From NCBI GenBank assembly GCA_045546155.1, contig JAZQCG010000005.1, positions 14,770-78,769 of the forward strand: a DNA stretch of 64,000 nucleotides, in the 5' to 3' direction. The first letter of the stretch is position 1; each line of letters starts with the position of its first letter. The position numbers and the translations under genes are program-made. This stretch comes from Candidatus Enterousia sp. GTDB taxonomy: Bacteria > Pseudomonadota > Alphaproteobacteria > Rs-D84. The notes beneath the pieces are model-generated. The model worked only from the letters and a program-made list of their open reading frames with translations, ran no database searches and had not been told where the DNA came from. Below, piece after piece: positions 1 through 64,000 of this stretch.

Positions 1-737
1 GCGACAACATCCATCATATTAATTGGCGCTATACGCATAGAATCCGCCATTATTTTATTCAAAGAATCAACAGACATTGCGTTATCAAGTGCACCAATTA
101 AACCGCCCGATGACACGTCCCCACGCAACAAATTTATAAAGCCACCCAATTTACTATCCAATATCTTGGTATAATCTGTTTCCCGCCCCAGGCGCAAATA
201 AGATTTTCCATCTTCAATATATGAACTAAGTGCAAACATTGGATTTATCGTACCGTTTGACACAACGCGAATATAGGCATCTGAATCAACCCCAGATAAA
301 ATTGGCCGTCCAATTACAGCCTCTATATCATTGAATATCAAATTTATATTACCTGTCAGATTTAAATCAGCAACCGCACCCATGTCCCACACCACAGATG
401 AATCATGCAACAATATTTCATCTGCACCACTGCCGATACGCATTACATCTGATAACTTTATTCCATTTGCATCTACAACATGCAGCTCATAATCCACATT
501 TACATTTATTGGATTAACATCTGCGGCTGTTGTGACAACTTGAACCACACTTGCACCGTCCGCCAATGTAAAGTTTACGTTAAAGACACCACGATTATGT
601 ATTTCAAGTCTGCAGCCATCACACAAACTTATATCGGTATTAACATCCGTGTTATTTTCCAGAACATGTGAGCCCATTACCACTATGTCTGGCACGGCAA
701 TATTTGCCCCTGCGACAAAGACCACATCCGTATCCAT
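1..737 (-). CDS. Partial CDS running off the window at position 1; N-terminal part of a large surface/autotransporter-like protein
   Basis: The minus-strand frame is open from about 865 to 1. It is absent from the ORF track because it is truncated. The first ATG is at 737 (MDTDVVFVAGANI...); an alternative GTG is at 824. The stretch ...LRLGRETDYTKILD...ALDNAMSVDSLNKIMADSMRIAP resembles autotransporter passenger/linker regions by eye only. Confidence 0.4.
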   Translation of the reverse strand, partial: MDTDVVFVAGANIAVPDIVVMGSHVLENNTDVNTDISLCDGCRLEIHNRGVFNVNFTLADGASVVQVVTTAADVNPINVNVDYELHVVDANGIKLSDVMRIGSGADEILLHDSSVVWDMGAVADLNLTGNINLIFNDIEAVIGRPILSGVDSDAYIRVVSNGTINPMFALSSYIEDGKSYLRLGRETDYTKILDSKLGGFINLLRGDVSSGGLIGALDNAMSVDSLNKIMADSMRIAPINMMDVV

Positions 738-857
738 ATAATACGTACCAGAAGCATCCAGACCATAAACATAATCGACCGCAGTATCCACAACTATCCT
801 TTGATTACGACGAAGATAGCACACAGCGGATAAAAATCCTAATACAAAACCAGAAAG

Positions 858-879
858 AATCCCGGGTCACCCCGGGATT
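858..879 (-). terminator. Hairpin downstream of the lipoprotein gene
   Basis: Inverted repeat AATCCCGGG-tcac-CCCGGGATT, 24 nt after the stop at 903. The U-tract on the minus strand is only moderate. Confidence 0.45.
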
Positions 880-902
880 TATATTAATGCTTAAACCAAT
901 AT

Positions 903-1454
903 TTATTTTTCCAGCATACCCCATCCAGCTTTATAACCGCCATCGCGTTCCAGCCAGATTTTAGCACCCTTTAATTGTGCGGCACTCATACCCTGAATCA
1001 TATATGTCTGATCTAATTTACGGCTCATACCTGTTTCAAGCATTGGCAATTTAACATTAATTGGTGTTTTGTTACAGCAGCCTGTTTCACCATATGCGCA
1101 TACACCACATTTTGCCAATTTAATTGTGTATGGTACGCCCGGACGCAAATCTTTCAAATCAACGACCATTTTCAAACCATTGTCCGTATCATGGAATTTG
1201 ATATGCCCCATATATGATGTGCCACCGTGACTGCTGCGGGTGTACATTTTTGCATAAACCTTGTCAACATCTGCATTTTCATATGTCTGGTATACAACAA
1301 TCGTATCAGACTCTACCATTTCAACAGGCTGTGCATATACTGCCTTTTTATGATGATGTGCTTTCTTTTCTGGACATCCTGAACAGGCACTTAACAGTGC
1401 TGCAACACCCAAGACTGATGCAAACATAAACATTTTTTTCATTGCGTTTTTCAT
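903..1454 (-). CDS. Lipoprotein, possibly a SodC-fold protein lacking the Cu/Zn ligands
   Basis: Signal peptide plus lipobox (VAALLSAC). GHIKFHDTDNGLKMVVDLKDLRPGVPYTIKL, LKGAKIWLERDG and GGYKAGWGML line up by eye with SodC strands. The HxH metal motif is replaced by YTIKLA. Confidence 0.6.
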   Translation of the reverse strand: MKNAMKKMFMFASVLGVAALLSACSGCPEKKAHHHKKAVYAQPVEMVESDTIVVYQTYENADVDKVYAKMYTRSSHGGTSYMGHIKFHDTDNGLKMVVDLKDLRPGVPYTIKLAKCGVCAYGETGCCNKTPINVKLPMLETGMSRKLDQTYMIQGMSAAQLKGAKIWLERDGGYKAGWGMLEK

Positions 1455-1640
1455 AAGAGTTCTCCTTTTGTTTCCTTATGGTTACGAAAAACATTTTATA
1501 ATATTTTTATCCATATTTCGCCAGGTTTGATTCCCTAGGAATCCCCAGAAACAATGCGTATAGCACATGAATAGACACCTATATTTAAAAACAACAAAAG
1601 ATGATATTTTTATCATGCACACATAAAAAAAGGATAAAAA

Positions 1641-2000
1641 ATGTACACATTGATGCAACACTTAATAGCATTTAAATACGCATGCAAAATCAATCATTGG
1701 TCAACAGATTCATATTCAGAACACCTGCTGTATGACCGTCTGACCGAAGATTTGGACACATTTGCAGACAACATTGCCGAATCGCATTTCATGGCATTAA
1801 ACAAAAAAGATGTTTTTAAACCAGATTTACTAAATTCAAAAATCATCAACAAAGATCTGGTAAAAATGTGCAACACAATTATTGAATATCTGGAAAAGTT
1901 ACAAAACGACAACGATTTAAACGAAGGCGACCTGTCACTGCTGGGCGATATCGAATCGGCATTTCTGGGCAAATTAGCCTTAGCCAAACTAATGAAATAA
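1641..2000 (+). CDS. Short Dps/ferritin-like four-helix-bundle protein
   Basis: NHWSTDSYSEHLLYDRLTEDLDTFADNIAE resembles the Dps HW...H...D...E ferroxidase region. SD-like AAAGGA lies upstream and a terminator follows. Confidence 0.5.
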   Translation: MYTLMQHLIAFKYACKINHWSTDSYSEHLLYDRLTEDLDTFADNIAESHFMALNKKDVFKPDLLNSKIINKDLVKMCNTIIEYLEKLQNDNDLNEGDLSLLGDIESAFLGKLALAKLMK

Positions 2001-2004
2001 TAAC

Positions 2005-2030
2005 GCCCCACTTTTGTGGGGCATTATATT
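2005..2030 (+). terminator. Rho-independent terminator
   Basis: GCCCCAC-tttt-GTGGGGC hairpin followed by a T-rich tail. Confidence 0.6.
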
Positions 2031-2159
2031 TATTCTGATATTACAACCCCAATACGGGTTTCATCATACCAACACGCATAAATGATATATATTTTAAATC
2101 GCTGAACGAATCGGGCAACCATTGGTCCATCAACAAATAAATCAAAACAATTTTTACAC

Positions 2160-2186
2160 AAAAAACGCCGGCAAGATTGCCGGCGT
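2160..2186 (-). terminator. Rho-independent terminator of the OMP gene
   Basis: ACGCCGGCAA-ga-TTGCCGGCGT hairpin with a U-run on the minus strand, 23 nt after the stop at 2209. Confidence 0.7.
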
Positions 2187-2208
2187 CCATATGAACGAAA
2201 TGTCATGC

Positions 2209-2820
2209 TTAGAACATAAAGCGGATACCAACATCCCCGCCGAAATTATGCAGACCTGAATTAACGTCCACATAGTTATAGCGTGCCGCCAAATCAACTG
2301 CAAAGCGTTTCATATCAAACGTTACACCCATCGTTCCCATCGCCGAGAAGGATGTTTTGCTGTTTCCATGACGTGGGACATTTGTGCCACTGCGTGTAAT
2401 ATCTGTGAACGCAACACCGGCACCCATACCAAAGAACGGACGAACAACTTCGTATGGTCCAAATTCCCAATAACCGTTCATTAACAATGTCTGCATTTTA
2501 GCTTTGATTTTTGCATCGCCAACACTGCCAAAGTTTTCGGTATCTTCTAACTTGCCAAAGATAGACCATTCAACTTCTGCACGCATTTTATCACAAACTT
2601 CTAAACCCAATGCTGCACGACCTTGCAAAATAGTATCTGTCAAAGATTCTTTTTGCCCGTTATAGCGATAGTTTAAATTTGTATATGATGCACCACCACG
2701 TAAACCAACATATGGGTCCATACCCCACATTGTCCAGCTACTGCCCTGGTTTGGGTTATTCATAGCGAACGCAGGGCACGCCAATAACACCGCCAGTGTT
2801 GATATTGCTAATTTTTTCAT
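2209..2820 (-). CDS. Outer-membrane beta-barrel protein (Omp25/OmpW-like small porin family)
   Basis: Signal peptide MKKLAISTLAVLLACPAFA, alternating beta-strand pattern, C-terminal aromatic signature ...GIRFMF. Confidence 0.75.
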   Translation of the reverse strand: MKKLAISTLAVLLACPAFAMNNPNQGSSWTMWGMDPYVGLRGGASYTNLNYRYNGQKESLTDTILQGRAALGLEVCDKMRAEVEWSIFGKLEDTENFGSVGDAKIKAKMQTLLMNGYWEFGPYEVVRPFFGMGAGVAFTDITRSGTNVPRHGNSKTSFSAMGTMGVTFDMKRFAVDLAARYNYVDVNSGLHNFGGDVGIRFMF

Positions 2821-2976
2821 TTTTTCTCCTTTTATAGATTTTGTTTTTTGTTTTTCGTTTCATGTCAACACCCTAATTCTATCAACCGAATATAAATATT
2901 TGCATAGGTATGAATTCCATGGGAAAAACATCCAAGAAAACAAAATAAAAACGGCCACACCGTGACCGTTTATTTC

Positions 2977-3052
2977 TGGTGGACGCGCAGGGACTCGAAC
3001 CCTGGACCCACTGATTAAGAGTCAGTTGCTCTACCAACTGAGCTACGCATCC
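2977..3052 (-). tRNA. tRNA-Lys (anticodon CUU), CCA encoded
   Basis: The reverse complement reads GGATGCGTAGCTCAGTTGGTAGAGCAACTGACTCTTAATCAGTGGGTCCAGGGTTCGAGTCCCTGCGCGTCCACCA. It folds as a cloverleaf with anticodon loop cuCUUaa and a GGTTCGAGTCC T-arm. Confidence 0.93.
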
Positions 3053-3115
3053 AGAACTGAAATTCTTCTTCAGAACGGGGCATATTATAGACATTTTTAC
3101 ACAAAATGCAAGTTT

Positions 3116-4327
3116 TTATAATTCTGTGCATCTAACCAGTATACATTTTGGGCGCAGTTCTATATTTTTTATATCTTCGACCGTCTGTGCGCCCGCCAAT
3201 GTCATAACGCGCGACAAATCTTGTTTAAGATAATCAAATAACGAAACAACCCCCTTCCATCCCCCTATGGATAATGCATAAATCACAGGTCGACCAATTG
3301 CAACCACATCTGCACCGGCGGCAATTGCCTTGAATATATGCGTGCCATTTCTGATACCACTGTCAAAAATAATAGGAACACGTTTATTTACACGCGCGGC
3401 AATTTCTGGCAAAACTTCAATTGATGCCGGCGCACCATCTAGTTGCCGCCCACCATGATTTGATACCCATATTGCATCTGCACCCGCTGCGATTGCTGCA
3501 TCTGCATCATCGGGATGTTGGATACCCTTCACAATTACGGGCAACCGTGTAAAAGATTTCACATATCGCACTGTATCCGATGCGAATCGGTTTTGTGCAG
3601 CGGCAAATATCGCACCAATGCCCTGCCCCTTGGTATCACCAGACTTGTTTGCAACATTTGGTAACGCCAGCGGGAATTTAAAATCATTTTTCGCATCCCG
3701 AAACCTGTTACCACCAATCGGCGCATCCACCGTCAAAACAATCGCACGCATCCCCAGACTTTCCGCCAATCGTACAATTTGGCGATTAAACGCATCATCC
3801 TTGCTAAGGTATAATTGAAACCATTGTGGCGCGCCACCACCGGCTGCTGCAATATCACGCAACGGCGAACTGGCATAATTACTGATTGCCATAATTGTAT
3901 CAACCGCTGCGGCGGCACGGGCTGTTCCAGCCTCAGCCGAGATATGCGCCAATCCATGCGCCGCCGCCGGCGCAATTATTACCGGCATTGAAATATCAAT
4001 TCCCAACACAGACGTCTTTAAATCTGGTTTATCCACGCCACGCAAAACACGTGGCACAATATCTATGTCGTCAAATGCGCTTATATTGCGCTGTAATGTT
4101 TTTTCTGATTCTGCCCCGCCCGCAATATAGTCAAAGCCACCACGCGGAATAACCATCGATGCGCGCGCTTCTAATTCATTTACATCAATTATTTCAATTG
4201 GATTAACATTTGTTGGCACATTGTATTTTTGATTTTCCATACGCATGCGATTATACCGATACAAGATATATCCCACCGCTGATGCAATCATACAAATAAA
4301 CAAGACCCAGATAAAAATTCTTCTCAT
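3116..4327 (-). CDS. FMN-dependent alpha-hydroxy-acid oxidase/dehydrogenase (L-lactate oxidase/LldD family) with a hydrophobic N-terminal extension
   Basis: GGFDYIAGGAESEKTLQRN, VKGI, SNHGGRQLDG and DSGIRNG motifs of the glycolate/lactate oxidase family. The N-terminus MRRIFIWVLFICMIASAVG is a TM or signal-like segment. Confidence 0.85.
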   Translation of the reverse strand: MRRIFIWVLFICMIASAVGYILYRYNRMRMENQKYNVPTNVNPIEIIDVNELEARASMVIPRGGFDYIAGGAESEKTLQRNISAFDDIDIVPRVLRGVDKPDLKTSVLGIDISMPVIIAPAAAHGLAHISAEAGTARAAAAVDTIMAISNYASSPLRDIAAAGGGAPQWFQLYLSKDDAFNRQIVRLAESLGMRAIVLTVDAPIGGNRFRDAKNDFKFPLALPNVANKSGDTKGQGIGAIFAAAQNRFASDTVRYVKSFTRLPVIVKGIQHPDDADAAIAAGADAIWVSNHGGRQLDGAPASIEVLPEIAARVNKRVPIIFDSGIRNGTHIFKAIAAGADVVAIGRPVIYALSIGGWKGVVSLFDYLKQDLSRVMTLAGAQTVEDIKNIELRPKCILVRCTEL

Positions 4328-4398
4328 AATAAAATCCCCCGTTATTTATGACTTTATCATAACGGGGGATTGCAAATTTATACGACACTATTCCCAGA

Positions 4399-5727
4399 TT
4401 ATTTAAGATAATTCGATGGATTATATGCCTTTGTTCCTTTGCGTATTTCAAAGTGCAATTGTGGGGAATCAACCTTGCCGGATGCGCCAACCGTACCAAT
4501 TTTTTGACCAACACTTACACGTGTGCCGCGCTTAACCGCCAACGAATCCATATGGGCATAAACCGTCATCCATCCAGACGCATGCTGAATAATAATCAGA
4601 TTTCCCATCCCCTTTACTTCGTTTCCAGCATATGCCACAACACCATTTTCTGCGGCTTTAACAACCGTACCACGTGCGGCACTAATATTTATACCATCGT
4701 TAAACAGTCCGCTGGATTTAGCCCCATAATGCGACAAAATCTTTCCACGTACCGGCCACGAAAACTTAGACGACGAACGCGCTGTTATTGTTGGCAATTT
4801 CTTGGACGGATCTGATGAAATCTTTTTTGTTTCTTTTTTTACCGGTGCGGTTGTTGCAACCTTATCTGTTGCGATTTTTTGTTTGGTCTCTGGCTTTGTA
4901 GCTTCTGCCACCTTGACATTTGCAGCCCCCAGATTTGGCACTTTTAATTTTTGCCCCACCGACAACGTAAATGGTGCTTTTAATTTATTCATAACCGCCA
5001 AATCATTTACCGGCACAGAATATTTGCGCGACAACGAATACAGCGTATCACCCGGTCCGACCTTAATATCCGTCAGTGCTACACGCGTCGTTGTTTGAAC
5101 ACCAGTCGCCTTTTTAACCGGCACAGAAATAACATCCGACGTTACCACAGACCGCACTACACCAGGTAAATTTAATTTCTGCCCCACAGATAATGTATAC
5201 GGTGCACTTAATTTATTAGCCGCCGCCAATTCATCAACCGTCGTATTATGTTTACGCGCTAATGAATACATTGTATCCCCACGCGCAACAATAATTTCAT
5301 TTTGTTTGATTTCATCCCTATCCGGTGTTCCACCATACATTGGCACACGCAAATAATCATCTGTGCTGGCATCTGGCGTTGAATCGATTGGCGATTCGTA
5401 TTCAGCGACCACTACCACTTCTTCTGGCTTAGACACATCTGCCACCTGGGGTGGGATGATATAATCATCAACCGATGCATACGTCACATAATCGTCCATC
5501 GTCGATGTATCTGTGCCATACAAATCTGGGGATGCATATATGCCATAGTCTGTTGCCGCCGATGCATAAATTTCCGGATTTGTATTCGGATCCGCCAGCA
5601 ATGCTGGATACCGCGCAGAAATAAAATCCCCCACCGTATCTGGCAATGTTAGAATTTTCGGCTGCAAATCACACCCAACCAACATGGGCAAAAAAAACAC
5701 AGATAAAATCGAACTGATTTTTTTCAC
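4399..5727 (-). CDS. nlpD: LysM-domain / M23 (LytM) lipoprotein, NlpD-like amidase activator
   Basis: Lipobox LPMLVGC and two LysM repeats (GDTMYSLARKH..., GDTLYSLSRKY...). The C-terminal LytM domain has degenerate metal ligands (NDGINIS instead of HxGxDI), as in NlpD. Confidence 0.85.
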   Translation of the reverse strand: MKKISSILSVFFLPMLVGCDLQPKILTLPDTVGDFISARYPALLADPNTNPEIYASAATDYGIYASPDLYGTDTSTMDDYVTYASVDDYIIPPQVADVSKPEEVVVVAEYESPIDSTPDASTDDYLRVPMYGGTPDRDEIKQNEIIVARGDTMYSLARKHNTTVDELAAANKLSAPYTLSVGQKLNLPGVVRSVVTSDVISVPVKKATGVQTTTRVALTDIKVGPGDTLYSLSRKYSVPVNDLAVMNKLKAPFTLSVGQKLKVPNLGAANVKVAEATKPETKQKIATDKVATTAPVKKETKKISSDPSKKLPTITARSSSKFSWPVRGKILSHYGAKSSGLFNDGINISAARGTVVKAAENGVVAYAGNEVKGMGNLIIIQHASGWMTVYAHMDSLAVKRGTRVSVGQKIGTVGASGKVDSPQLHFEIRKGTKAYNPSNYLK

Positions 5728-5747
5728 ACCACAATTATATCATAAAA

Positions 5748-6455
5748 TCAATCACGTCGCATGAATAAAATACTGATTTCAAACAATAACCACAATGGCA
5801 ATGCCAATAAAATCTGGCTAACTACATCCGGCGGGGTTAATACAGCCGCAATTACCACAATTCCAACAATCGCATAACGGCGCATTTTTATAACACACCC
5901 ACGTCCCAAAACACCAATACGATTTAACAAAACCATTACTAGCGGTAATTGAAATGCAATCCCAAATACTTTTAACAATCCAATCGCAAACCCCAGATAA
6001 TCACGCGCCGCTGGCATAACCATTGCCGGCACTGGCGATGATAAATTTAAATCCACAAAGAATTTAAACACCACTGGAAGCAACACATAAAATGCAAACG
6101 CCATCCCTAACACAAACAGCACCGGCGACATAACCAAAAACGGCCAAATAAAATTACGTTCTTTGCTTTTCAACCCCGGGGCAACAAACGCCCATATATG
6201 CCACAGCGCCACCGGCAAAATCAAAAATATCGCAAATGTCAATCCCAACGAAAAACTTATCATTAATCCGTCAGATAATCCCCCATACAAAAACGCCCCG
6301 TCCGGCCACACATTTAACAGTGGCACAGTTAAAAAATCTTGAATGATTGGCGACAAATAAATTCCCACAAAAAAAGCGACAACAAATATCAACAACGTCC
6401 ATAAAATACGGCGACGCATTTCAGCAAAATGTTGCATAATTGTCATCTTTTTCAT
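5748..6455 (-). CDS. tatC: Twin-arginine translocase subunit TatC
   Basis: HFAEMRRRILW start motif and six TM segments typical of TatC. The start overlaps the tatB stop. Confidence 0.9.
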   Translation of the reverse strand: MKKMTIMQHFAEMRRRILWTLLIFVVAFFVGIYLSPIIQDFLTVPLLNVWPDGAFLYGGLSDGLMISFSLGLTFAIFLILPVALWHIWAFVAPGLKSKERNFIWPFLVMSPVLFVLGMAFAFYVLLPVVFKFFVDLNLSSPVPAMVMPAARDYLGFAIGLLKVFGIAFQLPLVMVLLNRIGVLGRGCVIKMRRYAIVGIVVIAAVLTPPDVVSQILLALPLWLLFEISILFMRRD

Positions 6456-6724
6456 TTTTTCCCCCGACCTGATTTTTTTATCGGCTTTGAAAATTCAGAC
6501 AAAATATCATCCGTAGTAGTTTTGATTAAATCATCAATTGGCGCTTCGCGTTCAATCTGCTCTTTAATTTTTTCGGATGCATCTGTAACCCGCCAAATAA
6601 TACCGCGAACAAATTTCACCACACGTGCCAAAAATTTTGCGACATCTGGCCACATCCGCGCCGGAATAACCAGCACCGCCACCAACAAAACAACTAAAAA
6701 TTCAGCCCAACTTATCCCAAACAT
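6452..6724 (-). CDS. tatB: Twin-arginine translocase subunit TatB
   Basis: MFGISWAEFLVVLLVAVLVIPARMWP: TatA/B-type N-terminal TM plus amphipathic helix. It sits directly upstream of tatC. Confidence 0.8.
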   Translation of the reverse strand: MFGISWAEFLVVLLVAVLVIPARMWPDVAKFLARVVKFVRGIIWRVTDASEKIKEQIEREAPIDDLIKTTTDDILSEFSKPIKKSGRGKK

Positions 6725-6729
6725 TTTAT

Positions 6730-7344
6730 TTAATCATAGAAATCATCGCCACCACTGGTACTTACTGTTTTATGACGTGCAATCTGGAAAAAATCCCGTC
6801 CAAAATTTGTTTTTGTTTTCAGATTATTAAACGCAACATCTGTTTTTGCACCCGTCGCATCAACCACCGACCAAGAATTCAAGCGCACTGGATTTTTATC
6901 AAAAACAACCGTCATATTGCCCAAACCTTCCTGGCCTTTTAAATTCATTTTTAATGCAAATGTGTTTTTATTATCTGTGGTTTCAACAACATTAATATCT
7001 GCATTACGCAAATCAATATTTTTGCGAACCAGTATCCCAGCTGGCGTACTGGTCAATGGCACAGTCGTAATTTGATCCAATGATTTATCAAAAAAATACA
7101 AATCATCCCCATCTGAAATTAATTGTATCGGCATATTTGCATAGTCTAAACGCACACGTCCCGGTCGCAACATTGCAAAATCCCCACGTTCATCACGACC
7201 CGCAGCCGTCTGGACAAAACCACCCGCCAGCCCCGTAATTGAATTCAAATATTTTTCCGCATTTACCACCAAAGATGTATCAACCGCAGCATTTGCCGCG
7301 CCACACATCAACACACACACCAAGACTAAAATCTTTTTAAACAT
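6730..7344 (-). CDS. lolA: Outer-membrane lipoprotein carrier protein LolA
   Basis: Signal peptide and a LolA-like pattern (GGFVQT...GDFAMLRPGRVRLDY...LISDGDDLYFFD). Confidence 0.75.
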   Translation of the reverse strand: MFKKILVLVCVLMCGAANAAVDTSLVVNAEKYLNSITGLAGGFVQTAAGRDERGDFAMLRPGRVRLDYANMPIQLISDGDDLYFFDKSLDQITTVPLTSTPAGILVRKNIDLRNADINVVETTDNKNTFALKMNLKGQEGLGNMTVVFDKNPVRLNSWSVVDATGAKTDVAFNNLKTKTNFGRDFFQIARHKTVSTSGGDDFYD

Positions 7345-8300
7345 TATTTAATTTCCCCCCGAAATAATTCGATAATGCGATTAAGAACATCTTCAACCGG
7401 TTCATTTAAAACCGCCCCCGCTGCACACATGTGTCCACCACCCCCCAGTGCCTCTGCAATATGATTAACTGGCTGTCCACGACTGCGCAACGATACACCT
7501 GTCTGATTTTCTTTTTGTTCTTTAAGCATCGCGATGTATTCCACACCTTTAATTGACCCTAACAGATTCAACACCGTATCGCCACGTCCGTCCAGGTATT
7601 TATAATCCTTGTGTGGAACAATTGCGACGGCCAGTTTCCCTTTAAACCAAAACTGTGCACGTGACACGACACCAGCTTCCATTACAACGGACTTGCGTGG
7701 TTTATTGCGCAGCGCTTCAACCAAATGGCGCAATACAACCCCATTATCAATTAATTCAGCCATAATTTGCATGACGCGCCCATCGCGTACAAACTTAAAA
7801 TTCCCAGTATCTGTAATCAATGCAACCGCCAACAAATCCAGAACATCTTTATCAAAAGTCCAATTTGCAGACTTCATAATTTCAAAAATTATCTGACCAA
7901 CCGCAGCGGCATTTTCATCATCCAAGCACAACGCCCCTAATTTTTCATCATTTTGATGATGATCAATTTCAACAATGAAACGTGCATTATCTACAATCGG
8001 ACGTGCGCCCCCAATATGCTTTGGCGTACCATAGTCCAGCAAGATAACCAAATCATAAACTTCTGATAAATCAACACGCTCATAATATTTAATCCATGAC
8101 CGCATTGGCATTTCATCCAAGTATTCTGGGATATTGCCGTCATAAATGCACGTTGCGCGCACACCATAGTTTAATTCAATTAACTTCGCCAGCGCCAGCA
8201 CACTGCAATACGAATCGCCATCAGGATTTTTATGTCCCATAATTGCGATGTTTTTCGCACCACGAATTTTTTCAATAAAATCTTTTATATTTTGTTCCAT
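7344..8300 (-). CDS. DHH-family phosphoesterase (NrnA-like oligoribonuclease/pAp phosphatase)
   Basis: HKNPDGDSYCS, DHH (EIDHHQN) and GGGH motifs. Confidence 0.85.
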   Translation of the reverse strand: MEQNIKDFIEKIRGAKNIAIMGHKNPDGDSYCSVLALAKLIELNYGVRATCIYDGNIPEYLDEMPMRSWIKYYERVDLSEVYDLVILLDYGTPKHIGGARPIVDNARFIVEIDHHQNDEKLGALCLDDENAAAVGQIIFEIMKSANWTFDKDVLDLLAVALITDTGNFKFVRDGRVMQIMAELIDNGVVLRHLVEALRNKPRKSVVMEAGVVSRAQFWFKGKLAVAIVPHKDYKYLDGRGDTVLNLLGSIKGVEYIAMLKEQKENQTGVSLRSRGQPVNHIAEALGGGGHMCAAGAVLNEPVEDVLNRIIELFRGEIK

Positions 8301-8303
8301 ATT

Positions 8304-10052
8304 TTATACCGCAATATCTTCCAGGACGAATTGTGCCGACACGCGGCCGTTATATTCGTTTTCTTTTAGTTTACCTAACATCTTTATCTTAGCATTGATA
8401 TTTCCATCATCCAGTAAAAAATCCCCAACCGGCGTACCCGATAAATTAAATCCTACAAACGATACGCTTGTACCGCTACTGGTTGCAACTGTGCCACGCA
8501 AATGCGCACCATTACCCATGGTTGACACATGACGTAACATTGCCCCATTTAATACCAATGTTGGTTCTGGGTTTCCTTGGCCAAATGGTTCAAGTGCATT
8601 TAGCTTGTTCACCAGTCGCATTGTCGCCGCCCCTGCATCCATTTCTGCATCAACAATCACTTCACGTTCGGGGACTTGACCATTTAATTGTTCACGCACC
8701 GCCTTTTCCAGGAATTGGCAAAATGCATTTTCATTTTCAGCACTTAATGAAAATCCCGCCGCCGCTGCATGCCCGCCACCTTCGGAAACGATGCCTGCCG
8801 CCAATGCGTCATGAATAATCTTGCCCAAATCAACCCCAGGAATCGAACGCCCAGACCCGTTTATAACACCATCCGCCTTGGTCGCAACACATGACGGCAG
8901 GTTATATTTATCCTTTAACCGCCCCGCGATAATCCCCATAACCCCGCCATGCCAATTTTCACCACACAGGAACAAACTACAATTACCATTGGCACAACAA
9001 TTTTCTGCCATCTCGGTTGCACGCAGCATAATTGCATTTTGAATATCAATTCGCTCTTGATTCATCTGGTGTAATTTTTCTGCTAATGAATGCGCAATCA
9101 ACGGATTATCCGTCAACAATAATTCCAAGGCTGGCGCTGCTGAGTCCAGGCGTCCCGCAGCATTTAGTCGTGGCCCCAGCGCAAACCCCGCCGCATACAC
9201 AGACGGCTTTTTTATCGCGGCAATATCCATCAAAATGCGCAGCCCCAAATTCTGGCGCAGGCCCAGAACCTTTAACCCCGTTGCAACAAATGCGCGATTT
9301 AATTCCACCAATGGCATCGTGTCACAAATCGTCCCCAATGCCACTAAATCCATAAAATTCATCAAATTAACAGATTCTAACTTTTGTGCCAGCTCTATGG
9401 ACAATTCACGTGATTTTAATTCGCGATTCAATGCCACAACCGTCAAAAAAGCAACCCCAACACCCGCCAAATAATCCAAGCCCGACGTATCATCGGCACG
9501 CTTTGGATTTACAACTGCATCTGCACCTGGCAACACTGCATCTGGCGAATGATGATCCGTTACAACAACACGCATCCCACATTGCTTTGCAAAATCGACT
9601 TCTTTGTTTCCGCTGATACCACAGTCCACCGTCACCAAAATTTTTACACCCGCATCTGTGATTTCTTGTATCGCATTGGTATTTAATCCATAGCCTTCCC
9701 CTTCGCGGGTTGGCAAATGCCAAATTACATCCGCCCCAATTTGGCGCAAATACTTTACAAAGACCGCTGTTGATGTAATTCCATCAACGTCATAATCCCC
9801 ATAAATAGCAATTTTTTCACCCGCCATAACCGCATCCGCAATTATACAGGCTGCCTTATCCATATCCTGTAACACAGATGGGTTTGGCATATATTCCTTG
9901 ATACTGGGGTTTAAAAACCTTTCGGCATTTTCAATACCACGAGCATTTAAAATCTTGGCCACTAAATCATCTAATGCCCCAATATCACTATCTGGATATG
10001 CAGGCAACACCCATGCTTGCCCCAGCATGGATTTTTCTACTATTCTTCTCAC
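8304..10052 (-). CDS. recJ: Single-stranded-DNA-specific exonuclease RecJ
   Basis: DYDVDGITS, TVDCG, DHH (VTDHH) and GGGHAAAAG motifs. Length is 582 aa. Confidence 0.93.
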   Translation of the reverse strand: MRRIVEKSMLGQAWVLPAYPDSDIGALDDLVAKILNARGIENAERFLNPSIKEYMPNPSVLQDMDKAACIIADAVMAGEKIAIYGDYDVDGITSTAVFVKYLRQIGADVIWHLPTREGEGYGLNTNAIQEITDAGVKILVTVDCGISGNKEVDFAKQCGMRVVVTDHHSPDAVLPGADAVVNPKRADDTSGLDYLAGVGVAFLTVVALNRELKSRELSIELAQKLESVNLMNFMDLVALGTICDTMPLVELNRAFVATGLKVLGLRQNLGLRILMDIAAIKKPSVYAAGFALGPRLNAAGRLDSAAPALELLLTDNPLIAHSLAEKLHQMNQERIDIQNAIMLRATEMAENCCANGNCSLFLCGENWHGGVMGIIAGRLKDKYNLPSCVATKADGVINGSGRSIPGVDLGKIIHDALAAGIVSEGGGHAAAAGFSLSAENENAFCQFLEKAVREQLNGQVPEREVIVDAEMDAGAATMRLVNKLNALEPFGQGNPEPTLVLNGAMLRHVSTMGNGAHLRGTVATSSGTSVSFVGFNLSGTPVGDFLLDDGNINAKIKMLGKLKENEYNGRVSAQFVLEDIAV

Positions 10053-10095
10053 GCGCTTCTCTTTTTTTTATTATCAGAATTATTATAATCTAAAA

Positions 10096-11721
10096 TTATT
10101 CAAATAGCAACGGCAGTATAGAATCCAAAATTTTACCAGTTGTTGGCACTGCGTTCCATGCAGCTGTTTTCCATCCCCATGAATCCTTGGTTGCTTGTGG
10201 TTCATCCATAACAACCAAAATTGTGTATTGTGGGGCATTAGCTGGGAATATGCCAACATATGCCGTCAAATTACGTTTATTATCGACCTTGCCATTACTG
10301 TACTTTTCCGCCGTGGCGGTTTTACCACCGATTTCAATCCCAGCAATACGTGCTTTTTTACCACTGGTTTCTTCATTAACACGTAACATAATTTTGCGCA
10401 GTTGTGCAGAAAATTCTTCATCCAAGACCCGTTCACCATGCACAACCCCCAACCCACGTTTTTGTAATGTTGGATAAATATAAATTCCACCATTTGTAAC
10501 CGCATTAACCCCCAGCATTAAATGCATTGGTGTTACCGCAATTCCATGTCCAAATGATATAGTTGCGCGTTCAACCGGCCCCCATTTTTGTGGCATCAAA
10601 CCACGTTCGGTACGTCCAAATTCTAAATCCAACGCTTGATTAAAATGTAACTTTTCGAAAAATTCACGTTGCGCGCCATCTGGCAAATCAAGCGCAATCT
10701 GGGCACTGCCCACATTACAAGAATGCATCATAATTTCTTCGATATTCAGATTTGGACGTGGTGGCTTAAAGCTACGAATATCGCGAATTCTGTGAACAAC
10801 ACGACCAAATTTATCCTCAATCGGGAACGGTTCTTTGACATAGTATTCTTTGTTAATACCATTTTCCAATGCCAATGCTGTATTAAATATTTTAAAGATT
10901 GACCCCATTTCAAACACACCGCGCATTGGCATAAACATACGATTGCGTACCGGATCTAAGGCAATATTTTCTGGGTCATAATCCGGCAAAGATACCATCG
11001 CGATAATTTCACCCGTCCGCGAATTCATCAGCATCCCCATCGCAGACTTTGCCCGGTATGTCTGCATTGCAATTGATAATTGGTCATAGAACACCGCCTG
11101 GACACGTGCATCCAACGACAATTGCAGCGCATCTTTATTTTCCGTCAGGTATTTATTATATACCCGTTCAGCCCCTTCTAGTCCACGTCCATCGCCACTA
11201 ACAAATCCAACTGCATGTGAAAACATACGCCCCTTTGGATATTTTCTATCTTGAACTGGTTCAACCTCTAGCCCGCGCAAACGCGCCTTTTTAATCATAT
11301 CACGCTGATATTCACTGGCATATTTTTTTAGATATATAAACCTACGCGACGAATCGACCAGCTCCAGCGCCCGACTCAAAGAATATTCGTACGGCATCGC
11401 GCGATGAATCATATTTGCAACCGCTTCTTTGTCTGTGACATCGCGATTACGCAAAACGATATGACCCGACATAACGTTCTTAGCCAATATATCGCCATTT
11501 CTATCAACAATATCCGCGCGATGCACCGCCCAATCACCATCCGCCACCGCACGTCGCGTATTATCTGTACCACTTATCCCCAGGTACAATGTCCAGCCAA
11601 TAAAAACAACAAAAGCGAATCGCAGCCATTTATACACCGTGCGCATACGCCCCCGCCCCGCACCATCACCACGGATGCCGGGAAAGCCACGTCTGTAAAT
11701 ATCTTGACCTACATTAAACAT
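10096..11721 (-). CDS. ftsI: Peptidoglycan D,D-transpeptidase FtsI (PBP3)
   Basis: Transpeptidase motifs SIFK, SCN-like HSCN and KTATAE-type KTG region. I chose the start at the internal ATG (MFNVGQ) that overlaps the ftsL stop (GATGTTTAA). The ORF-track start at 11808 would overlap ftsL by 95 nt. Confidence 0.88.
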   Translation of the reverse strand: MFNVGQDIYRRGFPGIRGDGAGRGRMRTVYKWLRFAFVVFIGWTLYLGISGTDNTRRAVADGDWAVHRADIVDRNGDILAKNVMSGHIVLRNRDVTDKEAVANMIHRAMPYEYSLSRALELVDSSRRFIYLKKYASEYQRDMIKKARLRGLEVEPVQDRKYPKGRMFSHAVGFVSGDGRGLEGAERVYNKYLTENKDALQLSLDARVQAVFYDQLSIAMQTYRAKSAMGMLMNSRTGEIIAMVSLPDYDPENIALDPVRNRMFMPMRGVFEMGSIFKIFNTALALENGINKEYYVKEPFPIEDKFGRVVHRIRDIRSFKPPRPNLNIEEIMMHSCNVGSAQIALDLPDGAQREFFEKLHFNQALDLEFGRTERGLMPQKWGPVERATISFGHGIAVTPMHLMLGVNAVTNGGIYIYPTLQKRGLGVVHGERVLDEEFSAQLRKIMLRVNEETSGKKARIAGIEIGGKTATAEKYSNGKVDNKRNLTAYVGIFPANAPQYTILVVMDEPQATKDSWGWKTAAWNAVPTTGKILDSILPLLFE

Positions 11722-12019
11722 CTGAATTCTTGGGCTCTCTATCTGGCAACGCATCAATTGTAACAGATTTTTGATATCCAATCGCCGATGCATTTGGCAC
11801 AACACCACCGACTAAATTTCTTAAAACCTCAGGCCTTTTATAGCCTTCGAATCGGGTTGCGGCATCAGCAATTTCTTGCTGGGTGCGAACAATTTCAGCC
11901 CGCACATGATTACGCGTACGATTTTGCGTACGATAACATACCTGTAGCCCAATGGTTAAAAACAGCATCCCGCACAATGCCCATACACCAATATGAAACA
12001 TTTTTTCGTCGTCACTCAT
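11714..12019 (-). CDS. ftsL: Cell-division protein FtsL (alphaproteobacterial type)
   Basis: Small bitopic protein (TM GVWALCGMLFLTIGL) followed by a coiled-coil-like segment. It lies immediately upstream of ftsI and is translationally coupled to it. Confidence 0.65.
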   Translation of the reverse strand: MSDDEKMFHIGVWALCGMLFLTIGLQVCYRTQNRTRNHVRAEIVRTQQEIADAATRFEGYKRPEVLRNLVGGVVPNASAIGYQKSVTIDALPDREPKNSDV

Positions 12020-12058
12020 TTGATGCTATTCCCCCCGTTTTTATTCCCAACTATTTTA

Positions 12059-12421
12059 TCATAAATTATGAAAAAAACGAACCATAGATTCCAATCCGTT
12101 TAATCGCCCTGCCCCAAGATTAATATCCAATGTGGCAAATTCAGACAAAATATCAAATTCTTTTATTTCGGATATTGTTTTCCCATCCAGCATCGTGATT
12201 AAAATCGCAACAATTCCACGCACCAATGCCGAATCGGCACGACCATAAAATTTATTTGCATCAATGCAGATTTCAACATGTGATGCACATCCAACAATCT
12301 CGGAACATGTTGCACCTTCTGGCACTGGGGACAAATTACCCCCAAAATCCATAACCATTTCCAGCTTCATTGCTGGATCATCAATTGACTGCAAAAGTTT
12401 TTTTATTTCCACATATGTCAT
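12059..12421 (-). CDS. sufE: Cysteine desulfuration protein SufE
   Basis: IVGCASHVEI active-site Cys context and SufE-size protein, downstream of sufS-sufT. Confidence 0.8.
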   Translation of the reverse strand: MTYVEIKKLLQSIDDPAMKLEMVMDFGGNLSPVPEGATCSEIVGCASHVEICIDANKFYGRADSALVRGIVAILITMLDGKTISEIKEFDILSEFATLDINLGAGRLNGLESMVRFFHNL

Positions 12422-12427
12422 CGGCTA

Positions 12428-12742
12428 TTACCAACCCTGCTCTGTTAAATCCAGTTCCAAGCGCGCTACATCCGACATTTTTGATAAATCCCATGGTGGG
12501 TCCCATACCAATTCAACACGCACCGGCATATCACCTGCGACATTTTGCACAACATCTTTTAATTGCGCCATCAATTCTTCCATCATGGGACACGTCGGAC
12601 TGGTAAAAGTCATAGTTATAACAATTTCCGTCGCACTTATATCTATGTTATATATCAATCCCAAATCCCAAATATTAACAGGAATCTCAGGATCATAGAC
12701 CGTTTTAATTGCATTTATTATATCATCACGCAAGACTGTCAT
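12428..12742 (-). CDS. sufT: Fe-S cluster assembly protein SufT (DUF59/MIP18 family)
   Basis: VYDPEIPVNIWDLGLIY...TSPTCP motif. The ATG at 12742 forms an ATGA overlap with the sufS stop. Confidence 0.85.
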   Translation of the reverse strand: MTVLRDDIINAIKTVYDPEIPVNIWDLGLIYNIDISATEIVITMTFTSPTCPMMEELMAQLKDVVQNVAGDMPVRVELVWDPPWDLSKMSDVARLELDLTEQGW

Positions 12743-13830
12743 TTTACACACCCCCGCACAACATCAATAAACGCATCAATATCGTCTTTTGTATTATATG
12801 GACCAACAGAAACACGAATTGTGCCATCCAGATTTAATTTCTGTTGAATCCATGTTGCACACATATTTCCCACACGCACACAGATATTTTTCACACCCGC
12901 GATTGCACCAAAATCCAACACATGCATACCATCAATAATAAAACTTAATATACACGCATCCCGATTGGTTAATATTTTAACGCGCTTTAATTTAGATAAT
13001 TCATCATACAGATATTTAATTAAATTTAGTTCTGGACGATTATTTTTTATTTCATCAATCGCCACACGCAACCCTGCAATCTGGGTCAATGGCAATGTCC
13101 CGGCTTCAAAGCATTCCGGCGCAGACATTAAATGTGCCACACCATCCCGTGATATATTGTTCACCATACCACCACCAAATTTATCTGGCATAAAACGCGA
13201 TGGATTTTTTACATACATAATACCAATACCTGTATCTGCACCAATCTTGTGTCCCGACCACACAACAAAATCAGCATCCCATGCAACAACGTCTATTTTA
13301 TCGTGCACAACATATTGCGCAGCATCCACAACCACAATTACATCTGGATTTTTTTCACGCGCCACTGCAACAATTTTTGCAACATCTTGTGCAACACCTA
13401 AAACATTAGACATTGCCGTCACAACAAAAATATCCGCATATGGAATTTGTTCTGTATCTATATTCAGATTTTCATCCAATGGACACACAACAATCTTAGC
13501 CCCCGACATTTGAAACGGCAAACGCGCACTGTGATGGTCTAAATCAGACACCGCTACAACCGTATTTTCATTTGGCTTTAATATATTAACGATTCGATTT
13601 ATTGCATCTGTTGTACCAGACGTAAAAACAATACTGTTATATTTTGCGTTTAAAAATTCTGCAACCGCATTCCGCACATCACGCACCATATCATCAACCG
13701 CACCCACACGCGCGCAAACCCCACGCCCAGAATTCGCATATTTTTCACGCAAAAACAGCGCTTCTGCCTCTATTAATTTCTCAGATTTCAACATTGTCGC
13801 AGCGCTGTCTAAGTATATGAATTTATTCAT
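12739..13830 (-). CDS. sufS: Cysteine desulfurase SufS (class V aminotransferase)
   Basis: YLDSAATM start region, SGHK PLP lysine and VGNMCA active-site Cys. I chose the start at the internal ATG (MNKFIYLD). Confidence 0.88.
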   Translation of the reverse strand: MNKFIYLDSAATMLKSEKLIEAEALFLREKYANSGRGVCARVGAVDDMVRDVRNAVAEFLNAKYNSIVFTSGTTDAINRIVNILKPNENTVVAVSDLDHHSARLPFQMSGAKIVVCPLDENLNIDTEQIPYADIFVVTAMSNVLGVAQDVAKIVAVAREKNPDVIVVVDAAQYVVHDKIDVVAWDADFVVWSGHKIGADTGIGIMYVKNPSRFMPDKFGGGMVNNISRDGVAHLMSAPECFEAGTLPLTQIAGLRVAIDEIKNNRPELNLIKYLYDELSKLKRVKILTNRDACILSFIIDGMHVLDFGAIAGVKNICVRVGNMCATWIQQKLNLDGTIRVSVGPYNTKDDIDAFIDVVRGCVK

Positions 13831-13904
13831 TTTGTTTTTCTCTTGCATTTTGCGCTGATTATAATACACTCTTGCCAAATATCAATAACTATAAGGAGAA
13901 AAAG

Positions 13905-14231
13905 ATGGCACTTGTACATGCAAATGATGCAACAATTGATACATTAATTGGCAATGGCATAACATTGGTTGATTTCTGGGCATCTTGGTGTGGTCCATGC
14001 CGTATGTTTGGCCCTATTTTCGAAGCTGTATCTGAAAAAATGCCCGATGTTACATTTATAAAATTCGAAATTGATGAAGCGAACCGACGTACCCCTGCAA
14101 AATATGGCATACGCAGTATTCCGTCTGTTTTAGCATTTAAGAACGGCGAATTGATTGAAGCACGCAGTGGTCTTATGGACGAAGACACTGTCATTGATTG
14201 GATAAAGGAATTACAAAATGGCAACAGTTAA
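13905..14231 (+). CDS. trxA: Thioredoxin
   Basis: WASWCGPCR active site. AAGGAG SD lies 8 nt upstream of the ATG at 13905; the ORF-track start at 13872 is a TTG. Confidence 0.93.
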   Translation: MALVHANDATIDTLIGNGITLVDFWASWCGPCRMFGPIFEAVSEKMPDVTFIKFEIDEANRRTPAKYGIRSIPSVLAFKNGELIEARSGLMDEDTVIDWIKELQNGNS

Positions 14232-14649
14232 TTACAAAAATATTGAATTATCATCTAAGTACAAGCCCAAGTTATCTGAACCATACATGTGTGCGGAACA
14301 GTTGGCTTACTTCTATAACATATTGAACACCCAACGCGAAGAATTGCTTAGCGAACGGGATGAAGTTTTAAACGCCGTCCGCATGGCAGACAAGACCGAA
14401 GCCGTTGGTGCTGGTGACGAATCGGACAACGCATCGTATAACCAAGACATAACAATGGACCTGCGCATGTCTGAACGCAGTAATAAGTTATTACAAAAGG
14501 TTAATGCAGCCCTGGAACGCATTGAAAAAGGCACATATGGTTTCAGTGTTGTATCCGGCGATGAAATTGGTCTTAAACGTATGATGGCGCGCCCATTGGC
14601 GACCATGACCGTCGAAGAACAAGAAGAATACGAAGCACGTAAAAACTAA
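14218..14649 (+). CDS. dksA: DksA-family RNA polymerase-binding regulator, Cys-less (no C4 zinc finger)
   Basis: DESDNA (DxxDxA) coiled-coil tip motif. The C-terminal region GFSVVSGDEIGLKRMMARPLATMTVEEQ aligns to [28 protein letters not shown] with all four Cys replaced. Confidence 0.8.
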   Translation: MATVNYKNIELSSKYKPKLSEPYMCAEQLAYFYNILNTQREELLSERDEVLNAVRMADKTEAVGAGDESDNASYNQDITMDLRMSERSNKLLQKVNAALERIEKGTYGFSVVSGDEIGLKRMMARPLATMTVEEQEEYEARKN

Positions 14650-14650
14650 T

Positions 14651-14680
14651 AAAAACCCGCCAAATGGCGGGATTTTTTTA
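14651..14680. terminator. Bidirectional rho-independent terminator between convergent dksA and tatA
   Basis: AAAAACCCGCC-aaat-GGCGGGATTTTTTT. The tatA stop codon lies in the T/A tract. Confidence 0.8.
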
Positions 14681-14854
14681 TTTCTTTTTCTTGGCGGCCT
14701 TTTTTGGTTCTTTTTTCTTGGTATCTTTCAGTTCTTTTTTAAACACATTGATACCATCGGCCAAATTACGCATCATACCTGGGATTTTGTTGCTCATAAA
14801 CAAAATCATAACCAAGATTACAATTAAAATTATTTCAGTCCAACCTAATCTCAT
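14678..14854 (-). CDS. tatA: Twin-arginine translocase subunit TatA/E (58 aa, absent from the ORF track)
   Basis: My translation is MRLGWTEIILIVILVMILFMSNKIPGMMRNLADGINVFKKELKDTKKKEPKKAAKKKK. This is a TatA-type TM plus amphipathic helix (KIP..R.L...I..FKK). It starts 16 nt after the SPOR gene stop. Confidence 0.8.
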   Translation of the reverse strand: MRLGWTEIILIVILVMILFMSNKIPGMMRNLADGINVFKKELKDTKKKEPKKAAKKKK

Positions 14855-14869
14855 ATCTGTCCCCTTTGA

Positions 14870-15622
14870 TTATTTCGCAACATAACAATCCAAGCCATCA
14901 GACTTCGCATTGCGACAGAATCCATTTGCATCATTTGCAGTCTTGAACGCGACACGCAAACGATATGTCGTTGCCCCCTTAACCTGGGCCGCCAAGATTA
15001 CAAACTGTTGGCCCGCGAACAAACTTGGGTGTGCATTACGCATCTGACGCTGGGCATTTTCTGCCAATGCGCGTGTACTGTATGAGCCAAACTGAACATA
15101 CCATGAACCTGCTGGTGCTGTTGTGGCTGTCTTTTTGACTGCTGGCTTGGCTGCTGGTTTCGGCGCTGGCTTTGCCGCCGGTTTCGCCACTGGCTTTGCC
15201 ACAGGTTTAGCTGTTGGATTAAACGTAACTTCCTTTCTGTCTTCTACAACACGAACTGGAACACCTGGGGTTGCCTGAACCAGCTGTGGTTGCGCGACCG
15301 GCTGTGGCTTTGGTTGTGCAACCGGCTGTGGGGCTGGCTGCGCCGCTGGTTTTGGTGCCGGTGGCATAACGTTCATTTCCGGTGCTGGTGCGCCATCAAC
15401 AACAATCGCTGGTGCATCCAAGTCAACCTCTATCGCGGACGAAGATGTACCCCCAACTGTACGAATAATTACATATGTTGCCAAAACAATGACAACCAAT
15501 CCCACCGTCAGCAACAGCCATGGTTTCTTTGGGCGTGGTGCGGCAAATGGCGTAACCTCTGGCAGTGTATCCATTGATGCACCATCATCTAAATCTAATA
15601 AATCCAAGTTATCATCGTTCAT
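14870..15622 (-). CDS. SPOR-domain protein with Pro/Ala/Lys-rich repeats
   Basis: C-terminal SPOR signature (WYVQFGSYSTRALAENA...YRLRVAF). One TM segment. Tandem repeats QPVAQPKPQPVAQP and AKPVAKPVAKPAAKPAPKPAAKP. Start chosen at MNDDNLDLL, with a GGGGGGA SD. Confidence 0.85.
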   Translation of the reverse strand: MNDDNLDLLDLDDGASMDTLPEVTPFAAPRPKKPWLLLTVGLVVIVLATYVIIRTVGGTSSSAIEVDLDAPAIVVDGAPAPEMNVMPPAPKPAAQPAPQPVAQPKPQPVAQPQLVQATPGVPVRVVEDRKEVTFNPTAKPVAKPVAKPAAKPAPKPAAKPAVKKTATTAPAGSWYVQFGSYSTRALAENAQRQMRNAHPSLFAGQQFVILAAQVKGATTYRLRVAFKTANDANGFCRNAKSDGLDCYVAK

Positions 15623-15697
15623 GGTAAAATCCCCCCATTTATAAAATCGTTCCGATAACATTATATCATAAAAAAAACGAATAACCAAACGCCTAAG

Positions 15698-15728
15698 AAT
15701 AAAAAAAGAGGCATGAAAACATGCCTCT
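15698..15728 (-). terminator. Rho-independent terminator after the thrS / small lipoprotein unit
   Basis: AGAGGCATG-tttt-CATGCCTCT plus a U-run on the minus strand. Confidence 0.8.
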
Positions 15729-15735
15729 TATATCA

Positions 15736-15876
15736 CTATTTTGGCATTTGCCCAAAATTCGGTGGCACAATCAGTTTATGATTTTGCTCAACGATGGGTT
15801 CAACCTCGCACTGTTTGGCACATGCCGACAACATGCACGGCACGATCAAAGCCAACAACAACATTATTTTTTTCAT
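15736..15876 (-). CDS. Small lipoprotein (46 aa, absent from the ORF track)
   Basis: My translation is MKKIMLLLALIVPCMLSACAKQCEVEPIVEQNHKLIVPPNFGQMPK. It has a lipobox (MLSAC) and a GGGGGA SD, starts 15 nt after the thrS stop and is followed by a terminator. Confidence 0.55.
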   Translation of the reverse strand: MKKIMLLLALIVPCMLSACAKQCEVEPIVEQNHKLIVPPNFGQMPK

Positions 15877-15891
15877 GTTATCCCCCTGCTT

Positions 15892-17625
15892 TTACAATGG
15901 TAACTTTACTGCATCTTTCATCATTTCGACAAATTCAGCAAGTGGCATTGATTCCTGTTTTTCTTGCCCTAAACGACGCAACGTCACCATTTTGTCAGCT
16001 GCTTCTTTTTCACCAACAACGGCAATGATTGGTGTTTTAGCAAGCGACAATTCACGGATTTTATAGTTTACTTTTTCATCACGCAAATCTGCACGCGTAT
16101 TTACGCCCGCCGCACGCAATGCCGCAACCACTTCATTTGCGTATTCTGCGTGCTTTTCAGAAATCGGCGTTACCACAACCGGTTCTGGCGACAGCCACAA
16201 TGGCAAATTACCCCCCGTTGATTCCAGCAAGATTCCCATAAAGCGTTCAATCGACCCCAACATTGCACGATGCAACATAATCGGACGATGCTTTTCACCA
16301 TCTTCGCCAACATAGCTTAAATCGAATCGTTCCGGCAGGTTCATATCCAATTGCACCGTACCACACTGCCATACGCGTCCCATCGAATCGCGCAGATAGT
16401 TATCAATTTTCGGACCATAGAACGCGGCATCCCCTTCGGCAATTTCAAATTCAATACCATTTGATTCCAGCGCATGTTTCAATGCACCCTCGGCCTTGTC
16501 CCAGATTTCATCCGACCCGATACGGAATTCAGATTCCTTGCGCGTGGCCAATTTCATCGTGATTTTATCAAATCCGAATTTGCCATAAATATCCTTGATA
16601 AAGCGCAGGATTTTTACAACTTCTTCTTCCAACTGTTCTTCGGTACAGAATATATGCGCATCGTCTTGGGTAAATTCACGAACGCGCAAAATACCAGACA
16701 AACCACCCGCAGCCTCGTAACGATGAACCTTGCCAAATTCGGCCACATATAATGGTAAATCTTTGTACGAGCGCAACCCGTGTCCAAACACCAACATCCC
16801 ACCCGGGCAAGACATTGGTTTAATACAGAACACCTTGCCATCTTGGGTTTTACCAGAATAATTGTGTTCACCATATTTTGCCCAGTGTCCCGACCGTTCC
16901 CACAAACATCTGTCCATAACCGCGGGCGTTGAAATTTCTTGGTATCCGGCCAATTCTTGACGACGACGAACAAATTCAATCAATTTGCGATACATTTTGT
17001 ACCCCTTGTCGTGCCAGAACACAGACCCCGGCGCATATTCTGGTTCAAAGTGGAACAAATCCATATCTTTACCCAATTTGCGATTATCACGTGCGGCGGC
17101 CTCTTCCTGCATTTTCAGGAACGCATCCAATTCCTCTTTGGTTGCAAACGCATCAACATAAATGCGTTGTAACATTTTATTTTTTGCATCCCCCTTCCAG
17201 TATGCGCCGGCAACACTGCGGATTTTAAACGCGTCCCTTGGCAAATCTTTGGAAGATTCAACATGTGGCCCACGACACAGGTCAACAAAATCACGGAACG
17301 AATAAATCGATAACGCTTCGCCCGCTGCATCATATTCATTTAACCATTCCATTTTATATGGTTGCGATGCGAAAATTTCTTTGGCTTCGTCAATCGACAC
17401 ATTACGTTGTTCAAATCGACCATTTGACTTAATCAAATCACGCATTTCTTTTTCAATTTTGGCAAAGTCTTCTTCGGAAAAACGGTATTCTGTATCAAAG
17501 TCATAATAGAACCCATTTTCAATTGCCGGCCCACCCGCGAATTTAACATCTGGGTGTAATTTTTTTACCGCCGCCGCCATAACGTGCGCCAACGAGTGAC
17601 GAATAATTTCAATATCATATGACAT
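15892..17625 (-). CDS. thrS: Threonine--tRNA ligase lacking the N-terminal TGS domain
   Basis: The protein begins at the HSxAH editing/SAD region (IIRHSLAHVMAAA) and has class II motifs (FRDFVDLCRGPH, RVREFTQDDAHIF, GTVQLD). It is 577 aa; the E. coli enzyme I aligned is roughly 640 aa. Confidence 0.92.
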   Translation of the reverse strand: MSYDIEIIRHSLAHVMAAAVKKLHPDVKFAGGPAIENGFYYDFDTEYRFSEEDFAKIEKEMRDLIKSNGRFEQRNVSIDEAKEIFASQPYKMEWLNEYDAAGEALSIYSFRDFVDLCRGPHVESSKDLPRDAFKIRSVAGAYWKGDAKNKMLQRIYVDAFATKEELDAFLKMQEEAAARDNRKLGKDMDLFHFEPEYAPGSVFWHDKGYKMYRKLIEFVRRRQELAGYQEISTPAVMDRCLWERSGHWAKYGEHNYSGKTQDGKVFCIKPMSCPGGMLVFGHGLRSYKDLPLYVAEFGKVHRYEAAGGLSGILRVREFTQDDAHIFCTEEQLEEEVVKILRFIKDIYGKFGFDKITMKLATRKESEFRIGSDEIWDKAEGALKHALESNGIEFEIAEGDAAFYGPKIDNYLRDSMGRVWQCGTVQLDMNLPERFDLSYVGEDGEKHRPIMLHRAMLGSIERFMGILLESTGGNLPLWLSPEPVVVTPISEKHAEYANEVVAALRAAGVNTRADLRDEKVNYKIRELSLAKTPIIAVVGEKEAADKMVTLRRLGQEKQESMPLAEFVEMMKDAVKLPL

Positions 17626-17814
17626 AATAACTGTCCCTTAGTGTTTTTTATTATTTTTTGACTGATTGATTATAAGAATTTGTGCCAAGCACCGCAATAG
17701 AAATTACACCCCCAACGGGGTTGTAGTAGTTGTTGTAAAGAAAGACTTAAACAATTTCATGCTTTATATCATATGCCTATTTTTCAACAAAATCAAGATT
17801 TATAATTTGATTAT

Positions 17815-17857
17815 ATTTACTGGATTACCGTGGCAATCCAGTAAATTATTCCCGCAC
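17815..17857. repeat. Mini-copy (termini only) of the palindromic element found at 19019 and 19460
   Basis: ATTTACTGGATTACCGTGGCAATCCAGTAAAT...CCCGCAC matches both ends of the about 130-nt element. It lies 10 nt after the stop of the gene at 17867. Confidence 0.6.
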
Positions 17858-17866
17858 ATAAGTTTT

Positions 17867-18676
17867 TTATTCAGAATAATAACAATCACCCACAAACACT
17901 CCAGAACCCGTCGCATCGCTAAAACTGCCACCTGATGGAATATAGCAATCTGTCCTGGACTGTGCCCCTATTTTACCAGTTACTCCATACACACCACCTG
18001 ACGACGGACAGCGTTCACATGTTGTCCCATTGTAAAAATAGCCATCATTGCACTTCCACTGTAATGTTGCATTATGCCCATTACTATCTGTACATGTGGC
18101 CGTACTTGGGCATACTGCACACAGTGTGCTGGAACCACTGCCACTAACATAATAATATCCTGTGGGACACCCCCAGTCTTCATCCACAACCGCAGTACAA
18201 GTTGCTAACTTGTCATCTTCAAAATCATTTTTAAATTCAATTCCTCGTTTAACAATTGCATTATTTGAATTTCTAGACGACCAGTCTTCATATACCCCAT
18301 CCTCGCCAGCACGTCGACAAAAATCACAGGGAAAATCATATACATACATATTAGCGTCCGCTTCTTCAACACAAAATAAATTATTCCTTCCACCAATTAA
18401 ACATGTACCACCCGGTTCATCATACGACGAACAAGATGCACTCAAAAAACTCTTCGCTGGTCCATCAATATACTGCGCATCCATATCACAAAGCACCGCA
18501 TAATAATCTTCGCCATATTCATCATAATTAATACCATCGTGCCCCGTATTATCATCTGCGCCTGCAATCATTCCCCAACATAATTCACCGGGCTGTAATG
18601 TACAAATCTCCCAATAATCTGCCCGCGCCCCATAAAACATAAGAATACACACAACAAAACATACAAACTTTTTCAT
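17867..18676 (-). CDS. Secreted cysteine-rich protein, paralog of 38453-39064
   Basis: Signal peptide and more than 25 Cys. The C-terminal 62 aa (KCNDGYFYNGTTCERCPSSGGVYGVTGKIGAQSRTDCYIPSGGSFSDATGSGVFVGDCYYSE) is shared with the 38453 protein. Confidence 0.8.
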   Translation of the reverse strand: MKKFVCFVVCILMFYGARADYWEICTLQPGELCWGMIAGADDNTGHDGINYDEYGEDYYAVLCDMDAQYIDGPAKSFLSASCSSYDEPGGTCLIGGRNNLFCVEEADANMYVYDFPCDFCRRAGEDGVYEDWSSRNSNNAIVKRGIEFKNDFEDDKLATCTAVVDEDWGCPTGYYYVSGSGSSTLCAVCPSTATCTDSNGHNATLQWKCNDGYFYNGTTCERCPSSGGVYGVTGKIGAQSRTDCYIPSGGSFSDATGSGVFVGDCYYSE

Positions 18677-19000
18677 TTCAATCCTCCTGTTGTTTTTACG
18701 ACAAACAAAAAAACCACTGAAAAAATTTCAAGTGGTTGGAGGTTCGAAACAATTATAGAGAATTGTGGGCTTATTTATATATATCACCACCCTCCAACCC
18801 AGTTGGATTGGCAGGTTCAGACATATCTATAAAAAACAACACCACTTGGATAACACTTTGATACCCAGTGGTGCCGAAATTCATATTTATGCCTGTATTT
18901 CTATGTTGCGATGCAACATCTCTATAACGGGTTTCGACACCCCGCCAACAGAATCCCCATTGGCACAATAATTATAAACAAAAAAGACAGATTAAAGCAA
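18677..19000 (-). promoter_or_regulatory. Structured 5' leader, copy 1, with promoter and intrinsic terminator
   Basis: Promoter TTGCTT-18-TATAAT (19000-18971). P1 TCGAAAC/GTTTCGA, P1b TATAGAG/CTCTATA, P2 TCCAAC/GTTGGA. Terminator stem 18714-18735 plus U-run, then SD AGGAGG. See findings. Confidence 0.7.
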
Positions 19001-19018
19001 ATACAAAATTTTGATTTT

Positions 19019-19147
19019 ATTTACTGGATCGCCACGGTCGCCCTGCTCCCTCGCGATGACAAAAACTTTTAAGTTTCTAAAACACTAAGCTCTTTTGTCA
19101 TTGCGAGCGTAGCGTGGCAATCCAGTCCTATATATTCCGCACTACCG
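19019..19147. repeat. Palindromic MITE-like element, copy A
   Basis: Arms ACTGGATCGCCACG...CTCGCGATGACA and TGTCATTGCGAG...CGTGGCAATCCAGT are inverted repeats. It is about 90% identical to 19460-19590 by eye and abuts the GIY-YIG stop codon. Confidence 0.75.
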
Positions 19148-19450
19148 AACCCAAAACATATCCTGAACACTTAAATCCAGCCAATCTGGATTTACACTTT
19201 CAATTAAATTCAACTTATACTTTCGCGATTGTGCCTTGATATGCTTTTCACGTTCAATCGCATCATTTACATATTGAAAATCTTCCCAGTATCCTAATTT
19301 ATCACAATTATATCGTGCGGTGAACGAATCAGGATTAACCTTATTTTTATGTTCCCATACACGTTCCACAATATCCCGTGTCACCCCTGTATACAGTGCA
19401 CCATTCCTGCGATTAAACATAATATAAACATAAAATTTATATTCTTTCAT
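19142..19450 (-). CDS. GIY-YIG nuclease-superfamily protein (YhbQ/UPF0213-like)
   Basis: FYVYIMFNRRNGALYTGVTRDIVERVWEHK is a GIY-X10-YIG-type motif. The protein is 102 aa. Confidence 0.8.
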   Translation of the reverse strand: MKEYKFYVYIMFNRRNGALYTGVTRDIVERVWEHKNKVNPDSFTARYNCDKLGYWEDFQYVNDAIEREKHIKAQSRKYKLNLIESVNPDWLDLSVQDMFWVR

Positions 19451-19459
19451 TTTGCTTCT

Positions 19460-19590
19460 ATTTACTGGATCGCCACGGTCGCGTTGCTCCCTCGCGATGA
19501 CAGATGTACTTAAAACATTCCGAATTCTTAATCACCTTTGTCATTGCGAGCGTAGCGTGGCAATCCAGTCCTATATATTCCGCATTACCG
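19460..19590. repeat. Palindromic MITE-like element, copy B
   Basis: Direct repeat of 19019-19147, 441 nt away. It abuts the stop of ORF 19585-19935 at the equivalent position. Confidence 0.75.
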
Positions 19591-19935
19591 TACCTTGCTA
19601 TGCTTGCATGTTGCACGACACCACGCCAACGCATCTTTATACAGGCAATCTGCATTCCATATTTCAATCGGCAGTTCGCCAACAAGATTCGCTATTACAC
19701 TCTTACTAGCCGTCAAACTGCAATCATGCACTTTTACACCACCTGCATATATTACTGGTTTAACATAAAAGTTCTGCTTACCGCTTTCGGGCATAAACTT
19801 TTCATCTCTTACATTTAACTGCATAGAAAGTTTGCAATGCGTGTCACAACCGTTACAACATAAATCTTCCGGCAACTTAGGCTTTGGCCATTCACAATCG
19901 CTTATATCTTTTGCAACATTACGTTCATATGCCAT
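19585..19935 (-). CDS. Hypothetical Cys-containing protein
   Basis: ORF starting 12 nt after the hlyIII-like stop, with a CCNGCDTHC motif. No family was recognised. The last about 2 codons and stop lie in repeat copy B. Confidence 0.4.
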   Translation of the reverse strand: MAYERNVAKDISDCEWPKPKLPEDLCCNGCDTHCKLSMQLNVRDEKFMPESGKQNFYVKPVIYAGGVKVHDCSLTASKSVIANLVGELPIEIWNADCLYKDALAWCRATCKHSKVR

Positions 19936-19947
19936 AATACACCCCTT

Positions 19948-20685
19948 TTACAAATCCAATATACACCCAAACAGAACGGCAAAGAAGAAGCACACACTGC
20001 CCCCGATGACAAACAAGTGCCAAACGCCGTGCGAAAACTTCATCCGCCGCCACAGATAGAATATAACACCAATCGTGTATGCCAATCCCCCTGCCAAAAT
20101 AAACCACAGGCCGCGCACGGGGATACTGCGAATCATTGCCGGCAATATAAACAGCAATGTCCACCCCATTGCGACATACAATCCAACCATCCATTTTGGC
20201 TGCTGATGCGGATTTTTAATTTTCATGTATGACCCAAACAACACAATCCCCCACAGGATTCCAAACACAATCCATCCAATCAGCCCCCGCAGATTCACCA
20301 ACAAAAACGGCGTGTATGTCCCCGCAATCAATGCATAGATTGCAACACTGTCCCAGACCTCAAAAAAACATTCATGCTTTTTACCAATTGTTGCGTGACA
20401 CATTGTTGAACCGAAATACAACGTTATCATCGTCACACCAAAAATCGCACACGATACAATTGCCCATGCATCACCCTTGATGCCCGCAAACACCACCAAC
20501 AATGTCAATGCCGCAATGGCCAACCCGATACCAATACCGTGGGTTAAAATATTTACAATTTCTTCGGCGTGTGTGCTTGGTTTTTCCCAGCGAAACAATC
20601 CCGTTGCACGCAAAACCTTTAACAATCTTGATGCATGTTCATCTTTTCTAACGGCCTTGATTCTGGCCCGTTTTGTCTGTGTCAT
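19948..20685 (-). CDS. Hemolysin III / PAQR-family membrane protein
   Basis: Seven TM segments with NILTHGIG..., HATIG and SHGVWHLFV motifs. Confidence 0.85.
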   Translation of the reverse strand: MTQTKRARIKAVRKDEHASRLLKVLRATGLFRWEKPSTHAEEIVNILTHGIGIGLAIAALTLLVVFAGIKGDAWAIVSCAIFGVTMITLYFGSTMCHATIGKKHECFFEVWDSVAIYALIAGTYTPFLLVNLRGLIGWIVFGILWGIVLFGSYMKIKNPHQQPKWMVGLYVAMGWTLLFILPAMIRSIPVRGLWFILAGGLAYTIGVIFYLWRRMKFSHGVWHLFVIGGSVCFFFAVLFGCILDL

Positions 20686-22292
20686 TTTATCACCTTTTCG
20701 ATTCGTTTAATGACCCGTTCACCGCCCATAACCGACATAATGGAATACAGGTCCGGCGTATTTGTGCGACCCGATAATGCCACACGCAGGTTCATTGCCA
20801 CATCACCATTTTTAACACCTGTCCTTTCGGCAATCGCAATAATTTTCGCCCACCATGTATCTTTGTCATCGACCGGATTATATGTTTCCAAGAACGCTTT
20901 TAATGCATCCCTATTAAATTCATATTCGGTGTTTGGAACAAACAATTCATCCCAGAAAAACGCAACATTTTCCAGTGTCTGTGACCATGTGATAAAGTCC
21001 TTGCGTACACGCTTTGGGTTATCACGTTCAATCCCCAAAACGCCCGTCAAGTAATCTACATCCGCCACCTGCATTTTGTTTGCGTCATTACCATATTCAT
21101 TGGCCCATTGGGCGACACGTGCAACCAATTCCGGCACCGGCAGCGAACCAATAAATTCCTTGGCCCACCATTCCAGTTTATCCGTATTAAACAGCGCACT
21201 GCTGGTTGGGATTTTTTTTACCCTTAATGGATAATTCCAAATTGTTGTATCCGGCTTTTTATTTTTTTCTTCTTCAAATCCAGATGCCACAATATTGTAC
21301 AGATAGTTCAACACCGCCTCAACCGGCCAACCTGCGGTTAAATAATGCATAGTGTTCGCCTCTGGATCGGTGCGTTTAGACAACTTTCTAGAATTTCCCG
21401 TTTGTTCATCTAACTTATTAATTGTTGCAACATGAACATATTCTGGATTCTGCCATCCCATCATACGGAACAGTTGCAAATGTAAATTTAATGAAGACAA
21501 CCATTCTTCACCACGCTGAACCAGTGTTGTTCGCATAAAGTGGTCATCGCACAAATGCGCAAAATGATATGTTGGCAATCCATCATTTGATTTAATTAAA
21601 ACAATATCCTCTTCATTTTCTGGAAAAGCCAAGCGACCACGAACCTTGTCATTATAGAAAATCTTATTATCTTTATTTCCCATTGAATACAAACGAATCG
21701 ACGGAACCATACCACTATCTAAACGCGCGATAATCTCTTCTTCGGTCAAATCCCGATCGCGCGCCCATTCACCATAAATCCCGGTTGCCCAACCCGCAGA
21801 CTTTTGTTTTTCACGGATTTCATCCATTTCTTCCGCACTTAGGAAACAAGGATACGCCAACCCCCGTCCCAACAAATCTGCCACGACACTATGATAGACT
21901 TCTTTGCGTTCAGATTGATAATACGAACCATAATCGCCACCATATGTTGGACCTTCATCTGGTTGCAAACCGAACGCATCCGCACACTTCAAAATAACAT
22001 CAACTGCGCCCTGCACTTCACGTTTTGTATCTGTATCTTCGATTCGCAACATAAAGACCCCATCTGACTGCTGGGCTAATTTTTTTGCAATCATCATTTG
22101 ATACAGTGTTCCCAAATGCATAAACCCAGTGGGACTGGGTGCAACACGCGTAACCATTGCGCCGTCCGCAAGATTACGTGATGGGAATTTTGCTTCTAAT
22201 TCATCCAATGTATATTTTGGTGCACCGCCCAATACACGTGCAATTAAATCTTTTGATAAACCCGTTCTCATTTTTGTTTTCCTTTTTCCCAT
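20682..22292 (-). CDS. gltX: Glutamate--tRNA ligase (long form)
   Basis: RVAPSPTGFMHLGT (HIGH region), RIEDTD and KLSKR motifs. Confidence 0.9.
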   Translation of the reverse strand: MGKRKTKMRTGLSKDLIARVLGGAPKYTLDELEAKFPSRNLADGAMVTRVAPSPTGFMHLGTLYQMMIAKKLAQQSDGVFMLRIEDTDTKREVQGAVDVILKCADAFGLQPDEGPTYGGDYGSYYQSERKEVYHSVVADLLGRGLAYPCFLSAEEMDEIREKQKSAGWATGIYGEWARDRDLTEEEIIARLDSGMVPSIRLYSMGNKDNKIFYNDKVRGRLAFPENEEDIVLIKSNDGLPTYHFAHLCDDHFMRTTLVQRGEEWLSSLNLHLQLFRMMGWQNPEYVHVATINKLDEQTGNSRKLSKRTDPEANTMHYLTAGWPVEAVLNYLYNIVASGFEEEKNKKPDTTIWNYPLRVKKIPTSSALFNTDKLEWWAKEFIGSLPVPELVARVAQWANEYGNDANKMQVADVDYLTGVLGIERDNPKRVRKDFITWSQTLENVAFFWDELFVPNTEYEFNRDALKAFLETYNPVDDKDTWWAKIIAIAERTGVKNGDVAMNLRVALSGRTNTPDLYSIMSVMGGERVIKRIEKVIK

Positions 22293-22828
22293 TCTGCTTT
22301 TAATTTTGAATATCTAATTTTATCACGAACACTGCCATTTGGCCAAATACCTTCGGCTCGCAAAGTCCCCTCTTGAACGTAATTAAATTTTTCTGCAATC
22401 GCACGCGATGCCATATTTTCTGTATCAGACGTTATAACCAATTTACGAAATCCAAAGTACCCAAACCCCATTTGTTCTATTTCTGGGAACAGATTACTAA
22501 TTACACCACAGCCACGCGCAGACTTTTTTAACCAATAACCCAATTCAGCCACACCAGTATTCCACATAATATTCGAAAATCCGATTTCCCCCAAGAATTC
22601 ATCGCCATCAAAAATACCGAACATTAAAAACTGTTTCCTATTTGGACGACGTGAATAATCCAGCAAAACTTCTTCTGGTGATTTATACAAACCATTTGGC
22701 ATCCAGAAAATCATATTTTCCGCATCAGAATCATAAATATCAAAAATCTGTTGTGCCATTTCAAATGTTGCCGGCACTGATTTCAATAAATATCTGCCAC
22801 AAACTATATTGTTTGGAAAATCTGCCAT
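22268..22828 (-). CDS. GNAT-family N-acetyltransferase (RimJ/RimL-like)
   Basis: GNAT core (GEIGFSNI...GYWLKKSARGCG...). Start chosen at the internal ATG (MADFPNN) to avoid overlap with the divergent trmB. Confidence 0.75.
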   Translation of the reverse strand: MADFPNNIVCGRYLLKSVPATFEMAQQIFDIYDSDAENMIFWMPNGLYKSPEEVLLDYSRRPNRKQFLMFGIFDGDEFLGEIGFSNIMWNTGVAELGYWLKKSARGCGVISNLFPEIEQMGFGYFGFRKLVITSDTENMASRAIAEKFNYVQEGTLRAEGIWPNGSVRDKIRYSKLKAEWEKGKQK

Positions 22829-22876
22829 ATCTATATATTCCTTGTTTTTTACCAATCTCAATTCTATACTAAATAT

Positions 22877-23500
22877 ATGGAAAAACAAGAAATAAGAACA
22901 TTTGGACGCCGTCACGGCAAAAAATTATCCGCGCGTCAATCGGCACTGATTGACACGATTTTACCAACCCTAAAACCGACAACGGGCGACATATTGGAAA
23001 TTGGATTTGGTGCGGGCGAACACGTACGCGACCTGGCAATTACCAACCCAAACAAAATCATAATCGGCGCCGAACCATTTATGAACGGTGTGGCCAGTCT
23101 GCTGTCTGCGATAACCGATGAAAAATCGAATCGGATTTTGGATGAATATACGGGCATCCGTATCTGGGCGGATGATGTGCGGGATTTTTTGCGTGAAACA
23201 GATTCAAAATTCGAACAAATCTGGGTCTTGCACCCCGACCCCTGGCCGAAAGCCAGACATGAAAAGCGCCGGTTATTGTCTGCTGAATTCTTAAATTTAT
23301 TATCAAAATATTTATCCAAAAATGGCGAAATAATAATCGGCACAGATCATTGGGAATACTTTGATTGGATACGTGAACAAATAAAATCAACGTCCCTAGT
23401 TGCGACAATTCCAGACATGGAAATTATCCAAACGCGTTATCAGCATAAAAACAAGGCGGGTACAGATGCCCCAAAATATTTGATTCTAAGAAACGCTTAA
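22877..23500 (+). CDS. trmB: tRNA (guanine46-N7)-methyltransferase TrmB
   Basis: EIGFGAGEH SAM motif and HPDPWPK signature. Confidence 0.88.
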   Translation: MEKQEIRTFGRRHGKKLSARQSALIDTILPTLKPTTGDILEIGFGAGEHVRDLAITNPNKIIIGAEPFMNGVASLLSAITDEKSNRILDEYTGIRIWADDVRDFLRETDSKFEQIWVLHPDPWPKARHEKRRLLSAEFLNLLSKYLSKNGEIIIGTDHWEYFDWIREQIKSTSLVATIPDMEIIQTRYQHKNKAGTDAPKYLILRNA

Positions 23501-24204
23501 TAATTTACAAAGAAACGCAAATTAGACACCAATTCAGGCCGCACCGATTCGACTAAACGTCGTGCCTGATCGATTCGTTCGGGTCGATTTTCCAGCGCAA
23601 AATGCAACGCACCACCAAAATCAGAATCCCACGCGTTCAGCAATCCGTACACCCGCCCCACAAAATCTGATTTTTTACCCGCATCTTTTGTCAAAACGAA
23701 ACAAACAGCAGACGCATTAATGCGCTTTAATTGGTGGAACAAATCCGCCCAATCTGACGCATCAATATCACCAATATCCAGCCCGATAACCAAATCCCGA
23801 TTAAAGAACAAGTCATCACGAATAATCGCAACCTGGTCTATCATAGATTTAAGGTGTTTATACCGCACAAAAACCATCGCACCATTTGCCCCACATTTAA
23901 ACGAAGCATTTATGCGAATTGTCAAATCAGACATAACCCGCTCGTCAACCTTGTCATCATTGACATAAAAACGTCCAATCAGTTTAATTGACCGCCCCTC
24001 AATCCATGGCCAAACAATCGGCACAACTTCGGGTACGACCGAAATCATGTTTATACCGCGTTCTGTGACTAATTCTGTCATACGTGCCAAATCTGCACCA
24101 TCAGTGTCCGCGCCACACCATATCGCTGGCACGACATCTATTTCATCAAAAAAGGAATTCATATCAATCATAACACTTTTTACTTTATCACAAATATGGT
24201 ACAA
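23497..24204 (-). CDS. Hypothetical protein (possible TIM-barrel/DeoC-like fold, not established)
   Basis: Long ORF with normal composition. No motif was recognised with confidence. Confidence 0.55.
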   Translation of the reverse strand: MYHICDKVKSVMIDMNSFFDEIDVVPAIWCGADTDGADLARMTELVTERGINMISVVPEVVPIVWPWIEGRSIKLIGRFYVNDDKVDERVMSDLTIRINASFKCGANGAMVFVRYKHLKSMIDQVAIIRDDLFFNRDLVIGLDIGDIDASDWADLFHQLKRINASAVCFVLTKDAGKKSDFVGRVYGLLNAWDSDFGGALHFALENRPERIDQARRLVESVRPELVSNLRFFVNY

Positions 24205-24213
24205 TAAAAAACG

Positions 24214-25155
24214 ATGAAAAAGAATTTTGAAAATATTTTATTAGGGCTTCTGTGGTTGCTGGCTGCGACCTTGGGAACAACATTTTGGTTTAACACACGT
24301 TTTGGATTCAATCTGTTTTCTGGGGCACATTGGGATTACCTGGCCACGCAACAGGTAACACGCAATCCGGTCAGTTTTTGGTTCTATTTTTCATTTGTAG
24401 CCGCAACATTTATCACATTGTTTGTACTATATTTATTAATCAAACCACGTCGGCGTAATATAAAAATTTCACCACAGGCCCATGCGCCAACCTCACAACC
24501 AAATCTACCCCAGACACAAAGCACTGTAAATCAAGATGCTTCACAAATAAACCTTGCCCCTGGCACGACACAGCATGCCCCAGCAGCCCCTGATTTGCCA
24601 CCCGTCGCCCCAATGCCACCACGCCCGCCACGACTAAATGTCGCACCTGCAAATACATTTGCACCGGCTGCGACCCCCGCCGCATCAACTGGCGCGATCA
24701 CCACACCAACGCCATCTGTTCAACACGCATCAAATCCACCTGAAAAACAAGATTGGCCTGAAATTCGGGAAATATTTTCAATGGCTGGATACGTTATCAA
24801 ACCCGAACCACGTATCAATGGCAAAAAAATGGCATTGCTTGCCATTGGAACAGACGAAGTTCTCTATATGGGCGCTGTCGGAATATCAACAACCGATATG
24901 GTCGCATGCGTGAACAAAATGATTAACCTGTTCCATGACACATTGGACGACATCGAAATAACCGTAAATGCATTTGTATTAAACCCAACAAATGTAACAC
25001 CTGATTCTGGCATATTAACATTTGACAGCACGACTGCTTTGCGTGATTATATGAATAACCATCGTAATGCACCATTATCTGCAGACGACACAGAAAACTT
25101 TGCGGCGTATTCTGAATACATAACAACCGTAATTGAATACATAGGGAAACTGTAA
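24214..25155 (+). CDS. Membrane protein with a Pro-rich linker and an unknown C-terminal domain
   Basis: Two N-terminal TM helices, an about 100-aa P/A/T/Q-rich linker and a 130-aa C-terminal globular domain. It is the first gene of a tightly coupled 4-gene operon. Confidence 0.65.
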   Translation: MKKNFENILLGLLWLLAATLGTTFWFNTRFGFNLFSGAHWDYLATQQVTRNPVSFWFYFSFVAATFITLFVLYLLIKPRRRNIKISPQAHAPTSQPNLPQTQSTVNQDASQINLAPGTTQHAPAAPDLPPVAPMPPRPPRLNVAPANTFAPAATPAASTGAITTPTPSVQHASNPPEKQDWPEIREIFSMAGYVIKPEPRINGKKMALLAIGTDEVLYMGAVGISTTDMVACVNKMINLFHDTLDDIEITVNAFVLNPTNVTPDSGILTFDSTTALRDYMNNHRNAPLSADDTENFAAYSEYITTVIEYIGKL

Positions 25156-25655
25156 TGCAATTAAATGAAAGCGCGGCGGAAAAAATCTTGGCCGACATGT
25201 CAATGGACGATATGCCCGTATCAGAGCATACGCCCATCCCAACTGCATTATCCCCAGATTGGTTTAAAAAATACAAAGAATTATGTCACGAATTTACGTC
25301 CAGCCTAACTGACTCGGTCCAAGAACTAGCCTTTATGAATTTAAGCCAAGACGAATTCATGGGACTATTGATGGGTCAAAGTATTCCTAAAAATATATCA
25401 TTTCGATTCCGCATCCCATTAATGTTGGGTGGAAAAATGGAAATCGATAACATGTTTATGTGTTGGACATTCCCACACAGTATGCGCATGGACAAATTCA
25501 TAATTATGCAGTCTGATGCAAAAACAATATGGCTTCCGAACCCGACAAAAAAAATCTACCTGCCGGCGCATACAACCGGTGGCGGTGATGGTGGTAATGC
25601 AACCGAAGACAGATTGGCGCAAATGGCGGCACAATTAGCGGCTGGCCGCGAATAA
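25155..25655 (+). CDS. Hypothetical protein with a degenerate HNH/colicin-DNase-like beta-beta-alpha segment
   Basis: FRFRIPLMLGGKMEIDNMFMCWTFPHSMRMD aligns by eye with [30 protein letters not shown] of colicin-type DNases, but the HH is replaced by FR. TAATG start/stop overlap with the upstream gene. Confidence 0.55.
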   Translation: MQLNESAAEKILADMSMDDMPVSEHTPIPTALSPDWFKKYKELCHEFTSSLTDSVQELAFMNLSQDEFMGLLMGQSIPKNISFRFRIPLMLGGKMEIDNMFMCWTFPHSMRMDKFIIMQSDAKTIWLPNPTKKIYLPAHTTGGGDGGNATEDRLAQMAAQLAAGRE

Positions 25656-25669
25656 AAAATGGATAAAAC

Positions 25670-26110
25670 ATGGTTATGACACGCGACGAATTTTTATCTG
25701 CAATTAAATCCCGCGGTGCGTTTATTGCCCCTGCTGCGACACCACAACAAATTACAAATACAAATTCTGTTTTACAGCATATTCGCGCTGCAATCCTGCC
25801 GATGTTTATGATTGAATTTTTTGCAACAACATCTGGCATATCACTGGATTCTGGATATATATTTGGGCCAAATGAATTTGAAAACGGTTCACGCACCCCT
25901 GTTCCAGATATAGTAAGTGTTAACCGCGAATTTAGTACCCTGCCCGGCACAACTGGCAAAACACTGTTTGGTCGTAACGACTTGTTCTGGTTTGCATTTG
26001 ATACATTTGGCACATGCTATATGCTGGACAATCTATCATTACGTGTTTTACGCAAATACGACGATCCATATCGCGCGATGACCGATTGCTTGATTGCGGG
26101 GAAATATTAA
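25670..26110 (+). CDS. SMI1/KNR4 (SUKH)-like protein, putative immunity-type protein
   Basis: The pattern ...ITNTNSVLQHIRAAILPMFMIEFFATTSGISLD...GRNDLFWFAFDTFGTCYMLD resembles the SUKH family by eye. Confidence 0.5.
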   Translation: MVMTRDEFLSAIKSRGAFIAPAATPQQITNTNSVLQHIRAAILPMFMIEFFATTSGISLDSGYIFGPNEFENGSRTPVPDIVSVNREFSTLPGTTGKTLFGRNDLFWFAFDTFGTCYMLDNLSLRVLRKYDDPYRAMTDCLIAGKY

Positions 26111-26111
26111 A

Positions 26112-26318
26112 ATGAAAAAAATATCTGTATCTTTATCAGGGCATCAAACCAGTATAACCCTAGAACCAGAATTTATTGATGTGCTAAAACAAATCGCCAC
26201 CGCACGCGGCGTATCCATTGCATCAATTATTTGCGACATTGATAATAAACGAAACGCGGATACAAATTTATCATCTGCAATCCGCGTTTGGATTTTAAAC
26301 CAAGTCATGAAACATTAA
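26112..26318 (+). CDS. Ribbon-helix-helix protein (RHH_4-like)
   Basis: ISVSLSGHQTSITLEPEFIDVLKQIATARGVSIASIICDID...NLSSAIRVWIL matches the alphaproteobacterial RHH_4 pattern. Confidence 0.75.
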   Translation: MKKISVSLSGHQTSITLEPEFIDVLKQIATARGVSIASIICDIDNKRNADTNLSSAIRVWILNQVMKH

Positions 26319-27061
26319 TCTTTTGATTTAGTATCTTTATTAATTATAAAATTTCCAACTGCACCACCAACAACGCCAAGCCCACTAACCGTTGCACCAG
26401 TTTTATTTTTCTTGGTTGTTTCTTCTTTTTGTCCAGCCCAAATCTTAGCATCTTCACCATCGGGGTCCGCCAATGCCCGTGACAAAGACGCATACGCACC
26501 AGATGTAATTCCAACACCGACATCATCATACAAACCCGTTGTCGCAGAATCCAAAATTGGTTCTGATTCAATCCCGGGTTTTAGCCCCAGTTGCTCTTTG
26601 CGTTTTTTCAAATCATTTGCCAACATAACATATTCCGCATACAGCGGCACCAGTTCGCTTGCCCCCGGCAATTCAACATTTGTTTGGCCACCATGGATAT
26701 TCATACCCGCACCATAATCACATTTGAAAGTTGCTAAATACGCGGTCATATCCATTTCTGCGTCTTTATCTGCATTCTGTTCTGCCAGGCCCGACGCCAA
26801 CATCATCCCGCCTATACCACCTGCACCCATTGCCGCCGCCCCCAACATACGATTCGCCAACGATTGTTCTTTGGCTTTGGCTGCTTCGTATTTTTGTTCC
26901 AAAACAGACATTTCTTCATAAAGGGCAACAAATTCCCTCCCAGAAACTTCATTGTACACCCCAATATAAGGATTATCCATTTCCGACAACATAAACCAAT
27001 CCTGAGCCAACCCCACAAATGGAAAACACAACCCCATCAAAAACAAGGTTATTTTTTTCAC
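26315..27061 (-). CDS. Secreted/membrane hypothetical protein
   Basis: Signal peptide MKKITLFLMGLCFPFVGLA and Gly-rich hydrophobic segments. Second gene behind leader copy 2. Confidence 0.6.
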   Translation of the reverse strand: MKKITLFLMGLCFPFVGLAQDWFMLSEMDNPYIGVYNEVSGREFVALYEEMSVLEQKYEAAKAKEQSLANRMLGAAAMGAGGIGGMMLASGLAEQNADKDAEMDMTAYLATFKCDYGAGMNIHGGQTNVELPGASELVPLYAEYVMLANDLKKRKEQLGLKPGIESEPILDSATTGLYDDVGVGITSGAYASLSRALADPDGEDAKIWAGQKEETTKKNKTGATVSGLGVVGGAVGNFIINKDTKSKD

Positions 27062-27064
27062 CCT

Positions 27065-27958
27065 TTATCTCCTAAATATATGTCTTGAAAGGTCAAAATC
27101 ACGACCACTGATTTCTACTGATGGCAAAGTATTACTCTTCCACTCTTTGGGATTTTCATTTGAACGAACACTATATAACTTTTTCCCAAATGGCGACCCC
27201 TTTGGTTGCCTTTCAACAGACACAATATCATATTTACCAGCCAGTGTATCTTCCACTTCTTGATTTACCCAAGCATAATATTCATCATACTTATATGTAT
27301 CACATATCACCTCTATTCTTAAATTTTCACCAGTATAACCATCACTATCATGATTGGCATTATTGAGTAAAGATACATCGCAAGATATTCTTTTATTTTC
27401 TTCTGGAACATCTTTTGTAAATGAGACAATTCTCTCTTCATACAAAATACTTCCAGACAATTTGTCCGACATCCCCTTTTCGGTGTCAGACGACAAGGTT
27501 TCTTGTATTCTAACCGTATACTCAACAAAACCATCTGGCCAATGACAAATTTCCCATCCGTCTTTGAAACACTTTTTTTCGTCCAATTCTCCCCTTGATA
27601 ACCAATACTCTTCATACCAAGGATTATCTTCATATTTTAATTCACGGCCCATTTTTCCTGCCGCCGTTTTCAAATCTGATAAAAATTTATTTTTATAGTA
27701 TTCGTATGACAACTGCGCCAAATAAGAACGCATCCTTATTAATTTTACTTCATTATTTTCAACAGTATCTTCTAATAACTCGACATATTCTGGGTCTATC
27801 ACTCGCATTTTTTTTACTATATTTTCATAGTCTGACTGCAATTCAATTGCGATGCCCTCAACATCTGCCATCAGCAATTCTTTTTCCATTTGGACATCTT
27901 CTGCCCACACCGGACAGCAAAACATATACAACAAAAACACACACAAACCAAATCGCAT
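27065..27958 (-). CDS. Secreted hypothetical protein
   Basis: Signal peptide MRFGLCVFLLYMFCCPVWA and an acidic, Tyr/Glu-rich mature part. First gene behind leader copy 2 (SD GGAGGGG). Confidence 0.65.
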   Translation of the reverse strand: MRFGLCVFLLYMFCCPVWAEDVQMEKELLMADVEGIAIELQSDYENIVKKMRVIDPEYVELLEDTVENNEVKLIRMRSYLAQLSYEYYKNKFLSDLKTAAGKMGRELKYEDNPWYEEYWLSRGELDEKKCFKDGWEICHWPDGFVEYTVRIQETLSSDTEKGMSDKLSGSILYEERIVSFTKDVPEENKRISCDVSLLNNANHDSDGYTGENLRIEVICDTYKYDEYYAWVNQEVEDTLAGKYDIVSVERQPKGSPFGKKLYSVRSNENPKEWKSNTLPSVEISGRDFDLSRHIFRR

Positions 27959-28197
27959 TCACCCCTCCATTTGCAAAACAAAAACCACTGAATTTTTTTT
28001 CAAGTGGTTGGAGGTTAGAAACTATAAATCGGTATAGCGGGCTTATTTTTATATATCACCACCCTCCAACCCATGGTTGGAGTTTTTTCTACCTGGTTTA
28101 GCCCCAGGCACCGATTTCAAGGGTTTCTACGCCCCCGACACCAGACAAAACATCTGATATCAAACTGTGTTATATCACATTTTGCTTTCTTTATCAA
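27959..28197 (-). promoter_or_regulatory. Structured 5' leader, copy 2, with promoter and intrinsic terminator
   Basis: Promoter TTGATA-17-TATAAC (28197-28169) lies inside the end of the lnt ORF. P1 TAGAAAC/GTTTCTA, P1b AAATCGGT/ACCGATTT, P2 CTCCAACC/GGTTGGAG. Terminator stem 27985-28008. Confidence 0.7.
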
Positions 28198-30202
28198 TCA
28201 CGCACATCGCCAGGGATGACATCGCGGCAAATGCCAATATGATAATAAACCACCAATTCATACCAATTACCCGATATGGTGTCATATGTGCCCCCCATAC
28301 AAACCCATCTATGTGCCCAGATGCCCCAATTGGCATACTATCTATGATTGTGCCATCTGCGCTGATAAACGCGCTTATTCCCGAATAATTCGCACGAATA
28401 ATCGGCAATCCAGATTCGATTGCGTACCGACGCACCATATCCAAATGTTGATATGTCCCTGGTGTTTTTCCGAACCAGTTATCATTTGTAATATTAATAA
28501 TCGCATCCACCACCAAACCTGCATCGCGTGGAACAAGCGAATCGGAAAAAATAATTTCATAGCATATCGCTGGCGCAAAAACAAAGTCACGTCCCGATAT
28601 ATTCAAACTAATTAATTCCGGTCCATCCCCAGGGGCTAAATTTGCCGGACTTGGCAAAATCCCCAGCGGTCGATATTCACCAAATGGCACTAAATGAGAT
28701 TTGCTGTATACGCTTAAAATCCGGCCATTTTCATCCGACACAACCATTGAATTTTGTAATCCTAATGACGGTTTATATGTCGATGCCCCAACAATAACAT
28801 TTGTCCCCAGCGCCACCCCCAGCGGCATATCATCCCCATCAACCAAGACAAATGGATACGTTGTTTCCGGGTAAATGATTAAGTCTGGTCGCACATCCCC
28901 CACCCCCATAAATAATAATTTACCTAAATTCTCTTCGGCATTTTTTATTGCCTGTTCACGACTATGTGTTGCCTTTTGACTTTGTGATAACGCAGGCTGA
29001 ACAATTCGTATTACCTGGGGATTTAATTCAGCCCCAGCATCGGCGCGAATCATATTTTCACGCCCTGCGAACACGCCAACCAATCCCAACACAACAAACA
29101 CCATCAGTGTCGCAATATTCACGCGTTTGCGAAAACGTAACAGTTCCACCACCGCACAAGCAAAACCAACAATAACAAACGTTAACCCCATCGCCCCCCA
29201 TAACGACATTGAATTTGCCAAGACTGGCAATCCCATTGAAATATTAGCAATCGGATTCCATGGAAATCCTGTAAACAGCCATTCACGCAACCATAAAACC
29301 ATCACCCACACAGCTGCAAAGAAAAATGGACGGGCCGCAGTTTTCATGCGTATAGCGCGCAGTATCGCAAACGGCACACCAAATATTATTGCGCCCGCCA
29401 ACCCCAAACCAATGATTCCAGGCACTGTCCAAACGGCATATTGACTGGTTAATTCTGGCACAACATATATTGAATTTAGCACCCACCAAAACATAGATAT
29501 TCCATACATCGCACCAAACGGCGACACACGCAAAAACGCACCCCAAAAACCAACCTTTTTATTTGCGCTGACCGTCAACCAATACGCACCCATAAAACAC
29601 AAAATTGTCAACCACCACATATTAAATGGTGCAAAGCCAAACGCCGCAAACGCACCAAATACTGCGTATAGCGCATATTGCCAAAACGAATCTTCACGTA
29701 TTTTAAATTTATTTACAAACGACATCAACCGTGCACCCGGACACGCGCACACACAACTACACGAATCACAGCTATCTGAATCATACGGATTTTTTATTCC
29801 CAACTTCGCTAATATTTTTATTTCTTGTGATTCCATTTTTTTCGCCTGTTTATCGTCCAGATGGTCATACCCCAATAAATGCAGCACACCATGCACAACC
29901 ATATGCGCTGTATGTCCTGCAACAGATATATTTGCATCCTTTGCTTCACGTACAACTGTATCCAACGATATATAAATATCCCCCAACAAAACATCGTCAC
30001 CCAATTCAAAAGACAATACATTTGTTGGTGCATCCTTGCCACGCCAATCACGATTCAATGCATGAATTTCCGCATCATCGGTTAATATAATTGAAACCTC
30101 TGATTCTTTGTGTGCGGGAAAATTCTGCGCACACACGATTTTTTCAAAATCAATTTTGTATTTTTTCCAGCGTTTATCGTGTATATCAACAAAGACCTTC
30201 AT
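28175..30202 (-). CDS. ybeY-lnt: Fusion protein: endoribonuclease YbeY (aa 1-140) plus apolipoprotein N-acyltransferase Lnt (aa 160-675)
   Basis: A single uninterrupted ORF. The YbeY motif HGVLHLLGYDH is followed by its normal end ...GIKNPY. A 19-aa Cys-rich linker DSDSCDSCSCVCACPGARL follows, then a complete Lnt starting MSFVNK (ATG 29725) with E (YPETT), K (YSKSHLVPFGEY) and C (ICYE) catalytic residues. Confidence 0.8.
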   Translation of the reverse strand: MKVFVDIHDKRWKKYKIDFEKIVCAQNFPAHKESEVSIILTDDAEIHALNRDWRGKDAPTNVLSFELGDDVLLGDIYISLDTVVREAKDANISVAGHTAHMVVHGVLHLLGYDHLDDKQAKKMESQEIKILAKLGIKNPYDSDSCDSCSCVCACPGARLMSFVNKFKIREDSFWQYALYAVFGAFAAFGFAPFNMWWLTILCFMGAYWLTVSANKKVGFWGAFLRVSPFGAMYGISMFWWVLNSIYVVPELTSQYAVWTVPGIIGLGLAGAIIFGVPFAILRAIRMKTAARPFFFAAVWVMVLWLREWLFTGFPWNPIANISMGLPVLANSMSLWGAMGLTFVIVGFACAVVELLRFRKRVNIATLMVFVVLGLVGVFAGRENMIRADAGAELNPQVIRIVQPALSQSQKATHSREQAIKNAEENLGKLLFMGVGDVRPDLIIYPETTYPFVLVDGDDMPLGVALGTNVIVGASTYKPSLGLQNSMVVSDENGRILSVYSKSHLVPFGEYRPLGILPSPANLAPGDGPELISLNISGRDFVFAPAICYEIIFSDSLVPRDAGLVVDAIINITNDNWFGKTPGTYQHLDMVRRYAIESGLPIIRANYSGISAFISADGTIIDSMPIGASGHIDGFVWGAHMTPYRVIGMNWWFIIILAFAAMSSLAMCVIDKESKM

Positions 30203-30225
30203 ATTTCGCCTGCCTTTAAAACTAC

Positions 30226-32148
30226 TTATGCCATTTTTCTTTCTTCGCCATAAATCAAAACATCGTGAATTGCGTTTTGTTTGCGTATTTGTTTTATGCC
30301 ACTTTTGTATGCAGTCCGTCTTGCACCAGCCGAACGCATTTTTTCACTCAAACGTTTTTCAAAATTTTCATATGATTGCCCCGAATTACGTTTAGCAAGA
30401 TCAATATTTTCTTTGGCTTTGGCATAATGTTCTTGTTTTTCGGCATTATTACTTGCAGTATCACCTAATTTTTCACGACATAACGCCGCATTATAATATG
30501 TATACGCCTTAATACTATTCGGCATACCAGCAAACAAATCCGAACGTATCAATCCTTGAACAACTTCCAATCCCTGCTTATATTCTTGATTTTTGTAATA
30601 CGCAATAGACAAATTGCTATACACAATATAATTCTTTGGATCTTCTTCCAGCGCATCTTTAAACTTTTCTATTGCCCGATCATATTTTTCTTCAAAGAAT
30701 AAATTTTCGCCTTCTTCATTTAGTTTTTCAGACGCGCTCATTTCCACGACCTGCTCTGCCTGTGTATTTTCTATATCAGCGAAATCAACAACATCACTGC
30801 GGAATAATTTACCACTTCTTATGGTACGAACTTCATAATCCGTCATGTATGTTTTCACAGGCTTTTGTACAGTTCCCCTTGTTTCTCTATTTTGCTCTTT
30901 TTGCAACAGTTCATTTATATTATCCAGGTGAACCATCCCCTTAGCCTTTGATTTTCTATTTTGTGACTCATAAATCAACAAGCGTCCCCGCTCCATTGTT
31001 TGCGAATCAAAAACAGACAAATATTCACTATCTTGTTTCAAGACACTTTCTAGTGTGTATGGGGCTTCACTAATGGCATCTAAAATTGCATCATCGGATA
31101 TTTCCCCCAACATATACAGCGCACACACAGCATACTTATTTGGCATCCCACCCCATTGCGTACCGCGAATCTTGCCCAATTGTTTAACCAATAAATTTGC
31201 GATTTCTTTGGTACTTTTACCATTATTTACTGCGTCACGCACTGGCGCCCCAGAATTACCATTTGCAAAAGTATTTTCCCCCGCATTATATGCCGCCACG
31301 ACCAACGAAATAAACGTACGGGCTGGCATTTTTGCTGTGAACTGTCGTTTCATTTTCGGATATATTTCTTGACGACACCATGCTTCTGTTAACTTTTTTG
31401 TTTCATCAACAGAAATCGTTGAACCATTTCCAACCGAGCGTCCCAAAATTTGTTTTGCAAAATTTCTGTGTTTGGCATCAGCAATTGTAAAGCCTGCACC
31501 AAACGTCAATGTTCCACTTGTCCCATTATCATAATACGCAGTTTCAATGTATCCTTCGGTTAAAAACATATGCGCCACCACATATGGTGTAATAGCATCC
31601 ATTTGTTTTTCCCACTCTTCATCATCAAGCGATGGATCAATCATCAAGTTTTCCAGCTTATTTTCCCCCGTCAAATCTGCAACCCACTCTTTGACAGCAC
31701 CTTTTACCTTTCCCACGGATTCCTTAATTACAGAATCTTCCTGGGATAAATCAACCCCCGCAAGGGTTGCTGCAATCGCTATATAATAAGCAATATGTCC
31801 AACGAAATTCGGATTCTTTTTAACAAACTTACGCCACTGTCTTTCCTTGCCTTCTCTGTCGGTCTTTTTAATTTTTGCGAACAGTTCTTCTAATTTACGC
31901 GTTAAATGATTATCTAAGGTTATATATTTAGTTGTCCATAACAAGGCTATGGCCAATCCTGATGCGACCAGACCACCAACACGCGCACCCTTTTTAATTT
32001 TCTTAACAGGAATTTTTATCTGTGTTTCACCAATATTGATAATTTTATCAGGGGTATTTTCTGGAATTTTTTTATCCCGCAATTTACGTCCCGCACGACG
32101 CACGACTTCTATTGGTGCATTTACAATCTTTTCAAATTTTTTTGACAT
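30226..32148 (-). CDS. Membrane-anchored GH24 lysozyme-like domain protein with C-terminal TPR repeats
   Basis: Two TM helices. TEGYIETAYYDNGTSGTLTFGAGFT fits the T4/lambda-type lysozyme EG-x5-Y-x-D-x2-G...T-x-G-x-G motif. The C-terminus has TPR-like repeats (YDRAIEKFKDALEEDPKNYIVYSNLSIAYYKNQEYKQGLE...). Confidence 0.65.
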   Translation of the reverse strand: MSKKFEKIVNAPIEVVRRAGRKLRDKKIPENTPDKIINIGETQIKIPVKKIKKGARVGGLVASGLAIALLWTTKYITLDNHLTRKLEELFAKIKKTDREGKERQWRKFVKKNPNFVGHIAYYIAIAATLAGVDLSQEDSVIKESVGKVKGAVKEWVADLTGENKLENLMIDPSLDDEEWEKQMDAITPYVVAHMFLTEGYIETAYYDNGTSGTLTFGAGFTIADAKHRNFAKQILGRSVGNGSTISVDETKKLTEAWCRQEIYPKMKRQFTAKMPARTFISLVVAAYNAGENTFANGNSGAPVRDAVNNGKSTKEIANLLVKQLGKIRGTQWGGMPNKYAVCALYMLGEISDDAILDAISEAPYTLESVLKQDSEYLSVFDSQTMERGRLLIYESQNRKSKAKGMVHLDNINELLQKEQNRETRGTVQKPVKTYMTDYEVRTIRSGKLFRSDVVDFADIENTQAEQVVEMSASEKLNEEGENLFFEEKYDRAIEKFKDALEEDPKNYIVYSNLSIAYYKNQEYKQGLEVVQGLIRSDLFAGMPNSIKAYTYYNAALCREKLGDTASNNAEKQEHYAKAKENIDLAKRNSGQSYENFEKRLSEKMRSAGARRTAYKSGIKQIRKQNAIHDVLIYGEERKMA

Positions 32149-32149
32149 T

Positions 32150-32512
32150 TTACTTCTTCCCTAATCCTGTTTTCTTTGCGATTTTTGAACGTTTACGTGA
32201 ATATGCTGGTGCGACAAATGGATAATCCACCGGCAACCCCCATTTTGTCCGATATTGTTCAGGTGTCATATTAAATCTTCGCTTAACATAGCGTCGCAGC
32301 ATAACGTGCCACGTGCCGTCTTCTAAACACTGAATCTTATCAGGCTGAATTGAATCTTCGATTTGTTGCGGTGTAACAGATGCCCCGCGTAAAATTTCAC
32401 GTGCCTGATTTACAGCGGTTTCCATATCCAAGTCCGGATTAGCCGCCATCGCCGCCGCCGCCAGGTTTGCCACCGCCAACGCAAATTCAGAACTTTTATT
32501 TACATTTACCAA
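32150..32512 (-). CDS. MucR/Ros-family transcriptional regulator with degenerate zinc site
   Basis: IQCLEDGTWHVMLRRYVKRRFNMTPEQYRTKWGLPVDYPFVAPAYS aligns with Ros [46 protein letters not shown]. Three of the four Zn ligands are replaced. Confidence 0.8.
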   Translation of the reverse strand: MVNVNKSSEFALAVANLAAAAMAANPDLDMETAVNQAREILRGASVTPQQIEDSIQPDKIQCLEDGTWHVMLRRYVKRRFNMTPEQYRTKWGLPVDYPFVAPAYSRKRSKIAKKTGLGKK

Positions 32513-32584
32513 TTGCCAACCCCTGTGTTTTTTAATAGAATAATTATACCATAAATAAAGACCAAATAAAAGCGAAGTAAAACC

Positions 32585-33853
32585 ATGACTCGACCACTGG
32601 CTGATTTAATGCGCCCTAATACAATCGCGGATGTTGTTGGACAAACAACATTGCTGGGTGAAAACGGTTTGGTTCGTCGTATGGTCGATAATAAAAAATT
32701 ATCAAATTTAATTTTATGGGGGCCACCGGGATGCGGAAAAACAACAATCGCACGCGCATTGGCAAATTCGGTTGATATGGATTTTGTACCAATGTCTGCG
32801 GTATTTTCTGGCACAGCAGATATAAAAAAGGCAATGGATGCCGCACGTATGAATCGTGACATTGGTCGCAACACATTGCTGTTTATTGATGAAATTCATC
32901 GATTTAACAAGACCCAGCAAGATACCCTACTGCCCTATCTCGAAGATGGTACGGTTGTATTCATGGGCGCAACCACCGAAAACCCCAGTTTTAATTTGAA
33001 TAACGCATTACTGTCACGTTGCCATGTTGGGGTCTTGCAACCATTGGCCACCGAAGATTTATTGACCCTAATAAATCGCGCCGAAGAATTTTTAGAAAAA
33101 AAATTACCACTGGACGAAAACGCACGAACGCACCTGGCCCAGATGGCGGATGGCGATGCACGCTTTTTATTAAACACGGTTGAATATTTAATTAGCGCAA
33201 ATTTTAAGCACGATTTAACACCCGATGAATTGGATAGCGCGGTGCAAAAACGCGCACCACTGTCTGATAAAAGTGGCGACGAACATTACAACCTGATATC
33301 GGCGGTGCATAAATCCCTGCGGGCCAGTGATACGGATGCCGCACTGTATTGGACGGCGCGCATGATGACATCCGGCCAAGATCCAATGTACATATTCCGG
33401 CGCCTGACCCGATTTGCAGTCGAAGATGTTGGCCTGGCCGATCCAAATGCATTGCAAATGGCGATTGCCGCCTGGTCTGCATACGAAAGATTAGGCAGTC
33501 CAGAGGGGGACTTGGCCCTAACGCAATTGGTAATTTATTTAGGGACCGCCCCAAAAAGTGTTGGCAATTACAAAGCGCAAAAGGCGGCATACGCCGTGGC
33601 CCGTGAAACAGGTTCACTAATGCCACCAAAGAACATTTTAAACGCGCCAACAAAAATGATGAAGAACCTGGGCTATAACGCGGGATACATCTATGACCCC
33701 GATACTGCAAATGGTTTCAGTGGTCAAAATTGTTTCCCGGAATCGCTGGGCCGACAAAAATTTTATCATCCCGTTGAACGCGGCTTCGAACGCGAGATTA
33801 AAAAGCGTTTGGATTATTGGGAATCTTTACGCAATAAAATAAATGAAGATTAA
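32585..33853 (+). CDS. rarA: Replication-associated recombination protein RarA/MgsA (AAA+ ATPase)
   Basis: Walker A GPPGCGKTT, Walker B FIDEIHRFNK and C-terminal MgsA domain motifs (YWTARM, YIFRRL). Confidence 0.92.
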   Translation: MTRPLADLMRPNTIADVVGQTTLLGENGLVRRMVDNKKLSNLILWGPPGCGKTTIARALANSVDMDFVPMSAVFSGTADIKKAMDAARMNRDIGRNTLLFIDEIHRFNKTQQDTLLPYLEDGTVVFMGATTENPSFNLNNALLSRCHVGVLQPLATEDLLTLINRAEEFLEKKLPLDENARTHLAQMADGDARFLLNTVEYLISANFKHDLTPDELDSAVQKRAPLSDKSGDEHYNLISAVHKSLRASDTDAALYWTARMMTSGQDPMYIFRRLTRFAVEDVGLADPNALQMAIAAWSAYERLGSPEGDLALTQLVIYLGTAPKSVGNYKAQKAAYAVARETGSLMPPKNILNAPTKMMKNLGYNAGYIYDPDTANGFSGQNCFPESLGRQKFYHPVERGFEREIKKRLDYWESLRNKINED

Positions 33854-33874
33854 TTAGCTAAATAATAGTATCCA

Positions 33875-33933
33875 ACACTAACCACCAGCCACTTACACTA
33901 ACCACTAAAAATCCCCCATCCGGGGGATTTTTT
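33875..33933. repeat. Stop/terminator cassette R1
   Basis: CACTAACCACCAGCCACTTACACTAACCACTAAAAA plus hairpin TCCCCC-atc-CGGGGGA plus T-run. The stop codon of the OMP gene at 33932 lies in the tract. Confidence 0.75.
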
Positions 33934-34633
33934 AAAACAGTATATTTACGCGCGCCCCAATCTGCACATCATCACCTTCAAACTCATAGTCAACATGCCC
34001 GATATATTGCGTACGACCGAATTGACGAACAACCTTCATCCCAACCCACTCTTGATTAAATGATGGTTTGGTGGCCTTGCGAATTGTTGCATCAATTCCC
34101 AAACGCCAATCGGCATCCAGTCTAAAATAAGCCTGGGGGGTAAAATCAATATAAGACATCCCAAGTTCATCATCAAATATCCAGTTTGACTGAATTGTCG
34201 CCGCTAATGTCAGTCCCGCCCATTGACGTCCAAAACGCCAACCAGCATAATATGTTGAATCTGCGTAATCGGGGGTACGAACCTTGCGACTGCCCCCGAA
34301 TTTGAATCCAAATATAACATCTGAAATAAACGTATCAGACGTACCCGCACGATACACGCCGCCTAAATCAGTGCTGGAAAAACCATCATTGTCACCACCA
34401 AATTCATTTTGATAATGCACACTGGCCGACAATACAAGACGGTCATTTAATCCATACGATAATTTTTCACCAAAACGCAAAATATCATGTCCCAAAGATA
34501 CAGTTGATTCAGACAAAATCTCTTCTGCACGCGGCATATACAGTGGATCTGAGGTATCAAATTCCACGACATTTGCATTTGCCGTTCCAAACATCAAAAC
34601 ACCACCTAAAAACGCTGATAAAATTTTTCGCAT
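33932..34633 (-). CDS. Outer-membrane beta-barrel protein
   Basis: Signal peptide, alternating strands and C-terminal ...RVNILF. Confidence 0.7.
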   Translation of the reverse strand: MRKILSAFLGGVLMFGTANANVVEFDTSDPLYMPRAEEILSESTVSLGHDILRFGEKLSYGLNDRLVLSASVHYQNEFGGDNDGFSSTDLGGVYRAGTSDTFISDVIFGFKFGGSRKVRTPDYADSTYYAGWRFGRQWAGLTLAATIQSNWIFDDELGMSYIDFTPQAYFRLDADWRLGIDATIRKATKPSFNQEWVGMKVVRQFGRTQYIGHVDYEFEGDDVQIGARVNILF

Positions 34634-34704
34634 GATTATAATCCTCTCTCCGATTTAAGATAATATACCGCCCCCATTATGGGGACGGTTATACACGACT
34701 TTGC

Positions 34705-35913
34705 TTAGAAGTGGAATATCGCCTGAACCCCCAGGGACATTTCACTTGGTTTATCAATCTTAGATTCGCCATACTGTGTCAGCCCTGTATTTTCCAATGG
34801 GCTATACATATATGTCTTTAAATCTTTGCCATCGGCACTGTCATAGATTGATGATTTAGCATACAAATTCAATGCAAACCAATCGTTTGGCTGCCACCCC
34901 AGGGCCGCCTTAACCGATGCCTGGTTATGCCATCCATAATTACCAAAGATACCCTCAACATTTAATGTCCAATCCTGGTTCAATACGCTGAATACACCCA
35001 AACCACCTTCGACATAGAACATATCTTTTACATCGGTATCATACGCGATATAGAACGCACCACCATTTGATTCTTCGACGATTGCGCCATATGAATTTTC
35101 ATCCAAGTCCAGATACCATCCGCGCACTAAACCATAGATTGTAGAACGTGAAACCTTGTACCCGGCTTTTAAATCCAATGTCACATTATTAGAGAAATCT
35201 TTTTGATGCTGATAAAATGCCATTGCCGTTGCAATCCATTTTTCATTATCAATCATGCGCCACTGACCACCAATACCAAACACGCTCAAACTACTGTCAT
35301 CCATCTTGCTGTCTGCATCGGTATTATCAAAATCAAATTTATAATCTGCCATGTCATACTTTGCCATTGCAACCAACGCGACGCGATCGGTAATACCATA
35401 GCTAAAATCTTCTTTGATTGAAAATGTTTCAGATTTCCATTTTCCACCTTGTTCTTCGAAATACAGACTTGGCAAATCAAAATCGAAAGAATTCTGATTA
35501 TATGAAAAATCCGTTATTGAACCAAAGTTTCCACCCAATGGCTGGAAAAACGGATGTGCCAAATAATATTTACGATTTAATTTATTTACAATTTTTTCAG
35601 CGCGCGTTGTACGTACCGTTGTTTTCGTAGCATTCGCCGAAGACGATTTTGCCGCATCATATTGTTTGTACAGGTCACTGCGTTTTGTTGGGGTCGAATA
35701 ATATAAATCCCCACCATCAGACTGTTTATACGTACGTGTTGTTGTACGTGTCTGATATTTTTTATAGTTCACATTTTCACGTGTACGCGTGGCGGGTGCG
35801 CCTGTTAAATCTGCACTGGATGCACCACGTACACCAAAATTAGTTGCGGCATCCGCGGTCCCAATACCAAACGCAGCCACTAAAACTGCAAAACAAGATA
35901 AAACCTTATTCAT
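34705..35913 (-). CDS. Outer-membrane porin-like beta-barrel protein
   Basis: Start chosen at MNKVLSCFAVLVAAFGIGTADA (SD AAGGAG). C-terminal ...GVQAIFHF. Terminator-like hairpin CCGCCCCCAT-ta-TGGGGACGG downstream. Confidence 0.75.
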   Translation of the reverse strand: MNKVLSCFAVLVAAFGIGTADAATNFGVRGASSADLTGAPATRTRENVNYKKYQTRTTTRTYKQSDGGDLYYSTPTKRSDLYKQYDAAKSSSANATKTTVRTTRAEKIVNKLNRKYYLAHPFFQPLGGNFGSITDFSYNQNSFDFDLPSLYFEEQGGKWKSETFSIKEDFSYGITDRVALVAMAKYDMADYKFDFDNTDADSKMDDSSLSVFGIGGQWRMIDNEKWIATAMAFYQHQKDFSNNVTLDLKAGYKVSRSTIYGLVRGWYLDLDENSYGAIVEESNGGAFYIAYDTDVKDMFYVEGGLGVFSVLNQDWTLNVEGIFGNYGWHNQASVKAALGWQPNDWFALNLYAKSSIYDSADGKDLKTYMYSPLENTGLTQYGESKIDKPSEMSLGVQAIFHF

Positions 35914-36010
35914 TATATAACTCCTTTTGCCATAAATTATACCACAAAAGCACAAAACAACCAAGTCCTTTTAAAGTAATTATATACCTTGATAAATAAA
36001 AGTTTATCTT

Positions 36011-36135
36011 AGTGATTAGTGGTAAGTGTAAGTGGAGAGTAGAAGCACTATGATGTGCGGCGTCCGCCGCACCCCGACACTAACCACTAGCCACTTACAC
36101 TAATCACTAAAAAAATCCCGCGTTTCGCGGGATTT
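36011..36135. repeat. Stop/terminator cassette R2 with an inverted partial copy
   Basis: 36076-36135 reads GACACTAACCACTAGCCACTTACACTAATCACTAAAAAAATCCCGCG-tttc-GCGGGATTTTT. 36011-36035 (AGTGATTAGTGGTAAGTGTAAGTGG) is the same motif inverted. Central hairpin GTGCGGCG-tc-CGCCGCAC. Confidence 0.75.
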
Positions 36136-38400
36136 TTATAAAACCTGGCGCTTGCCACTGGCATCGGGTGCGCTAACAATGCCTTCTTGCTCCATCCGTT
36201 CAATAAATCCGGCGGCTTTGTTATACCCAACCCCTAAACGACGTTGAACATATGAAATCGTCGGTTTTTTATCACGAATAACGACTTCTTTGGCCTGTTC
36301 ATAAAGGTCAGCGTTCTTTTCTGCCTTAACCTCTGCTGCGGACGGCGCAGGCGCGGCGGCCGCCATCATTTCTTCGCCATCGGTAACACCGGCGGCATAT
36401 TCGGGCGTCCCTTGCGCACGCAAGAAGTTACCAATCTTCGTCAATTCATCGTCGGCAATAAATGCGCCATGGATACGAACCGGGATACGTCCAGCCTCAC
36501 TAAACAACATATCGCCCATCGCCAGCAGGTTTTCTGCCCCACCTTCGCCCAAGCATGTTGTACTGTCGATACGGCTGCGCGCTTGGAAAGAAACGCGTGT
36601 TGGGAAATTCGCCTTGATAACGCCGGTAATTGTGGTCGCGTCTGGTCGCTGTGTCGCCATAACCAGGTGGATACCCGCCGCACGTGCCTTTTGCGCGATA
36701 CGCTGAACACAGGCTTCAACCTCTTTCCGCGCCAGGCTCATTAAATCTGCTACCTCGTCAATAATAATGACAATATATGGCATATCAGACAAATCGATTT
36801 CCTGGGTTTCGAATAACAATTCACCGGTTTCTTCATCTGTACCGACGGCAACCTGCTTAGTCAATTTTTCACCCGACGCACGTTTTTCCGCCGCCATTTC
36901 ATTATAACTTTCGATATTGCGTGCGTTCAAGACCTGTAATTGCTTATAGCGCTCTTCCATTTCGCGCACCGCCCATTTCAATGCATTAACCGCCGCCGCT
37001 GGGTCTAATTTTACGATTGGCGTAATAAGGTGCGGAATTTCATCCCAGAACCCAAAATCAACACCCTTTGGGTCAATAATCATCAATTTGCACTTGTCCG
37101 GTGTAAAGTGATACACAACAGATGTAATCAGCGATTGCACAAACACAGACTTGCCCGACCCCGTACGGCCCGCAATCAACATGTGTGGCATTTTTGCCAA
37201 ATCAAAATACATTGGATTTCCACCAATATCCACACCCAACGCCAATGGGATTTTATACTTAGACTCTGTAAATAACGGATTATCAATCAGTCCGCGATAA
37301 CGCACCGTTTGGCGATTCAGATTTACCATTTCAACACCAATTAATTGCGTACGTGGAATATGCGCGATACGAATATTTTCCGTCGCCATTGCGCGCACCA
37401 TATCGGTAACCGTCTTATTAACGTCTGTCATACGCGTGCCTTCGTCTGGCATAAATTCGTAAAGTGTTACGACCGGCCCTGGCTTAATCCCAACGACACG
37501 TCCATGTACACCATATTGGGCAAAGTGCACTTCCATATTCTTAGCATTTTGCTTTAATTCCGGTGTCACAACGCATTTACCAAAGTTTGATTTTTCCAAG
37601 AACTTTGGATCTGGCAACGGGTAATCCCCCATTGCAATCGTGGGACGTGCCACCGCCGCGGCGACGGGCGCACTGATTGCACGTGTTGGACGTTTACGCG
37701 ATGCACGTTTTTTTGGCGCTTCTTCGTCTGAATCTTCTACTTCTTCGGGTTCTTCTTCTGCTGCCTCTTCATTGTCTTGATATGATGCCTTGGCCGGCAT
37801 AGACGTCAAATGGAACGCCGCCAATACCCATCGCACCACATACCACACGCGACGTGCCACCATCACAACGTGTGACCATTTAATATGTAACAGCATCGCC
37901 CCCATAACCATAAACACCGCCACACACATTAATCCAACCAACCCAGACCACACACCACCAATTAAGCCACCTAAATCATTTGCAACAATTGCACCAGCCA
38001 ACCCACCAAATGTCCCCGATGGCGCGACCAAACCAAAACCCGCCGCACCAACAAAGGTCGCGATAAAAGCACGCAAAATATCATATTCTGGGGTTAATTC
38101 TTCGGACCTGTTTATCGCCAATGCTAAACCACCCCGCATCACGCACAAGAAAACAAACAACGTTGGCACAAAACCGATTCCATAACGCAAGAAGCCCGCG
38201 ATTTGCCCCAATATCGATTGTGAACCATATGTACCCGCGGCTGCAAATCCATCCAGATACGGATTATGAAAAAACAGCGCCACCACCAGACATACACCCA
38301 ACACCACCAGGCCTGCCCCAAATGCGCGCAGTACCATATTCTTTAAAGCCCCCGACATACGTTCGGGTAAAATTCTTGATTCCTTTCTCATGCCATGCAT
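36136..38400 (-). CDS. ftsK: DNA translocase FtsK
   Basis: N-terminal TM domain, acidic/Pro-rich linker, motor domain (Walker A GRTGSGKS, IIDEVADL) and gamma domain (YVQRRLGVGYNKAAGFIERMEQEG). Start placed at ATG 38400 (or 38391), downstream of the terminator at 38418-38449. The ORF-track start at 38652 overlaps the neighbouring gene. Confidence 0.9.
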   Translation of the reverse strand: MHGMRKESRILPERMSGALKNMVLRAFGAGLVVLGVCLVVALFFHNPYLDGFAAAGTYGSQSILGQIAGFLRYGIGFVPTLFVFLCVMRGGLALAINRSEELTPEYDILRAFIATFVGAAGFGLVAPSGTFGGLAGAIVANDLGGLIGGVWSGLVGLMCVAVFMVMGAMLLHIKWSHVVMVARRVWYVVRWVLAAFHLTSMPAKASYQDNEEAAEEEPEEVEDSDEEAPKKRASRKRPTRAISAPVAAAVARPTIAMGDYPLPDPKFLEKSNFGKCVVTPELKQNAKNMEVHFAQYGVHGRVVGIKPGPVVTLYEFMPDEGTRMTDVNKTVTDMVRAMATENIRIAHIPRTQLIGVEMVNLNRQTVRYRGLIDNPLFTESKYKIPLALGVDIGGNPMYFDLAKMPHMLIAGRTGSGKSVFVQSLITSVVYHFTPDKCKLMIIDPKGVDFGFWDEIPHLITPIVKLDPAAAVNALKWAVREMEERYKQLQVLNARNIESYNEMAAEKRASGEKLTKQVAVGTDEETGELLFETQEIDLSDMPYIVIIIDEVADLMSLARKEVEACVQRIAQKARAAGIHLVMATQRPDATTITGVIKANFPTRVSFQARSRIDSTTCLGEGGAENLLAMGDMLFSEAGRIPVRIHGAFIADDELTKIGNFLRAQGTPEYAAGVTDGEEMMAAAAPAPSAAEVKAEKNADLYEQAKEVVIRDKKPTISYVQRRLGVGYNKAAGFIERMEQEGIVSAPDASGKRQVL

Positions 38401-38417
38401 TTTATCACAAAATTTGT

Positions 38418-38449
38418 TAAAAAAACAGGCGATAAATTTATCGCCCTGT
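38418..38449 (-). terminator. Rho-independent terminator of the Cys-rich protein gene
   Basis: ACAGGGCGATAAA-t-TTATCGCCTGT plus a U7 run on the minus strand, directly after the stop at 38453. Confidence 0.8.
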
Positions 38450-38452
38450 TTT

Positions 38453-39064
38453 TTATTCACTGTAATAACAGTTCTGACCATATTCCCACGTTCCAAAAGA
38501 ATCTGAAAATTCTGTACCTGATGGAATATAGCATTCTGTAATACTGGTTGCGCCACTAGATTTTGTCGTTCCATACACCCCACCCGACGACGGACAACGC
38601 TTACATTCCATCTTATCCCTATAATACCCCTGAATACAGGTAAAAGTATCATTTATATAGTCTATATTTTCCATTGCCCCATCTACTATCTCTTCACAGG
38701 TAAAAGACCATTCACTACATAACTTAAATGGACGCACCCCATTATAGCACGTGCTATTTCCGGGGGTACAATCCCCTATACCAATACAATAAGTCTTTCC
38801 CTCCGTTGTAACAATTTCACAATTTTCAACAAATGGATCACAGTCCACATATTCATATTCTATATATTTACTGCATACCTGTGTTCCCATCATTGCCGGG
38901 CTGTCTTCATTTTGATTACAAAATATGTCCCCATCACTATTGATGTAACATATATAAACAGAGCCCTCAATACTCAAACGTATTCGTCGCACTTCTGCCC
39001 AAGAATCGCCAAAAGCGGCCCCATACAGTATTCCAGAAATTATAAAGATTTTAAATTTATTCAT
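38453..39064 (-). CDS. Secreted cysteine-rich protein, paralog of 17867-18676
   Basis: Start at MNKFKIFIISG... with SD AAAGGAGG. C-terminal module TCIQGYYRDKMECKRCPSSGGVYGTTKSSGATSITECYIPSGTEFSDSFGTWEYGQNCYYSE. Confidence 0.8.
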   Translation of the reverse strand: MNKFKIFIISGILYGAAFGDSWAEVRRIRLSIEGSVYICYINSDGDIFCNQNEDSPAMMGTQVCSKYIEYEYVDCDPFVENCEIVTTEGKTYCIGIGDCTPGNSTCYNGVRPFKLCSEWSFTCEEIVDGAMENIDYINDTFTCIQGYYRDKMECKRCPSSGGVYGTTKSSGATSITECYIPSGTEFSDSFGTWEYGQNCYYSE

Positions 39065-39347
39065 TCTTTGACCTCCTTTGATTTTCACGAATGAAAAAAC
39101 CACGCGTTTTCACGAGTGGTCAGGAGGTTCAGAACAATCATCAAGAATTGTGTGCTTATTCAATATATTCGCAACCCTCCTGACGAAAATATCAGGAGTT
39201 TTTTATCGCCTAAAAACGAATACGAAAAAACACGCTATTGGGCGCGCCGAATTTCGTTTCCAAACGCTTGATGCACAGGTTCTGACACCTCATCATAGCA
39301 AAACACTATAACACAGAGATTATAACCGATAGTTTTTGTTTTCGCAA
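39065..39347 (-). promoter_or_regulatory. Structured 5' leader, copy 3, with promoter and intrinsic terminator
   Basis: Promoter TTGCGA-17-TATAAT (39347-39319). P1 GAGGT-g-TCAGAAC/GTTCTGAACCTC, P1b CATCAAG/CTTGATG, P2 CTCCTGA/TCAGGAG. Terminator stem 39099-39120. Confidence 0.7.
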
Positions 39348-39409
39348 TTGCTTAGATAAATAAAAATTTATCGCAGGAAGTACGAACAGAATTTTTTACA
39401 AAAAAAATT

Positions 39410-39559
39410 CTGTCATCCCGTGGCTTGACCACGGGACCCAGGTCATAGAAACATTATTATTTGTGCGCGCTCTGCGCGCATAACCTGGTTTCCGGTGTCA
39501 CCATCACCCAAAAAATTCATTTGAATTTTTCGGGCCCCGATACGCCCCGGAATGACAAA
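39410..39559. repeat. Second type of palindromic MITE-like element
   Basis: Termini TGTCATCCCGTGG...CCCCGGAATGACA. Internal hairpins CCCGTGG-cttga-CCACGGG, CCAGG...CCTGG and GCGCGC-tct-GCGCGC. Flanked by the A/T palindromes GAATTTTTT-aca-AAAAAATTC and AAAAACGT-gaa-ACGTTTTT. Confidence 0.6.
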
Positions 39560-39628
39560 AACGTGAAACGTTTTTGTAAACTAATTACTTCGCTAAACTG
39601 TTATTTATATAAGTAATTATGTATTCCT

Positions 39629-39687
39629 CCACTTACCACTAACCACTTACACTAATCACTAAAAAATCCCGGCAATGCCGGGATTTT
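39629..39687. repeat. Stop/terminator cassette R3
   Basis: CCACTTACCACTAACCACTTACACTAATCACTAAAAAATCCCGGC-aa-TGCCGGGATTTTTT, directly abutting the PAP2 gene stop at 39688. Confidence 0.75.
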
Positions 39688-40395
39688 TTATTTCTTCATC
39701 AATACCCATTTCACAATATCGGCAATAACCATGCCGATAAACGCCCCAAAAACAACATCGCTGAACCAATGCGCACCAATAAATATACGCGATGCCCCAA
39801 CAATCACCGCCAACGTCCATGTCAACGGTTTATATTTCGGCGCCAACATCCCAATCATAACCAACCCCGCAAATGTCACCGTCGTATGTCCCGATGGCAT
39901 CGAATGCCATGCCCATGTAAACCTATCAAATTCTGGAATAATACCCGACATAACAAATACCGGTCGCAGACGCGCAATCGCAACCTTTAATACCCATACA
40001 ATGGCACTGGCCCAAAAAACACTGCTTAGAATTAAAAACGCATGACTTGTCTTGGTTTTTACAAATGTTTCCTTGAAAATATCCCAGAACTTGAATTGAA
40101 TTTCCTTGTTCTGAATAGATTTAATTGTTTTTACTAATCTTTTTATCCCATACACCGCAAAAACAATCGCAGAAACAACAATCCAAACCTTTGCATCAAA
40201 TACACGTCCAAAAAATACCCATATTCCCCAATCGCCAACACCACGCGTTATCATATACAAAGGCGCATCTATAAAAAACATACCGAACAAAACAATTGCC
40301 GCCGTAACAACAGCCCCCCACCCCAATCGTTGCCACAGCATTTCATTATTCTTTGTTAAAAACATTGTCCACACCCCGTATTTTTTATTCTGCAA
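39688..40395 (-). CDS. PAP2-family (type 2 phosphatidic acid/lipid) phosphatase
   Basis: Multi-TM protein with KxxxxxxRP-like (IARLRP), PSGH (MPSGHT) and SRxxxxxHxxxD (SRIFIGAHWFSD) motifs. Confidence 0.85.
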   Translation of the reverse strand: MQNKKYGVWTMFLTKNNEMLWQRLGWGAVVTAAIVLFGMFFIDAPLYMITRGVGDWGIWVFFGRVFDAKVWIVVSAIVFAVYGIKRLVKTIKSIQNKEIQFKFWDIFKETFVKTKTSHAFLILSSVFWASAIVWVLKVAIARLRPVFVMSGIIPEFDRFTWAWHSMPSGHTTVTFAGLVMIGMLAPKYKPLTWTLAVIVGASRIFIGAHWFSDVVFGAFIGMVIADIVKWVLMKK

Positions 40396-41890
40396 TTAGT
40401 TTACTGTAAACCTTTTTATCCGTTAAAATCTTGGCTGAAACAGCGGCTGCGACCGCATCTTCGTCTGCACCATTAACAATTATCGGACATCCCCGACGCA
40501 CCGATTCTGGATTTATACTTGCATCCTTGTTAAAATCCTGGGCATTAAAGTCATTATTTAAAACGTTCAAGAAAAATGCATTTTGTTGCTGTGTGGTGCG
40601 AATATTAGACAAACATACAATCGGAAATACACCACGTCCATCCAACACGCGCCCCGCCCCAGTCTTTAACGATTTGTTTAATAATTCCAACGCGCCACCA
40701 TTACTTAAATCAATATTTGATGCAATTCGTGCATTACCCGCCGTTGGTGTTCCAATCAAAACACCACGTGCATTTTCATACATAGCGGCCGCTATTGCCT
40801 CTGCTGTGCCACGCGTCATATTAGACATAACCACAACCATTGGCGCATCCGTCACAGCATTACCACCTGGGACAACTTCGACTTCGTCCATGGCGGTCTC
40901 TTTGATACGCATAACGGGTTTTGCCCCAATAAACAATCCCGCCAATTTTGCTGCTGCACGCTCGTCATCACCCGTTGCTGCACGTAAATCTAAAATAATT
41001 CCACCGACATCTGAATAACGTGCCAATGCTTCATTAATAATCGCAACCGCATTATCAGATACACGATGCACAACAATTTCTAAAATACCACCATCTTCAC
41101 CCGAACGATGAATAATATCAGAATCTGCCACCACCACCGTCGCACGACGCAGCACAACATCACGTGACCCTGTGGGTGATAAAACATGAACCTTGACTGT
41201 ACCAGAATTAAACCCAGACATTGCCGCCGCCACCTGGGCATCCGACAACCCCGCCGTGGCAACACCATTAATATTTGAAATCAAATCCCCTGCACGAATA
41301 CCGGCAACATCGGCGGGGCCACCTTTGAAAATTCCTGCAACACGGAAATTGCCACGTGCATCACGTGCCCCTTCCAGACCCACACTGGTCAACAACCGAC
41401 CATCTTCGGTAATTTCGGCCACACGCGAATAAACATATCGCCCATTTTCATCAATACCGCGCATTAATGCCGCAATCACAGCTTGATATAATTCACTTTC
41501 CGACATTGCGCGCAAACTTGTATCCATTGCCCGCATCCGTAAAACCAACGCGGTTGTAATTTCACCAAACCCCGCCCAATCGCGCGCCGCGGGACGCGGA
41601 TAATTTGCAATAATCTCGTCCCCCCATACCAAAACAACACGTTCGTCGGTTGCTGCAACATGTGCTTTTTTATTTAAATTTTCCAGACTTTCAATCGCAA
41701 CATTAATATTCTTGCCTGCCCAATTTATGTCGTTCAGCTTTTCATAAATTTCGGCAAAGGTTTTTGATACCTCAAAAACTTGAATACCGTCTTGAACCGG
41801 TTCGTCTGGGAAAAACAGACCATCTGCGCGCGCACCACCAATCACCAAAACAGATGCAAACATCAATATAAATTTATTCAGCTTTCTCAT
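40385..41890 (-). CDS. S41 (C-terminal processing) peptidase homolog with PDZ domain; catalytic Ser/Lys apparently substituted
   Basis: Signal peptide (start MRKLNKFILMFASV) and PDZ (GIFKGGPADVAGIRAGDLISNING). The S41 core MSNMTRGTAEAIAAAMYENARGVLIGTPTAGNA aligns to FSASASEIFAAAMQDYGRALVVGEPTFGKG, with S to G and K to N. Confidence 0.75.
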   Translation of the reverse strand: MRKLNKFILMFASVLVIGGARADGLFFPDEPVQDGIQVFEVSKTFAEIYEKLNDINWAGKNINVAIESLENLNKKAHVAATDERVVLVWGDEIIANYPRPAARDWAGFGEITTALVLRMRAMDTSLRAMSESELYQAVIAALMRGIDENGRYVYSRVAEITEDGRLLTSVGLEGARDARGNFRVAGIFKGGPADVAGIRAGDLISNINGVATAGLSDAQVAAAMSGFNSGTVKVHVLSPTGSRDVVLRRATVVVADSDIIHRSGEDGGILEIVVHRVSDNAVAIINEALARYSDVGGIILDLRAATGDDERAAAKLAGLFIGAKPVMRIKETAMDEVEVVPGGNAVTDAPMVVVMSNMTRGTAEAIAAAMYENARGVLIGTPTAGNARIASNIDLSNGGALELLNKSLKTGAGRVLDGRGVFPIVCLSNIRTTQQQNAFFLNVLNNDFNAQDFNKDASINPESVRRGCPIIVNGADEDAVAAAVSAKILTDKKVYSKLIAE

Positions 41891-41936
41891 CAATATCCCC
41901 CTTGGCCGATTGTGATGCACACGCTTTTAAAATTAA

Positions 41937-42800
41937 TTATTTATTATCCCCACGCAGGTCGAAATTCAACAACACTACATTAGAAATATAAATACTTGTA
42001 AACGTCCCCATAACGATACTGAACGTCATTGCGATTGCAAATTCACGCAGCACTTCGCCACTGAACAGGAACAATCCTAACATCGCCAATAATGTTGAAA
42101 CACTGGTCATCATTGTACGACGGAACATTTCATTAATAGACAGGTCGATTAATTCCGGCATTGGCATTTTGTGATATTTATTAACATTTTCTTCGATACG
42201 GTCATAGTTTACAACTTTGTCATTAATCGAATAACCAATCCCCGTCAAGATAACCGCAATCGCCGTCTGATTAAATTCCAGGCCCGTAATCGAAAAGAAA
42301 CCAAACATCAACACAAAGTCCAAGAACAGCGACACCAGCGCCCCAACGGCATACCCCCCGCGATAGCGCACCCATACATAAACCGCCATCATCAAGAACG
42401 CAAATAAAATCGCCAAAATACCGCCACGAATCAATTCGCCACCAATTTTTGGTCCAACAATTTGCACCTGGGAATACGTCACTTGATCGCCCAAGATATT
42501 TTTAATCTGGGCAACGCGTTCGTTTTGTTGCGCATCCGTCACACCCTTGGGCAATCCTAAACGAATCAAAATCGCATTACCATCAATCTGTTGTAATTCC
42601 GGACTAAATTCAGACAATTCCGAACGCATCTTGTCAATGGTCATGGATTCAACAACGGGTGTAACCTCCATCGAAATACCCCCGGAAAAGTCAATGCCAT
42701 AATTAAACCCGCGTATCAATATAGACAGCACCGATATAAGCAACAGTGCCCCTGAAATAATATACGATAATTTACGATATTTCATAAAATGCAGTTTCAT
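41937..42800 (-). CDS. secF: Protein translocase subunit SecF
   Basis: FNYGIDFSGG motif and six TM segments. Start at MKLHFMKYRK, 21 nt after the secD stop. Confidence 0.9.
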   Translation of the reverse strand: MKLHFMKYRKLSYIISGALLLISVLSILIRGFNYGIDFSGGISMEVTPVVESMTIDKMRSELSEFSPELQQIDGNAILIRLGLPKGVTDAQQNERVAQIKNILGDQVTYSQVQIVGPKIGGELIRGGILAILFAFLMMAVYVWVRYRGGYAVGALVSLFLDFVLMFGFFSITGLEFNQTAIAVILTGIGYSINDKVVNYDRIEENVNKYHKMPMPELIDLSINEMFRRTMMTSVSTLLAMLGLFLFSGEVLREFAIAMTFSIVMGTFTSIYISNVVLLNFDLRGDNK

Positions 42801-42821
42801 AACATTTCCCCTTTGCATTTA

Positions 42822-44381
42822 TTATTTAACAAAACCAATCTTTTTATTTTTGCCGTTCATGTACCAGTCAATCAGAACCTTGGCAAACCATACGCATGTA
42901 AACAGCGTTGTCAAAATACCAATCGACAATGTTACCGCAAACCCACGAATTGGACCAGCACCAAACTGGAACAATACCAAACCACAAATAAGTGTTGTCA
43001 AGTTTCCGTCCAAAACCGTCTTTAATGAACGATCAAATCCCATATTTACCGCACGCAGCGTTGGGACACCGGCACGAACCTCGTCCCTGATACGTTCAAA
43101 CGGCAATATATTCGCGTCCACCGCCATACCCAACGTCAGAACGATACCTGCGATACCTGGCAATGTCAGTGTCGCCCCAAACAGTGCCGTCAACCCAACA
43201 ATCATCCCCAGGTTTATCAGCAACGTCGCACTGGCCAACACACCAAACATACGATATGTAAAGATAAGGAATATAAAGATAAATATCACACCAACCAACG
43301 CACCAATTTTACCGCGTTCGATTGTGTCTGCCCCCAATCCTGCACCAACGGTACGTTCTTCGATAACAGTCAATGGCGCTGGCAATGCACCCGAACGCAA
43401 CAGCACGGCTAAATCTTTTGCACCCTGTAATGAAAAGCCACCCGAAATCTGACCACGGCCACCCGGAATTGGTTCACGAATTGTTGGTGCAGACAACACA
43501 CGTCCGTCCAACACAATTGCAAAGCGTTCGTTTACATGTTCGGTTGTCAAACGTGCAAACTTACGTGCCCCCGTTGCATCAAACACAGTCGTCACAACCG
43601 GCAAATTATTCTGATCAAAATCCGCCTGGGAATCTTTCAGTGATTCACCCGACACTTCAACACGGGAATAAACTGGCACAACCTGATTTGGCGCATCCAT
43701 ATACGGCAACAAATCCGTTCCATTTGGTGCACGACCCGACGCAATCTGATCCGGTGATACATTTTCATTTACCAAGTGAAATGTCATTTTTGCTGTCTGG
43801 CCAATCAGATTTTTAATATGTTCCGGATTATCAACACCCGGTAATTGCACCATAATATATTTACCGCCCTGACTTTGAATAGACGGTTCTTTCGTCCCCA
43901 GCGCATCAATACGACGACGAACAATTTCAATACTGCGCGCCAAAGCATCTTTTGTCATCTCTGCCTTTTGCACATCGGTATAAGATAATGTAATTGTTTT
44001 ACCACTGGACGTGATATCAACAGTATTACCAAACGCACTCTTCAATCGCCCCTTGGCATCACTAACCTGGTCTTCATCACGCACAACCAATGATACCACG
44101 CCATCGTGATTACGCAGGTTTGAAAAACGAATAACCCCCTTGTCGCGGTTAATCAATGCGCTGCGCGTTTCTTCGTACAGTTGTTCCGCCTTTTCCTGGA
44201 ACATGGTGTCGGTATCCACCTCTAATAACAATTGCGCCCCACCTTTTAAATCCAGTCCCAACGGAACAGGTTCAATCCAAGACGGAAAATAAGGCGCTAG
44301 TTTCGGCGACATTGTTGGCACCGCCAACAGAACACAAAATACTGCTGTGAAAATAATAGCCAGTTTTTTAAACATACCCAT
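42822..44381 (-). CDS. secD: Protein translocase subunit SecD
   Basis: LGLDLKGG motif, periplasmic domain and C-terminal six TM segments. Confidence 0.92.
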   Translation of the reverse strand: MGMFKKLAIIFTAVFCVLLAVPTMSPKLAPYFPSWIEPVPLGLDLKGGAQLLLEVDTDTMFQEKAEQLYEETRSALINRDKGVIRFSNLRNHDGVVSLVVRDEDQVSDAKGRLKSAFGNTVDITSSGKTITLSYTDVQKAEMTKDALARSIEIVRRRIDALGTKEPSIQSQGGKYIMVQLPGVDNPEHIKNLIGQTAKMTFHLVNENVSPDQIASGRAPNGTDLLPYMDAPNQVVPVYSRVEVSGESLKDSQADFDQNNLPVVTTVFDATGARKFARLTTEHVNERFAIVLDGRVLSAPTIREPIPGGRGQISGGFSLQGAKDLAVLLRSGALPAPLTVIEERTVGAGLGADTIERGKIGALVGVIFIFIFLIFTYRMFGVLASATLLINLGMIVGLTALFGATLTLPGIAGIVLTLGMAVDANILPFERIRDEVRAGVPTLRAVNMGFDRSLKTVLDGNLTTLICGLVLFQFGAGPIRGFAVTLSIGILTTLFTCVWFAKVLIDWYMNGKNKKIGFVK

Positions 44382-44387
44382 ACCCTT

Positions 44388-44702
44388 TTATTCTTCGACC
44401 GATGCCACGGCGTTTTTATTAACTTCGATAACAACACCCTTGGCCACTTCTATTTCAATTGATTTATCGTTAATTTTTTTAATTGTGCCATAGATACCCG
44501 CCGCCATAACGCGATTACCCACCTTTAACGCATCCAGCATTTTTTGATATTCTGCCATGCGTTTTTTGTTTGGGCGCACCATAAACAGATAGATTATCCC
44601 GAACACAACAATTAAATACAGCACCATACCCCAAACACTGCCCTGTTGGGCGACGGTTGCAGTTTGCGCCACATTATCAACAACAACTTCTGCTTGATCC
44701 AT
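44388..44702 (-). CDS. yajC: Preprotein translocase subunit YajC
   Basis: Single TM plus RPNKKRMAEYQKMLDALKVGNRVMAAGIYGTI signature, upstream of secDF. Confidence 0.88.
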   Translation of the reverse strand: MDQAEVVVDNVAQTATVAQQGSVWGMVLYLIVVFGIIYLFMVRPNKKRMAEYQKMLDALKVGNRVMAAGIYGTIKKINDKSIEIEVAKGVVIEVNKNAVASVEE

Positions 44703-44868
44703 TGTATTTCTCCTTACTTTAATACTGGCACAATAGTAAAAAAACCTAGAAAAGTAAAGGGAAAATACAGAAAAAACTTATTCCACCGCGTGATAGATTT
44801 CACCATTAAAATTTATATTCAAATTCCCCACGCCACTTTCCAATTTGACATAACATTTTTAATAGAAT

Positions 44869-44930
44869 CCACCACTAGTCACTAACCACTTACACTAATC
44901 ACTAAAAAATCCCGCGCTTCGCGGGATTTT
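44869..44930. repeat. Stop/terminator cassette R4
   Basis: CCACCACTAGTCACTAACCACTTACACTAATCACTAAAAAATCCCGCG-ct-TCGCGGGATTTTT, overlapping the mutL stop at 44930. Confidence 0.75.
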
Positions 44931-46699
44931 TATCTTTCAAACCAACCATCGATTTCCGAAATCGGAATAATTTTATAGACCGGCCGACCATGATTACATT
45001 GCCCCGCACGTTCGGTACTTTCAATATCACGCAACAATGCATCCATTTGATTTACGTCTAATTTTTGCCCTGCACGCACCGAATGATGACACGCATAGTT
45101 CGCTAATTTCAAATGCAGTTTTTCATTTAACCCCGACGAATGCCCGTTACTGCGCACCTCTTGCGCAATGGATTTAAGCAACGCGCCCCAATCTAAATCC
45201 CAATCGGCGGGCTTTTCAAAAATCGCAATCGCATCATCCCCGAACGCATCCAGATGCAAACCCGATGCGCGCATTTCATCCGCCACCGTCAAAACCGCCG
45301 CCACGTCTTCTTCACGCATATTGATAACAATCGGTGTCAACAAGGGTTGCGTCTTTATCGCGTGGTTGCGCAATTTTTCATACGTTATGCGTTCGTGTGC
45401 GGCGTGCTGATCAACAACAACCATTGCACTTTCCGTCTGGGCAATAATATATTTATTTCCAATTTGCCCAACAACACGTCCCAATGGCATTTCAATAGCC
45501 GGTGTTTCTGCATCAATAGGCGCATTTTTAAAATCGTTCTGTACGCATGGTTTCTGGGGCAAAACAACATCCGGGGCTGCACGTGATGCAACATGAAACG
45601 CCCCCGGTATCAAACCAAAATCAAAACGCGCCGGCGCAGCACTTTGCGGTTTAAAAAATGTATTATTCGCCGCATTTACACTTGGTTTATCAATCTTTAC
45701 ATTTTGCACAATCGATGGTTGTGAAACCATCGTTCGCGCCAACCTATCCCGCAGATTTTTAATAATAAACGCGCGCACGTGGGATGGTTCTAAAAAATGC
45801 ACTTCTGTCTTAGCCGGCGATACATTAACATCAACCGCCTGGGGGTTCAGCGTTAAATTTAACGCACACAGCGGAAATTCCCGCGCATGCATAACATCCA
45901 TATATGCGGCCCGCAACGCACCAACCAGAACCTTGTCCTTGACCGGGCGACCATTTACAAATAAATATTGATCCACACTGGATGCACGCCGCAATGTCGG
46001 CTCTGATATAAACCCAGACAGTTTTAGCCCAGAATTAGACACAGATTCCGCATCCACATCCAGCATACGTCCACGAACATCATCCCCCATAACCGCCGCA
46101 ATGCGTTCGATTAAATCCTGGTTCTTTGGAAAACGCCATTTGTTATTCAGTGTAAATCCAACATCCACACGCGCCATCGCAAGGCGTTTTACCACCTCTA
46201 ACACACTCATCAATTCGGCGCGGTCGCCACGCAAAAATTTCAATCGTGCCGGTGTTCGCCCAAACAGATTTTTTACCCGAATACGTGTACCTGCATCCCA
46301 TGCGCACGGCTTTATTTCCATAGTGTTGCAATCCAGATGCCATCCATTTGCATCCATACCATTGCACGTATCAATTTCCATATCAGACACAGATGCGATT
46401 GATGGTAATGCTTCGCCACGGAAACCCATAAAATTGATATTTAATAAATCATCGGTCGGTAACTTGGACGTTGCGTGACGCATAACGGCTGTTGCTAAAT
46501 CTTCGCGGCTCATACCCATGCCATTATCAATAACACTGATTAACGTGCGCCCACCATCAACAACGTCTATAACAATCTGGTCTGCCCCCGCATCCAGCGC
46601 ATTTTCCACCAATTCTTTGACCACACTGGCGGGACGTTCGACCACCTCGCCGGCGGCAATTTGATTGATTAAAAAGTCTGGCAACACGCGTACAGACAT
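44930..46699 (-). CDS. mutL: DNA mismatch repair protein MutL (endonuclease type)
   Basis: N-terminal GHKL ATPase (IAAGEVVERPASVVKELVENALDAG) and the C-terminal DQHAAHERITYE endonuclease motif. Confidence 0.92.
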   Translation of the reverse strand: MSVRVLPDFLINQIAAGEVVERPASVVKELVENALDAGADQIVIDVVDGGRTLISVIDNGMGMSREDLATAVMRHATSKLPTDDLLNINFMGFRGEALPSIASVSDMEIDTCNGMDANGWHLDCNTMEIKPCAWDAGTRIRVKNLFGRTPARLKFLRGDRAELMSVLEVVKRLAMARVDVGFTLNNKWRFPKNQDLIERIAAVMGDDVRGRMLDVDAESVSNSGLKLSGFISEPTLRRASSVDQYLFVNGRPVKDKVLVGALRAAYMDVMHAREFPLCALNLTLNPQAVDVNVSPAKTEVHFLEPSHVRAFIIKNLRDRLARTMVSQPSIVQNVKIDKPSVNAANNTFFKPQSAAPARFDFGLIPGAFHVASRAAPDVVLPQKPCVQNDFKNAPIDAETPAIEMPLGRVVGQIGNKYIIAQTESAMVVVDQHAAHERITYEKLRNHAIKTQPLLTPIVINMREEDVAAVLTVADEMRASGLHLDAFGDDAIAIFEKPADWDLDWGALLKSIAQEVRSNGHSSGLNEKLHLKLANYACHHSVRAGQKLDVNQMDALLRDIESTERAGQCNHGRPVYKIIPISEIDGWFER

Positions 46700-46717
46700 C
46701 GTTTCAGCCTTTTATGA

Positions 46718-47188
46718 TTAATCCTTGAATTTCACGTCTAAGATTTCATATTCTTTTTCACCGCCCGGTAATTTAACGATGCATGTATCACCGACACAGC
46801 GACCAATCATTGCCCGCCCAACCGGCGACGTACAAGAAATTACCGTACGCCCATCGGATTCGATGTCCGACAAAATACGACACTGCATAACATTTCCATC
46901 TTCGTCTTCGGCGGTGACACGCGCACCAAACATAACCCGATTCCCAGTCAGACTGTCTACATCAATAATTGCAGCGTTTTCAATAACCCCCTCTATAAAC
47001 TGAATTCGTTTATCAATTTGGCGTTGTTTTTCCTTGGCTGCGCTGTAATCTGCATTTTCAGACAAATCCCCCAGCGACCGTGCCCACTGCACAGTTTTCA
47101 AGATTTCTGGGCGCTGAACTTCCTTTAAATCTTTTAATTCCTTAATCAGATTATCAAATCCCGCACGTGATATTGGTTTCTTTTCCAT
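46718..47188 (-). CDS. greA: Transcription elongation factor GreA
   Basis: GDLSENADYSAAKE coiled-coil tip motif and 156 aa. Confidence 0.92.
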   Translation of the reverse strand: MEKKPISRAGFDNLIKELKDLKEVQRPEILKTVQWARSLGDLSENADYSAAKEKQRQIDKRIQFIEGVIENAAIIDVDSLTGNRVMFGARVTAEDEDGNVMQCRILSDIESDGRTVISCTSPVGRAMIGRCVGDTCIVKLPGGEKEYEILDVKFKD

Positions 47189-47274
47189 GACTATTTCCTA
47201 TACGTTTAGTACACAGATTATAAGAATTCATTTTAATTTTGCAATTAGGAAATCTTCGGTCTATAATTTAAGCC

Positions 47275-48333
47275 ATGTTCAGACTTAATATTTTGACCAG
47301 ATTCCTAATGCGCCGATTTTTTAGCGGCTTTGGCTTGGTAATGCTGGTGGTATGTGGAATTATTTTGGCGGTAACATTTGTTGAACGCTTGCCGTCTAAT
47401 CCGGATGCAATGGCCGCACTTTATGAATCCTGGGTACGATTACTGGAATATGTGCCATTGTTTTTACCGTTGGCGGTATTTATGGGAACATTACTGGCAT
47501 CATATAACCTTACTAAATCCAGCGAAAGCATTATTGTATCCAGCGCCGGTCTTTCCCCATATCAATCGTCACGTCCGTTCTTTGTTGGTGCCGCCATTAT
47601 TGGCATTATTGCGACAACGATTGTCAATCCATACTCTGTCGGGGTCAGCACAAAAAACATTACCCCAAATCATTTAAAGTTGGTCGATAATCAAATCTGG
47701 CTTCGCGAAGCATCACCGAACGGCTTTATTACAATGAACGCTGACACAATGCATAAATCTGGGAATATATTGTTATTTGACAACACAACCATATTTTTCC
47801 AAGACCCATCCTTTAAACTGGTCGAACGAATAAGTGCCGAAACCATACGTTTATCTGACGATGGCCTAAACGCAACAAATGCAACCATTTGGGACAGCGA
47901 CGGCAATATGCGCAAATCAGATTGGCATACCGACACCCTGCTAAATCCGCAAACGGTTCTGGACCGTTATTTGCAACCAGATCAAATTTCGTTTTGGCAA
48001 CTGCCCAGTTTTATCAGCAAGATGTCTGAAATCGGTGCACCAACCCGCGGCCACTTGGTTCAGTTTTGGACATTACTGTTTTTACCATTAACTATGATTG
48101 CTATGGCAACACTGGGGGTCGCATTTTCCCAGACCAAACAGCGCCGTAATTACAGTTTTGGTGTAAAATTCAGCATTGGTATTTTGACCTGTTTTGCAGT
48201 GTACTTTTTAACAAACATGTTTAACGCATTGGGCGCAACTGGAACATTACCACCATTACTTGCCATTATTGCGCCACCACTGATTATCATCGCAGGTGCT
48301 GGGATATTTATCACCAGTTTTGACACAATTTAA
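47275..48333 (+). CDS. lptG: LPS export ABC permease, LptF/LptG family (LptG-like)
   Basis: YjgP/YjgQ architecture: three TM segments, a periplasmic beta-jellyroll, then three TM segments. Confidence 0.8.
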   Translation: MFRLNILTRFLMRRFFSGFGLVMLVVCGIILAVTFVERLPSNPDAMAALYESWVRLLEYVPLFLPLAVFMGTLLASYNLTKSSESIIVSSAGLSPYQSSRPFFVGAAIIGIIATTIVNPYSVGVSTKNITPNHLKLVDNQIWLREASPNGFITMNADTMHKSGNILLFDNTTIFFQDPSFKLVERISAETIRLSDDGLNATNATIWDSDGNMRKSDWHTDTLLNPQTVLDRYLQPDQISFWQLPSFISKMSEIGAPTRGHLVQFWTLLFLPLTMIAMATLGVAFSQTKQRRNYSFGVKFSIGILTCFAVYFLTNMFNALGATGTLPPLLAIIAPPLIIIAGAGIFITSFDTI

Positions 48334-48351
48334 ACACATAGGGTTAAATTT

Positions 48352-48486
48352 ATGCCAATCAAGAAGAAAAAGAACAATACATTTATTAAATTTTTGGTCT
48401 GGATACTTGTCTTGTCGCTTATTGGACTGATGATAATATCCTTTGCCCCGGTACAACACATGAACGAAATCGTGGTATACCCATGA
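48352..48486 (+). CDS. Possible small membrane protein (44 aa, absent from the ORF track)
   Basis: My translation is MPIKKKKNNTFIKFLVWILVLSLIGLMIISFAPVQHMNEIVVYP. It has a basic N-terminus, one TM segment, and a stop forming an ATGA overlap with the xerD start. No strong SD. Confidence 0.35.
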   Translation: MPIKKKKNNTFIKFLVWILVLSLIGLMIISFAPVQHMNEIVVYP

Positions 48487-49349
48487 ACTATATAGACATA
48501 TTTTTAGAAGCCCTGTCTGCTGAACGCGGGCGCAGTCAAAAAACATTGGCAAGTTATGAATCCGACCTGCGCTTGGCAAACGATGCAATCGCCGGGGGAC
48601 TGATGACGGCGAACGCAGACGCATTGCAATCATATTTATCCAGCCTGTCTGAAAAGCCGACATCCATCGCCCGCAAGGCATCTGCCCTGCGCGGTTTTTA
48701 CAAATTTTTAATGCTGGAAAAAATTATTACAAAAAACCCAGCAGCTAATCTTGAATTACCAAAACGCGGTCGTACATTACCAAAATTTTTATCAACCGAT
48801 GAAATAGACCTGCTTATTTCATCGGCGGGCGACATAAAAACTTCTACACGTCTGCGTGCAATGATTGAATTGCTGTACGCATCGGGCCTGCGGGTATCGG
48901 AATTATGTGAATTGCCAATGACGGCCATACTGGGCGATAAATTATTAATCCACGGCAAAGGCGCTAAGGAACGCATTGTCCCCATGCACAGCGGCGCTGT
49001 CAACGCACTAAACAAATGGCTAAACGCACGTGGTGACAACCCATCCAAGTATGTATTTCCATCGCGTGGCACATCTGGTCACATAACCCGTGACGCATTT
49101 TTTAAATTATTAAAGAAGTGCGCTATATTATCTGGCATTGAACCGACACGCGTATCACCACACGTACTGCGCCACTCGTTTGCATCACATTTGCTGGCCG
49201 GCGGTGCAAATTTACGCGCAATTCAAACAATGTTGGGACACGAAGACATTTCAACGACACAAATATACACACATGTTTTACCGGAACAGTTGCGCGAAAC
49301 AATTGAAATGTGTCATCCCCTGTCTAATACAAAGGAAAATGATAAATGA
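48483..49349 (+). CDS. xerD: Tyrosine recombinase XerD
   Basis: The N-terminal ...ERGRSQKTLASYESDL pattern is XerD-like. Catalytic R...HxxR...Y residues are present (ASGLRVSEL, HVLRHSFASHL, TQIYTH). Confidence 0.8.
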   Translation: MNYIDIFLEALSAERGRSQKTLASYESDLRLANDAIAGGLMTANADALQSYLSSLSEKPTSIARKASALRGFYKFLMLEKIITKNPAANLELPKRGRTLPKFLSTDEIDLLISSAGDIKTSTRLRAMIELLYASGLRVSELCELPMTAILGDKLLIHGKGAKERIVPMHSGAVNALNKWLNARGDNPSKYVFPSRGTSGHITRDAFFKLLKKCAILSGIEPTRVSPHVLRHSFASHLLAGGANLRAIQTMLGHEDISTTQIYTHVLPEQLRETIEMCHPLSNTKENDK

Positions 49350-49849
49350 TAAAAAAATGTGATAAACCCGGTTGCACCAAGGCCGGCACATGCCGCGCCC
49401 CAAAATCACGTGATTTGCGTGATTACTGGTTTTTTTGCCCAGAACACGCCGCCGAATATAACAAGAATTGGAATTATTACGCAGATATGACACCCGACGA
49501 AATCGAAGACGATTGGGAACGTCAAACATTTGGCGCACCATTAAAGGACAAAGACACCGCCAACACGGATGCCAACGATTATGCACGCTTTATCAATGAT
49601 TTTATCACAGGCCGATCTAAATTTGATAAAATGCCCGCAAAAAGTAAATTACCAACCAATGTCGTATCATCATTAAAGGTATTTGATTTGGGAATATCCG
49701 CCACATGGCGTGACGTTGGTGTTAAATACCGCGCACTGGCGAAAAAGTACCACCCCGACACCGCAGATGACAAGAAAAATGCCGCCACCGAATTTGCGCG
49801 TATTTCCACCGCATATGAAATATTAAAGAAGCATTTTGGAAAAAAGTAA
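49346..49849 (+). CDS. J-domain protein (C-terminal DnaJ domain, N-terminal Cys cluster)
   Basis: HPD motif in YRALAKKYHPDT. N-terminal CDKPGCTKAGTCRAP...FFCPEH. Confidence 0.8.
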   Translation: MIKKCDKPGCTKAGTCRAPKSRDLRDYWFFCPEHAAEYNKNWNYYADMTPDEIEDDWERQTFGAPLKDKDTANTDANDYARFINDFITGRSKFDKMPAKSKLPTNVVSSLKVFDLGISATWRDVGVKYRALAKKYHPDTADDKKNAATEFARISTAYEILKKHFGKK

Positions 49850-49884
49850 AAATCCCCCAGCAAAAAAACTGGGGGATTTTTACT
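49845..49884. terminator. Bidirectional terminator
   Basis: AAAAATCCCCCAG-caaaaaaa-CTGGGGGATTTTT between convergent genes. Confidence 0.8.
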
Positions 49885-50161
49885 ATGACATTGGGCACGC
49901 CTCTGTAAATTCGTATGTACCAGTATCGTCTGTATATGACATCCCCACCGGCGCATACATTATGCACGACCCCGCGGGATTGGATACCAGGCACGATTCC
50001 GCCGTGCCAACGGAAACATAGCCACTGGGGCATGATGTTGCAATTATTGTGTCCGGCATGTCAATTGCGATATAACCCGATGGACAACTGACACTTGGTG
50101 CGGCGGCGTGCGCCAAAATCGGCACACACATAAGAAAAAATATAATTCGTTTCATTAGCAC
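49883..50161 (-). CDS. Small secreted Cys-rich protein with CPSGY repeats
   Basis: Signal peptide and two SCPSGY(I/V) repeats. The C-terminal YTDDTGTYEFTEAC resembles FSDSFGTWEYGQNC of the 38453 protein. Confidence 0.65.
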   Translation of the reverse strand: MLMKRIIFFLMCVPILAHAAAPSVSCPSGYIAIDMPDTIIATSCPSGYVSVGTAESCLVSNPAGSCIMYAPVGMSYTDDTGTYEFTEACPMS

Positions 50162-50167
50162 TACCCT

Positions 50168-50599
50168 TTAATTAACCAGGTTCAATAATATCGCAGATCG
50201 TAATTCTAAATCCGTATCCGCAAAATATTCCGCACAGGTGTACCCGCAACTGTATAGGCAGTTTGCAGTATTTTTACCAGCAAACACCCACTTCGATACC
50301 GCAGGTTCAGTCATCATACACCAACAATATATGTTATCTGTCGCATTATCTGATACAGTTAACCAGCTAATTGGTTCACCATCGGGTTGATCAGAACAGG
50401 CCGAAACACCAGATACACTTATAGTTGTACCGGTGAATACATCACACGCATTACCCCAATTAACATCACCAAAATTAGTTCCACCATTGTAACACCATGT
50501 CATATCTGGTTCGTCGTTCAACGCCACGCATTTTTGTACCGCCAACGCCGGCGTGGCAAGCAACGCACCCACCGCGGTTAAAGTTAAAAGTTTTTTCAT
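50168..50599 (-). CDS. Secreted Cys-rich protein
   Basis: Start placed at ATG 50599 (MKKLLTLTAVGALLATPALA), 8 nt after SD AAGGAG. The ORF-track start at 50608 is a GTG inside the SD. The mature part has 12 Cys. Confidence 0.7.
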   Translation of the reverse strand: MKKLLTLTAVGALLATPALAVQKCVALNDEPDMTWCYNGGTNFGDVNWGNACDVFTGTTISVSGVSACSDQPDGEPISWLTVSDNATDNIYCWCMMTEPAVSKWVFAGKNTANCLYSCGYTCAEYFADTDLELRSAILLNLVN

Positions 50600-50874
50600 C
50601 TGTTTCACTCCTTTTTGTTTATTCGCGAAAAAACAAAAACCACCGAATAAATTCGAGTGGTCAGGAGGTTAGAAACAATCTCAAGTATTGCGTGCTTATT
50701 CAATATATTCGCAACCCTCCTGACGCAAATATCAGGAGTCTTTCAACAGAATACGCCCCCACAATGTTTTTCAACACAGGTTTATATTCCATCGCTTGAG
50801 TGAGGTTTCTACGCCCCATCACGATAAAATCATCGTGACATATATATTATAGCCAATTGTTTACTATTCTGCAA
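50600..50874 (-). promoter_or_regulatory. Structured 5' leader, copy 4, with promoter and intrinsic terminator
   Basis: Promoter TTGCAG-17-TATAAT (50874-50846). P1 TAGAAAC/GTTTCTA, P1b CTCAAG/CTTGAG, P2 CTCCTGA/TCAGGAG, P3 TTGCG/CGCAA. Terminator stem 50640-50660 plus U-run. Confidence 0.7.
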
Positions 50875-50884
50875 ATACTTAGAT

Positions 50885-50920
50885 AAATAAAAAGTCCCCC
50901 GGCACAAAGCTGGGGGGGAC
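50885..50920 (-). terminator. Rho-independent terminator downstream of trxB
   Basis: GTCCCCCCCAG-ctttg-TGCCGGGGGAC plus TTTTTATTT on the minus strand. Confidence 0.75.
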
Positions 50921-50952
50921 AAAAACAAAAGTAATTGAACAAATGTGCCACA

Positions 50953-51013
50953 TGTGGTGGTTTTGACAAGTGTAGTGTACAAATTGTTACATGAACTTGT
51001 CAAAACCGCCACA
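50953..51013. repeat. Long perfect-like hairpin (19-bp stem)
   Basis: TGTGGTGGTTTTGACAAGT ... ACTTGTCAAAACCGCCACA with a 23-nt loop, between the trxB stop and its terminator. Confidence 0.6.
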
Positions 51014-51033
51014 GATGAACCGGTTGGCATTTA

Positions 51034-51951
51034 TTATTGCTTATTCAAATATGCGATTGCATCCATTGCGGCACTGCACCCCGTACCAACGGCCGTCGCA
51101 ATCTGCATCTTTAATTCTGAATGAACATCACCCGCGACAAAGATGCCCGCCGGCATCTGACATGGGCTAAGGCGTCCCATATTATCGCGCGCAATATCTT
51201 CGCTCAAGAAATCTGTATTCGCTTCGTGTCCAATGGCAACAAACAAACCATCCGTTTCAATCTGTGCGCCATCTGTGGTTGTAACGATTAATCGACCGTC
51301 TGGGTCACCTGGCTTTTCTGCGATTTTTGCCAGGTCTGTATTAAACAAACACTCGATATTTTCACGTTGCGCTACGCGTTCACGCAATACAGCCTCGGCC
51401 CGGGTAAATGCCCCCTTGCGGTAAACGATTTTAACGGTCTTTGCCAAATCTGCCAGATACAGTGCATCGTTCAGCGCACTGTTTCCGCCACCCATAACGA
51501 TAACATCTTTGTAACTATAAAAGAATCCATCGCACGTTGCGCAATATGAAACGCCCCGCCCCATTAATTCACGTGCGCCTTCTATTTCCAGTTTACGTGG
51601 TGATGCGCCGGTTGCAATGATGACGGTTTTACCAACATAATGTTTTCCATTATCGCCCAATACGTTAAAGCCCGATTCTGCATCGCCATCAATACTTTTT
51701 GCAGATACAAACACAACCTCTGCGCCAAATGATTCAGCCTGACCTTTCATAAATTCGGCCAATTCCATCCCAGACCCGCGCCATCCTGGATAGTTTTCCA
51801 GTGTTGCGATACCCGCCATTTGACCGCCCAAACGATCACCACCTAAAACGATAGTCTTTTTATTTGCACGTCCCGCATACAGCGCCGCCGTCAACCCCGC
51901 CGGGCCCGACCCCAAAATAATAACATCATACATTACAAATGTATCAGACAT
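51034..51951 (-). CDS. trxB: Thioredoxin-disulfide reductase
   Basis: GSGPAG FAD motif, CATCDG redox centre and GGGNSA NADPH motif. Start at MSDTFVMYDVIILG. Confidence 0.92.
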   Translation of the reverse strand: MSDTFVMYDVIILGSGPAGLTAALYAGRANKKTIVLGGDRLGGQMAGIATLENYPGWRGSGMELAEFMKGQAESFGAEVVFVSAKSIDGDAESGFNVLGDNGKHYVGKTVIIATGASPRKLEIEGARELMGRGVSYCATCDGFFYSYKDVIVMGGGNSALNDALYLADLAKTVKIVYRKGAFTRAEAVLRERVAQRENIECLFNTDLAKIAEKPGDPDGRLIVTTTDGAQIETDGLFVAIGHEANTDFLSEDIARDNMGRLSPCQMPAGIFVAGDVHSELKMQIATAVGTGCSAAMDAIAYLNKQ

Positions 51952-52016
51952 AACAAAACCTTTCCCTTTCATTAACACGGGCACAGATTAACACATAGAA
52001 AATAAATAATCAAACC

Positions 52017-52976
52017 CTAAAACAGCATTTGCCCCACATGGAAACAACGCAGTGACGCATCACATACCAGTGTCATATTCAAATTCCGCATACGTTCACA
52101 GAATTTTAAATCTTCGGAACAGATATAGAATTTATCGTCTTTTTTACCTTCGACATATTCGAACCAGTTACCTTCGAATTCCTTCATTGCATGGAATACT
52201 GAATTTTTAACCAACGTGCATCCGAATCCGCATCCCCCAATTGGCACAGGCGTCCCACCCGCCCATTTGACTAATTCTTCTTCCATAACATTTTCCAGTT
52301 CTTCACTAAAACGCTTGCGCGCATAAATTTCTGAAATTTTTGGTCCATTTGGTATTTTTTTGATATACCACCCTGTTGCTAAATCCGCATTTGCCCGCAT
52401 CAGATTAACCAGCAAATGTTGTGGCAAAATCACATCTGAATCCACGAACAGTGTATAATCATATTCCCCGGCCAATGTTTCGAACACTTGGCGATTGCGG
52501 GCCTGGACCACGGTATATCCCTGTTGATAGTTAAAGTCAGCCTCTACATTTTCTGGGATAATTAATGTAAATATAGATTTCAGTGTTTCTTTGCACACAC
52601 GTTCAAAACATGGGATTGTAATCAACACGCGTGTTTTATGTGTATGCAACATACGCCCGAATACGCATTGTGGTAAAACCTCGCGTCCGTTAAAGTATCG
52701 GTCACGGTTGTAAATTACGCGATTTTCCGGCTTAACATTTTCCAGTATTTTTGCGATTTTTTGTGCATTTACCTGAACCTTGGAAATTTCTGGATGAAAA
52801 ATATTGACACAGTTAAAAGATACCACCGTATCATAATTTTTTTCGGCCATTTCATCGGTAATATCGCCCAGGTTAACCACATCGGCATCACCCGCCAAAT
52901 CAGATTCAATCCATTTAACATCTTCGTCACGAACGTTCATATAATCTGGGAAAGAATTAACAATTAAAATTTTCAT
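52017..52976 (-). CDS. Family-2-like glycosyltransferase with an extra N-terminal domain
   Basis: VLITIPCFER, DSD (DxD) and SEDLKFCERM motifs typical of the GT-A/GT2 fold. Start at MKILIVNSF. Confidence 0.7.
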   Translation of the reverse strand: MKILIVNSFPDYMNVRDEDVKWIESDLAGDADVVNLGDITDEMAEKNYDTVVSFNCVNIFHPEISKVQVNAQKIAKILENVKPENRVIYNRDRYFNGREVLPQCVFGRMLHTHKTRVLITIPCFERVCKETLKSIFTLIIPENVEADFNYQQGYTVVQARNRQVFETLAGEYDYTLFVDSDVILPQHLLVNLMRANADLATGWYIKKIPNGPKISEIYARKRFSEELENVMEEELVKWAGGTPVPIGGCGFGCTLVKNSVFHAMKEFEGNWFEYVEGKKDDKFYICSEDLKFCERMRNLNMTLVCDASLRCFHVGQMLF

Positions 52977-53039
52977 ACCATATCCTTTTTTATGTTTGTT
53001 CTCTCTGTTGCCCATTCATGTATGAATGTCCCGACGCCC

Positions 53040-53963
53040 TTAGAACTGGGCGTTCATCAAAATATAGAAATCATTTAAGGTCACGCCGTAAATCGTACCG
53101 TTTTGCACAACCGGGAAATAAATCGTACCAGTATTTTTCTGTAATTCTTCGGCGGTTGTGGTCTGTTCAATTTTAACCTGACTTCCTTCTACCGTACCAA
53201 TAACAGTACCCAGAGTATTTACACTATGATAGGATGGAACTTGTCCGGTAGAACCATAACCGGCTGCCAAAACATGGGTTATTTTGCCAGTTCCATTCCC
53301 TCTGAACAAATACGACGTCAAGCCATCACTATTATTACCACTTCCACTTACCTGCACCCAACCAGCACTACCATAAGACGAAGACCCCATCAATACATAT
53401 GGACTACTACCGATTCCAGACTTACTATTGAAAACCATATACGACCCCCACATTGACCCATAGGTCATCCCCACGTGAGAACCAGCCACTTGTCTCAATC
53501 CACCTCTATAGTCACCCATAATAAAATACTGTTCCGAACCATAGCCAATACTACAAAACGACCCCAGATTCTTCCCTAAAAAGCCTATCAAATCAGGCAT
53601 ACCCACATATCCATATGGACCACCCGACCCAGATCCAACCAACACAGACCAACCACCATATGCATAGCCAGTAGAACTAAAACCTGTCAACGGCGCATAC
53701 CCTGTAATCTTAGAACCTGGAATTTTCGATGCCAAATCTGAAATCGACACGCCGCTGTACGGGCCACCAACGGTCGACCCCGCCAACAGATACGACCCAT
53801 ACGACCCCGATGCATACCCCGAAATCACAGAACCCGCAGGAATCGGGCTTTGGTTTTGAACCCAACGTTGAACATAATCAATTGATGCAATATCTGCGCC
53901 CGCCGGCACCGCAACCATCATTCCGGCAACTGATAAACTAATATTTTTGGCGGTTTTCTGCAT
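53040..53963 (-). CDS. Secreted Gly/Ser/Tyr-rich repeat protein
   Basis: Signal peptide (...AVPAGA), then DIASIDYVQ. The low-complexity body has recurring S/G-GYG, GGPYG and SGSYGS motifs. The C-terminus ends in F. Confidence 0.7.
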   Translation of the reverse strand: MQKTAKNISLSVAGMMVAVPAGADIASIDYVQRWVQNQSPIPAGSVISGYASGSYGSYLLAGSTVGGPYSGVSISDLASKIPGSKITGYAPLTGFSSTGYAYGGWSVLVGSGSGGPYGYVGMPDLIGFLGKNLGSFCSIGYGSEQYFIMGDYRGGLRQVAGSHVGMTYGSMWGSYMVFNSKSGIGSSPYVLMGSSSYGSAGWVQVSGSGNNSDGLTSYLFRGNGTGKITHVLAAGYGSTGQVPSYHSVNTLGTVIGTVEGSQVKIEQTTTAEELQKNTGTIYFPVVQNGTIYGVTLNDFYILMNAQF

Positions 53964-53983
53964 TTTCCCCTCGTTCCTTTTGT

Positions 53984-54094
53984 GCCGAATCCAAACGGTG
54001 GTTTAGTTTCGGCATAAAACACCGAACAAAATACCGCGGAAAACAGGGGATTTTAATAGGAATCTTTGCCGAATCTAAACCACCGTTTAGATTC
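53984..54094 (-). promoter_or_regulatory. Twin related hairpins in the 5' leader of the G/S/Y-rich protein gene
   Basis: Y is GAATCTAAAC-cacc-GTTTAGATTC (54071-54094, plus strand). X is GCCGAATCCAAAC-ggtg-GTTTAGTTTCGGC (53984-54013). The loops are complementary, and X and Y can pair over about 15 nt. Candidate -10 TATAAT at 54116-54111. Confidence 0.5.
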
Positions 54095-54344
54095 CTTAAC
54101 AATCCATGTAATTATACAGGCTTATCCACCATGTGTCTACCAATATTTTCATCATGTATTAAATATACATGGAAATTTTATTGCATCCATGCACAAATCG
54201 TCATATAATGAAAACAATATGAAACACGAATTTGTATTTTTTAGTTCTTCATCATCCCCGTTGGGGGAATAATTTATCTGTGTACTTTTTCATAATTTTG
54301 CATACAATAACAAACAATTAAACCAATCCATAAGGGGATAAAAT

Positions 54345-55622
54345 ATGTTGGATATTAAATTTATTCGTGAAAACCCAGCGACCGTTAAACGCGCATGCGA
54401 ATTAAAGGGCATCGTCGATAATACTGATAAAATCTTGGAACTGGATGCGCGCGTACGTGAACTGAAAACAATTACACAAACAAAAACTGCTGAAAAAAAT
54501 AAAATCACACGCGAAATTCCAACTGCCACTGACCGCGCACCACTGATTGCACGCAGCAAAGAAATCGCAAACGAAATCGCAGCAGACATGGCGGAATTGG
54601 CCACACGCGAATCCGAACTGGATGACTTATTGCATCGCGTCCCCCAGATTCCTGCTGAAACCGTCCCATTTGGCAAAAGCGATGCTGATAATGTTGAGGT
54701 TCGTCGCATCGGCACCCCACGTGAATTTGATTTCACCCCACGCGCACAATGGGATTTGCTGGAAATGAACGGATGGTGGAAACCTGAAAAAATTGCTAGC
54801 ATTTGCGGCACACGCACATATGCCCTGTTTGGCGAAGCGGCCGAACTGGAACTGGCCATACAAACATACGTTCTGCAAAAATTAATGGGCAAAGGATTCA
54901 CATTTGTAAACTGTCCATCAATTACAAAACCACAAACAATCTTTAATGCGGGGCACTTTATGGGTTCTGACCCATCGGTTATGGCAAACGATGTATTCAT
55001 GCTGACGGACACCGACCGATGCCTGGCGGGGACGGCGGAAATTATCTTAAATTCCCTGCATGAAAACGAAGTATTGAACGAAAAAGACCTGCCGATTAAA
55101 TACGCAGGATTTTCGCCATGTTTCCGCAAAGAAGCCGGTGCTGCTGGTCGCGACACCCGCGGAATCGTGCGTATACATCAATTTAACAAGGTTGAACAAT
55201 ACATATACTGCACCCCAGAACAATCAGACGAAATGCACGAACATTTGCTAAACAACCTGTGCGAAGTAATGGCAGATTTGGAATTACCATACCGCGTAAT
55301 CGAAGCCTGTACCGGCGACATGGGATTTAACAAGGTAAAAATGCACGACGTCGAAGCCTGGTTCCCAAGCGAAGGCGCATATCGCGAATTAGGCTCTTGT
55401 TCATCGATTGGACAATTCCAGGCCCGTCGCACCAACACGCGTTACCGCGCTGCGGACGGTTCGCTTCAATTCTGTGCAACTTTGAATAACACAGGGATTG
55501 CCCTGCCACGTGCGATTGTACCGGTAATTGAAAACCACCAGAACCCAGACGGCTCGGTAAATATTCCAAAATGTTTACAACCGTTAATGGGTGGACGCAC
55601 CAAAATCGGTGGCAAACACTAA
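54345..55622 (+). CDS. serS: Serine--tRNA ligase
   Basis: N-terminal coiled coil (MLDIKFIRENP...) and class II motifs (FSPCFRKEAGAAGRDTRGI, HQFNKVE, GTALPR-like NNTGIALPRAIV). Confidence 0.93.
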   Translation: MLDIKFIRENPATVKRACELKGIVDNTDKILELDARVRELKTITQTKTAEKNKITREIPTATDRAPLIARSKEIANEIAADMAELATRESELDDLLHRVPQIPAETVPFGKSDADNVEVRRIGTPREFDFTPRAQWDLLEMNGWWKPEKIASICGTRTYALFGEAAELELAIQTYVLQKLMGKGFTFVNCPSITKPQTIFNAGHFMGSDPSVMANDVFMLTDTDRCLAGTAEIILNSLHENEVLNEKDLPIKYAGFSPCFRKEAGAAGRDTRGIVRIHQFNKVEQYIYCTPEQSDEMHEHLLNNLCEVMADLELPYRVIEACTGDMGFNKVKMHDVEAWFPSEGAYRELGSCSSIGQFQARRTNTRYRAADGSLQFCATLNNTGIALPRAIVPVIENHQNPDGSVNIPKCLQPLMGGRTKIGGKH

Positions 55623-55623
55623 T

Positions 55624-55653
55624 AAAAAATCCCGGCAATGCCGGGGTTTTTTT
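55624..55653. terminator. Bidirectional terminator
   Basis: AAAAAATCCCGGCA-at-GCCGGGGTTTTTTT between convergent serS and the gene at 55652. Confidence 0.8.
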
Positions 55654-56257
55654 AACGTTGAAAATTATGCACCATTTGTTTCAACGGACGCACCAATGGA
55701 TTTGATTCCATAATATCTACAATTTTTTGTGTTTTACGTGCCACATTAACGATTTCTTTTGCGAATTTATCAGAATTTTCACGAATATATAATTGCAAAG
55801 AAGTTCTATCATATTCCCAATTTTGCATCAACCCTGCCAATTTGTACAAATCGCTGTATAGTTCGTGTGAATAGCATGCATTTTTTACATTTTCAATAAA
55901 CTGTTCACGTGGCCCATGCACAATGTAAAACGAATCCACAACCCCAATTCCTTTGGATTTTGCATATTCAACCGCACGGTTGTTCCACACATCCTGTGTC
56001 GCGGCACGCGAAAAGTACGCAGCCGGATTATTAAAAACATTTTCCAGATAACGCAATCCCCCAGCCGCTTCACGACGTTCTTCTTTAGTCAGATTTTTCC
56101 AACGTTTTTTCAAATCTGCGCGAATAAAATAGTAATAGTTAAACAGCGCAATTTTCATCTGCGCATAAATAAAATCTGTCCATTCGCCACTACGCCCATT
56201 TAACCCAGGACGCTTCATTAACAAATTTTTCTTCATTTCAAACTCCTTTGGTTTCAA
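55652..56257 (-). CDS. Hypothetical protein
   Basis: Long ORF with ordinary composition. No motif recognised. The start could be the internal MKKNLLMK. Confidence 0.55.
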   Translation of the reverse strand: MKPKEFEMKKNLLMKRPGLNGRSGEWTDFIYAQMKIALFNYYYFIRADLKKRWKNLTKEERREAAGGLRYLENVFNNPAAYFSRAATQDVWNNRAVEYAKSKGIGVVDSFYIVHGPREQFIENVKNACYSHELYSDLYKLAGLMQNWEYDRTSLQLYIRENSDKFAKEIVNVARKTQKIVDIMESNPLVRPLKQMVHNFQR

Positions 56258-56382
56258 TCAAACCCACATTTATAAATATAGACAAAAACACACAAAAGTC
56301 AATATTTTTGATATAAATTCTTGATATTTGGATTTTTTCATATAAAATTATCAGCCGACACAAAAATCTAAGGATAATACAA

Positions 56383-58215
56383 ATGAAAATTCGCAACATT
56401 GCAATTATTGCGCACGTTGACCACGGAAAAACAACATTGGTTGACAACATGCTGAAACAGGCGGGCACATTCCGCGACAACGAACATATTGACGACCGCG
56501 TCATGGACAGCGGCGACATCGAACGCGAACGTGGGATTACAATTTCAGCCAAGCCTACATCAATCCAATGGGGCGAATACAAGATTAACATTGTAGACAC
56601 ACCGGGACACGCTGACTTTGGTGGCGAAGTAGAACGCATTTTATCCATGGTTGATGGGGTTGTACTGTTGGTTGACAGTTCCGAAGGCCCACTGCCACAA
56701 ACTAAATTCGTATTATCCAAGGCATTAAAACTGGGGCTGCGTCCGATTGTATGTATCAACAAAATCGACCGTAGTGACGCCCGCCCAGACGAAGTTTTAT
56801 CTGAAACATTTGATTTGTTTGATAAATTGGGGGCAACGGATTCCCAACTTGATTTCCCATACTTGTATTCGGTTGGGCGTGACGGTTGGGCGGTTCGCGA
56901 CCTGAATGACGAGCGCAAGGATTTAACCCCCCTGTTCCAGTTAATTGTTGACCATGTACCGGCCCCCGATTGCAACGGAACACGTTGCCAACTGGATGCG
57001 CCATTTACAATGCTGGCAACGACCTTGGAAGCTGATCCATACGTTGGTCGCATCTTGACCGGAAAAATCGAATCCGGCACTGTTCGCGTTGGTCAATCAG
57101 TCAAAGCCATCAACATGAACGGCGAATTTATCGAAAACGCAAAAATTACAAAAATCATTGAACACCGTGGTGTTGAAAAGATCTCACGCGACACTGCATC
57201 CGCCGGTGACATTGTCGTTGTAGCTGGATTTTCTAAGGCAACCGTATCTGACACCCTGTGTGACCCAAGTGTTACTGAACCAATCCCTGCAATGCCAATT
57301 GATCCACCAACCCTGACAATGACGTTCTTTGTAAACACATCACCGTTGGCGGGGAAAAGCGGTAAAAAATTAACATCCCGTATGATTGGCGAACGCCTGT
57401 TCAAAGAAGCCGAAACTAATATCGCATTAAAAGTTGAACAAAGTGAAAACAACGAAGCTTTTGAAGTTTCTGGTCGTGGCGAATTACAATTGGGGATTTT
57501 AATTGAAACAATGCGCCGTGAAGGATTTGAACTGTCCGTTTCCCGTCCACGCGTCGTTATGCACACCGATGAAAATGGCAATCGCCTTGAACCAATCGAA
57601 GACGTAGTTATTGACGTAGACGATGAATTCAGTGGTGTTGTAATTGAAAAAATGACTAAACGTCGTGCAACAATTACTGAAATGAAGGCATCTGGCAACG
57701 GCAAAACCCGTATCGTATTTTCAGCGCCATCACGCGGTCTGATTGGATACTTGTCTGAATTCCGCACAGACACACGTGGCACAGGCATTATGAATCGCGT
57801 ATTTGCAGAATACGGCGAATACCGTGGTCCAATTCAGCAATATCGCCCAGGTGTTCTTGTATCAATGGAAAAAGGTTCGGCTGCGACATACGCACTGTTT
57901 AACCTGCAACCACGTGGAACATTATTCATCGACCCCCAGACCGAGGTTTATTCCGGTATGATTATCGGCGAACACAGCAAAGAAAACGACCTGGAAGTAA
58001 ACCCGATTAAAGGTAAAGAATTAACCAACATGCGTTCGGTGACCGCTGATGAAAAATTATTCTTGGCCCCACCACGCCGCATTTCATTAGAAGAAGCCCT
58101 GTCTTATATCCTGGACGACGAATTGGTAGAGGTCACACCTGCTACAATTCGCCTGCGCAAAAAGGAATTAGACAGCAACACCCGCAAGAAGTTAAAGAAA
58201 CATATCGAAGAATAA
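56383..58215 (+). CDS. typA: Translational GTPase TypA/BipA
   Basis: IRNIAIIAHVDHGKTTL G1 motif, DTPGHADF, NKID, EF-G-like domains, 610 aa. Confidence 0.94.
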   Translation: MKIRNIAIIAHVDHGKTTLVDNMLKQAGTFRDNEHIDDRVMDSGDIERERGITISAKPTSIQWGEYKINIVDTPGHADFGGEVERILSMVDGVVLLVDSSEGPLPQTKFVLSKALKLGLRPIVCINKIDRSDARPDEVLSETFDLFDKLGATDSQLDFPYLYSVGRDGWAVRDLNDERKDLTPLFQLIVDHVPAPDCNGTRCQLDAPFTMLATTLEADPYVGRILTGKIESGTVRVGQSVKAINMNGEFIENAKITKIIEHRGVEKISRDTASAGDIVVVAGFSKATVSDTLCDPSVTEPIPAMPIDPPTLTMTFFVNTSPLAGKSGKKLTSRMIGERLFKEAETNIALKVEQSENNEAFEVSGRGELQLGILIETMRREGFELSVSRPRVVMHTDENGNRLEPIEDVVIDVDDEFSGVVIEKMTKRRATITEMKASGNGKTRIVFSAPSRGLIGYLSEFRTDTRGTGIMNRVFAEYGEYRGPIQQYRPGVLVSMEKGSAATYALFNLQPRGTLFIDPQTEVYSGMIIGEHSKENDLEVNPIKGKELTNMRSVTADEKLFLAPPRRISLEEALSYILDDELVEVTPATIRLRKKELDSNTRKKLKKHIEE

Positions 58216-58240
58216 AAACACCCGCCAATTGGCGGGTAAT
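58216..58240. terminator. Terminator hairpin between convergent typA and mnmE
   Basis: ACCCGCC-aatt-GGCGGGT flanked by A- and T-rich tracts. Confidence 0.7.
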
Positions 58241-59542
58241 TTATTTTCCTAAACACAATTGTCCAAATGTCATATCCAGTATTTCATTGGCTGTAATTGC
58301 CCCTAAAATTTTTCCAATCGCATCCGCCGCACGACGTGTATGTTCTGCAAAAATATCATAATTACCACCCGCCGCAATAGCACTTTCTAATTCTGAATAT
58401 GCCGATTCCAATAATGATTTGGTACGTGCATTTATTGATAAATCAGATTCACGTCCATCAAACATTTCATGAATTTTTTGACGAATAATATTCATTAAAT
58501 CTTGCATACCATCGCCTGTACGTGCCGATGTATAAATTGCATTTTTGCACGAACGTGTTTTCAACACATCAGACTTATTTACAACAACAATTTCATTTTG
58601 GCTAAAATCGCCCTCTGCCAGGGTTTCATGCGTATAGACACGAATAATAATATCTGAATTTTCTATTTCGTTCTTGGTTCGTTCAATGCCAATCGATTCA
58701 ATTTCATCCGTCGTTTCACGAATTCCGGCTGTATCTGATAAATTCACCATATACCCATCAATATCGATTGTCGCGGACACCACATCACGTGTCGTTCCCG
58801 CAACATCCGACACAATTGCACGATTTGAACCAACTAAATAATTAAATATTGATGATTTTCCCACATTTGTTACCCCCGCCAACGCGATATTTATCCCGCC
58901 ACGAATCGCACGTGCCACACGATAACCACGTAACGCCACACCAATTTCATCATACAGTTTTTTTGTCCGCGCCATAATTGTATCACCAATATTAGCCGGC
59001 AAATCATCAGGACTGTAATCCAGCATTGCTGCTGCAAACGCAGATATTTCAACCATCTGCGCACGCCAAGTGTTATAAATATCACTGTCGCGTCCCAACA
59101 TAGAGCGCAACGCATGCTTACGCTGATTATCAGTTTGCGCATCCAACAGTGCCGCCAAACCATCAACATCCGCCAAATCCATCTTGTTATTATAAAATGC
59201 GCGACGTGAAAATTCGCCTGGGGTCGCCATACGCATATTTAATGACGACAAATATTCAAACACCGCATTAATCACCGCCGGCGCACCATGGGTATGCAAT
59301 TCAATAACATCTTCGCCGGTAAAACTGTGCGGGGCTGGGAAATAAATAGCTAAACATTGATCAATTAAATCACCTGCTTTATCACACAAATTTGTAAAAT
59401 ACGCACGACGTGGCACAACCCCAGATTTATTTACAAATTTTGCAAATATGTCCTGCAGTCCTTCACCTGATATACGCACAACCGCAACACCAGATTTTCC
59501 ATGTCCACTTGATAAAGCAAAAATAGTATCGTTGTTATTCAT
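58241..59542 (-). CDS. mnmE: tRNA modification GTPase MnmE
   Basis: DTIFALSSG start region, G-domain GVTNVGKSS...DTAG and C-terminal ...LCLGK (CxGK) motif. Start at the ATG just after the ruvA stop. Confidence 0.9.
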   Translation of the reverse strand: MNNNDTIFALSSGHGKSGVAVVRISGEGLQDIFAKFVNKSGVVPRRAYFTNLCDKAGDLIDQCLAIYFPAPHSFTGEDVIELHTHGAPAVINAVFEYLSSLNMRMATPGEFSRRAFYNNKMDLADVDGLAALLDAQTDNQRKHALRSMLGRDSDIYNTWRAQMVEISAFAAAMLDYSPDDLPANIGDTIMARTKKLYDEIGVALRGYRVARAIRGGINIALAGVTNVGKSSIFNYLVGSNRAIVSDVAGTTRDVVSATIDIDGYMVNLSDTAGIRETTDEIESIGIERTKNEIENSDIIIRVYTHETLAEGDFSQNEIVVVNKSDVLKTRSCKNAIYTSARTGDGMQDLMNIIRQKIHEMFDGRESDLSINARTKSLLESAYSELESAIAAGGNYDIFAEHTRRAADAIGKILGAITANEILDMTFGQLCLGK

Positions 59543-59543
59543 C

Positions 59544-60137
59544 TTATTTATTACCACTTATTTCTTTTAATGCCATTGGCACCAATGCCGACACATCCGC
59601 CGCCGGATTTGCAGCAACCAATTTCTGCGCCATATCAATTATATCCAGACGACGATACCCCAATGCTTCCAGTGCCATTAACAAATCTGGCAACGCCGAC
59701 GAAGTCCCCGACGCGCCACCAGCCCCTGGGGCAAACAATGTTGCCGACACCCCACCGATTTTATTTTTTAGTTCTACGATGATTTTTTCAGCCACCTTTT
59801 TACCAACCCCTGGGGCGGTTGAAATGGTCTTTGCATCCCCCGTTGCAATCGCGGACATTAACATATCTGTACTAATTGTTCCCAATATAGTCATTGCAAC
59901 CTTGGGCCCAACACCCGACACACCCGTCAACATGTTAAACAGATTCTGGGCATTTAACGACGTAAACCCGAACAATCGTATAGAATCTTCGCGCACAACG
60001 GTTTCAATCCACAGTTCCACCGTAGATTTATGGGTTAAATATTCTGCTGTATGCACCTTGTACCCGACGCCATGCACCAATAAAATTACATATCCATCAC
60101 CGATATAGTCAACTATGCCTTGCAATTTGCCAATCAT
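59544..60137 (-). CDS. ruvA: Holliday junction branch-migration complex subunit RuvA
   Basis: MIGKLQG...VGYKV start, two HhH motifs (GVGPKVA, GVGKKVAE) and a C-terminal domain III. Confidence 0.9.
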   Translation of the reverse strand: MIGKLQGIVDYIGDGYVILLVHGVGYKVHTAEYLTHKSTVELWIETVVREDSIRLFGFTSLNAQNLFNMLTGVSGVGPKVAMTILGTISTDMLMSAIATGDAKTISTAPGVGKKVAEKIIVELKNKIGGVSATLFAPGAGGASGTSSALPDLLMALEALGYRRLDIIDMAQKLVAANPAADVSALVPMALKEISGNK

Positions 60138-60187
60138 CTGTTATCCTTTTGGGGTAATTTTAATCTAATTAAATAAAAAGGTCAAAT

Positions 60188-60904
60188 ATGAGTGGACACA
60201 GTAAATGGCATAATATTCAGCACAAAAAAGGCGCAGCCGACGCAGCACGCAGCGGTCTGTTTACAAAGCTGGCACGTGAAATCACAATGGCGGCAAAACT
60301 GGGCGACAAAAATCCAGACAACAACCCTCGCCTGCGTTTAGCTATTTTAACAGCACGCAAAAATTCAATGCCAAACGACAACATTAAACGCGCAATTGAA
60401 AAGGCATCCGGTGCAAACACCGAAAACTACGAAGCAGTAAGATACGAAGGATATGGCCCAGGCGCTGTTCCTGTTATTGTTGAAGCGTTAACAGACAATC
60501 CACGTCGTACTGTTCCAGAAATCCGTAATATATTTGCTAAAAATGGTGGAAACATGGGCGAAGAAGGCAGTGTTGTATTTATGTTCACACGTGCCGGTCA
60601 AATTATGTATCCTGCATCAATCGGCAAAACCGAAGATGAAATGATGGAAATCATCATGGATGCAAATGCAGACAACCTGGAAACAAGCGAAGAAGGCTTT
60701 ATCATCACAACAAAACCCGAAGACTTCATCAACGCCCAGAAATTCTTGTCTGATAAACTTGGCGAACCAGAACAGGCTGAATTAACCTGGATTCCAAACA
60801 TGCCAATGGATTTAGATGACGAAGCATATGCAAAAATTGAAAAATTGGTTGATGCACTGGATGCGAACGACGACGTTCAAAAAGTATTCACCGCCGCCGC
60901 ATAA
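60188..60904 (+). CDS. yebC: YebC/PmpR-family DNA-binding regulator
   Basis: MSGHSKWHNIQHKKGAADAARS start, which is diagnostic. Confidence 0.92.
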   Translation: MSGHSKWHNIQHKKGAADAARSGLFTKLAREITMAAKLGDKNPDNNPRLRLAILTARKNSMPNDNIKRAIEKASGANTENYEAVRYEGYGPGAVPVIVEALTDNPRRTVPEIRNIFAKNGGNMGEEGSVVFMFTRAGQIMYPASIGKTEDEMMEIIMDANADNLETSEEGFIITTKPEDFINAQKFLSDKLGEPEQAELTWIPNMPMDLDDEAYAKIEKLVDALDANDDVQKVFTAAA

Positions 60905-60921
60905 TGTTTTACTGTGTACTT

Positions 60922-60947
60922 AAAAACCGCCACATGGCGGTTTTTTT
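60922..60947 (+). terminator. Rho-independent terminator of yebC
   Basis: AAAAACCGCCA-cat-GGCGGTTTTTTT. Confidence 0.8.
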
Positions 60948-60971
60948 ACACACCTAAACCATAACAAAATT

Positions 60972-61003
60972 AAATCGGGCATCTGTGCAATGATGCCCGA
61001 TTT
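60972..61003 (-). terminator. Terminator downstream of the acyl-CoA ligase gene
   Basis: AAATCGGGCATC-attgcac-GATGCCCGATTT followed by a T-rich tail on the minus strand. Confidence 0.65.
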
Positions 61004-61024
61004 GCTTTTAAACGAATTATATTT

Positions 61025-62605
61025 TTATTCGTGTTTATCTGGATATTTACCATCAATCAAATTCTGACGTACAACATGGTGTTTAACCTTTTGTGTACTG
61101 GTCAATGGCAAATCTTCTGTTGTCATTGCAAAATGGGTTACCCATTTATAGCTGGCAACTTTTTTATTTGCCGCCGCAACCGCCGCAGACAATTTTTCCA
61201 TTGTCATGCTTGGTTCTACACTAAATACGCCATATGTAACTGTCTTGCCTTTGACAACATGTTCAAACACAGCGACATTTTTTACACCTGGGATTGTGAT
61301 AAACATCCCTTCCAGTTCGTCTGGATAAACATTTTTACCACTGTCCAAAACAATTACTTGCTTTTTACGACCCGCAAAGTGTAGTTCGCCGTTTTTATCC
61401 ATAGACACCATGTCACCCGTGTTAAAGAATCCGCGTTCATCGAACACTTCGGAATTAACACCTGGGTTATTCATGTATCCACCAAACACCTGGTGACCAC
61501 GCACCCACAGCACACCAACGCCTTCTTCGTTTTTATCACGAATTTCACATTCGTTATTTTGGGTTGGTCCACCAAAGGCAAACGGGAAACGCTTTTTTGT
61601 TGGTTTTGAAATACAGATTGGTCCAACGGTTTCTGTTAAACCATAACCTTGGATAAATGTCAGACCTAAACGTTCATAAAATGTTTCAACCTCTGGCTTG
61701 GTTGCAGCGCCACCCGCCACCAGCAAGCGCGCACGACCACCAAACACTTCCAGAATTGGTTTTTGAACCTTGCGCACCAGTGCGCCCAGGCCAATTTTTT
61801 CTAATTTTTTGCCATACTTCAAAACAAACGATACCAGCCACCATTTTTTCTGGGCTTTTACATTATCGATAATTTTGTTACGGAACACTTCCCACAAGCG
61901 TGGAACAGCCGGGATAACCTGGGGACGGAATTTTTTAAAGTCCGCCATAATTTCTTTTGGATTAACCGTTGGCTGTAATATAACGCCCGCACCAAAATGC
62001 AACGTAGCCAAGATTTCAACTGCAAAACCAAAAACATGGTACATTGGCAAAAATCCATACAGATAATCACCTGACTTGAACCAAGCCGCCATATCTTCCA
62101 ACGAATTCGCACATTCAGTCAAATTAAAGTGCGTCAATGGAACGACCTTTGGTGTACCGGTTGAACCCGACGTAAACGACATTGTCGCCACATCCAACGT
62201 TTCTATTGCAGCAGGTTTTAAATCTGGATTAACCTTGCCGTCTTTCTTGGTGATTTCATAGAATTTAAATTTATCAGTTTTATAGACAAAAGACTTTTCT
62301 GCACAAACCATTTTGCAATTTGTGATTTCTGCCATATTGTCATATTCATATGGTGTCAGATTTGTATCCAACAACAATACCGTTGCCCCCAAATACCACA
62401 AAGCAAACATGGTTATTGGAAACTCTGGAATATTATGGGATAAAACACCAACAACATCACCCTTCTTAACACCCGCCTTGTCCAGTGACGTGGCACGTGC
62501 TTTAACCAATTCTACAAAATCCTTGTACGTAACATTTTCGCGGACCAGATATAAATTATCTGGATATTTTGCCGCGGTCTGTTCCAGTAATTTGTACATA
62601 TTCAT
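61025..62605 (-). CDS. AMP-dependent synthetase/ligase (long-chain fatty-acid--CoA ligase-like)
   Basis: MSFTSGSTGTPKVV AMP-binding motif, GYGLTE, FNTGDM, and K near the C-terminus. Start at MNMYKLLEQ (SD AAGGAA). The ORF-track N-terminal extension overlaps xthA. Confidence 0.85.
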   Translation of the reverse strand: MNMYKLLEQTAAKYPDNLYLVRENVTYKDFVELVKARATSLDKAGVKKGDVVGVLSHNIPEFPITMFALWYLGATVLLLDTNLTPYEYDNMAEITNCKMVCAEKSFVYKTDKFKFYEITKKDGKVNPDLKPAAIETLDVATMSFTSGSTGTPKVVPLTHFNLTECANSLEDMAAWFKSGDYLYGFLPMYHVFGFAVEILATLHFGAGVILQPTVNPKEIMADFKKFRPQVIPAVPRLWEVFRNKIIDNVKAQKKWWLVSFVLKYGKKLEKIGLGALVRKVQKPILEVFGGRARLLVAGGAATKPEVETFYERLGLTFIQGYGLTETVGPICISKPTKKRFPFAFGGPTQNNECEIRDKNEEGVGVLWVRGHQVFGGYMNNPGVNSEVFDERGFFNTGDMVSMDKNGELHFAGRKKQVIVLDSGKNVYPDELEGMFITIPGVKNVAVFEHVVKGKTVTYGVFSVEPSMTMEKLSAAVAAANKKVASYKWVTHFAMTTEDLPLTSTQKVKHHVVRQNLIDGKYPDKHE

Positions 62606-62675
62606 ATCAAAAATTTCCTTGTTGTTTTTATATTGGACTGACGTTATTATACCTAAGAATAACAGGAAAGCAAAC

Positions 62676-63449
62676 ATGAAAATTTTAACACTTAATATCA
62701 ACAGTATTCGCGCGCATGCGCAAAGTTTCTTGGACATTTTACGCAGTGGCGAATACGATGTAATCATGGTCCAAGAAATAAAAGTAGAAAACGCAATGTT
62801 TCCACATAACCTGTTTGATGAATACGGATATAATGTAAAAGTATTCGGACAAAAATCATGGAACGGCGTTGCAGTATTTTCCAAATATTCTATCGAAGAT
62901 GTGACATGTGGCCTGCCAACATATGCGGATGTAAACGCACGTTTTCTTGAATGTGTAATAGACGGTCACATACGCATTATAAATGTATACATGCCAAATG
63001 GCGACACGGTTGAATCGCCTAAGTTTCCATATAAACTAGAATGGATGAACGCATTTACAAAATACATATCACAATACACCAATTCACCAGAAGCCGTTAT
63101 CATCGGCGGCGATTTTAACGTTGCAATCGAAGATCGCGACATCTGGAAGCCCAAGAATTACGAAGGCATTGCAATTTCTGCCCCCGCAGCACGCGACATA
63201 ATGAACCAATGGCTAAACATGGGATGGATTGATGCATGGCGCGCCCTGCACCCAGACGAAATTGATTACACATGGTATGGCTATCGCGGTCGTGACACTG
63301 TTGGGAACAAGCAAGGACTGCGACTGGATTACTTCCTGTGCAATACCACCGCAATGAACATGGTAAAAAATTGTGAAATAAATATTGAACCACGTCTGGC
63401 GGAAAAACCAACCGACCACTGTGGTCTTATGATTACGTTAAAGGAATAA
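62676..63449 (+). CDS. xthA: Exodeoxyribonuclease III
   Basis: MKILTLNINSIRA start, QEIK, GDFNV, and DH near the end (PTDHCGL). Start at the internal ATG of the ORF-track ORF. Confidence 0.9.
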   Translation: MKILTLNINSIRAHAQSFLDILRSGEYDVIMVQEIKVENAMFPHNLFDEYGYNVKVFGQKSWNGVAVFSKYSIEDVTCGLPTYADVNARFLECVIDGHIRIINVYMPNGDTVESPKFPYKLEWMNAFTKYISQYTNSPEAVIIGGDFNVAIEDRDIWKPKNYEGIAISAPAARDIMNQWLNMGWIDAWRALHPDEIDYTWYGYRGRDTVGNKQGLRLDYFLCNTTAMNMVKNCEINIEPRLAEKPTDHCGLMITLKE

Positions 63450-63451
63450 AA

Positions 63452-63985
63452 ATGCTACGCCTTGTTGTGCCAAGTCCCGACCTGGTGCACATCATCAGTC
63501 CGCACATTAATCAATTTGCCTCAGACACAGGCAAATTTCAAACCAACGATGTCAAGCGCCTGGTCTATGCACATAAAAACAATGATTGGGATGGATATTT
63601 TCAAAAACTACACGATGACGAACATAAAATAAATTCGCACGACGGATGGCTGCCTACAAAAACCTGGTGGTTAATGGATAATGATAATTTTGTTGGCGTA
63701 TGCTCTTTGCGCCTTGGAAACACCCCCGAATTATTACACCGTGGCGGGAATACATCTGTGGAAATATTACCATCGATGCGCGGTCGTGGATATGGTCGCG
63801 ACAGCTTAAAACTGCGCATAGACATGGCAAAAAAATTGGGTATGAAATCATTATTAATAACATGCGATGCAAACAATATAATATCACTTAATAATATAAA
63901 AAAGATTGTTCAAACATATAATGGCATCGAAACCGCCGCACCAAATGGCGAAAAAGCATTTATAATAAAATTATCCGACAAATAA
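63452..63985 (+). CDS. GNAT-family acetyltransferase
   Basis: Acetyl-CoA-binding-type segment ILPSMRGRGYGRDSLKL. 177 aa. Confidence 0.7.
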   Translation: MLRLVVPSPDLVHIISPHINQFASDTGKFQTNDVKRLVYAHKNNDWDGYFQKLHDDEHKINSHDGWLPTKTWWLMDNDNFVGVCSLRLGNTPELLHRGGNTSVEILPSMRGRGYGRDSLKLRIDMAKKLGMKSLLITCDANNIISLNNIKKIVQTYNGIETAAPNGEKAFIIKLSDK

Positions 63986-64000
63986 AAATTGCCCATGTGG

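Follow-up and report, generated by a model that had tools for sequence, protein, structure and literature searches.

A putative attenuator-type leader RNA ahead of a two-gene operon in Candidatus Enterousia and its relatives in the order Rs-D84

The leader locus downstream of ybeY-lnt

The window analyzed here, which is the whole 64-kb stretch of Candidatus Enterousia DNA, carries on its minus strand at 28197-27959 a predicted promoter, a structured RNA of ~185 nt, an intrinsic terminator and a Shine-Dalgarno sequence (SD), followed by the start of a two-gene operon. This leader is termed copy 2. The features of the locus are listed below, in the direction of transcription.

28175-30202 (-), ybeY-lnt, the upstream gene: a single 675-aa ORF, a fusion of YbeY endoribonuclease and apolipoprotein N-acyltransferase (Lnt), from Pfam
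28169-28197 (-), copy 2 promoter, read from the sequence: -35 TTGATA 28197-28192; 17-nt spacer with a TGn extended -10; -10 TATAAC 28174-28169
28137-28161 (-), P0, predicted 5'-terminal hairpin (RNAfold minimum-energy fold) at the predicted transcript start, expected at ~28164-28160
28110-28135 (-), clamp 5' strands: g1 GGGG 28135-28132; P1 5' strand GUAGAAA 28130-28124; P1b 5' strand AAAUCGGU 28117-28110
28091-28109 (-), P1a, a variable hairpin
28063-28082 (-), P2: c1 CUCCAACC 28082-28075; loop AUG; g2 GGUUGGAGG 28071-28063 (CUCCAACC-AUG-GGUUGGAG at 28082-28064)
28040-28060 (-), P3: 3-bp stem GGU/GCC; nearly invariant internal and terminal loop GAUAUAU...AAUAAG
28022-28037 (-), P4, hairpin CUAU/AUAG; its loop ACCGAUUU at 28033-28026 is the P1b 3' strand
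28117-28110 with 28033-28026 (-), P1b: AAAUCGGU paired with ACCGAUUU
28006-28021 (-), P1 3' strand UUUCUAA 28021-28015, then c2 CCUCCAACC 28014-28006
27974-28009 (-), intrinsic terminator: bulged stem 28009-27980, AACCAC(U)UGAA/UUCAGUGGUU, then U-run UUUGUUUU
27956-27968 (-), SD GGAGGGG 27968-27962 and ORF1 start ATG 27958-27956, read from the sequence and the ORF list
27065-27958 (-), ORF1: 297 aa; signal-peptide-like N terminus; 4 Cys in the mature part
26315-27061 (-), ORF2: 248 aa; signal peptide; two Gly/Ala-rich hydrophobic segments; 1 Cys

The upstream ORF matched the Pfam families YbeY (5e-35), LNT_N (5e-19) and CN_hydrolase (1e-17), and its TGA stop codon lies at 28177-28175 (minus strand), so that the predicted copy 2 promoter covers this stop and the seven codons ahead of it. 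An earlier note on this DNA, which was made from the sequence alone, had placed the promoter inside the lnt 3' end, and this holds. The hexamers were also found where the note had them, with the difference that the -10 of this strain ends in C, while it reads TATAAT in the orthologous loci L028 and L032 and in related contigs of runs X13 and X25. The predicted sigma70-type promoter (TTGATA-17-TATAAC) matches the consensus at 10 of 12 positions, plus the TGn, and was missed by a consensus promoter scan because the scan demands T at hexamer position 6. Over the promoter region, 28 of 29 bases were identical to the L028 and L032 orthologues, as against 81-86% identity in the upstream coding sequence.

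Transcription was followed at the level of assembled contigs, from three putative RNA runs. These contigs showed the leader and the ORF start transcribed together, and in metatranscriptome run X27 one RNA contig spanned the leader and the ORF1 start and ended at 28130, with no entry into lnt, a weak and indirect sign of the predicted transcript start near 28162.

All of the elements that had been named earlier for copy 2 (P1, P1b, P2, the CCUCC strand, the terminator and the SD) were located on the minus strand at the positions given for them. In the case of P1b, both strands are present and matched, but the helix competes with the small hairpin P4, and simple geometry does not allow P4 and P1b to be fully formed together. 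An equivalent of P0, a 5' hairpin of differing sequence, was visible in all copies inspected, and the position of P1a is taken in other copies by one to three hairpins of differing length. The core pairing of P1 is AGAAAC/GUUUCU. The terminator of copy 2 has the intrinsic form, a G+C-containing hairpin with a U-run directly after it; owing to the bulged stem, it escaped a simple pattern scan. The first four bases of the terminator are the last four of c2. A leader peptide or uORF was also looked for: AUGs lie near g1 and a GUG after g2, and this candidate was rejected on finding that neither frame nor presence is conserved across the copies.

The two ORFs form an operon, since ORF2 begins 3 nt past the ORF1 stop. 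The mature parts of the two proteins contain 1.5% and 0.4% Cys, respectively, and BLASTP related ORF1 and ORF2 neither to one another nor to the Cys-rich families that follow the remaining three copies in the window, in agreement with the earlier description of two Cys-poor signal-peptide proteins unrelated to other leader-linked proteins. No Pfam match was obtained for either protein. ORF1 is a member of a lineage-restricted, fast-evolving family without assigned function, while the ORF2 family is conserved, with 337 homologues, all hypothetical. Structure prediction, which the earlier note had proposed, was carried out with AF2 and gave models of both proteins, but at low confidence: the pLDDT was 61.5 for ORF1 and ~50 (50.3) for ORF2, whose model is mostly helical. 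A Foldseek search of the ORF1 model against the PDB returned no significant match, the best (E 0.038, TM 0.25) being meaningless.

Leader copies and their cargo genes

A covariance model of the leader family, R1, was built and used to scan the window and related loci. The 64-kb window contains exactly four leader copies (87-129 bits, E 1e-22 to 1e-34), a result far beyond chance. The three others, each followed by a gene for a Cys-rich protein, are:

18677-19000 (-), copy at 18.7 kb, a long form with extra hairpins; promoter TTGCTT-18-TATAAT; then a 269-aa Cys-rich secreted protein at 17867-18676
39065-39347 (-), copy at 39.1 kb, a UGA/UCA switch-helix variant; promoter TTGCGA-17-TATAAT; then a 203-aa Cys-rich protein at 38453-39064
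50600-50874 (-), copy at 50.6 kb, a UGA/UCA variant; promoter TTGCAG-17-TATAAT; then a 143-aa Cys-rich protein at 50168-50599

The model identified 48 leader copies in the first 40 related loci, and 164 distinct copies were collected in gut and rumen metagenome-assembled genomes (MAGs) of Candidatus Enterousia and the order Rs-D84. By a tally of the scans, single MAGs seem to carry several copies, about 9 in one case; genomes of this lineage measure ~0.75-1 Mb (PMC12306168). A match of at least 9/12 to the sigma70 consensus was present in 122 of 147 copies, with the -10 usually 31-36 nt ahead of the P1 strand, and the placement of the copy 2 promoter fits this family rule.

The family appears to be previously undescribed. 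Rfam 15 gave no family at threshold for the leader element, and a scan of the entire window brought up no match at gathering level; no description of the element was found in the literature searched. Several specific identities were considered and rejected. Twister-like words (GGAGGG, AAGCCCG) are present; a search of the Rfam ribozyme models with the cutoff relaxed to E<=10 gave no match. The EGFOA motif (RF02955) is a gut-metagenome RNA, an sRNA family studied in Firmicutes-type examples; its model is in Rfam, yet it gave no match here. A phage or plasmid origin of the leader was discarded when blastn returned no leader match in collections of either kind.

A co-oriented ORF with an SD follows 152 of the 164 distinct copies, and these cargo ORFs fall into 42 BLAST clusters, which bears out the earlier view of the leader as a reusable module in front of unrelated genes. 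There is no room for a second promoter, as the cargo SD lies only ~45-95 nt after c2 begins. The proposed tie to exported proteins proved to be a majority trend and not a rule. Cytoplasmic XRE-type HTH proteins form the second-largest cargo group, with 35 copies and a few small clusters in addition, and stand behind around one quarter of the copies; further cargos include an EcoRI-like adenine methylase, a UvrD-like helicase, a superinfection-immunity protein, lipoproteins and Cys-rich secreted proteins. The cargo set shares no metabolic theme that would hint at a ligand, its 42 unrelated clusters pointing to no single ligand or pathway.

Copy 2 itself has not moved recently as a module. The unit of leader, ORF1-like gene and ORF2 is kept elsewhere on the chromosome in the diverged genomes L041, L042 and L044, in which ORF2 is 52-64% and ORF1 25-30% identical to the copy 2 operon.

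Covariation and two alternative folds

The pairings fall into two alternative folds, A and B. In 49 sequences, 93.4% of the cells of fold A were paired and 23 of its 35 pairs were altered on both sides. The covariation score of 0.371 compares with 0.145 in shuffles, none of 500 reaching the observed value, and with 0.03-0.05 in slid controls. Changes on both sides were found for 7 of the 11 pairs of helix 1 (P1 and g1:c2) and for all 5 pairs both of helix 2 (P1a) and of helix 6 (the terminator). Helix 4, in P3, was 100% paired, with G-C replaced by U-A in 14 copies, and helix 5, in P4, changed from U-A to A-U in 20 copies; no sequence in the family is more conserved than the P3 loop. The longest P1b match averaged 7.06 nt for cognate strands versus 3.2 nt for non-cognate strands (35 unique copies). 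At several pairs G-U is the commonest state, which indicates that selection acts on this RNA strand. The leader family has the covariation support expected of a structured riboswitch domain, and this support is as strong as for accepted riboswitch candidates.

These data bear on whether the repeat functions as RNA at all. A repeated DNA element, either MITE/REP-like or a recombination site, would suit the multiple copies and inverted repeats, and CUCCAAC/GUUGGAG is superficially like integron attC cores, the weak Rfam match described below being to an integron-borne sRNA. However, the pairing is preserved by compensatory changes, the dominant G-U pairs would turn into A-C mismatches in the complementary strand, the element keeps one orientation towards promoter and cargo, and the leader-ORF1-ORF2 unit is vertically conserved. 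The UGA/UCA variant has no AAC/GTT cores, and the element is missing from the phage and plasmid collections searched. A DNA element is therefore considered highly improbable. An integron attC site proper, suggested by a likeness to RYYYAAC/GTTRRRY, was rejected on the same lack of cores and on wrong spacing.

Fold A, in which the clamp is formed and the terminator is free, was the minimum-energy fold in 34 of 34 copies. Fold B was never the minimum-energy fold and costs 6.5-21 kcal/mol over fold A. Nevertheless, the 9-bp helix of g2 with c2 that defines fold B (GGUUGGAGG/CCUCCAACC) was paired at 9 of 9 positions in 48 of 48 copies, in five haplotypes. The compensatory haplotypes are GGUUGGAGG/CCUCCAACC, GUCAGGAGG/CCUCCUGAC and GGUUGGAGA/UCUCCAACC, with further variants in L041 and L044, the latter being GGCAGGAGG/CCUCCUGCC. 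The main g2/c2/c1 variants (AAC versus UGA) split into two clades, so these haplotypes amount to few independent compensatory events (~4-5). The g2 strand is common to both folds, and in fold A its pairing with c1 makes 5-9 contiguous pairs in the 48 copies. The overlap of fold B with the terminator is only 1-4 nt; without the last 4 nt of c2 the mean energy of the terminator hairpin went from -10.4 to -4.5 kcal/mol, and in copies with long terminator stems the weakened hairpin could still form despite fold B. The RNA structure, both conserved pairings and the terminator overlap are direct observations, as are the fixed promoter and the co-oriented cargo. On the predicted folds, terminator and antiterminator would be mutually exclusive, c2 being common to g1:c2, g2:c2 and the terminator base.

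One interpretation of the energies is that the leader does not switch, and that it is a constitutive 5' structure, a leaky terminator or insulator combined with an mRNA stabilizer, which sets a fixed low expression, with g2:c2 complementarity a by-product of c1 and c2 both pairing with G-rich strands. The strong preference for fold A in all copies and the lack of a ligand-type gene association are in line with this, and copy 2, which follows lnt immediately and supplies the only terminator there, could simply insulate the operon from read-through. Such a structure does not account for g2:c2 being better conserved than c1:g2, or for compensatory changes that fold A does not need; one of these is GGAGA/UCUCC, which alters a c2 base left without a partner in fold A. 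A specific binding or docking site is suggested, moreover, by the near-invariance of the P3 loop. A structure of this fixed kind is judged unlikely.

A second alternative moves control to translation, with the CCUCC of c2 (or c1) pairing with the downstream SD GGAGG in full-length transcripts and the terminator being incidental. As an anti-SD the c2 strand is perfect, and strong SDs of GGAGG type precede the cargo genes; when a 216-nt segment including the SD was folded, some bases of c2 appeared to be joined to the SD region, over the terminator hairpin, in the minimum-energy structure. The terminator hairpin and U-run, conserved with covariation (helix 6) in all copies, intervene, however, between these two elements, and c2 beyond CCUCC (AACC/UGAC) matches g2 and not the SD regions. 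Control of translation as the principal mechanism is thus quite improbable, and it is more readily seen as an additional layer of the attenuator than as its rival; the partners of c2 would be g1 in fold A and g2 in fold B, with SD pairing possibly in addition.

The reading preferred here, to which we assign a probability of roughly 60%, is that copy 2 is a cis-acting leader RNA of an undescribed family that controls the downstream operon by transcription attenuation through two exclusive folds. The best reading of the conserved pairings and modeled energies is a default-off attenuator turned on by an effector; switching, its direction and the existence of an effector are what we infer. The transcript would begin at the leader's own promoter within the lnt 3' end. 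In fold A, the default and off state, g1, P1 and P1b would clamp onto L4, P1' and the CCUC of c2, while c1 would pair with g2 (P2) and leave the AACC tail of c2 free. This tail would nucleate the terminator, and RNA polymerase would halt ~25 nt ahead of the SD. In fold B, the on state, g2 (GGUUGGAGG) would quit c1 and make the 9-bp helix with c2 (CCUCCAACC), closing a three-way junction that holds the invariant P3 loop and P4. The same helix would capture the base of the terminator and so permit read-through by the polymerase, and it would also hold the anti-SD-like CCUCC apart from the SD. As fold B is ~14 kcal/mol less stable, something must stabilize it or open the clamp, the candidates being a small molecule, an ion or a protein.

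Relation to known RNA systems and possible role

By analogy of architecture, the nearest known system is Brt/Trp of Bartonella, in which the regulatory transcripts Brt1-9 lie upstream of trp genes of the XRE family (Tu et al. 2016, PMC5387305; review PMC8070961). Like the Brt RNAs, the gut leaders are alphaproteobacterial, multi-copy RNAs of ~200 nt with their own promoter and a 5' hairpin, and share with them a covarying long-range clamp (P1 and P1b with an internal loop between), a C-rich strand and a 3' terminator-like hairpin, placed ~15-30 nt ahead of a gene without its own promoter. Brt loci were retrieved with the published probe, the Brt family having originally been defined by BLAST and a common probe, and the Brt clamp was re-derived from them: cognate versus non-cognate matches were 7.0 versus 4.9 nt for P1 and 6.9 versus 4.7 nt for P1b (114 unique Brt copies, 80 sampled). 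The G-rich and C-rich quartets are GGGAG, CUCCC, GGGA and UCCC in Brt, and GGGG, CCUCC, GGAGG and CCUCC in the gut leaders. Small XRE HTH cargo as in Brt follows 35 of the 152 gut-leader copies with an ORF; copy 2 has none.

No sequence homology of the gut leaders to Brt was detected. Model R1 found no Brt copy in 10 Brt loci, and nhmmer gave no match at E<=10 either with the gut-leader profile against Brt loci or with the Brt profile against gut loci. The Brt interior is without the conserved GGUUGGAGG-P3-P4 core, and reports of Brt RNAs are confined to Bartonella and to positions ahead of XRE genes, whereas the gut leaders precede at least 42 protein clusters, mostly of secreted proteins. 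A heme-dependent reporter response has been reported for Brt. In the case of Brt1, the 3' stem-loop was shown experimentally to attenuate trp1, its deletion raising transcription of the downstream gene (PMC8070961), and by its similar architecture this supports the attenuator reading of copy 2.

The Brt system also bears on a further alternative, namely that each copy is a stand-alone sRNA gene acting in trans, for example through its CCUCC or GGAGG strands on the ribosome-binding sites of other mRNAs, with downstream genes receiving only leak-through. In Bartonella the Brt RNAs are abundant, whereas there is hardly any transcription of the trp genes that follow them (PMC5387305), and a dual function has been proposed for Brt1. 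Every gut copy likewise has its own promoter, a protective 5' hairpin and an efficient-looking terminator, the stable fold is the terminated one, copy number is high, and SD-like and anti-SD-like strands are conserved. Yet fold A pairs all C-rich and G-rich strands, so that no obvious seed is exposed; the position of 152 of 164 copies directly ahead of a co-oriented ORF, with no promoter room, would be difficult to account for if the RNA acted purely in trans; and the perfectly conserved g2:c2 helix that overlaps the terminator would have no role. An sRNA of this kind is regarded as unlikely, to about the same degree as the constitutive structure.

The best Rfam match of copy 2 was sRNA-Xcc1 (RF02221), at 34.4 bits and E 3e-4 in 601 nt, and a divergent copy (L034) scored 31 bits against the same model. 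The sRNA-Xcc1 model gave no match at E<=10 for the 18.7-kb and 39.1-kb copies and none at E<=1 in four other loci. Membership was rejected on this inconsistency among copies and on score, the gathering threshold being 53 bits. The likeness lies in the fold-B core: both have a closing helix of 9 bp, with one G-rich and one C-rich strand, two hairpins of which the first has an AUA..AA-rich loop, a U-rich joiner and CACC. The layout of a closing helix around two hairpins was recovered in the cmscan alignment, with the fully conserved g2:c2 helix and covarying P3 and P4. Xcc1, too, precedes an accessory gene and shares its orientation (bioRxiv 10.1101/2025.06.18.660453), as the gut leaders do with their cargo. 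It differs in being 88 nt long, without the 5' clamp domain or c1, and in its context of integron cassettes upstream of symE in Xanthomonas and in gamma- and betaproteobacteria; no symE or integrase was seen among the cargo proteins inspected.

Riboswitches offer a third comparison. The pbuE adenine riboswitch is an ON-type terminator/antiterminator switch, and c-di-GMP-I and c-di-GMP-II are multi-copy second-messenger riboswitches. With these riboswitches the leader shares a conserved junction and a closing helix that has nucleotides in common with the 5' arm of the terminator, and also a presence in many copies per genome, ahead of diverse genes of which many encode surface or secreted proteins. 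It differs from them in its extra upstream decoy/clamp domain, which makes the off state very stable, and in that its cargo gives no metabolic clue. None of the Rfam riboswitch models matched copy 2 or the window.

Few regulators are expected to be encoded in such reduced genomes, and on this ground a leader RNA that stands before small XRE regulators and secreted Cys-rich proteins by the dozen qualifies as a candidate main switch in partner-cell or host-gut interaction. It could be, although we hold this as a tentative and rather doubtful extension, that the leaders are a new class of effector-sensing ON riboregulator, in which the three-way-junction core binds a host or partner signal, and that they govern the main regulon for secreted, surface and XRE proteins in the reduced-genome, probably partner-dependent Rs-D84/Ca. 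Enterousia lineage, with ancestry and logic in common with Bartonella Brt. If this were true, there would be an alphaproteobacterial 'clamp-and-core' attenuator superfamily and a comparative framework for the orphan Brt system. The outer clamp architecture common to Brt and the leader provides in any case a comparative handle on the Brt/Trp virulence switch of Bartonella. The leader model predicts the termination point as well as derepressing and compensatory mutations, all of which are testable in heterologous systems. As a separate observation, the leader family is very abundant in one clade, at 4 copies per 64 kb here, and the organisms that carry it are uncultured.

Anatomy and extent of the leader family

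Copy 2 of the leader RNA (27959-28197, minus strand), which lies between ybeY-lnt and the two genes here termed ORF1 and ORF2, was read from the minus strand, and all of the sequence strings that the earlier note had quoted for it were found in place, which confirms the observation.

Elements of copy 2, in 5' to 3' order of the minus strand
28197-28192, minus: -35 element TTGATA, as read from the sequence
Between -35 and -10, minus: 17-nt spacer holding the stop codon TGA of the upstream ORF (28177-28175) and a TGn extended -10
28174-28169, minus: -10 element TATAAC
28161-28137, minus: P0, the 5' hairpin
After P0, minus: GGGG-CG-UAGAAAC, then AAAUCGGU, then a variable hairpin
P2 region, minus: CUCCAACC-AUG-GGUUGGAGG
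3' of GGUUGGAGG, minus: P3, a small hairpin whose long loop is conserved
P4, minus: CUAU-ACCGAUUU-AUAG
After P4, minus: UUUCUAA, then CCUCCAACC (strand c2)
Terminator, minus: hairpin AACCAC(U)UGAA/UUCAGUGGUU and a U-run
Gene start, minus: GGAGGGG, then ATG at 27958

A consensus scan reported neither the promoter nor the terminator of copy 2, because it required T at the last -10 position, where this strain has C, and disallowed the one-base bulge in the terminator stem.

Three further copies, all on the minus strand, were located in the window by BLAST and pattern searches at ~18.7, 39.1 and 50.6 kb, and a covariance model built from 19 related sequences recovered exactly four window copies at 87-129 bits. 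Scanning one genome per species with an exact pattern gave 40 loci and a looser pattern gave more than 116, every one of them in a MAG from gut, rumen or faeces that bore the label Alphaproteobacteria, 'Rickettsiales' or Candidatus Enterousia; 164 distinct copies were left once duplicates had been removed. Candidatus Enterousia belongs to the order Rs-D84, whose genomes are smaller than ~1 Mb and for which dependence on a partner cell is predicted (PMC12306168). The few leader contigs in bins labelled Muribaculaceae, Bacteroides fragilis or Bacteroidia are probably the result of mis-binning. No Rfam 15 family matched the leader at gathering level, and no leader match was obtained in phage and plasmid collections. 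Several related loci (L018, which is CAZJGX010000001.1, L112 and L111) carried three copies within 8 kb, each before a different Cys-rich secreted protein. A divergent sub-type (GGUUGGAGA/UCUCCAACC, with a continuous 5-bp P3) was present in two other loci (L034, 1335-1482, minus strand; L013, 7613-7759, plus strand), where it stands in front of a lipoprotein gene and is arranged back to back with a copy of the standard type.

Covariation and two exclusive pairings

The nested structure, fold A, combines the long-range clamp P1/P1b, the pairing of strands c1 and g2 (P2) and a free terminator. In a model-guided alignment of 49 matches, including one spurious reverse-strand row, 93.4% of its cells were paired and both sides changed in 23 of the 35 pairs, with double changes in each of six helices. 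The covariation score was 0.371, compared with 0.145 for shuffles (0/500 reached 0.371), and only 0.03-0.05 in a control where partners were slid by 1-3 columns. The commonest state at some pairs was G-U, which shows that selection acts on this RNA strand. The helix P1b proposed in the earlier note proved to be real: the strand just 3' of P1 was complementary to the P4 loop in every copy, through many sequences, and the longest Watson-Crick match averaged 7.06 nt for cognate strands and 3.2 nt for non-cognate ones. Since P1b uses the P4 loop, P1b and the full P4 are either a strained pseudoknot or alternatives. P3 is a 3-bp stem in which G-C is replaced by U-A in 14 copies; no other sequence in the family is as conserved as the one it holds, GAUAUAU...AAUAAG, which resembles a UAA/GAN internal-loop motif.

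Strand g2 (GGUUGGAGG) can pair in two ways, either with c1 just upstream (P2, 5-9 contiguous pairs) or with c2, downstream of P1, in a helix that takes the base of the terminator (fold B). All 9 pairs of the g2:c2 helix were present in 48 of 48 copies, spread over five haplotypes including compensatory forms, among them GGUUGGAGG/CCUCCAACC, GUCAGGAGG/CCUCCUGAC and GGUUGGAGA/UCUCCAACC; loci found later contributed a G-U variant as well as GGCAGGAGG/CCUCCUGCC. The c2 base that is changed in the GGAGA/UCUCC clade pairs in fold B but not in fold A, a compensation that is hard to explain without selection on fold B. In fold A, the first four or five bases of c2 pair with the G-rich strand g1, and its last one to four form the base of the terminator stem.

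Fold A together with the terminator was the minimum-energy structure in 34 of 34 copies, and forcing g2:c2 cost 6.5-21 kcal/mol (mean 14.1); for copy 2, with the P0 hairpin included, fold A was -71.4 and fold B -54.4 kcal/mol. Withholding the last four bases of c2 changed the terminator hairpin from a mean of -10.4 to -4.5 kcal/mol, and that of copy 2 from -8.9 to -1.2 kcal/mol.

Copy 2 is one member of a new, well-supported structured leader family, most likely a terminator switch that is off by default and responds to an inferred trigger. The leader would act as a transcription attenuator with termination as its default state and fold B as the antiterminator, and fold B would also prevent c2, with its anti-SD-like CCUCC, from reaching the SD. 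On our own reading of a 216-nt fold including the SD, c2 appeared to pair in part with the SD region, so that the terminator and SD layers would act in the same direction. As fold B is unfavourable alone, an effector would be needed, and we infer both its existence and its identity. It could act by stabilising the conserved junction, made up of g2:c2, P3 and P4, or by opening the variable clamp of g1, P1 and P1b. A factor recognising the fold-B core is favoured, because sequence conservation is concentrated in that core while the clamp merely covaries.

Comparison with known RNAs

The best Rfam match was sRNA-Xcc1, which precedes the symE toxin gene in Xanthomonas integron cassettes and has the same layout as the fold-B core. 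Membership was rejected, however, as the score of 34 bits is far under the threshold of 53 and other copies had no match at all.

The closest functional analogue is the Brt/Trp system of Bartonella. Two reports (PMC5387305, PMC8070961) describe the Brt RNAs as multi-copy, ~200 nt long and with a terminator directly before XRE genes, and add that deletion of the Brt1 3' stem-loop derepresses trp1 and that a Brt reporter responded to heme. Brt loci were fetched with the published probe, and homology between them and the leader was detected neither by the covariance model nor by nhmmer run in either direction. The outer design is the same in both, with a 5' hairpin followed by a G-rich strand, by a covarying P1 and, past an internal loop, a covarying P1b, and then by P1', a C-rich strand and a terminator hairpin. 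Cognate matches for Brt P1 and P1b were 7.0 and 6.9 nt, compared with 4.9 and 4.7 nt for non-cognate strands, and an internal CUCCC...GGGA hairpin of Brt could swap partners as the leader strands would. The shared design reflects either common descent or convergence. No description of the covarying Brt clamp was found in the available text of PMC5387305 and PMC8070961. Brt copies were also arrayed in tandem, as many as six within 8 kb, and were present on the plasmid contig pVbh_WD121 (L146-L265, Bartonella spp.).

Promoter, ORF1-ORF2 and cargo across the family

The upstream gene (28175-30202, minus strand) is a 675-aa fused ORF with YbeY, LNT_N and CN_hydrolase domains (Pfam). It joins the YbeY endoribonuclease to the Lnt apolipoprotein N-acyltransferase through a Cys-rich linker, DSDSCDSCSCVCACPG; ybeY and lnt are usually separate neighbouring genes. 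Directly upstream of it lies a 640-aa protein (30226-32148, minus strand) with a phage-lysozyme-like domain and C-terminal TPR repeats. The predicted promoter of copy 2 does overlap the 3' end of lnt, as had been proposed, with the lnt stop TGA (28177-28175) falling within the -35/-10 spacer. Across the family, a sigma70-like match of at least 9/12 was present in 122 of 147 copies, and in 105 of these 122 the -10 came to its end 31-36 nt upstream of the P1 strand; the distance is 40 nt in copy 2 because its P0 hairpin is longer. The 29-nt promoter stretch was 28/29 identical between the window and two orthologous loci (L028 and L032) in which lnt likewise comes first, compared with 81-86% identity over the 129 coding nt just before it. 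The sole promoter difference is the last -10 base (28169), C in the window (TATAAC) and T in both relatives (TATAAT), and related contigs of sequencing runs X13 and X25 also have TATAAT; the promoter may therefore be weaker in the window strain. The direct evidence for the predicted TSS is slender: a 496-nt metatranscriptome contig (run X27) covers 27900-28130, runs into a diverged ORF and stops short of lnt, and contigs cannot define ends.

ORF1 encodes 297 aa and ORF2, starting 3 nt past the ORF1 stop, 248 aa. Both have signal-peptide-like N-terminal segments and are Cys-poor, and BLASTP related them neither to one another nor to the other leader-linked proteins. Neither had a Pfam hit; structure prediction gave low-confidence models for both, and a fold search with ORF1 returned no usable match. 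The 18.7 and 39.1 kb copies are followed by members of one Cys-rich family, which has weak Ephrin_rec_like matches, and the 50.6 kb copy by a member of another. In the Cys-rich secreted family behind many leaders, such weak matches to this eukaryote-type Cys-repeat domain were seen at window 38453-39064 (minus strand) and in the ORF downstream of the leader in L001 (E 2e-4 and 2e-5). In a large protein database, ORF1 had only six close relatives and ORF2 had 337, all unnamed. An ORF1-like gene was directly upstream in 4 of 4 loci (L041-L044) among the contexts of three ORF2 homologues, preceded by a leader scoring 122 bits in L042, 90 in L041 and 62 in L044, and, where L043 ends, by a truncated hit. 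The chromosomal site differs among these loci, one example being a position after tmk. From this recurrence, leader-ORF1-ORF2 is an old, vertically kept unit, and only its place beside lnt is lineage-specific. At the ORF2 3' end (26319-26448), X27 and X13 contigs carry 119 unrelated letters in place of 128 nt; the variable C-terminal segment adjoins a convergent 74-aa ORF (26094-26318).

A co-oriented ORF with an SD follows 152 of the 164 copies, in 42 clusters, the largest being Cys-rich secreted proteins (53) and the second small XRE-type HTH proteins (35; Pfam HTH_3/HTH_31); lipoproteins, an EcoRI-like adenine methylase, a UvrD-like helicase and a superinfection-immunity protein also occur. 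The earlier note had tied the leader to exported proteins, an interpretation that is partly supported. These are indeed the main class, with 87 of the 152 ORFs positive in a crude signal-peptide test that underestimates them, but the HTH proteins, methylase and helicase show that they are not the sole one, and the cargo as a whole seems better described as genes for accessory, interaction and regulatory functions. The methylase, helicase and superinfection-immunity genes, which are of defence or mobile-element type, stand directly behind leaders in L006, L024/L030 and L014.

Follow-up and report, generated by a model that had tools for sequence, protein, structure and literature searches.

A family of multi-copy 5' leader RNAs with two covarying, mutually exclusive folds suggests a transcription attenuator in Candidatus Enterousia

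Four intergenic regions in the window, the whole 64,000-nucleotide stretch of Candidatus Enterousia sp. DNA analysed here, belong to a large family of structured 5' leader RNAs in which compensatory change is plentiful among more than 100 relatives. Judging from these sequences, compensatory evolution has maintained each of two mutually exclusive folds, within a layout of promoter, terminator and open reading frame (ORF) that recurs from copy to copy. We consider it rather probable that the leader is an undescribed transcription attenuator of the terminator/antiterminator kind, each copy forming one self-contained transcription unit.

The earlier note had described four minus-strand regions with a common layout, and promoter, 5' hairpin, G-run, helices P1, P1b, P2 and P3, CCUCC strand, terminator, SD and ATG are indeed present in all of them. 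The window contains exactly four instances of a 27-nt core, GGAGGGTNGNGAWWWWWWWRAATAAGC (18769-18795, 28041-28067, 39154-39180 and 50694-50720), and no chance matches to it are expected, even with 3 mismatches allowed. The same four sites, and no others, were recovered at 62.5-70.5 bits by a covariance model trained solely on relatives from other genomes, the next best match scoring 16.7 bits. An exact-pattern scan returned at least 116 stretches matching the element, and the covariance-model search of relatives that the earlier note had proposed yielded 124 copies in 793 kb, nearly all in MAGs of gut Alphaproteobacteria (Candidatus Enterousia; order Rs-D84; genomes below 1 Mb). Genomes were seen to carry several copies each, and extrapolation from the observed densities would put the number at tens per genome, with 30-55 expected. 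The window copies are dispersed among housekeeping genes, in no arrays and with no integrase adjoining. Among 2.9 million viral contigs there were only 2 near-identical matches, each preceding a member of one 300-aa protein family that also stands behind the leader in cellular MAGs, and phage carriage was rejected as the vehicle of the leader on this count.

The sigma70-like promoter read in front of each copy was confirmed and stands at a fixed distance: of 110 copies, 67 have an exact TATAAT as the -10 box, and in 73 the box begins 39-40 nt ahead of the P1 5' strand. An intrinsic terminator, predicted from sequence, seems to end each copy; properly parsed copies have a hairpin of 6-10 bp followed by a run of 4-8 U, and the helix covaries in relatives. 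SD and start codon do lie close downstream, with a same-strand SD and ORF behind 110 of 114 copies and a median of 61 nt (IQR 58-67) from CCUCC to the start codon; the few copies with no ORF behind them include two of the three tandem copies in L056. Because this gap is short and promoter-less, the downstream ORFs would be expressed by terminator read-through only.

Which genes stand behind the leaders? The earlier description, secreted-protein genes, fits many of them, with signal-peptide, Cys-rich products, but about a quarter are XRE helix-turn-helix genes (23 of 95 downstream proteins, each of 70-92 aa). The non-XRE proteins mostly have a signal peptide, are Cys-rich and lack a Pfam match. 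Most downstream proteins are mutually unrelated (mean column identity 7%), their Pfam families are diverse or none, and no metabolic or transport theme was seen among the 95; the leader subtype tracks the class of the downstream gene. The XRE genes adjoin housekeeping genes (LpxD, Def, Fmt, a PIF1/Dda-like helicase) or genes without a match, which lends no support to a prophage or toxin-antitoxin context.

The layout is illustrated by copy 4, on the minus strand like the other three. Its promoter (50846..50874), found in the sequence and by promoter scan, consists of a -35 box TTGCAG (50869-50874), a 17-nt spacer and a -10 box TATAAT (50846-50851). The 5' hairpin CACGAU-gauuuu-AUCGUG (50820..50837) probably sits at or just past the transcription start; it covaries in relatives, at pairs 6-20 and 7-19 of helix 1 in a structure-blind alignment. 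Then follow the G-run GGGGCG (50812..50817), the 5' strands of P1 (UAGAAAC, 50805..50811) and P1b (CUCAAG, 50795..50800), and a variable insert with a predicted hairpin domain (50739..50794), which ranges from about 0 to 110 nt across the family and is missing from short forms. Strand A, CUCCUGA (50732..50738), comes after an A-rich run; it is the 5' arm of P2 and a proposed anti-antiterminator. Strand B, UCAGGAGGG (50715..50723), can pair with A, as P2 in fold X, or with strand C, as the antiterminator helix of fold Y. The P3 hairpin (50688..50714), with a conserved internal loop and the apex GAAUAUAUUGAAUAAGC, is common to both folds, and the P4 hairpin CAAU-acuugag-AUUG (50676..50690), the loop of which is the P1b 3' strand CUUGAG (50680-50685), belongs to fold Y only. 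Beyond the P1 3' strand GUUUCUA (50670..50676) lies strand C, CCUCCUGACC (50659..50668), partner of the G-run in fold X and of B in fold Y, with 3' bases that form the base of the terminator stem. The G-run has two possible partners of its own, CCUC of C in fold X (helix P0) and a local CCYC in fold Y (hairpin H2). The terminator, GACCACUCGAA-uuua-UUCGGUGGUU plus U-run (50628..50662), contains one bulged U in its stem, because of which a simple terminator scanner missed it. SD GGAG (50608-50611) and ATG (50597-50599) lead into a 143-aa ORF (50168..50611, SD included) with a signal-peptide-like N-terminus, MKKLLTLTAVGALLATPALA..., and no Pfam match.

The other window copies repeat this order. 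In copy 3, promoter (39319-39347) and leader extend through the terminator over 39094..39347, with A at 39192-39198, B at 39175-39183 and C at 39118-39127, in front of an ORF for a 203-aa, Cys-rich protein with a signal peptide (38453-39064). Copy 2 (27975..28197; A 28075-28082, B 28062-28071, C 28006-28014) starts from a promoter-like sequence, TTGATA-17-TATAAC (28169-28197), that overlaps the 3' end of the upstream YbeY/Lnt ORF, and precedes a 297-aa ORF (27065-27958). Copy 1, which has the longest insert, spans 18702..19000 with its promoter at 18971-19000, A at 18802-18807, B at 18790-18799 and C at 18734-18742; the ORF behind it encodes 269 aa (17867-18676).

The minimum-energy prediction is fold X, in which P0, P1, P1b, P2 and P3 form beside the terminator, for all four window copies, in keeping with the helices first proposed, and for 105 of 107 leaders, the terminator being left free; for copy 4 the predicted energy is -72.7 kcal/mol (z = -5.44 against dinucleotide shuffles). 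The window strings read for P1 (TCGAAAC/GTTTCGA, TAGAAAC/GTTTCTA, TCAGAAC/GTTCTGA) and P1b (TATAGAG/CTCTATA, AAATCGGT/ACCGATTT, CATCAAG/CTTGATG, CTCAAG/CTTGAG) proved correct. Those for P2 (CTCCAACC/GGTTGGAG versus CTCCTGA/TCAGGAG) hold except that the 5' arm of copy 1 is UCCAAC and not CUCC. The P3 helix is likewise real, with one mismatch in copy 3 (TTGCG versus CACAA), and its A/U-rich stretch is conserved, not as the terminal loop first assumed but as an internal loop, GAAUA...AAUAA, topped by a small distal stem; two relatives have a G+C-rich hairpin inserted at the apex.

Across the family the fold-X helices change while staying paired. The fold-X covariance model misplaces 5' strands in long-insert copies (its match to copy 4 starts at 50781, and P1 is at 50805-50811), so its alignment was left out of the pair counts, and the evidence for these pairs was drawn from a structure-blind alignment and from partner-swap tests. 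P1 has 40 distinct 5' strands, all still complementary to their partner; among 308 pairs, 296 are Watson-Crick, 8 GU, 2 AC and 2 other, with z = -20.8 on partner swapping and z = -23.3 in a promoter-anchored test. For P1b, with 100 distinct strands, the partner-swap z is -32.8, and for A:B it is -10.5; 120 of 121 copies have an uninterrupted A:B helix of 5-10 bp, and the type of A tracks that of B. P0 and P1 together are 92.9% paired in the structure-blind MAFFT alignment, with a covariation score reached by none of 500 shuffles, and P3 is 99.8% paired with several pair types in 124 copies. For the proposed pairing of the G-run with CCUCC, P0, the complementarity is there but the changes are one-sided only (GU:18, AU:9); a pairing of CCUCC with the SD was not borne out, as complementarity does not reach beyond GGAG(G) and covariation was absent. 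GU pairs are common and AC pairs rare (P3, UG:22 and 0 other; P4, UG:14; P1, 8 GU versus 2 AC), and such tolerance of G-U but not of A-C indicates that selection acts on one transcribed strand, that is, at the RNA level. By eye, the GAAUA...AAUAA loop gave no consistent match to a K-turn, loop-E or T-loop, and within the window no site complementary to the conserved P3 loop was found besides the leader loci themselves.

In fold Y, strand B, the GGAGG strand, pairs with C, the CCUCC strand, and the hairpins P4 and H2 are added; RNAalifold chooses this fold on the short forms. In the 124 copies, pairing reaches 98-100% for B:C, P3 and P4, both sides of the helices show changes, and the compensatory swaps in B:C include GC/UA, UA/CG and UA/AU/CG. 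The B:C helix spans 9-11 bp, of which 3-5 nt are shared with the base of the terminator stem. Of 110 copies, 108 form P4 (99.4% paired; types CAAU/AUUG, CUAU/AUAG, CUAU/GUAG, CUGU/ACAG and CUAC/GUAG), and this hairpin excludes P1b because P1b takes up the whole P4 loop and the first base of the 3' arm. H2 joins the G-run to the local CCYC just past the P1 5' strand, which becomes its loop, and changes on both sides (GC:11, AU:8, GU:7; partner-swap z = -4.1). That the GGAGG strand has two alternative partners, as the earlier note had supposed, is supported by the joint covariation of all three strands, A, B and C (types AACC, UGAC, UGGC, AGCC and UGCC). P4, H2 and the full B:C helix overlapping the terminator base had been missing from that first model. 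The covariation of B:C and P4 comes from a handful of sequence types, fewer independent events than in P1 and P1b. By nearest-neighbour energies, fold X is the more stable by 6.8 kcal/mol even in the absence of the terminator, and by 2.4 in short forms, so fold Y could be a mere transient folding intermediate. In copies of the UGAC type, to which window copies 3 and 4 belong, only about 3 of 9-10 terminator pairs are lost to B:C, and antitermination would be weaker there than in short AACC forms.

How could such a leader control its gene? In the attenuator that we favour, a sigma70-type promoter would drive a leader of 125-250 nt with an intrinsic terminator 20-50 nt ahead of the gene's SD, and the decision would be made by three strands: A, CUCC plus 1-4 nt; B, a complementary ...GGAGG; and C, CCUCC plus the same 4-5 nt as A, continuing into the base of the terminator stem. 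In fold X, B would pair with A as P2 and the ends of the leader would zip together through P1b, P1 and probably P0 (G-run:CCUC); because the 3' end of C is then free, the terminator could form and the gene would be off. In fold Y, B:C would take 3-5 basal terminator pairs and so allow read-through, the strands freed from P1 and P1b being kept in the local hairpins H2 and P4. Since the computation gives fold X with the terminator as ground state, termination by default is the likeliest logic, with an effector turning the gene on. From this model we infer that termination and read-through are regulated, in that direction, by an effector that may be a small molecule, a protein or an RNA and that might either stabilise the conserved 3' domain (B, P3 with its GAAUA...AAUAA loop, P4 and C) or block strand A.

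Known systems resemble the leader in part. As the earlier note had expected of a new fold, no Rfam 15 family matched anywhere in the window at gathering score. Permissive scans were run on the window, on copy 4, on the three tandem L056 copies and on the L069 short form, and the sole match was to sRNA-Xcc1 (RF02221) in copy 4 (31.2 bits, E = 0.0012; the gathering score is 53); it was absent from the permissive scan of the whole window and, at E <= 10, from the three AACC-type L056 copies and the canonical L069 short form. A sub-threshold match that is not reproducible led us to reject membership of sRNA-Xcc1. Its consensus is similar to fold Y, with a GGGGG/CCCCC closing helix, a hairpin with an A/U-rich loop, a second hairpin, a linker and CaCCC plus Us, and the leader in fold Y has this layout of a closing helix around two hairpins and a U-tail; the resemblance is architectural only. 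In published accounts sRNA-Xcc1 is found upstream of genes as well as in the form of a free sRNA, the genes being symE in Xanthomonas integron cassettes and, in APSE phage, an ORF6N gene; the leader family has other hosts and another genomic context. It is an 88-nt RNA from its closing helix, whereas the leader would begin 60-170 nt further upstream, upstream of B, given where the -10 box stands relative to P1, and adds P1, P1b and A.

In its three competing helices, A:B, B:C and C with the terminator 3' arm, the leader is like trp-type attenuators, but unlike them it has no conserved leader peptide or internal SD. No conserved start, SD or frame of a short ORF was seen when the aligned leaders were read by eye; no ATG or GTG near the G-run is conserved, in short forms such a codon meets an immediate stop, and a UUG-initiated frame of copy 4 is missing in copies 1 and 2, so that a leader peptide was rejected and the decision would not be made by a stalled ribosome. 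T-box leaders occur in many copies per genome, set a conserved antiterminator against an intrinsic terminator, and terminate by default until a trans-acting effector relieves them. The leader shares their multi-copy placement before different genes, a conserved antiterminator sequence and variable peripheral stems. However, it has no specifier loop or T-box sequence and no match to the T-box Rfam model even at E <= 10, its downstream genes are not those of aminoacyl-tRNA synthetases or amino-acid functions, and its host is a reduced-genome alphaproteobacterium rather than one of the Firmicutes. The c-di-GMP riboswitches (GEMM-I and c-di-GMP-II) are multi-copy terminator leaders before adhesin, pilus, secreted-protein and regulator genes; the gene classes are similar but the fold is different, and neither the c-di-GMP-I/II models nor the other riboswitch models of Rfam matched the leader. 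Similar in energy balance are the BglG/SacY RAT and ANTAR two-hairpin sites, targets of protein-dependent antitermination in which, as here, a conserved element overlaps the 5' side of the terminator by a few bases and is less stable than it, and for this reason requires a stabilising factor. The leader is larger than these (about 75 nt, three helices) and lacks ANTAR hexaloops and the RAT consensus.

Could the leader instead be a riboswitch that turns genes off? Here a metabolite or second messenger would lock fold X, whose three- or four-way junction (P1b, insert, P2 and P3) would be the aptamer, and so promote the terminator, and the ligand-free RNA would read through by way of B:C. We regard this as unlikely, although several features suit it. 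The covarying structured 5' UTR domain and the apparently exclusive terminator/antiterminator pairings are those of riboswitches; the junction is multi-helical, with conserved junction and loop nucleotides among stems that are hypervariable yet compensated; the antiterminator strand is part of the would-be aptamer, as in many such OFF switches; many copies per genome before surface and secreted genes recall c-di-GMP riboswitch regulons; and the short forms, at 2.4 kcal/mol, are near bistable. The long forms, however, strongly favour fold X already when ligand-free, and the expression platform, the junction of C and terminator, is conserved as much as the putative aptamer, which is unusual for riboswitches and closer to T-box or protein-dependent systems. 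Similarity to Rfam riboswitches is lacking as well, and the functions of the 95 downstream proteins do not cohere so as to point to a ligand.

Two further explanations do without a switch. We think it improbable that the copies are small RNA genes, with the terminated 125-250 nt RNA as a trans-acting or sponge product and the downstream genes receiving low read-through. Every copy is a complete promoter-RNA-terminator unit with fold X plus terminator as its ground state, orphan copies exist (among them the two of three tandem L056 copies), and the one weak Rfam resemblance is to sRNA-Xcc1, an RNA detected in free form at 88 nt. Against this stand the SD and ORF that follow 110 of 114 copies at a fixed distance leaving no promoter room, the internal pairing of variable P1 and P1b, which are thus not free seed regions, the conserved loop with no complementary target in the window, and the alternative pairings B:C, P4 and H2, kept with no obvious use in a trans-acting RNA. 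Far less probable still is that there is no regulatory structure at all, and that the element is the upstream region of duplicated or gene-converted surface-protein cassettes, or a DNA repeat of the MITE or attC-like kind. It is multi-copy and scattered among housekeeping genes, its subtype follows the gene class, and reduced-genome, host-associated bacteria often retain conserved upstream regions in variable surface-protein families. This account seems largely refuted by the covariation: complementarity is kept through 40 distinct P1 and 100 distinct P1b strands, and the G-U/A-C asymmetry points to one selected, transcribed strand. The downstream proteins are also mostly unrelated, with neither arrays nor an adjoining integrase. 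Integron attC sites and MITE/REP elements were rejected on the strand-asymmetric GU/AC pattern, the fixed promoter-terminator orientation and the dispersal of the copies.

The attenuator thus remains our preferred reading. More tentatively, and with slightly more doubt than confidence, we propose that it represents a new class of regulated leader, either a riboswitch or the target of an RNA-binding antiterminator, gating tens of genes (perhaps 3-6% of all genes) in Rs-D84/Candidatus Enterousia. The family is in any case a large, well-covarying addition absent from Rfam 15, and both states of the putative switch can be read from sequence through the three-way covariation of A, B and C. This makes the leader a clean model of co-transcriptional strand exchange and an orphan-riboswitch candidate for ligand or protein hunting, and the covariance model can be used to annotate its regulon in gut and rumen metagenomes. 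Rs-D84/Enterousia are uncultured bacteria with reduced genomes, few recognisable transporters and many hypothetical membrane and secreted proteins (PMC12306168). If our reading is true, the leader would control Cys-rich secreted or surface proteins together with a set of small XRE regulators, and it would be the main visible regulatory system of these bacteria and a handle on how they sense their host or partners.

The sequences bear out the claim of an earlier note that four minus-strand intergenic regions of the window (18677-19000, 27959-28197, 39065-39347 and 50600-50874; copies 1-4) share one element. A 27-nt core, GGAGGGTNGNGAWWWWWWWRAATAAGC, is present exactly four times (18769-18795, 28041-28067, 39154-39180 and 50694-50720), where none is expected by chance with three mismatches permitted. 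The helix strings cited in that note were found in the sequence, every element received coordinates in all four copies, and the proposed structure is the predicted minimum-energy structure of each, in the order 5' hairpin, P0 (the G-run paired with CCUC), P1, P1b, insert hairpin, P2, P3 and terminator. For copy 4 the folding energy is -72.7 kcal/mol (z = -5.44 versus dinucleotide shuffles). R1, a covariance model of the leader trained on 27 short-form relatives, returns exactly four copies from the window at 62.5-70.5 bits, the next best score being 16.7 bits. We regard the observation as confirmed, and its hedged interpretation as a switch or attenuator as supported.

Read 5' to 3' on the RNA strand, the leader has a promoter with an exact TATAAT -10 box in 67 of 110 copies, and this box starts 39-40 nt 5' of P1 in 73 of 110. 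A 5' hairpin and a G-run (GRGG) are followed by the 7-nt P1 5' strand with CCYC, the P1b 5' strand (6-11 nt) and an optional insert of ~0-110 nt, mostly hairpin. Strand A, the 5' arm of P2, consists of an A-rich run, CUCC and 1-4 nt; strand B, which carries GGAGG, follows past a short loop as GGUUGGAGGG or GGUCAGGAGGG. Next come P3, with its conserved loop GAAUAUAUUGAAUAA, and the P4 hairpin, in which the P1b 3' strand serves as the 7-8 nt loop. The P1 3' strand lies between P4 and strand C, which reads (A/G)CCUCC and then AACC or UGACC; the last 3-5 nt of C build the base of the terminator stem, behind which stand 4-8 U. A Shine-Dalgarno sequence (SD) and start codon are close behind (CCUCC to start codon: median 61 nt, IQR 58-67), and an SD with an ORF of 40 aa or longer follows 110 of 114 copies. 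At two loci (L030:183-388, plus strand; L085:6091-6263, minus strand) a G+C-rich hairpin is inserted at the P3 loop apex, as GAAUAA[hairpin]CCAAUAAGC; the P3 "loop" is therefore internal, and the stem distal to it can be replaced. Just 5' of the SD there is often an A-rich stretch complementary to the U-run, in copy 4 UUUUUGUUU...AAACAAAAA within 50612-50640. The U-run is predicted to be paired in 72 of 105 copies, which barely beats shuffled controls (-2.97 versus -2.23 kcal/mol).

How do these strands pair? Applied to the short forms, RNAalifold returned not the structure of the earlier note, in which the terminator is free (fold X), but a second one (fold Y), made up of B:C, P3, P4, the terminator and H2, a local hairpin of GRGG with the CCYC just 3' of the P1 5' strand. 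The middle H2 pair is GC in 11, AU in 8 and GU in 7 short forms. Of 110 copies, 108 form P4, as CAAU/AUUG, CUAU/AUAG, CUAU/GUAG, CUGU/ACAG or CUAC/GUAG. P1b is a contiguous helix of 6-11 bp. Because it takes up every base of the P4 loop, often together with the base that opens the P4 3' arm, P1b and P4 are mutually exclusive. The mutually exclusive pairings of B that had been proposed hold as well, since B is unable to pair with A and C together. Moreover, because a single nucleotide links C to the P1 3' strand, an intact P1-P1b stack should geometrically prevent B:C from forming above it. Strands A, B and C covary three ways. B:C occurs as GGUU/AACC (64), GUCA/UGAC (37), GUCA/UGGC (9), GGUU/AGCC (2), GGCU/AGCC (1) and GGCA/UGCC (1), and strand A reads CUCC-UGA with ..UCA, CUCC-AAC or CUCC-AAU with ..GUU, and CUUCUGCC with GGCA. 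Judged from the aligned sequences, the leader has two conformations of terminator/antiterminator design, each maintained by compensatory change.

The compensatory pairing of P1 and P1b noted among the window copies is kept across relatives. With 40 distinct 5' strands for P1 and 100 for P1b, both are hypervariable in sequence yet complementary. When partners were swapped between copies, own partners of P1 paired far better than swapped ones (z = -20.8; z = -23.3 with a promoter-anchored 5' window, in whose choice complementarity plays no part), as did those of P1b (z = -32.8); no permutation matched the observed values. The 44 distinct P1 helices hold 296 Watson-Crick, 8 G-U, 2 A-C and 2 other pairs. 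In a structure-blind MAFFT alignment of 27 short forms, pairing over P0 and P1 together stands at 92.9%, and a single position shows as many as five pair types; slid controls are 35-49% paired, and none of 500 shuffles equals the covariation score. Support for P0 itself consists of complementarity between the G-run and the CCUC of C and of changes that are one-sided only. B:C (98-100%), P3 (99.8%) and P4 (99.4%) are paired, each with two-sided changes, in the model-made alignment of 124 copies, which is biased towards fold Y because it was fitted to it. With G-U pairs frequent and A-C pairs nearly absent, it is the transcribed strand rather than the DNA that is under selection.

Of 107 leaders, 105 have fold X with the terminator as their state of lowest energy, on average 9.2 kcal/mol better than the best structure with B:C forced. 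When leaders are cut directly after C, fold X is still ahead by 6.8 kcal/mol, and in short forms by only 2.4 kcal/mol. The B:C helix, of 9-11 bp, removes 3-5 of the 6-10 terminator pairs, leaving ~3 bp in short AACC forms and a shortened hairpin in UGAC forms, including copies 3 and 4. We propose a three-strand attenuator in which A:B would act as anti-antiterminator and B:C as antiterminator, the terminator itself being formed by C and the terminator 3' arm; termination is the computed default. Read-through would then follow when an effector either stabilised the 3' domain or blocked strand A. Alternatively, a ligand could lock the fold-X junction and thereby cause termination, the main rival. 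Sequence is conserved in B, the P3 loop, the base of P4 and C, which make up the 3' domain, whereas the helices specific to fold X are conserved in structure and not in sequence, and we therefore favour a read-through-promoting effector acting on the 3' domain or strand A. Less strongly favoured is the possibility that H2 and P4 are no more than folding intermediates whose loops display the strands of P1 and P1b.

The proposal that the leader precedes secreted-protein genes holds in part: signal-peptide genes are present, and XRE HTH regulators among the downstream genes mean that the label covers only some of them. By a simple N-terminal test, 68 of 111 downstream proteins are signal-peptide-like. 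Leader subtype tracks gene class family-wide (L001-L116, loci with leader matches in other genomes): 41 of 44 genes behind CCUCCUGAC-type leaders are signal-peptide-like, with 6.6% Cys, as are 27 of 67 behind CCUCCAACC-type leaders, the remainder being mostly XRE HTH proteins of 70-92 aa. Most of 95 downstream proteins have no Pfam match; 23 match XRE-type HTH families (HTH_31, HTH_3, HTH_19), six of these also MqsA_antitoxin, while matches to Flg_new, Ephrin_rec_like, OMP_b-brl or LRR are few and a single protein matches an EcoRI-type methylase. None of the four window genes has a Pfam match over the curated cut-off, under which that of copy 3 weakly matches Ephrin_rec_like. Their neighbours are housekeeping genes (ThrRS, GltX, YbeY/Lnt, FtsK, MutL, TrxB-like).

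The window holds further elements. Just upstream of copy 1, direct repeats of ~142 nt (19008-19147 and 19449-19590, 84.5% identical) flank a small GIY-YIG ORF (19142-19450, minus strand), and together these may be a mobile cassette. The copy 2 promoter overlaps the 3' end of a 675-aa ORF (28175-30202, minus strand) with a YbeY endoribonuclease domain and then Lnt domains (LNT_N, CN_hydrolase), either a gene fusion or two genes in one frame. The ~250 nt of intergenic DNA 5' of the copy 3 promoter (39400-39640, minus strand) contain several G+C-rich hairpins, such as CCCGUGG-ucaagc-CACGGG, and have no Rfam match. Five sites (39637-39690, 33876-33911, 36078-36114, 44880-44914 and 55621-55652) carry one terminator-like palindrome (30-37 nt, AAAAAATCCCGGCATTGCCGGGATTTTTT) at 89-100% identity, apparently a terminator in shared use or a REP-like element.

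Is the leader a known RNA? Scanned with Rfam 15 at gathering thresholds, the whole window yields no leader match; the sole match is a tRNA gene (2980-3052, minus strand, 73.4 bits). At permissive settings copy 4 matches sRNA-Xcc1 at 31.2 bits (gathering score 53), in an alignment whose structure is fold Y. This 88-nt RNA was mapped in Xanthomonas; later work noted it 5' of symE within integron cassettes and, in APSE phage, 5' of an ORF6N gene. The match is absent from the three AACC-type copies, the canonical short form and a permissive scan of the whole window. Being below the gathering score and not recurring on other copies, identity was rejected, and we treat sRNA-Xcc1 as an architectural analogue rather than the same family. 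The leader works like trp-type attenuators, though it lacks a leader peptide. T-box, RAT and ANTAR systems, in which a factor relieves default termination, are also similar, as are c-di-GMP riboswitches in regulon flavour. By their membership criteria it belongs to none of these, and full-text literature searches turned up no description of it.

In a one-genome-per-species collection the exact core pattern matches at least 116 stretches; among the matches listed, the source is nearly always a MAG from gut, rumen or faeces that bears the label Alphaproteobacteria, Candidatus Enterousia or "Rickettsiales". Enterousia is a member of Rs-D84, an uncultured order, and its genomes are below ~1 Mb and without TCA cycle, respiration or standard transporters (PMC12306168). 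Copies on contigs from MAGs labelled Bacteroides fragilis and Muribaculaceae (L007, L051, L095) are probably binning contamination in public assemblies, as the leaders and their downstream genes match Alphaproteobacteria MAGs. Two IMG/VR contigs classed as viral (L117:12108-12134 and L118:856-882) carry an identical leader, and the 303-aa protein behind it belongs to a family also present at the cellular loci L018, L021 and L105; the contigs may represent either a prophage region or cellular DNA that was misclassified. At L056:5555-6152 (minus strand) three tandem copies each have their own -10 box; the first two finish at a terminator or U-run and lack a following ORF, and the third alone precedes a gene (78 aa). 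These are orphan promoter-RNA-terminator units or, possibly, a tandem arrangement.

With R1, 124 copies are detected across the window and loci (793 kb), ~24 of them beyond the single copy per locus by which loci were chosen, and single assemblies reach at least 7-10 copies among the loci sampled. Extrapolated, rather than counted, from densities of 1 per 16 kb in the window and ~1 extra per 30 kb in flanks, a genome would carry ~30-55 copies. In conclusion, the leader is a real, abundant, lineage-specific structured RNA absent from Rfam, and it constitutes a new family within a known kind of system, the terminator/antiterminator design.
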